Source: a virus
Lineage: Duplodnaviria; Heunggongvirae; Uroviricota; Caudoviricetes
Reading direction: 5' to 3' (one strand)
DNA length: 5,828 bases
Virus record (IMG/VR): IMGVR_UViG_2700989162_000011
Shown here: in pieces, positions 1 through 5,828 of the stretch
Position numbering within the stretch: position 1 is the first letter of the stretch
Layout of the letters: every line of letters starts with the position of its first letter
Position numbers and translations under genes: made by a program
The notes under the pieces: generated by a model
Databases searched by the model: none
What the model was told of the DNA's origin: nothing
Seen by the model: the letters and a program-made list of their open reading frames with translations, nothing else

Positions 1-16
1 AACTAGTATTAAGACT

Positions 17-34
17 ATCACTTAAATAAGTGAT
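17..34. promoter_or_regulatory. Perfect inverted repeat ATCACTTA-aa-TAAGTGAT, operator-like palindrome about 45 bp upstream of the ORF starting at 78
   Basis: Read directly: 8-bp arms at 17..24 and 27..34 are exact reverse complements with a 2-bp centre. AT-rich with no following T-tract, so more like a protein-binding site than a terminator. Confidence 0.3.
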
Positions 35-77
35 ACTGGTTGTCTGGAGATTCAGGGGGCCAGTCTAGTCAGACCCT

Positions 78-428
78 ATGTTTTGTGTGTATCAAAAGCG
101 CGAAATCGTTGTTGATGCTGATTATGACTATGACCGGATTGTCTGGGTTGATGAAGATGGCAATGAAGCCAATAAACGCCAAAGTCGTCGTCTCGAACTA
201 CTTCACGAAAACTTTCGAGAGCCACCAGAAAAATGGCGGCGCGTTGCTGTGAAAGATATTGATGAATTCGTTACCTGCTGTTTCACCGAACAGGGTTGTA
301 AAGACTACCTGGCAGCCAATGGTCACAATCTTCGCTTGCCATTTATATATGTAAATGGCGGTTTCAGGAACGCTGAATATATCGGCATAAGAAACTGGCT
401 TGCTGGCATTCGCATCAAAGGAGAGTGA
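78..428 (+). CDS. Hypothetical small prophage accessory protein (116 aa), function unknown
   Basis: Open frame with protein-like charged composition, same strand as the downstream ea-like genes. In-frame stop at 66..68, so the start is inside the window. No convincing Shine-Dalgarno before ATG 78 (GGGGG at 55..59 is 18 nt away). Occupies the position lambda ea22 has relative to ea8.5, but is shorter than my recollection of Ea22. Confidence 0.45.
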   Translation: MFCVYQKREIVVDADYDYDRIVWVDEDGNEANKRQSRRLELLHENFREPPEKWRRVAVKDIDEFVTCCFTEQGCKDYLAANGHNLRLPFIYVNGGFRNAEYIGIRNWLAGIRIKGE

Positions 429-630
429 GATGAGCAGGAATACGGGTTTGTAAAAGATAACGCTTGTGAAAATGCTGAATTTCGCGTCGTCTTCACAGCG
501 ATGCCAGAGTCTGTAGTGTCAGATGATGACCGTACTCAAACATCGGGTTGAGTATTATCTTACTGTTTCTTTACATAAACATTGCTGATACCGTTTAGCT
601 GAAACGACATACATTGCAAGGAGTTTATAA

Positions 631-912
631 ATGAGTATCAATGAGTTAGAGTCTGAGCAAAAAGATTGGGCGTTATCAATGTTGTGCAGATCCGGTGTCT
701 TGTCTCCATGCAGACATCACGAAGGTGTTTATGTAGATGAAGGTATAGATATAGAGTCGGCATACAAATATTCCATGAAGGTTTATAAGTCTAATGAAGA
801 CAAATCCCCATTCTGCAATGTGCGAGAAATGACTGATACCGTGCAAAATTATTATCATGAGTACGGTGGAAACGATACTTGCCCTCTCTGTACAAAACAT
901 ATAGATGATTAA
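631..912 (+). CDS. ea8.5: Ea8.5-like small Cys/His-rich (putative zinc-binding) phage protein, 93 aa
   Basis: Strong SD AAGGAG at 618..623, 7 nt before ATG 631. Length, N-terminus MSINELESEQ and Cys/His pattern (SPCRHH ... FC ... CPLC) match my recollection of phage lambda Ea8.5. Followed by an intrinsic terminator. Not verified by search. Confidence 0.72.
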   Translation: MSINELESEQKDWALSMLCRSGVLSPCRHHEGVYVDEGIDIESAYKYSMKVYKSNEDKSPFCNVREMTDTVQNYYHEYGGNDTCPLCTKHIDD

Positions 913-930
913 ACCAAATATTACATAACA

Positions 931-957
931 ATCCTCGCATTCGCGGGGATTTCTTTT
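931..957 (+). terminator. Rho-independent terminator downstream of the Ea8.5-like gene
   Basis: Stem 931..938 (ATCCTCGC) pairs with 943..950 (GCGGGGAT), including one G-U pair; loop ATTC; followed by TTCTTTTAT. Confidence 0.6.
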
Positions 958-1000
958 ATCTGAACTCGCTACGGAGGGTTTTGTTTTATGGAGATGATAA

Positions 1001-1168
1001 ATGCACTTCCGAGTTACAGGTGAATGGAATGGAGAACCATTCAACAGAGTTATCGAAGCCGAGAACATCAGCGACTGCTATGACCACTGGATGCTGTGGG
1101 CGCAGATAGCACATGCAGACGTAACCAATATTCGAATTGAAGAACTGAAAGAACACCAAGCCGCCTGA
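1001..1168 (+). CDS. Small hypothetical phage protein, 55 aa (MHFRVTGEWNGEPFNRVIEAENISDCYDHWMLWAQIAHADVTNIRIEELKEHQAA); not in supplied ORF track
   Basis: Translated by hand. GGAG at 990..993 lies 7 nt before ATG 1001 (GGAGGG also at 973..978). Stop TGA 1166..1168 sits in the loop of a strong intrinsic terminator. Same position relative to ea8.5 as the 55-codon ORF I recall in lambda. Confidence 0.55.
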   Translation: MHFRVTGEWNGEPFNRVIEAENISDCYDHWMLWAQIAHADVTNIRIEELKEHQAA

Positions 1169-1180
1169 TGGCGGTTTTTT
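1158..1180 (+). terminator. Rho-independent terminator overlapping the stop codon of the 55-aa ORF
   Basis: AAGCCGCC (1158..1165), loop TGAT, GGCGGTTT (1170..1177): five G-C pairs plus G-U and A-U pairs, then a run of six T (1175..1180). Confidence 0.7.
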
Positions 1181-1194
1181 ATTGGAGACAAGAA

Positions 1195-1539
1195 ATGTCA
1201 GATTTGGCTATGAAGGTTTTGAAATGGCAATCGACTGGCGATGTCGGCATCAGTAGCGCAACTCTTGCCTCAATCGCATGTGGACTGAAAAAGAATATCT
1301 ATGGTCATCACTTCGGCGCTCCACATGACGCAGCCGATTTCAGACGATGCGTTGCACTTGTTGAGCAGATCCCAGAAATCAGAGATTCATTCGACAAGGT
1401 TGCAAAGCGCGTTCCGGCATTCAAAGGCATCCTCAACGAATGGGATTCCCTCGTTGATCTGTTGAAGTCTGAAATGAAGATACACGGAAACAAAGCACCA
1501 GAGACTTACAGAAGAATTAGCGAGTTACGCAAGGACTAA
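1195..1539 (+). CDS. Hypothetical prophage protein, 114 aa, function unknown
   Basis: ORF track starts at ATG 1168, but that ATG lies inside the terminator loop with no SD. ATG 1195 is in the same frame and preceded by GGAG at 1184..1187 with 7-nt spacing, so it is the more plausible start. Sits between the lambda-like ea genes and the P22-like xis. No family recognised. Confidence 0.6.
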   Translation: MSDLAMKVLKWQSTGDVGISSATLASIACGLKKNIYGHHFGAPHDAADFRRCVALVEQIPEIRDSFDKVAKRVPAFKGILNEWDSLVDLLKSEMKIHGNKAPETYRRISELRKD

Positions 1540-1544
1540 CCACA

Positions 1545-1563
1545 GCCTCATACTCGATGAGGC
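1545..1563 (+). terminator. Hairpin (weak terminator or RNA structure candidate) just after the 114-aa ORF
   Basis: 7-bp stem GCCTCAT (1545..1551) with ATGAGGC (1557..1563), loop ACTCG. Downstream CTGTTCATT is only moderately T-rich. Confidence 0.3.
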
Positions 1564-1629
1564 CTGTTCATTGCTCAATGATATCCAGACCTACCGCAAT
1601 AATACCAATCCAATAAATGGAGATTCCAG

Positions 1630-1977
1630 GTGGAAGAAGAAATCTTCACTCGTGAAGAGGCAGCGTCGTATCTGAAGGTAGACAAAGGCACTATCACGCA
1701 GTGGATACGAAGTGGACGACTTCAGGCCGCAAAGATAAATCCAGATAAACCTAAAAGCCCATATCGCATTTGCAAGTCAGACTGCATTGCGGCGCTTAAG
1801 TCTGTGAGACACAATAGCGCGGTGAATGCGGTTGATGTGCAGGAGGTTAAAGCATGTCAATCAAACTACGCGGTGGCACGTGGCACTGCGATTTCGTCGC
1901 GCCAGATGGATCAAGAGTTAGACGCTCTCTTGAAACATCGGACAAAAGGCAAGCGCAAGAACTTCACGATCGTCTGA
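1630..1977 (+). CDS. xis: Excisionase / recombination directionality factor, P22 Xis-like, 115 aa, GTG start
   Basis: Immediately upstream of and overlapping int, as in lambdoid phages. GGAG at 1619..1622 is 7 nt before GTG 1630. Basic C-terminal tail (KHRTKGKRKNF). Length agrees with my recollection that P22 Xis is about 116 aa. The 3' end overlaps int by 124 nt in another frame. Confidence 0.7.
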   Translation: MEEEIFTREEAASYLKVDKGTITQWIRSGRLQAAKINPDKPKSPYRICKSDCIAALKSVRHNSAVNAVDVQEVKACQSNYAVARGTAISSRQMDQELDALLKHRTKGKRKNFTIV

Positions 1978-3014
1978 AAGCAGAAGCGTGGAGAGTAAAA
2001 AATCTCGGGGAATCACCGAAAAAGCTATTCAAGGAAGCCTGCATACGGTGGCTGCGTGAGAAATCGGATAAGAAGTCCATTGATGATGACAAGAGCATTA
2101 TATCGTTCTGGATGTTGCACTTCAGAGAAGCCATTCTCTCTGACATAACAACAGAAAAAATAATGGAGGCGGTAGACGGGATGGAAAACCGCCGCCATCG
2201 CCTGAACTGGGAGATGAGCCGGGACAGGTGTTTGCGACTTGGCAATCCGGTGCCGGAGTATAAACCAAAGCTTGCAAGCAAAGGAACGAAGACGAGGCAT
2301 CTGGCAATACTTCGCGCCATTCTCAATATGGCTGTTGAATGGGGATGGCTTGACAGGGCACCCAAAATATCAACACCACGCGTTAAGAATGGACGCATCA
2401 GATGGCTTACAGAGGAGGAATCGAAGCGCCTGTTTGCAGAAATTGCTCCTCACTTCTTCCCTGTGGTCATGTTTGCAATCACGACAGGCCTTCGCCGTTC
2501 CAACGTTACAGACCTTGAGTGGTCACAGGTCGATCTGGATAAGAAAATGGCATGGATGCACCCTGATGAAACAAAAGCTGGCAATGCGATCGGAGTTCCT
2601 CTTAACGAAACCGCATGCCAGATATTAAGAAAACAGCAGGGGCTCCATAAGAGATGGGTATTTGTCCACACCAAACCTGCCTACCGAAGCGACGGAACAA
2701 AAACAGCAGCGGTAAGGAAGATGAGAACCGACAGCAACAAGGCATGGAAGGGAGCGTTAAAGCGGGCAGGCATTAGCAACTTCCGCTTCCATGATCTGAG
2801 GCATACCTGGGCAAGCTGGCTGGTTCAGTCCGGTGTCTCTCTTCTTGCACTTAAAGAGATGGGAGGATGGGAAACTCTCGAAATGGTTCAAAGATACGCC
2901 CACCTTTCAGCCGGGCATCTCACCGAGCACGCAAGCAAAATCGATGCGATTATAAGTCGCAATGGCACAAATACGGCACAAGAGGAGAACGTGGTTTACT
3001 TAAATGCGAGGTAA
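1854..3014 (+). CDS. int: Site-specific tyrosine integrase, P22 Int-like, 386 aa
   Basis: Perfect SD AGGAGG at 1841..1846, 7 nt before ATG. Tyrosine recombinase motifs readable in the translation: TGLRRSN (box I Arg), HDLRHTWAS (His-x-x-Arg-His), RYAHL (catalytic Tyr). N-terminus and C-terminal region resemble my recollection of P22 Int; thrW is the known P22 integration target. Confidence 0.95.
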   Translation: MSIKLRGGTWHCDFVAPDGSRVRRSLETSDKRQAQELHDRLKAEAWRVKNLGESPKKLFKEACIRWLREKSDKKSIDDDKSIISFWMLHFREAILSDITTEKIMEAVDGMENRRHRLNWEMSRDRCLRLGNPVPEYKPKLASKGTKTRHLAILRAILNMAVEWGWLDRAPKISTPRVKNGRIRWLTEEESKRLFAEIAPHFFPVVMFAITTGLRRSNVTDLEWSQVDLDKKMAWMHPDETKAGNAIGVPLNETACQILRKQQGLHKRWVFVHTKPAYRSDGTKTAAVRKMRTDSNKAWKGALKRAGISNFRFHDLRHTWASWLVQSGVSLLALKEMGGWETLEMVQRYAHLSAGHLTEHASKIDAIISRNGTNTAQEENVVYLNAR

Positions 3015-3075
3015 CTTATTGATTTAAATGGTGCCGATAATAGGAGTCGAACCTACGACCTTCGCATTACGAATG
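3015..3075. other. Probable attachment-site junction (attL or attR) between int and the 3' portion of thrW
   Basis: Inference from architecture: tRNA-targeting integrases recombine within the 3' part of the tRNA gene and int lies next to the junction. Exact core boundaries cannot be set without the distal repeat, which is not in this window. Confidence 0.35.
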
Positions 3076-3104
3076 CGCTGCTCTACCAACTGAGCTATAT
3101 CGGC
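3029..3104 (-). tRNA. thrW: tRNA-Thr (anticodon CGU), 76 nt with encoded CCA
   Basis: Reverse complement reads GCCGATATAGCTCAGTTGGTAGAGCAGCGCATTCGTAATGCGAAGGTCGTAGGTTCGACTCCTATTATCGGCACCA: canonical D-loop AGCTCAGTTGGTAGAGC, anticodon loop TTCGTAA, T-loop GGTTCGACTCC, 3' CCA. Sits 114 nt downstream of proA as in E. coli K-12. Confidence 0.96.
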
Positions 3105-3156
3105 CCTGAAAGGACATGTTCACGAACGTGAATCACGGTGGACAAGGTTAAAACTA

Positions 3157-3220
3157 ACCGGGCGATGCGTCAATGGCCTTGTGAATCAAATGGCTACTTT
3201 TGCATCACCCGGTTTTATTT
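3157..3220 (-). terminator. Long-range inverted repeat between proA and thrW; candidate proA terminator or insulating structure
   Basis: ACCGGGCGATGC (3157..3168) and GCATCACCCGGT (3202..3213) are reverse complements with one mismatch, separated by 33 nt. Flanked by TTTATTT on the plus strand and TAGTTTT on the minus strand. The loop is atypically large for an intrinsic terminator. Confidence 0.3.
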
Positions 3221-4472
3221 ACGCACGAATGGTGTAATCACCAATGCCGATCCACTTGTAAGTGGTCAGTGCTTCCAGCCCCATTGGGCCACGCGCGTGG
3301 AGTTTTTGTGTGCTTACCGCCACTTCCGCACCCAGACCAAACTGGCCGCCGTCGGTAAAACGCGTAGAGGCGTTAACGTAAACAGCGGACGAATCCACTT
3401 CGTTAACAAAACGCTGGGCGTTGCGCATATCGCGGGTCAGGATCGCATCGGAGTGTTGTGTGCCGTGTTCACGAATATGGGCGATGGCATCGTCAAGATC
3501 GCTGACGATTTTGACGTTCAAATCTAATGACAGAAACTCATCGTCATACTCTTCGGCTTTAACCGCCACCACCTTCGCAGGGCCTGCCTGCAACTGTGTC
3601 AGCGCAGCTGCATCTGCGTGTAATGTCACGCCGCTTTCCGCCATTTGTTTGCTTAATGCGGGCAGGAAGCTATCGGCGATGTTTTTATTCACCAGCAACG
3701 TTTCAACCGTATTACATGTGCTCGGACGCTGAGTTTTCGCGTTGACGATCACTTTTAATGCTTCAGCGATCTCTGCACTTTCATCAACGTAAATATGGCA
3801 TACGCCTATACCACCTGTGATCACCGGGATTGTCGACTGTTCACGGCACAGTTTATGCAAACCAGCGCCACCACGCGGGATCAGCATGTCGATGTATTTA
3901 TCCATACGCAGCATTTCACTGACCAGCGCACGGTCAGGATTATCAATCGCCTGCACGGCACCCGCCGGTAAGCCACAGGATTTCAGGGCGTCCTGAATCA
4001 CCGCCACCGTTGCCGCGTTAGTGCGACAGGTTTCTTTACCACCACGCAGGATCACCGCATTACCGGTTTTCAGGCACAGCGAAGCGACATCAACCGTCAC
4101 GTTCGGGCGCGCTTCATAAATCACGCCAATAACCCCCAGCGGTACGCGACGACGCTCAAGACGCAGGCCGCTGTCCAGTACGCCGCCATCGATTACCTGC
4201 CCCACCGGATCGGCGAGGTTGCACACCTGACGTACATCGTCGGCAATGCCTTTCAGCCGTGCGGGCGTCAGTGCCAGACGGTCAAGCATCGCTTCGCTAA
4301 GGCCATTGGCTCGCGCGTCAGCAACATCCTGGGCGTTAGCGTTGAGGATGATTTCGCTTTGTGCTTCCAGTTCATCGGCGATTTTTTCCAGCACGCGATT
4401 TTTTTCGCGGCTGGAGAGTTGCGCTAATTTATACGAGGCTTGCTTCGCGGCAATGCCCATTTGTTCCAGCAT
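3219..4472 (-). CDS. proA: Gamma-glutamyl phosphate reductase (glutamate-5-semialdehyde dehydrogenase), 417 aa
   Basis: Full-length ORF whose translation ([38 protein letters not shown] ... YTIRA) matches ProA as I recall it. Starts 11 nt after the proB stop, the classic proBA arrangement. Confidence 0.97.
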
Positions 4473-4483
4473 CGGCCAGCTCC

Positions 4484-5587
4484 TTAACGGGTAATCATGT
4501 CATCACGGTGAACGGCAACCGGGCCGTATTCATATCCCAGTATTGCATCAATTTCTTGCGAGTGGTGTCCGGCAATACGGCGTAATGCATCGCTGTTGTA
4601 ACGACTGACACCGTGGGCGATATCGCGACCTTCGAGGTTGCAAATGCGGATGACTTCACCACGCGAGAAATTGCCAGTCACGCTTTTAATGCCTTTCGGC
4701 AACAGGGAGCTGCCGCGTTCCAGAATGGCGGCAGTTGCCCCTTCATCTACCGTGATTTCACCCGCCGGCGGCGCACCGAAAATCCAGCGTTTACGGTTTT
4801 CAAGCGGAGTCGCCTGGGCATGGAACAGCGTACCGACGGAAATGCCTTCCATCACATCACCAATAACGCCCGGCTTGCTGCCCGCGGCAATAATGGTGTC
4901 GATACCCGCACGGCAAGCCACGTCAGCGGCCTGCAATTTAGTACTCATGCCGCCAGTTCCGAGGCCTGAAACGCTGTCACCGGCAATCGCGCGCAGTGCG
5001 TCATCAATGCCGTAAACATCTTTAATCAGTTCTGCCTGCGGATTTCTGCGCGGATCAGCGGTATACAAACCTTTTTGATCGGTCAGCAGCAACAGTTTAT
5101 CGGCACCCGCCAGAATCGCCGCCAGCGCAGAAAGGTTATCGTTATCGCCGACCTTAATCTCTGCCGTAGCGACAGCATCGTTCTCATTGATTACCGGAAC
5201 GATATTGTTATCGAGCAACGCACGCAGGGTGTCGCGGGCGTTCAGGAAGCGTTCACGGTCTTCCATATCAGCACGGGTCAGCAGCATTTGCCCGACGTGA
5301 ATGCCATAAATCGAAAACAGCTGTTCCCACAGTTGAATCAGTCGACTCTGCCCTACCGCCGCCAGCAGTTGTTTCGAGGCGATAGTCGCTGGCAGTTCCG
5401 GGTAACCCAGGTGCTCACGTCCGGCGGCGATCGCGCCCGACGTCACAATAACAATCCGATGCCCGGCGGCATGTAACTGCGCGCACTGGCGAACAAGTTC
5501 AACGATATGGGCACGGTTCAGACGGCGCGATCCGCCTGTTAGCACACTGGTGCCGAGTTTTACCACCAGCGTCTGGCTGTCACTCAT
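4484..5587 (-). CDS. proB: Glutamate 5-kinase (gamma-glutamyl kinase), 367 aa
   Basis: Translation from the internal Met ([19 protein letters not shown] ... [11 protein letters not shown]) matches ProB. The ORF track's 396-aa version begins at an upstream in-frame ATG (5674); I place the start at the ATG at 5585..5587, giving 367 aa. Confidence 0.96.
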
Positions 5588-5828
5588 GATTCTCTGCCAT
5601 TCAATTTTAGGAAAAATGATATCAAACGAACGTTTTAGCAGGACTGTCGTCGGTTGCCAACCATCTGCGAGCAAAGCATGGCGTTTTGTTGCGCGGGATC
5701 AGCAAGCGTAGCGGCAGTTGTTTACGCTTTTATTACAGATTTAATAAATTACCACATTTTCAGGTAATGACTCCAACTTACTGATAGTGTTTTATGTTCA
5801 GATAATGCCCGATGACCTTGTCATGCAG
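5588..5828. promoter_or_regulatory. proBA upstream leader and promoter region; likely the divergent phoE-proB intergenic region
   Basis: Non-coding AT-rich sequence upstream of proB. By K-12 synteny (phoE divergent from proB) the phoE start would lie just beyond the window end. No promoter elements confidently assigned. Confidence 0.4.

Follow-up and report, generated by a model that had tools for sequence, protein, structure and literature searches.

The locus raises the question of whether its integrase-proximal part is a direct joint between lambda-like ea genes and a P22-type xis-int module and, if it is not, from which pieces it was assembled. The window analysed here (the whole stretch of DNA, 5,828 nucleotides) had previously been read as such a mosaic arm. 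Our analysis indicates, with a probability of about 0.9, that positions 1-3074 correspond to the int-proximal (exo-xis) arm of a lambdoid prophage located in the 3′ end of thrW and organized as a chain of interchangeable cassettes. The host chromosome would be that of E. coli or Shigella, in which thrW adjoins proA and proB.

Organization of the arm

The cassettes all lie on the plus strand, in the order Ea22-like gene (cut by IS2), ea8.5, orf55, a gene for a 114-aa protein and xis-int-attP. The features of the arm are the following:

1-67, minus strand: terminal 67 nt of IS2, the remainder of the element lying to the left of position 1
68-428, plus strand: Ea22-like gene remnant (3′ part), corresponding to the last 116 codons of HK022 gp37
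402-436, no strand assigned: overlap zone between the HK022-type match (68-436) and the lambda-type match (402-1184)
631-912, plus strand: ea8.5, 93 aa; Pfam PF20735 (Lambda_ea8_5), E = 1e-48
930-960, plus strand: terminator-like hairpin with T-rich tail 3′ of ea8.5, from the terminator scan
1001-1168, plus strand: orf55, 55 aa; phrog_676
1121-1184, plus strand: linker that combines the 3′ end of orf55 with a hairpin and its T-run (1158-1183)
1195-1539, plus strand: accessory gene for a 114-aa protein, like HK022 gp32 and mEp213 gp26; phrog_1229
1538-1597, plus strand: leftover P22-type xis 5′ end (codons 3-22), frameshifted here and holding a hairpin (1545-1563)
1630-1977, plus strand: xis, 115 aa, GTG start, N-terminal HTH_17; PF12728, TIGR01764, phrog_2907 (excisionase)
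1854-3014, plus strand: int, 386-aa tyrosine integrase; PF00589, E = 9.5e-35
3029-3104, minus strand: thrW, tRNA-Thr(CGT), detected by ARAGORN 14 nt past the int stop codon
3029-3074, no strand assigned: phage-derived attachment-site half (int-proximal prophage/host junction) that rebuilds the 3′ part of thrW

The four open reading frames on which the sequence-only reading was based (631-912, 1001-1168, 1630-1977 and 1854-3014, encoding 93, 55, 115 and 386 aa) are real. At the left edge, positions 1-67 agree at 67 of 67 positions with the IS2 copy (463-529) of U82084, the SfX int record, in reversed orientation; ETEC1703 has an IS3-family element whose end is 93% identical to them. They carry the terminal inverted-repeat end of IS2 (IS3 family). 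The window as a whole is flanked by this IS2 end and by an IS1 end. The adjacent segment (68-436) is 98.6% identical to HK022 at the nucleotide level, and the remnant protein, which belongs to phrog_3205, shares 97% identity with residues 120-235 of HK022 gp37. Of the zone at 402-436, 27 nt form the end of the Ea22-like gene and 8 nt lie past it. A 116-aa ORF (78-428) opens with the ATG at 78, an in-frame start that is incidental. Stop codons are present upstream of the remnant in the same frame, and the gene has been truncated by IS2. Annotators should beware of 78-428 as an IS2-truncated gene remnant, and likewise of 1538-1597 as the leftover 5′ end of a xis gene, outside any gene. An exact-match scan with the IS2/Ea22 junction (window 50-94) returned no match in 185,579 representative genomes. 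The Ea22 fragment has no match in PADLOC, NCBIfam, Pfam or the PDB sequences and could be assigned only to a PHROG family of unknown function.

The ea8.5-like and 55-aa frames had been proposed to follow the lambda order and spacing, which is correct: Ea8.5 and its lambda counterpart are 100% identical, the identity of Orf55 to the product of the lambda orf55 frame is 96.4%, the gene order is the same and an 88-nt gap separates the two genes in both. Overall, lambda 29873-29102 aligns to window 402-1184 with 96.7% nucleotide identity. The lambda exo-xis region is represented by these two genes, but neither a lambda-type ea22 upstream nor a lambda-type xis/int downstream accompanies them. Orf55 shares 89-91% identity with its homologues in mEp213 and HK022; it has no match in PADLOC, NCBIfam, Pfam or the PDB sequences and falls only in a PHROG family of unknown function. 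By analogy with lambda, the ea genes would be transcribed from pL under N antitermination.

The gene that follows encodes 114 aa from the ATG at 1195, preceded by GGAG 8-12 nt upstream, or 123 aa when started at the ATG at 1168. Its product is 99% identical to mEp213_026 and 97% identical to HK022_32, and clusters of the protein contain from hundreds to about 1,600 member sequences. No match was found in Pfam, NCBIfam, PADLOC or the PDB sequences. An AlphaFold2 model (pLDDT 93) has seven helices, and a fold search with this model gave no match. It is a common lambdoid gene of unknown function.

The right part of the arm is the integration module. Int is 99% identical to mEp213 Int and 21% identical to lambda Int; its alignment with the 387-aa Int of P22 spans 380 aa at 54% identity (E = 4e-156). 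Int presents the complete R-K-H-R-H/W-Y set of tyrosine recombinases (R214, K241, H313, R316, W339 and Y348), which we take to be the catalytic residues by spacing analogy to lambda Int. Xis is 98% identical to mEp213 Xis and 42% identical to P22 Xis (116 aa) over 113 aa (E = 7e-30). The two genes overlap in different frames by 124 nt (1854-1977), exactly as in P22 (22393-22516) and mEp213. Family membership suggests that Int would be an intact tyrosine recombinase using the 46-nt thrW identity, with Xis as its HTH directionality factor. The window shares this 46-nt block (3029-3074), which is part of tRNA-Thr(CGT), without a mismatch with P22 and mEp213. All 23 positions of the P22 attP core are matched at 3045-3067. 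Similarity to phages stops at 3074, the point where the match to mEp213 ends. In E. coli genomes, a tRNA-Thr is annotated next to proA. In the collection, 824 blocks contain the exact Int protein, and the identical protein is found behind six different ea arrays, always adjoining proA and proB.

Modules and their relatives

The nearest relatives differ from cassette to cassette, and sequence comparison resolves the arm (1-3074) into a mosaic of at least five modules:

68-436: module 1, HK022-type Ea22 C-terminus
437-924: module 2, lambda-type ea8.5
925-1184: module 3, orf55 cassette, common to many lambdoid phages
1185-1597: module 4, HK022/mEp213-type gene for the 114-aa protein
1598-3074: module 5, SfX/mEp213-type xis-int-attP of the P22 integrase family

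A direct joint of lambda-like ea genes to a P22 xis-int module just after the orf55 terminator, serving as a site where new cargo is picked up, is very unlikely. The similarity to lambda does end at 1184, right after the hairpin, and P22 encodes homologues of both Int and Xis and has the same thrW core. However, it is the HK022 gp32-like gene that follows 1184, with xis only beyond it; the xis-int nucleotides are 97.7-98.4% identical to mEp213 and SfX, versus patches of about 68% to P22; and the stretch from orf55 to int is intact in mEp213 and mEp043. The inserted gene, the supposed cargo, is a common lambdoid gene of phrog_1229, and the proposal of new cargo finds no support. The sequence-only reading was therefore right about a mosaic and about a break behind the 55-aa frame, but not about a lambda x P22 hybrid. 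Its P22 assignments hold for the integrase family, the thrW target, the 115-aa length of Xis and the homology of Xis over its full length, whereas a P22 origin, which would call for near-identical xis-int nucleotides, is contradicted by patches of about 68% (1913-2095 and 2548-3074). The xis-int-attP segment is a P22-family thrW integration module at the family level only. A "P22-like integrase at thrW" in E. coli or Shigella is usually this SfX/mEp213 module.

Descent of the whole arm, unchanged and without mosaicism, from one known phage has a negligible probability. The best that can be said for it is the coverage by mEp213 and mEp043, which does not exceed 69%; none of 50,697 phage records covers at least 80% of 1-3120, and divergence is complete to the left of 925 in mEp213 and to the right of 1184 in lambda. 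The uniform similarity to a single phage that would have spoken against any breakpoint is accordingly absent.

Linkers and hairpins at the breakpoints

The breakpoints fall in short linkers that are conserved among phages with differing flanking genes. The first hairpin (930-960) folds at -13.1 kcal/mol (z = -5.0), consists in the terminator scan of a GC-rich hairpin (930-951) followed by TCTTTTATCT, and is kept in lambda, HK022, mEp213 and BS15R-A. It marks the left edge (925) of the similarity to HK022 and mEp213. The second, at 1158-1177, is also GC-rich, is followed by TTTTATT and folds at -13.4 kcal/mol. Both (930-960 and 1158-1183) are predicted to be intrinsic-terminator-like hairpins. 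We found nothing in the literature that settles whether the second is lambda tL3, and it is therefore left unnamed here.

The linker that contains the second hairpin (1121-1184) is nearly invariant across six sequences and recurs with 95-100% identity in 169 phage records, P22, Sf6 and HK620 among them. The annotation of HK140 calls it a terminator, and that of P22 assigns the aI RNA terminator to its opposite strand. The similarity to lambda, HK620 and Sf6 stops at 1184, whereas that to P22 continues to 1201. In HK620 and Sf6, the linker abuts the pI promoter and the cII site. Sites of the cII/C1 type (TTGC-N6-TTGC) near xis occur at chance-level counts, with none in 1100-1900, so that a lambda-style pI promoter cannot be claimed for the xis-int module. 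An identification of the linker with "bsq2" of Sf6 was rejected, as the Sf6 annotation places bsq2 merely abutting the match, with an overlap of 2 nt.

The other linker (1538-1597) was recognized in a tblastn search with P22 Xis, which gave NHSLILDEACSLL in the window and NHSLTLDEACSFLKISRPTA in mEp213. Its hairpin (1545-1563) lacks a T-run. The linker is common to eight loci with excisionases of the SfX type, the lambda/HK022 type or the torI type and is present in 166 phage records. Taken together, about 170 phage records carry the linkers with 90-100% conservation, upstream of excisionases of three unrelated types. One could imagine that selection maintains linkers 1121-1184 and 1538-1597 for a role in the swapping of integration modules, as recombination adapters or as regulatory elements, and that the all-helical 114-aa protein is an early-gene effector acting, for example, in the lysis-lysogeny decision or in host takeover, a combination that we consider unlikely. 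Linkers of this kind could also be passive leftovers.

Origin of the combination and comparison with known phages

The orf55-to-int joint (925-3074) is intact in mEp213 and mEp043, and the remaining joints were found in E. coli prophages: CUVM3 (69-1184), BS15R-A (405-1595) and L018 (926-5828). The order varies among prophages. In CUVM3, Ea22, ea8.5 and orf55 are followed by torI and intS; in strain 162.2, Ea22, ea8.5 and the gene for the 114-aa protein precede a lambda-type xis-int at ybhC; in BS15R-A, ea8.5, orf55 and the gene for the 114-aa protein are followed by torI; and in ES9 and the ETEC17xx strains, ea8.5 and orf55 precede an SfX-type xis-int at thrW. The combination in the window would result from homologous recombination within the linkers, between co-resident or co-infecting lambdoid phages. 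A single crossover in the shared orf55 cassette (926-1184) would suffice, the parents being a CUVM3-like arm (69-1184) and an L018- or mEp213-like arm (from 925/926 onward). Since the whole 68-3074 arrangement was not found in one piece in any sequence searched, this crossover is inferred rather than observed. We tried to place it by means of SNPs and failed: most of those in 926-1184 occur in the window alone (positions 940, 975, 1015, 1060, 1071, 1094 and 1096 set it apart from all references), so that the crossover point within the cassette cannot be located.

The same data could suggest that two co-resident lambdoid prophages were mis-joined during assembly at the shared orf55 cassette of about 260 nt: the window begins and ends inside IS ends, as is typical of short-read contigs, the two best partial matches overlap solely in 926-1184, and the full arrangement is in no record searched. 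Such an artefact is nevertheless highly improbable: complete genomes contain close contiguous analogues of the arrangement (ES9 and ETEC17xx; BS15R-A), and the orf55 alleles found in different arms are separated by many SNPs and would therefore not normally be collapsed by an assembler. Read as a genuine chain of cassettes, the arm illustrates clearly how lambdoid phages exchange cassettes at intergenic linkers that are conserved. The cassettes are all already known from other phages, and the arm is an instance of textbook lambdoid shuffling rather than a new finding.

Among known phages, mEp213 and mEp043 (JQ182733, JQ182734) carry an orf55-gp26-xis-int-attP arm collinear with 925-3074 (97.7% nucleotide identity) and a thrW-type attP annotated "type CP4-6". 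To the left of 925, mEp213 differs, with unrelated ea genes (mEp213_028 to 035) replacing ea8.5 and Ea22, and its Orf55 allele is only 89% identical. SfX, HK542, HK75, HK446, mEpX2 and ECP1 share the xis-int-attP segment (97.4-98.4% nucleotide identity over 1491/1580-3074) and integration in thrW; HK542, HK75 and mEpX2 match 1491-3074, and the match to the SfX record runs from the first base of that record (window 1580) to 3074. Their upstream ea genes are different, e.g., HK97 gp37-like or Sf6 gene 22-like. HK022 resembles the window in 68-436 (gp37 C-terminus) and 925-1595 (gp33, the orf55 homologue, and gp32; 95.7%) but has gp36, gp35 and gp34 in place of ea8.5, and a lambda-type xis-int after the shared linker.

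In lambda, the same hairpin and T-run lie 3′ of orf55 but lead straight into pI, the 72-aa xis and the lambda-type int, without the gene for the 114-aa protein. Lambda ea22 matches in its last 27 nt only, the rest of the gene body in the window being of the HK022 gp37 type, and no similarity of the window to lambda Xis was found. P22, finally, has Int and Xis homologous over their full length, the same xis/int overlap and an identical thrW core, but carries eaC and eaG at the place taken in the window by the gene for the 114-aa protein and orf55. Alignment of the window to lambda and P22 mapped the lambda breakpoints (402-1184), whereas P22, beyond the patches in int, matches at the nucleotide level only in 1121-1201 (98.8%) and 1510-1597 (82%).

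Layout of the prophage arm at thrW

A prophage sits at thrW in a chromosome of the E. coli or Shigella type, and the window carries its int-proximal arm; over the host portion of the window, identity to E. coli genomes is 98-99.6%.

Features of the window (coordinates, strand, description)
78-428, plus strand, 116-aa ORF (Ea22-like remnant)
631-912, plus strand, 93-aa ORF (ea8.5)
1001-1168, plus strand, 55-aa ORF (orf55)
1168 or 1195-1539, plus strand, 123- or 114-aa ORF
1630-1977, plus strand, 115-aa ORF (xis)
1854-3014, plus strand, 386-aa ORF (int)
3029-3104, minus strand, tRNA-Thr(CGT), thrW
3219-4472, minus strand, proA
4484-5587, minus strand, proB

The left end (1-67) shares 100% identity with the terminal 67 nt of an IS2 copy in the SfX int record U82084. 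This IS2 end adjoins the Ea22-like gene around codon 116, which makes ORF 78-428 a truncated remnant rather than an independent gene. The truncation had been overlooked in the sequence-only reading. Upstream of proB, the window closes on the right with an IS1 end (5764-5828); with an IS element end on either side, the window looks like a short-read-type contig broken at two repeats. The same IS1 insertion upstream of proB is present in E. coli MLI108K3 and in two of the loci compared (L016 and L018).

Similarity breakpoints and conserved linkers

The sequence-only reading had described lambda-like ea genes joined to a P22-type xis-int module, and the alignment check proposed with it was performed as a local BLAST of the window against lambda, P22, HK022 and mEp213.

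Local BLAST matches (phage, window coordinates, nucleotide identity)
HK022, 68-436, 98.6%
lambda, 402-1184, 96.7%
HK022, 925-1595, 95.7%
mEp213, 925-3074, 97.7%
P22, 1121-1201, 98.8%
P22, 1510-1597, 82%
P22, two patches within int, about 68%

Ea8.5 and Orf55 share 100% and 96% protein identity with their lambda counterparts and, as recognized from the sequence, keep the lambda order and spacing, with an ea8.5-orf55 gap of 88 nt in both. Lambda similarity stops at 1184, directly past a hairpin (GCCGCCtgatGGCGG) and T-run at 1158-1183, i.e., where it had been expected to end, just after the terminator-like hairpin of orf55. The region is mosaic, but not a lambda x P22 joint.

Alignments over the joints place the breakpoints in short segments conserved across phages with differing flanking genes. 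At 402-436, HK022-type sequence gives way to lambda-type sequence within the final 27 nt of the Ea22-like gene and the 8 nt past its end. HK022 and mEp213 similarity starts at about 925, directly 5′ of a strong hairpin with a T-rich tail (930-960; -13.1 kcal/mol, z = -5.0). The joint at 1121-1184, comprising the orf55 3′ end, its hairpin and T-run, is conserved at 95-100% in 169 phage records, including P22, Sf6 and HK620, where its counterpart lies outside any annotated gene. Lambda, HK620 and Sf6 part from the window at 1184, the start of their pI promoter and cII site, whereas P22 similarity runs to 1201, through a common ribosome-binding site and ATG, before diverging into eaC. The 1158-1183 hairpin is annotated as "terminator" in HK140 and, on the opposite strand, as the aI RNA terminator in P22; the Sf6 record annotates "boundary sequences" in this region. 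P22 (locus L005, 6376-6456) carries, between eaG and eaC, 81 nt that are 98.8% identical to 1121-1201 (3′ end of orf55, the hairpin and the following gene's start codon), despite being without orf55.

The segment between orf55 and xis

The sequence-only reading placed its joint just after orf55 and overlooked a gene at 1195-1539, between orf55 and xis. HK022, mEp213 and RefSeq annotate its start at the ATG at 1195, which has GGAG upstream; the ATG at 1168 (123-aa reading) overlaps the orf55 stop codon (TGATG) and is part of the loop of hairpin 1158-1177. The 114-aa protein shares 99% identity with mEp213 gp26 and 97% with HK022 gp32, belongs to phrog_1229 and is labelled hypothetical in every source. 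Sequence searches of Pfam, NCBIfam, PADLOC and PDB gave no match; the AlphaFold2 model is all-helical and very confident (pLDDT 93), with no fold relative detected in the PDB. Homologues are found in E. coli, Cronobacter and Citrobacter, the most distant at about 57% identity, and the protein is widespread among enterobacterial prophages. The gene is a common one, and not the new cargo suspected at the joint.

The linker that follows (1538-1597) is common to 8/8 loci aligned and to 166 phage records, and shows homology by tblastn to codons 3-22 of P22 xis (reading NHSLTLDEACSFLKISRPTA in mEp213 vs SHSLTLDEACAFLKISRPTA in P22); in the window, one extra T shifts the frame past NHSLILDEACSLL. It is found ahead of three unrelated types of excisionase (SfX, lambda/HK022 and torI types). 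What is left of a P22-type xis, roughly its first 20 codons, stands just 5′ of the real, SfX-type xis. We infer that 1538-1597 is the scar of an old replacement within a P22-type xis, which would now provide homology for further module exchange. In the thrW prophages of E. coli ES9 (L008, 4771-5019) and ETEC1703 (L006, 4769-5016), a ~250-nt unannotated segment, lying from the orf55 hairpin to this linker, takes the place of the 114-aa gene.

The xis-int-attP module and its known combinations

The P22-like character claimed for xis-int stands at the level of the family: Int and Xis share 54% and 42% identity with those of P22, xis and int overlap by 124 nt in P22 and mEp213 as they do in the window, and a 46-nt block identical in all three (3029-3074) contains the annotated P22 attP core (23/23) and makes up the 3′ part of thrW. 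With int patches of ~68%, the module is nevertheless not P22's own. Its close relatives are those of SfX, mEp213, mEp043, HK542, HK446, HK75, mEpX2 and ECP1 (97.4-98.4% nucleotide identity); Xis and Int are 98% and 99% identical to the mEp213 proteins, and Int is 21% identical to that of lambda. Similarity to phages ends at 3074, the prophage/host junction. The catalytic domain of Int is PF00589 and its active site is intact, R214, K241, H313, R316, W339 and Y348 all being found; the long Xis has an N-terminal HTH_17 domain; as in their family, both would carry out integration and excision at thrW. The assembly collection has the exact Int protein in 824 blocks; in the six places listed (L016-L021), it follows six different ea-gene arrays, always at thrW next to proA/proB. 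One of these, L018 (GCA_002917795.1), matches 926-5828 at 99.65%, IS1 included.

The stretch 68-3074 was not found as one piece in any single record searched; all its pairwise joints are, however, already known from other records.

Records sharing parts of the arrangement
mEp213, mEp043, L018 and many E. coli genomes: match 925/926-3074 and further
E. coli CUVM3: match 69-1184, then torI and intS
BS15R-A and about a dozen further genomes: match 405-1595, then torI
Strain 162.2: Ea22, ea8.5, 114-aa gene, lambda-type xis-int at ybhC
ES9 and ETEC17xx strains: ea8.5, orf55, SfX-type xis-int at thrW; 114-aa gene absent

A single crossover between a CUVM3-like and an L018/mEp213-like arm in the shared 926-1184 cassette would yield the window, at a point that is not locatable within it because the orf55 allele of the window has private SNPs. 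From what is known of the family, homologous recombination within the linkers would generate new cassette combinations, and the ea genes would be early genes transcribed leftward from pL, N antitermination allowing readthrough of the hairpins. Cassette composition, breakpoints, the intact Int active site, att core, hairpins and IS2 truncation are shown by the sequence itself. What the sequence-only reading observed was right for the most part, its interpretation half right. Combinatorial cassette exchange has long been described in lambdoid phages, and the present arrangement is an ordinary lambdoid mosaic of a kind already known.

Follow-up and report, generated by a model that had tools for sequence, protein, structure and literature searches.

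The 93-codon gene at positions 631–912 of the window (the whole stretch of DNA analysed here, 5,828 nt in length) is, virtually without doubt on sequence grounds, ea8.5 of phage lambda carried by a different lambdoid prophage. We put the probability of this identity taken together with the mechanism proposed below at roughly 85%, a joint figure that mainly reflects the identity; the mechanism as a whole is held far more tentatively. Literature and Pfam already cover the gene with its family and fold, down to the hairpin that follows it.

Identification of the gene

The open reading frame (ORF) encodes 93 amino acids (aa), starts with ATG on the plus strand and ends with a stop codon at 910–912. 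It is preceded by a Shine-Dalgarno sequence AAGGAG at 618–623 with a 7-nt spacer, TTTATAA, before the ATG, and the near-consensus signal described in an earlier note on this DNA is therefore real. The same note had proposed a match to lambda Ea8.5. The match was correct and, if anything, understated: all 93 of 93 residues are identical to lambda Ea8.5 (NP_040611.1, gene lambdap36), and one synonymous change (CAT/CAC) was found in the 282 nt of coding DNA. Results of the profile searches showed a match to PF20735 (Lambda_ea8_5) over profile positions 1–90 of 90, with a score of 164.3 bits against a cutoff of 27 (E=1.1e-48), and a match to phrog_6325 (E=8e-54); NCBIfam contained no model matching Ea8.5. 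On some copies of the protein the RefSeq name reads 'Ea8.5 family phage-derived protein'. The G+C content of the gene (38%) is lower than that of its neighbours (46–49%).

Genomic context of ea8.5

The window contains the integrase end of a lambdoid prophage inserted at thrW, next to host proA and proB. Its features, with coordinates and strand, are as follows.

1–67, minus: end of an IS3-family element, 95.5% identical to the ETEC1703 element end
78–428, plus: 5′-truncated ead/Ea22-like gene, 116 aa left, 98.6% match to the 3′ part of an HK022 ORF; phrog_3205
430–453, plus: 7-codon mini-ORF MSRNTGL, made by an 11-bp indel (432–442) relative to lambda
437–630, plus: untranslated leader of about 190 nt, which occurs only with lambda-type ea8.5
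618–623, plus: Shine-Dalgarno AAGGAG, assigned from sequence, 7 nt before the ATG
631–912, plus: ea8.5 coding sequence (NP_040611, 100%; PF20735; phrog_6325; 2M7A/2M7B), predicted ligands C27, H30, C84 and C87
930–961, plus: terminator-like hairpin with T-tract, equivalent to lambda 't3', start of the conserved right flank
963–987, plus: weaker second hairpin with T-tract, equivalent to lambda 't4'
1001–1168, plus: orf55 (lambdap35 homologue, 53/55 identical); phrog_676; Shine-Dalgarno GGAG at 990–993
1158–1184, plus: terminator-like hairpin with T-run that overlaps the 3′ end of orf55, equivalent to lambda 't5', and right-hand limit of the lambda-identical segment
1195–1539, plus: hypothetical gene of 114 aa, HK022p30 / mEp213 gp26 type; phrog_1229
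1630–1977, plus: excisionase-type HTH gene (PF12728, TIGR01764, phrog_2907)
1854–3014, plus: tyrosine integrase of the thrW-targeting type (mEp213 / HK542 / SfX); PF00589
3029–3104, minus: tRNA-Thr(CGT), thrW; mEp213 homology reaches 3074

The gene adjoins xis and int, in agreement with the earlier placement in a prophage accessory region. As determined by blast, homology of the window to lambda is confined to 402–1184 (783 bp, 96.7% identical). This segment contains the last codons of the Ea22-family gene, the 190-nt leader, ea8.5, two hairpins, orf55 and the hairpin after orf55, and it was within this lambda-like segment that ea8.5 was shown to have arrived. At its left end, the last eight codons of the truncated gene (AGIRIKGE, 402–425) are identical to the end of lambda Ea22, and these are the only residues that match lambda Ea22; judged by these alignments, the Ea22 tail is the conserved left junction. 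The window shares with lambda the Shine-Dalgarno sequence, the leader, the downstream hairpins, the orf55 neighbour and the position of ea8.5 between an Ea22-family gene and xis/int. In contrast to lambda, it carries a thrW integrase of the mEp213/HK542/SfX type with its excisionase and an extra 114-aa gene before xis; its Ea22-like gene is of the HK022 type and truncated by the IS, and the leader and ea8.5 differ from those of lambda by the 11-bp indel and the single synonymous change, respectively. The order Ea22-like gene, ea8.5, orf55 and xis/int was found at four integration modules, namely lambda's own, at thrW, beside sbcB and beside torS.

The int/xis module is 97.7% identical to that of phages mEp213 and mEp043, and a thrW-type attachment site is annotated in their records. 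Since homology to the free phage mEp213 continues to 3074, inside tRNA-Thr(CGT), the 3′ part of thrW would be the att core supplied by the prophage. The excisionase-type ORF overlaps the integrase start by 124 nt, and the same overlap is present in the RefSeq annotation of related prophages. An Rfam match to 'Plastid-ycf2' at 3031–3104 on the plus strand was below the gathering score and was discarded as an antisense-tRNA artefact.

On the other side, the ETEC1703 counterpart of 1–67 is an element end beside the start of an IS3-family transposase gene, and the transposase is oriented away from the ea8.5 side. We take this element to be IS2-like from its terminal sequence. Positions 1–700 matched 4620 of 5426 E. 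coli genomes (at a median of 3 places), with at least 80% of the stretch present in 7 genomes. None of the matches listed for 1–700 extends left of 68, and its multicopy part would be 1–67. Homology to HK022 begins at 68, and the Ea22-like ORF of HK022 has 241 aa vs. 116 aa in the window. The ead/Ea22-like gene is thus cut short by the IS element, which also comes between ea8.5 and the remainder of the early-left operon.

Between the Ea22-like gene and ea8.5 lies the leader, which by blastn matched 22 phage records, all at 99% identity or more; 21 of these are among the 22 records matching Ea8.5. Its folding is not unusual (z = 0.11), and a search of Rfam at E up to 1 gave no match in the leader, the tRNA alone being found in the window. 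In the 200 nt upstream of ea8.5 (429–630) we detected no sigma-70-like site of at least 9/12, the best relaxed matches reaching 8/12. These three results, namely the Rfam search, the fold z of 0.11 and the search for 9/12 promoter sites, gave no sign of a regulatory RNA or promoter in the leader. A distant blastn search against phages likewise gave no evidence that the leader is a remnant of a gene found elsewhere, 21/22 records also matching Ea8.5. E. coli 1008S13 and E2348/69 share the 11-bp insertion at the head of the leader (432–442). The ATG and Shine-Dalgarno sequence of the mini-ORF that it creates overlap the stop codon of the Ea22-like gene, and the same ATG starts the next gene in HK022; the mini-ORF is therefore probably a recombination scar.

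Fold and predicted metal site of Ea8.5

Only two relatives of Ea8.5 were found in the PDB by sequence, the solved homologues 2M7A (ECO111_1119 of EPEC O111:H-; E=2.5e-18) and 2M7B (PP_3909 of Pseudomonas putida; E=9.5e-4). An AlphaFold2 model of Ea8.5, built on 50 family representatives (pLDDT 87.4), has helices at residues 3–21, 41–54, 64–78 and 85–92 and strands at 24–26 and 34–36, the latter within a β-hairpin spanning 24–36. In a Foldseek comparison against the PDB the model matched 2M7A (E=7.8e-5, TM 0.64/0.69) and 2M7B (E=5e-3, TM 0.59–0.69); beyond these two no structure matched with E<2, and no homeodomain or HTH structure was among the matches. The model thus predicts the hybrid three-helix/zinc-knuckle fold seen in 2M7A and 2M7B, and the assignment of the protein to a hybrid homeodomain/zinc-finger family was borne out by both the sequence matches and the model.

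Ea8.5 contains five Cys and four His residues, so its earlier description as Cys/His-rich is apt, and the CxxH...CxxC ligands proved to be conserved across the family. Across 50 aligned full-length representatives, C27, C84 and C87 were invariant and H30 was present in 49/50, while the remaining Cys (19, 62) and His (29, 76, 90) were unconserved. This pattern of conservation points to a metal site of the form CxxH...CxxC, as expected for the Ea8.5 fold. Among non-ligand residues, A14, A44, Y45, T68 and D69 were conserved in the same alignment. The 2M7A and 2M7B homologues share the fold and the CxxH...CxxC ligands with Ea8.5 of the window, to which the 2M7A type is about 41% identical (40% in the structural alignment) and 2M7B 28% identical. 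These analyses showed the product to be a 10.7-kDa acidic protein with a three-helix core that is predicted to be clamped by one metal site, one half of which (C27/H30) would be placed on the β-hairpin and the other (C84/C87) on the C-terminal helix.

When 1.84 billion cluster representatives were searched exhaustively with phmmer, only 73 were returned at E≤1e-3, indicating that the Ea8.5 family is small. A word-indexed protein search recovered near-identical fragments and variants only, and the wider family required the exhaustive search. Two long proteins (837 aa and 2595 aa) gave 9 and 6 separate short matches to Ea8.5 residues 66–90 and 30–59; they could be repeat proteins, or the matches could have arisen by chance from low complexity.

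Downstream hairpins

A hairpin, AATCCTCGCATTCGCGGGGATT, at 930–951 (9 pairs, 5 of them G-C, with a loop of 4) followed by TCTTTTATCT begins 18 nt past the ea8.5 stop codon. Folded as RNA it has a free energy of -13.1 kcal/mol (z = -4.35), and 0/200 shuffles fold as well. The G+C-rich stem at 930–951, 3′ of the stop codon and followed by UUUCUUUUAU, has the structure of an intrinsic terminator. Terminator-like sites in 1–3200 were three times commoner than in shuffled sequence (9 vs. 2.7 ± 1.7). The equivalent of hairpin 930–961 in lambda was predicted as terminator 't3' by Erpin and RNAmotif, with 't4' and 't5' predicted next after it (PMC4195576, Table 4). In the second hairpin (963–987) a C-to-A change at 975 breaks a stem pair that is present in lambda, HK022 and mEp213, and this hairpin is accordingly predicted to be weakened.

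The first hairpin had been described in the earlier note as the gene's own intrinsic terminator, a claim that we could not sustain. By blast, homology of the window to HK022 covers 68–436 and then starts again from 925 on, and homology to mEp213 runs from 925 on; in both alignments it resumes exactly at the hairpin (ACAATCCTCGCA...). The genes that precede this shared hairpin in lambda and the window, in HK022 and in mEp213 are three unrelated ones. Moreover, the same hairpin comes next after the 2M7A-type allele (41% identical) in 49/51 viral contigs, with orf55 following at the same spacing in 44 of them. The conserved orf55-side flank thus opens with this hairpin, which HK022, mEp213 and the 2M7A-type loci all possess, and by this comparison the predicted terminator belongs to that flank and not to ea8.5. 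The portion specific to ea8.5 would then be roughly 437–924, that is, the leader and the gene.

For the same reason the description of ea8.5 as a self-contained unit of Shine-Dalgarno sequence, gene and terminator stands only in part: the Shine-Dalgarno sequence and the hairpin are real, but no promoter-like site was detected and the hairpin is common to phages with other genes. Morons are reportedly promoter-gene-terminator cassettes of lambdoid phages. The locus resembles them in having a single accessory gene with a good Shine-Dalgarno sequence, a terminator-like hairpin, a lower G+C content and presence or absence among relatives. It differs from them in its terminator, which, being part of a flank common to phages that lack the gene, does not move with it. 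As for a promoter, no site of at least 9/12 was detected upstream, although ea8.5 is cited as translated in uninduced lysogens of lambda (Liu et al. 2013, as cited in PMC4195576). A third type of homologue, 54% identical to Ea8.5, is located in the nin region upstream of ninB (4001–4282 of its locus), behind a gene that is replicative-helicase-like by length and position only. This homologue has a different, unrelated terminator-like hairpin at 4287–4304 of its locus, which suggests that a small gene followed by a hairpin is a recurrent arrangement in the family and not one mobile unit.

Distribution of ea8.5 and its slot

At a nucleotide identity of at least 95%, ea8.5 was found in 246 of the 5426 complete E. 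coli genomes. A search of 50,697 phage records detected it in lambda, laboratory derivatives and a few close relatives only, in agreement with published statements that, of the lambdoid and Stx phages studied, lambda alone has Ea8.5 (PMC8614690; PMC7093339). We also observed 100%-identical copies on low-coverage contigs, several of them of about 48.5 kb, in assemblies of Shewanella, Pseudomonas, Chromatium, Bradyrhizobium, Streptomyces, Bacillus, Helicobacter and others. These copies in unrelated assemblies are almost certainly contaminating lambda control or marker DNA, and the protein scan of genome contigs, consisting mostly of such contamination, is uninformative on natural distribution. 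Lambda sequence was likewise noted in two phage records, 'Campylobacter phage CJLB-4' and 'Xanthomonas phage vB_XooS_NR08'.

The position of ea8.5 is a hot spot for accessory genes. In viral contigs the 2M7A-type allele (41% aa identity) fills the same slot, before the same hairpin and orf55, with a leader that is different and shorter (about 114 nt). In HK022 the slot holds three other small ORFs of 131 aa (no family), 121 aa (DUF551) and 94 aa (no family); they lie at 1333–2367 of the extracted locus and are without annotation in the RefSeq record.

Proposed role of Ea8.5 and alternative explanations

The exo-xis genes, including ea8.5, are transcribed from pL (PMC7093339). In multicopy, ea8.5 is cited as strongly lowering the activity of CII-dependent paQ and slightly that of pI (Los et al. 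2008, as cited in PMC7093339), and a frameshift in plasmid-borne ea8.5 delayed phage development after H2O2 induction (PMC4195576). The gene was non-essential by CRISPRi (PMC10695390). Two-hybrid partners of Ea8.5 include Int, Q, Ren, Ea8.5 itself and host MinE (PMC3224144; PMC8614690), yet the two-hybrid study flags Ea8.5 as promiscuous and hence less reliable (PMC3224144). Liu et al. 2013 (as cited in PMC4195576) reportedly found ea8.5 to be translated in lambda lysogens without induction, and a review refers to older work in which the exo-xis region synchronised the cell cycle (PMC8614690). In published work ea8.5 is thus associated with lower CII-dependent transcription and with a bias towards lytic growth.

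We propose, tentatively, that Ea8.5 would be an early product of the leftward operon, which passes through the exo-xis region under N-type antitermination, and would act as a zinc-clamped acidic adaptor or inhibitor that binds a protein partner and not DNA. By weakening the CII-dependent lysogenic programme, as the plasmid experiments suggest, it would bias the phage towards lytic growth. The hairpin at 930–961 would halt polymerase that is not antiterminated before orf55, xis and int, while antiterminated polymerase would read through; the hairpins would in this way insulate orf55, xis and int from non-antiterminated transcription. In this prophage the IS located 560 bp upstream cuts ea8.5 off from the operon, and its expression may be reduced. 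Taken as a whole, this combination of an acidic, protein-binding Ea8.5 that weakens the CII-dependent programme with insulating hairpins is possible but falls short of probable. Against it, the promoter effects of ea8.5 come from multicopy plasmids, Ea8.5 is flagged in the two-hybrid study as promiscuous and hence less reliable, and termination at the hairpin is a prediction. In addition, the cited translation in uninduced lysogens would imply an undetected promoter and a role in the lysogen, not in early lytic growth, and counts against the mechanism.

A review takes the fold as a hint of a transcription-factor role for Ea8.5 (PMC8614690), and the fold has also been read as able to contact regulatory proteins (PMC3824215). 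In line with the former, Ea8.5 could be a zinc-finger/homeodomain transcription factor that recognises specific DNA or RNA sequences and exerts a direct effect on phage promoters such as paQ and pI. Such a role would fit the joining of a homeodomain-like three-helix unit to a zinc knuckle in 2M7A and 2M7B, the regulatory or transcription-factor role that papers infer from it, and the altered promoter activity with multicopy ea8.5. We nevertheless regard it as unlikely, because Ea8.5 has a net charge of -8 and a pI of 4.8, and the same holds for the family: among the 50 representatives the median net charge was -8 and the median pI 4.7, with 94% being net negative. With charge as a proxy, the protein lacks the basic DNA-contacting surface expected of homeodomain and HTH proteins, and no basic recognition helix was conserved among the 50 representatives. 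The Foldseek search also speaks against this role, since no homeodomain or HTH structure was among the fold matches and all matches other than the two homologues had E>2. The family-wide acidity is hard to square with homeodomain-like DNA binding and indicates protein binding instead. The suggestion in the earlier note of a putative nucleic-acid-binding protein therefore fared poorly, the charge and pI being the opposite of what is typical for a DNA-binding homeodomain. Nucleic-acid binding by Ea8.5 is doubtful, and its acidity favours the binding of a protein, as in the mechanism proposed above.

If the partner is a protein, it could also belong to the host. Ea8.5 may be a host-directed or counter-defence factor that neutralises a host protein (e.g., MinE or a defence nuclease) and is carried as a cassette that is swapped as hosts differ. 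This would be consistent with two alleles that are only 41% identical occupying exactly the same slot between conserved flanks, with a third type in the nin region and unrelated accessory genes in the slot in HK022 and mEp213, with the acidity of Ea8.5, with the two-hybrid match to MinE together with the reported synchronisation of the cell cycle by exo-xis, and with the expression in lysogens as cited. On the other hand, lambdoid phages often have mosaic slots in which alleles diverge, and such slots alone are no sign of an arms race. The promiscuity flagged for Ea8.5 in the two-hybrid data also counts against this explanation, and the papers found that mention Ea8.5 report no defence-related phenotype and so give no support to the anti-defence factor suggested in the earlier note. 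We consider this explanation improbable. The same low standing is given to a more specific version, in which a fixed 'allele slot' has divergent Ea8.5 versions or unrelated small genes swapped between an invariant Ea22 tail and the hairpin-orf55 flank, and Ea8.5 would be a host-specific protein inhibitor (counter-defence or cell-cycle) expressed even in the lysogen and not a DNA-binding regulator.

Least probable of all, and compatible with the other alternatives, is that ea8.5 here is a silent passenger of a decaying prophage that is no longer expressed: the IS end at 1–67 truncates the upstream gene and no promoter-like site was detected from the IS to ea8.5, but the ORF, the Shine-Dalgarno sequence and the ligands are intact and the same as in lambda, our view covers 5.8 kb of the prophage, and antiterminated transcription, as with N of lambda, is able to cross IS insertions.

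Implications

As an already catalogued accessory gene in an ordinary mosaic prophage, ea8.5 is itself ordinary, and the discovery value of the locus is small. Its useful points are corrective, as the gene can be annotated with certainty as lambda ea8.5 and the terminator is reassigned to the orf55-side flank. The locus provides a clean small example of lambdoid mosaicism, with recombination junctions located exactly at a gene stop codon and at a terminator hairpin. For the family, the acidity of Ea8.5 suggests that the reading 'homeodomain/zinc finger, therefore DNA-binding regulator' should give way to a search for its protein partner.

Follow-up and report, generated by a model that had tools for sequence, protein, structure and literature searches.

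A prophage orthologue of lambda orf55 whose stop codon lies in the loop of a candidate intrinsic terminator

A 55-codon open reading frame (ORF) that ends inside a terminator-like hairpin, close to the integrase gene of a lambdoid prophage, raises the question of whether it is a protein gene, a by-product of the RNA element at its end, or a self-contained cassette that serves the lysogen. We analyzed it in the context of the whole 5,828-nt stretch of DNA available, hereafter called the window. The ORF lies on the plus strand at 1001–1168, from an ATG at 1001 to a TGA at 1166–1168, and encodes 55 amino acids; a Shine-Dalgarno sequence, GGAG (990–993), is separated from the ATG by a 7-nt spacer (atgataa), exactly as the original prediction had described. 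The same prediction considered the ORF unlisted. It falls below the 60-aa default of the ORF tool and was listed at a cutoff of 30 aa, but it is publicly annotated as ORF55 in phage 434 (AAA67903), as lambdap35 in lambda, as HK022_33 in HK022, and as a hypothetical protein in RefSeq E. coli genomes. Its suggested correspondence to a 55-codon ORF of lambda was upheld, because lambdap35 (NP_597778; lambda 29118–29285) shares 96% protein identity with it, the window protein carrying two substitutions, S24N and L32I. It also matched phrog_676, a family with no assigned function, over positions 1–55 of 55 (E = 5.5e−40). With the group formed by lambda orf55, 434 ORF55, and HK022_33, the window ORF shares its 55-aa length and Shine-Dalgarno/ATG context, a tL4-type hairpin upstream, a stop-codon hairpin, and a location in the pL operon after ea8.5 and before the xis-int module. 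Judged by sequence, the ORF is thus an orthologue of lambda orf55 (434 ORF55), an entity that is already known, and what the window shows is no new entity but a gene and a terminator of lambda carried by a related prophage.

In the RefSeq annotation of lambda, lambdap35 is “predicted by GeneMark,” and the HK022 genome labels HK022_33 an “undocumented homolog present in lambda.” It is one of seven lambda exo-xis ORFs (PMC3824215), and in the part of PMC9239242 that cites Sergueev 2002, orf55, orf73, ea22, and ea8.5 are together implicated in inhibiting the initiation of host replication. Donaldson and colleagues modeled Orf55 in 2021 as three strands and one helix, with a speculative role like that of T7 Gp2 (PMC8614690). 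A genome-wide CRISPRi screen of lambda left out lambdap35 for want of a PAM (PMC10695390), and orf55 goes unmentioned in the yeast two-hybrid map of lambda. Since orf55 is among the last lambda ORFs without an assigned function, any firm clue to it is of interest to phage biologists. What we add is incremental and helps to frame experiments: evidence of strong purifying selection on the gene, a family that reaches proteins of about 40% identity, a stop-codon-in-loop terminator that travels with orf55, the position of orf55 directly after N in other lambdoid phages, and arguments against both a moron and a strict Gp2-like mechanism.

When compared with phage records by megablast, the window matched lambda at 560–1184 (97.8% identity, ending at 1184) and mEp213, HK022, and 434 at 925–1620. 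On the plus strand, along which the early leftward (pL) operon runs, a truncated and possibly Ea22-like ORF (78–428), matching only positions 48–201 of the 243-position phrog_3205, is followed by ea8.5 (631–912; Pfam Lambda_ea8_5, E = 1e−48). Beyond the 55-codon ORF lie a 114-aa homologue of 434 ORF114 (1195–1539; phrog_1229; with GGAG 7 nt upstream), an HTH excisionase (1630–1977), and a tyrosine integrase (1854–3014). On the minus strand, a tRNA-Thr(CGU) at 3029–3104, the sole match in an Rfam scan, is followed by proA and proB, also on the minus strand. In other words, the order is ea8.5, tL4, ORF55, ORF114, xis, int, and thrW. Because the xis-int module shares 98% identity with those of HK542, mEpX2, and mEp213, whose annotated attP matches thrW, the window can be assigned to a lambdoid prophage of HK542/mEp213 type that occupies the thrW tRNA gene beside proA/proB, and it covers the int-proximal end of this prophage. 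The xis-int module of lambda differs from this thrW-specific one. The excisionase and integrase ORFs overlap by 124 nt (1854–1977) in different frames, and RefSeq has the same overlap in a related strain. At the other end, window 1–73 is a highly repeated sequence, found in 4,429 plasmid records and at a median of five places per E. coli genome; it resembles the terminal end of an IS3-family element, namely IS2, and adjoins the ORF at 78–428. The early operon of this prophage appears to be interrupted upstream of ORF55 by this mobile-element end, and the natural drive from pL may therefore be broken in this copy.

The history of substitutions in orf55 is that of a coding sequence. A database search yielded 98 relatives, mostly from E. 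coli, with full-length 55-aa versions at identities down to 73% (Klebsiella). Among 33 unique coding sequences, variable sites fell at codon positions 1, 2, and 3 in the numbers 25, 7, and 46. Against divergent copies, dN/dS in the orf55 frame was 0.06–0.13 (around 0.1), with pS saturated at 0.65–0.85 and pN at approximately 0.16. When the frames were compared, pN/pS was 0.20–0.27 in the orf55 frame and above 1 in four of the five others; the remaining frame, an antisense one, gave 0.31–0.32, slightly above the orf55 frame. An exhaustive profile search extended the family to relatives of 51–57 aa with 38–52% identity, which share a W-N...F...E-x-E-D...D...W pattern, with W9, N10, F14, E19, E21, D22, D25, and W33 kept. 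Divergent homologues, too, have purine runs resembling Shine-Dalgarno sequences before their start codons. HK022 has a 1-nt deletion just after the ATG, and an upstream in-frame ATG rescues the frame to give a 59-aa ORF. These results indicate that orf55 is a real protein gene under strong purifying selection, and the coding-type conservation, whose absence would have counted against the original prediction, bears out its claim of a small coding gene. A 57-aa antisense ORF at 986–1159 was rejected as a gene because pN/pS in its frame was approximately 1.2. A stronger Shine-Dalgarno-like sequence, GGAGG (973–977), lies before an ATG at 988 in another frame, where an 11-codon ORF begins that overlaps the start of ORF55; the length of this ORF is not conserved in lambda, and the HK022 deletion brings the ATG equivalent to 988 into the ORF55 frame.

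The 3′ end of the gene coincides with a hairpin at 1158–1177 on the plus strand that forms, together with the T run behind it, a terminator-like element at 1158–1183. It was detected by terminator scan, by folding, and by identity with lambda. In the scan, it reads AAGCCGCC-TGAT-GGCGGTTT, then TTTATTGG, with eight pairs, five of them G-C, and a 4-nt loop in which the TGA stop occupies the first three positions. The six T's, which are followed by ATT, belong partly to the stem base and partly to the tail, and TTTATT follows the hairpin. Folding gave −13.4 kcal/mol for the region (z = −3.3), better than each of 200 shuffled sequences. The scan returned nine terminator-like sites in a 3.2-kb region, compared with 2.7 ± 1.7 expected. 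A G+C-rich stem, a short loop, and an immediate U tract are all present at 1158–1183, so that the stop hairpin is a candidate intrinsic terminator, which would presumably act as such in vivo. The scan, the fold, and the shuffled controls all agree with the original description of a TGA in the loop of a terminator with a G-C stem and a T run.

The identity of this hairpin can be read from its lambda counterpart. From GCCGCC through the T run (GCCGCCTGATGGCGGTTTTTT), the window and lambda are the same base for base. In lambda, the T run is followed by CTTGCGTGTAATTGCG, the TTGC-N6-TTGC cII site of pI, and then by the ATG of xis, and we take the lambda hairpin abutting pI to be the t′I terminator. 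Lambda t′I is said to have been placed just upstream of pI by Benedik, Mascarenhas and Campbell in 1983, and our own literature search on tL4, tL3, and t′I found nothing relevant. Because the ORF55-stop hairpin is identical in sequence to the lambda hairpin directly upstream of the cII-dependent pI, it is probably the equivalent of lambda t′I. In the window, however, the hairpin is followed by ORF114, and no TTGC-N6-TTGC motif like that of lambda, 434, and HK022 follows position 1184. ORF114 also stands between the hairpin and xis in 434 and HK022, whereas lambda lacks it. In the 434 record M60848, the annotated order is t-L4, ORF55, ORF114, t′-I, xis, and int; the t′-I label is therefore on a second hairpin (GCCGCATCAATGCGGCTTTT), which is similar and follows ORF114, and not on the ORF55-stop hairpin, which in 434 carries a stem mismatch (GGAGG). 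In both 434 and HK022, the second hairpin lies 3′ of ORF114 and precedes the same pI sequence. From this arrangement, ORF114 looks like an insertion at t′I bounded by two similar hairpins. The similarity to lambda stops at the T run (1178–1184, plus strand), and in other phages the T run is followed by at least six unrelated downstream sequences, indicating that it is a mosaic junction. The HK022 annotation calls ORF114 an “N15 early protein homolog.” Immediately after its stop codon in the window is a hairpin, GCCTCATACTCGATGAGGC (1545–1563), which has no T run and is conserved in 434 and HK022. A sequence similar to the GCCTCATACTCGATGAGGC hairpin also precedes a DUF1233-type xis at locus L007 (approximately 4335–4360).

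The placement of the stop codon in the loop is not peculiar to the window. The loop lengths of the variants differ, which put the 3′ arms out of register in the MAFFT alignment and made a column-wise count of covariation impossible; the hairpins were therefore scored sequence by sequence. In 14 of 16 distinct 3′-end variants, the stop codon was inside a hairpin loop closed by at least four G-C pairs, and 13 of these variants also had a T run. The stems varied (CCGCC/GGCGG, GGCTGCC/GGCGGCC, GGTCGC/GCGGCC, and AGCCGC/GCGGCT) with the pairing kept, and the stop codon was TGA, TAA, or TAG. The recurrence of a stop-in-loop terminator across the family with different stems is a modestly new point. 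There are exceptions: the stem is degenerate at L007, the hairpin lacks a T run at L103, and in some alleles (GACGCC, AACGCC) the stem has only four pairs. In the Yersinia homologues of ORF55, a terminator was looked for at the end of the gene and none was present. Given these weak alleles, exceptions, and terminator-less homologues, the terminator is not obligatory for the gene, and conservation of the protein is independent of the RNA element.

The same data bear on the idea that the conserved element is the RNA or DNA itself, a terminator or another regulatory sequence, and that the open frame is incidental. The stem indeed fixes the last two codons of the window ORF (GCC GCC), its coding face reads as the Ala-Ala with which the protein ends, and this C-terminal pair follows the hairpin across the family; the final six residues are predicted to be disordered (pLDDT 54). 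On the other side, the frame-specific purifying selection is strong and spans the whole ORF, the fold predicted by AlphaFold2 is confident, the frameshift in HK022 is compensated, and the Yersinia homologues retain the protein without the terminator. An incidental ORF is thus extremely improbable. A more ambitious reading joins the protein and the hairpin into a conserved early “host-takeover” module with a translation-gated terminator. According to this reading, the small acidic protein would bind a host target, for example RNA polymerase/sigma-70 or, in line with the “bin” phenotype, the machinery of replication initiation. Selection would favor the terminator because ribosomes finishing orf55 occlude the 5′ arm of the hairpin, and translation of orf55 would thereby gate the leak of unmodified transcription into the next module, be it xis-int or the remainder of pL. 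That the stop-in-loop arrangement recurs with different stems at 40–50% protein identity, both beside N and beside xis, is compatible with it, but we consider it unlikely in this full form.

On the upstream side, orf55 is preceded by a second terminator-like element, a hairpin with a T-rich tail at 930–961 on the plus strand (hairpin 930–951), recognized by scan, fold, and homology. The scan gave it nine pairs, its folding energy was −13.1 kcal/mol (z = −5.9), and the homologous sequence is annotated as “tL4 terminator” in HK022 (X51962) and “t-L4” in 434 (M60848). The hairpin ends approximately 40 nt before the Shine-Dalgarno sequence of orf55. No sigma-70-like promoter was found in 951–1000; the best candidates (7–8 of 12) lay upstream of tL4 or overlapped it. 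Downstream of the stop hairpin, the plus strand goes on with ORF114, which has its own GGAG, and then with xis and int, an order shared with 434 and HK022. Divergent homologues of ORF55 lie upstream of xis/int or downstream of N, the distant ones directly or one to two genes downstream of N-family genes (Pfam N36 / N_peptide). Because terminators are present on both sides and the gene has no promoter of its own, we infer that orf55 is transcribed only from pL and only under N antitermination, and the location of distant homologues just downstream of N likewise points to an early pL gene. These features suggest that orf55 is most likely an early pL gene that depends on N antitermination. Its transcription would fall in the early phase that follows infection or induction, and the repressed lysogen would not transcribe it. 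N-modified polymerase would read through the flanking terminators, and the stop hairpin would halt unmodified polymerase before the downstream module (ORF114-xis-int). The hairpin would also serve as a recombination boundary between modules. In Klebsiella prophages, a weak hairpin and a T run occur just before the Shine-Dalgarno sequence of ORF55.

This arrangement is difficult to reconcile with a moron, that is, a self-sufficient cassette that carries a promoter and a terminator, is expressed by the lysogen, and acts in exclusion, host modulation, or anti-defense, as had originally been proposed for this gene. The resemblance is real in several respects. Like the lambdoid morons (bor and lom of lambda, and gp15 of HK97), orf55 is a small accessory gene with a terminator and a mosaic boundary; it is bracketed by terminator-like hairpins, also in the Klebsiella prophages, and the boundary falls in the T run, as expected of a mobile cassette. 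It differs from them, however, in lacking an own promoter between tL4 and its ATG, in belonging to a repressed early operon and not to the late region, and in showing no compositional anomaly (G+C 0.47, compared with 0.34–0.52 in the flanks). Furthermore, the operon goes on through downstream genes with their own Shine-Dalgarno sequences, the distant homologues belong to the N-proximal part of the repressor-controlled early operon, and PADLOC gave no match. We therefore regard a moron as very unlikely. The accompanying view of an independently terminated small gene holds for the terminator hairpin, which is present, but not for the transcription unit, which continues past it. The explanation that we prefer, and consider quite probable, is that the gene is the orthologue of lambda orf55, an N-dependent early pL gene with a t′I-type hairpin at its end, encoding a small protein that would bind a host protein.

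As for the protein, Orf55 is small (6.5 kDa) and acidic (pI 4.9; family pI 4.3–5.4). The AlphaFold2 model has a beta-beta-alpha-beta topology with a pLDDT of 90; the lambda row was left out of the structure prediction and HMM runs. No family was found for ORF55 in Pfam (E ≤ 0.1), NCBIfam, or PADLOC, and a profile search against PDB sequences yielded no match with E below 0.49. Most likely, this small protein binds or inhibits a host protein and would do so in early development. Lambda depends on the host RNA polymerase for its whole cycle, which argues against a phage protein that dampens transcription by this enzyme. Such a protein has nevertheless been envisaged, with T7 Gp2, which is also small, acidic, and early, as the proposed analogue; Orf55 would bind the beta-prime jaw and sigma-70 region 1.1 and dampen early sigma-70 transcription (PMC8614690). 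The strand-strand-helix-strand topology, the size, and the acidity (pI 4.9 and 4.6 for Orf55 and Gp2, respectively) agree with this proposal, and a Foldseek search of viral models retrieved three Gp2-type “RNA polymerase inhibitor” entries with TM scores of 0.57–0.66. The structural likeness is probably only generic, however, since approximately 34 PDB clusters, including PurS and ribosomal protein eL20, scored above Gp2, and no Foldseek match reached E ≤ 0.001. An hhalign comparison with the Gp2 sequence gave a co-linear alignment of 43 columns with 28% identity, but with a probability of 2.5%, and neither the Pfam search nor the PDB search mentioned above produced a significant sequence or profile match. 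R45 of the lambda clade aligns with R58 of Gp2, and the equivalents of the critical Gp2 residues R56 and R58 are N43 and R45 (PMC8614690). Neither arginine is conserved family-wide: N, D, or E occupies position 43, and distant members have V, E, H, N, or D at position 45. A Gp2-like mechanism in the strict sense is accordingly unlikely, and because the Gp2 profile is weak and the arginine is not conserved, we commit ourselves only to a small acidic early protein that probably binds a host protein.

Some of the more distant relatives occur in other surroundings. In viral contigs L095–L104 (approximately 2490–2690), the ORF55 homologues, which come directly or one to two genes after N-family antiterminator genes, have 40–55% identity and stop-in-loop terminators of their own, and in L100 the next gene encodes a homologue of the Pfam GP17 superinfection-exclusion protein. 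Homologues with 45–49% identity are encoded in Yersinia genomes (L009 3001–3174 and L011/L012). By a reading of the ORF list, the L009 element has a 66-aa ORF resembling an AlpA-type excisionase and a 398-aa ORF resembling a P4-type integrase, suggesting that the orf55 family may extend beyond the lambdoid phages.
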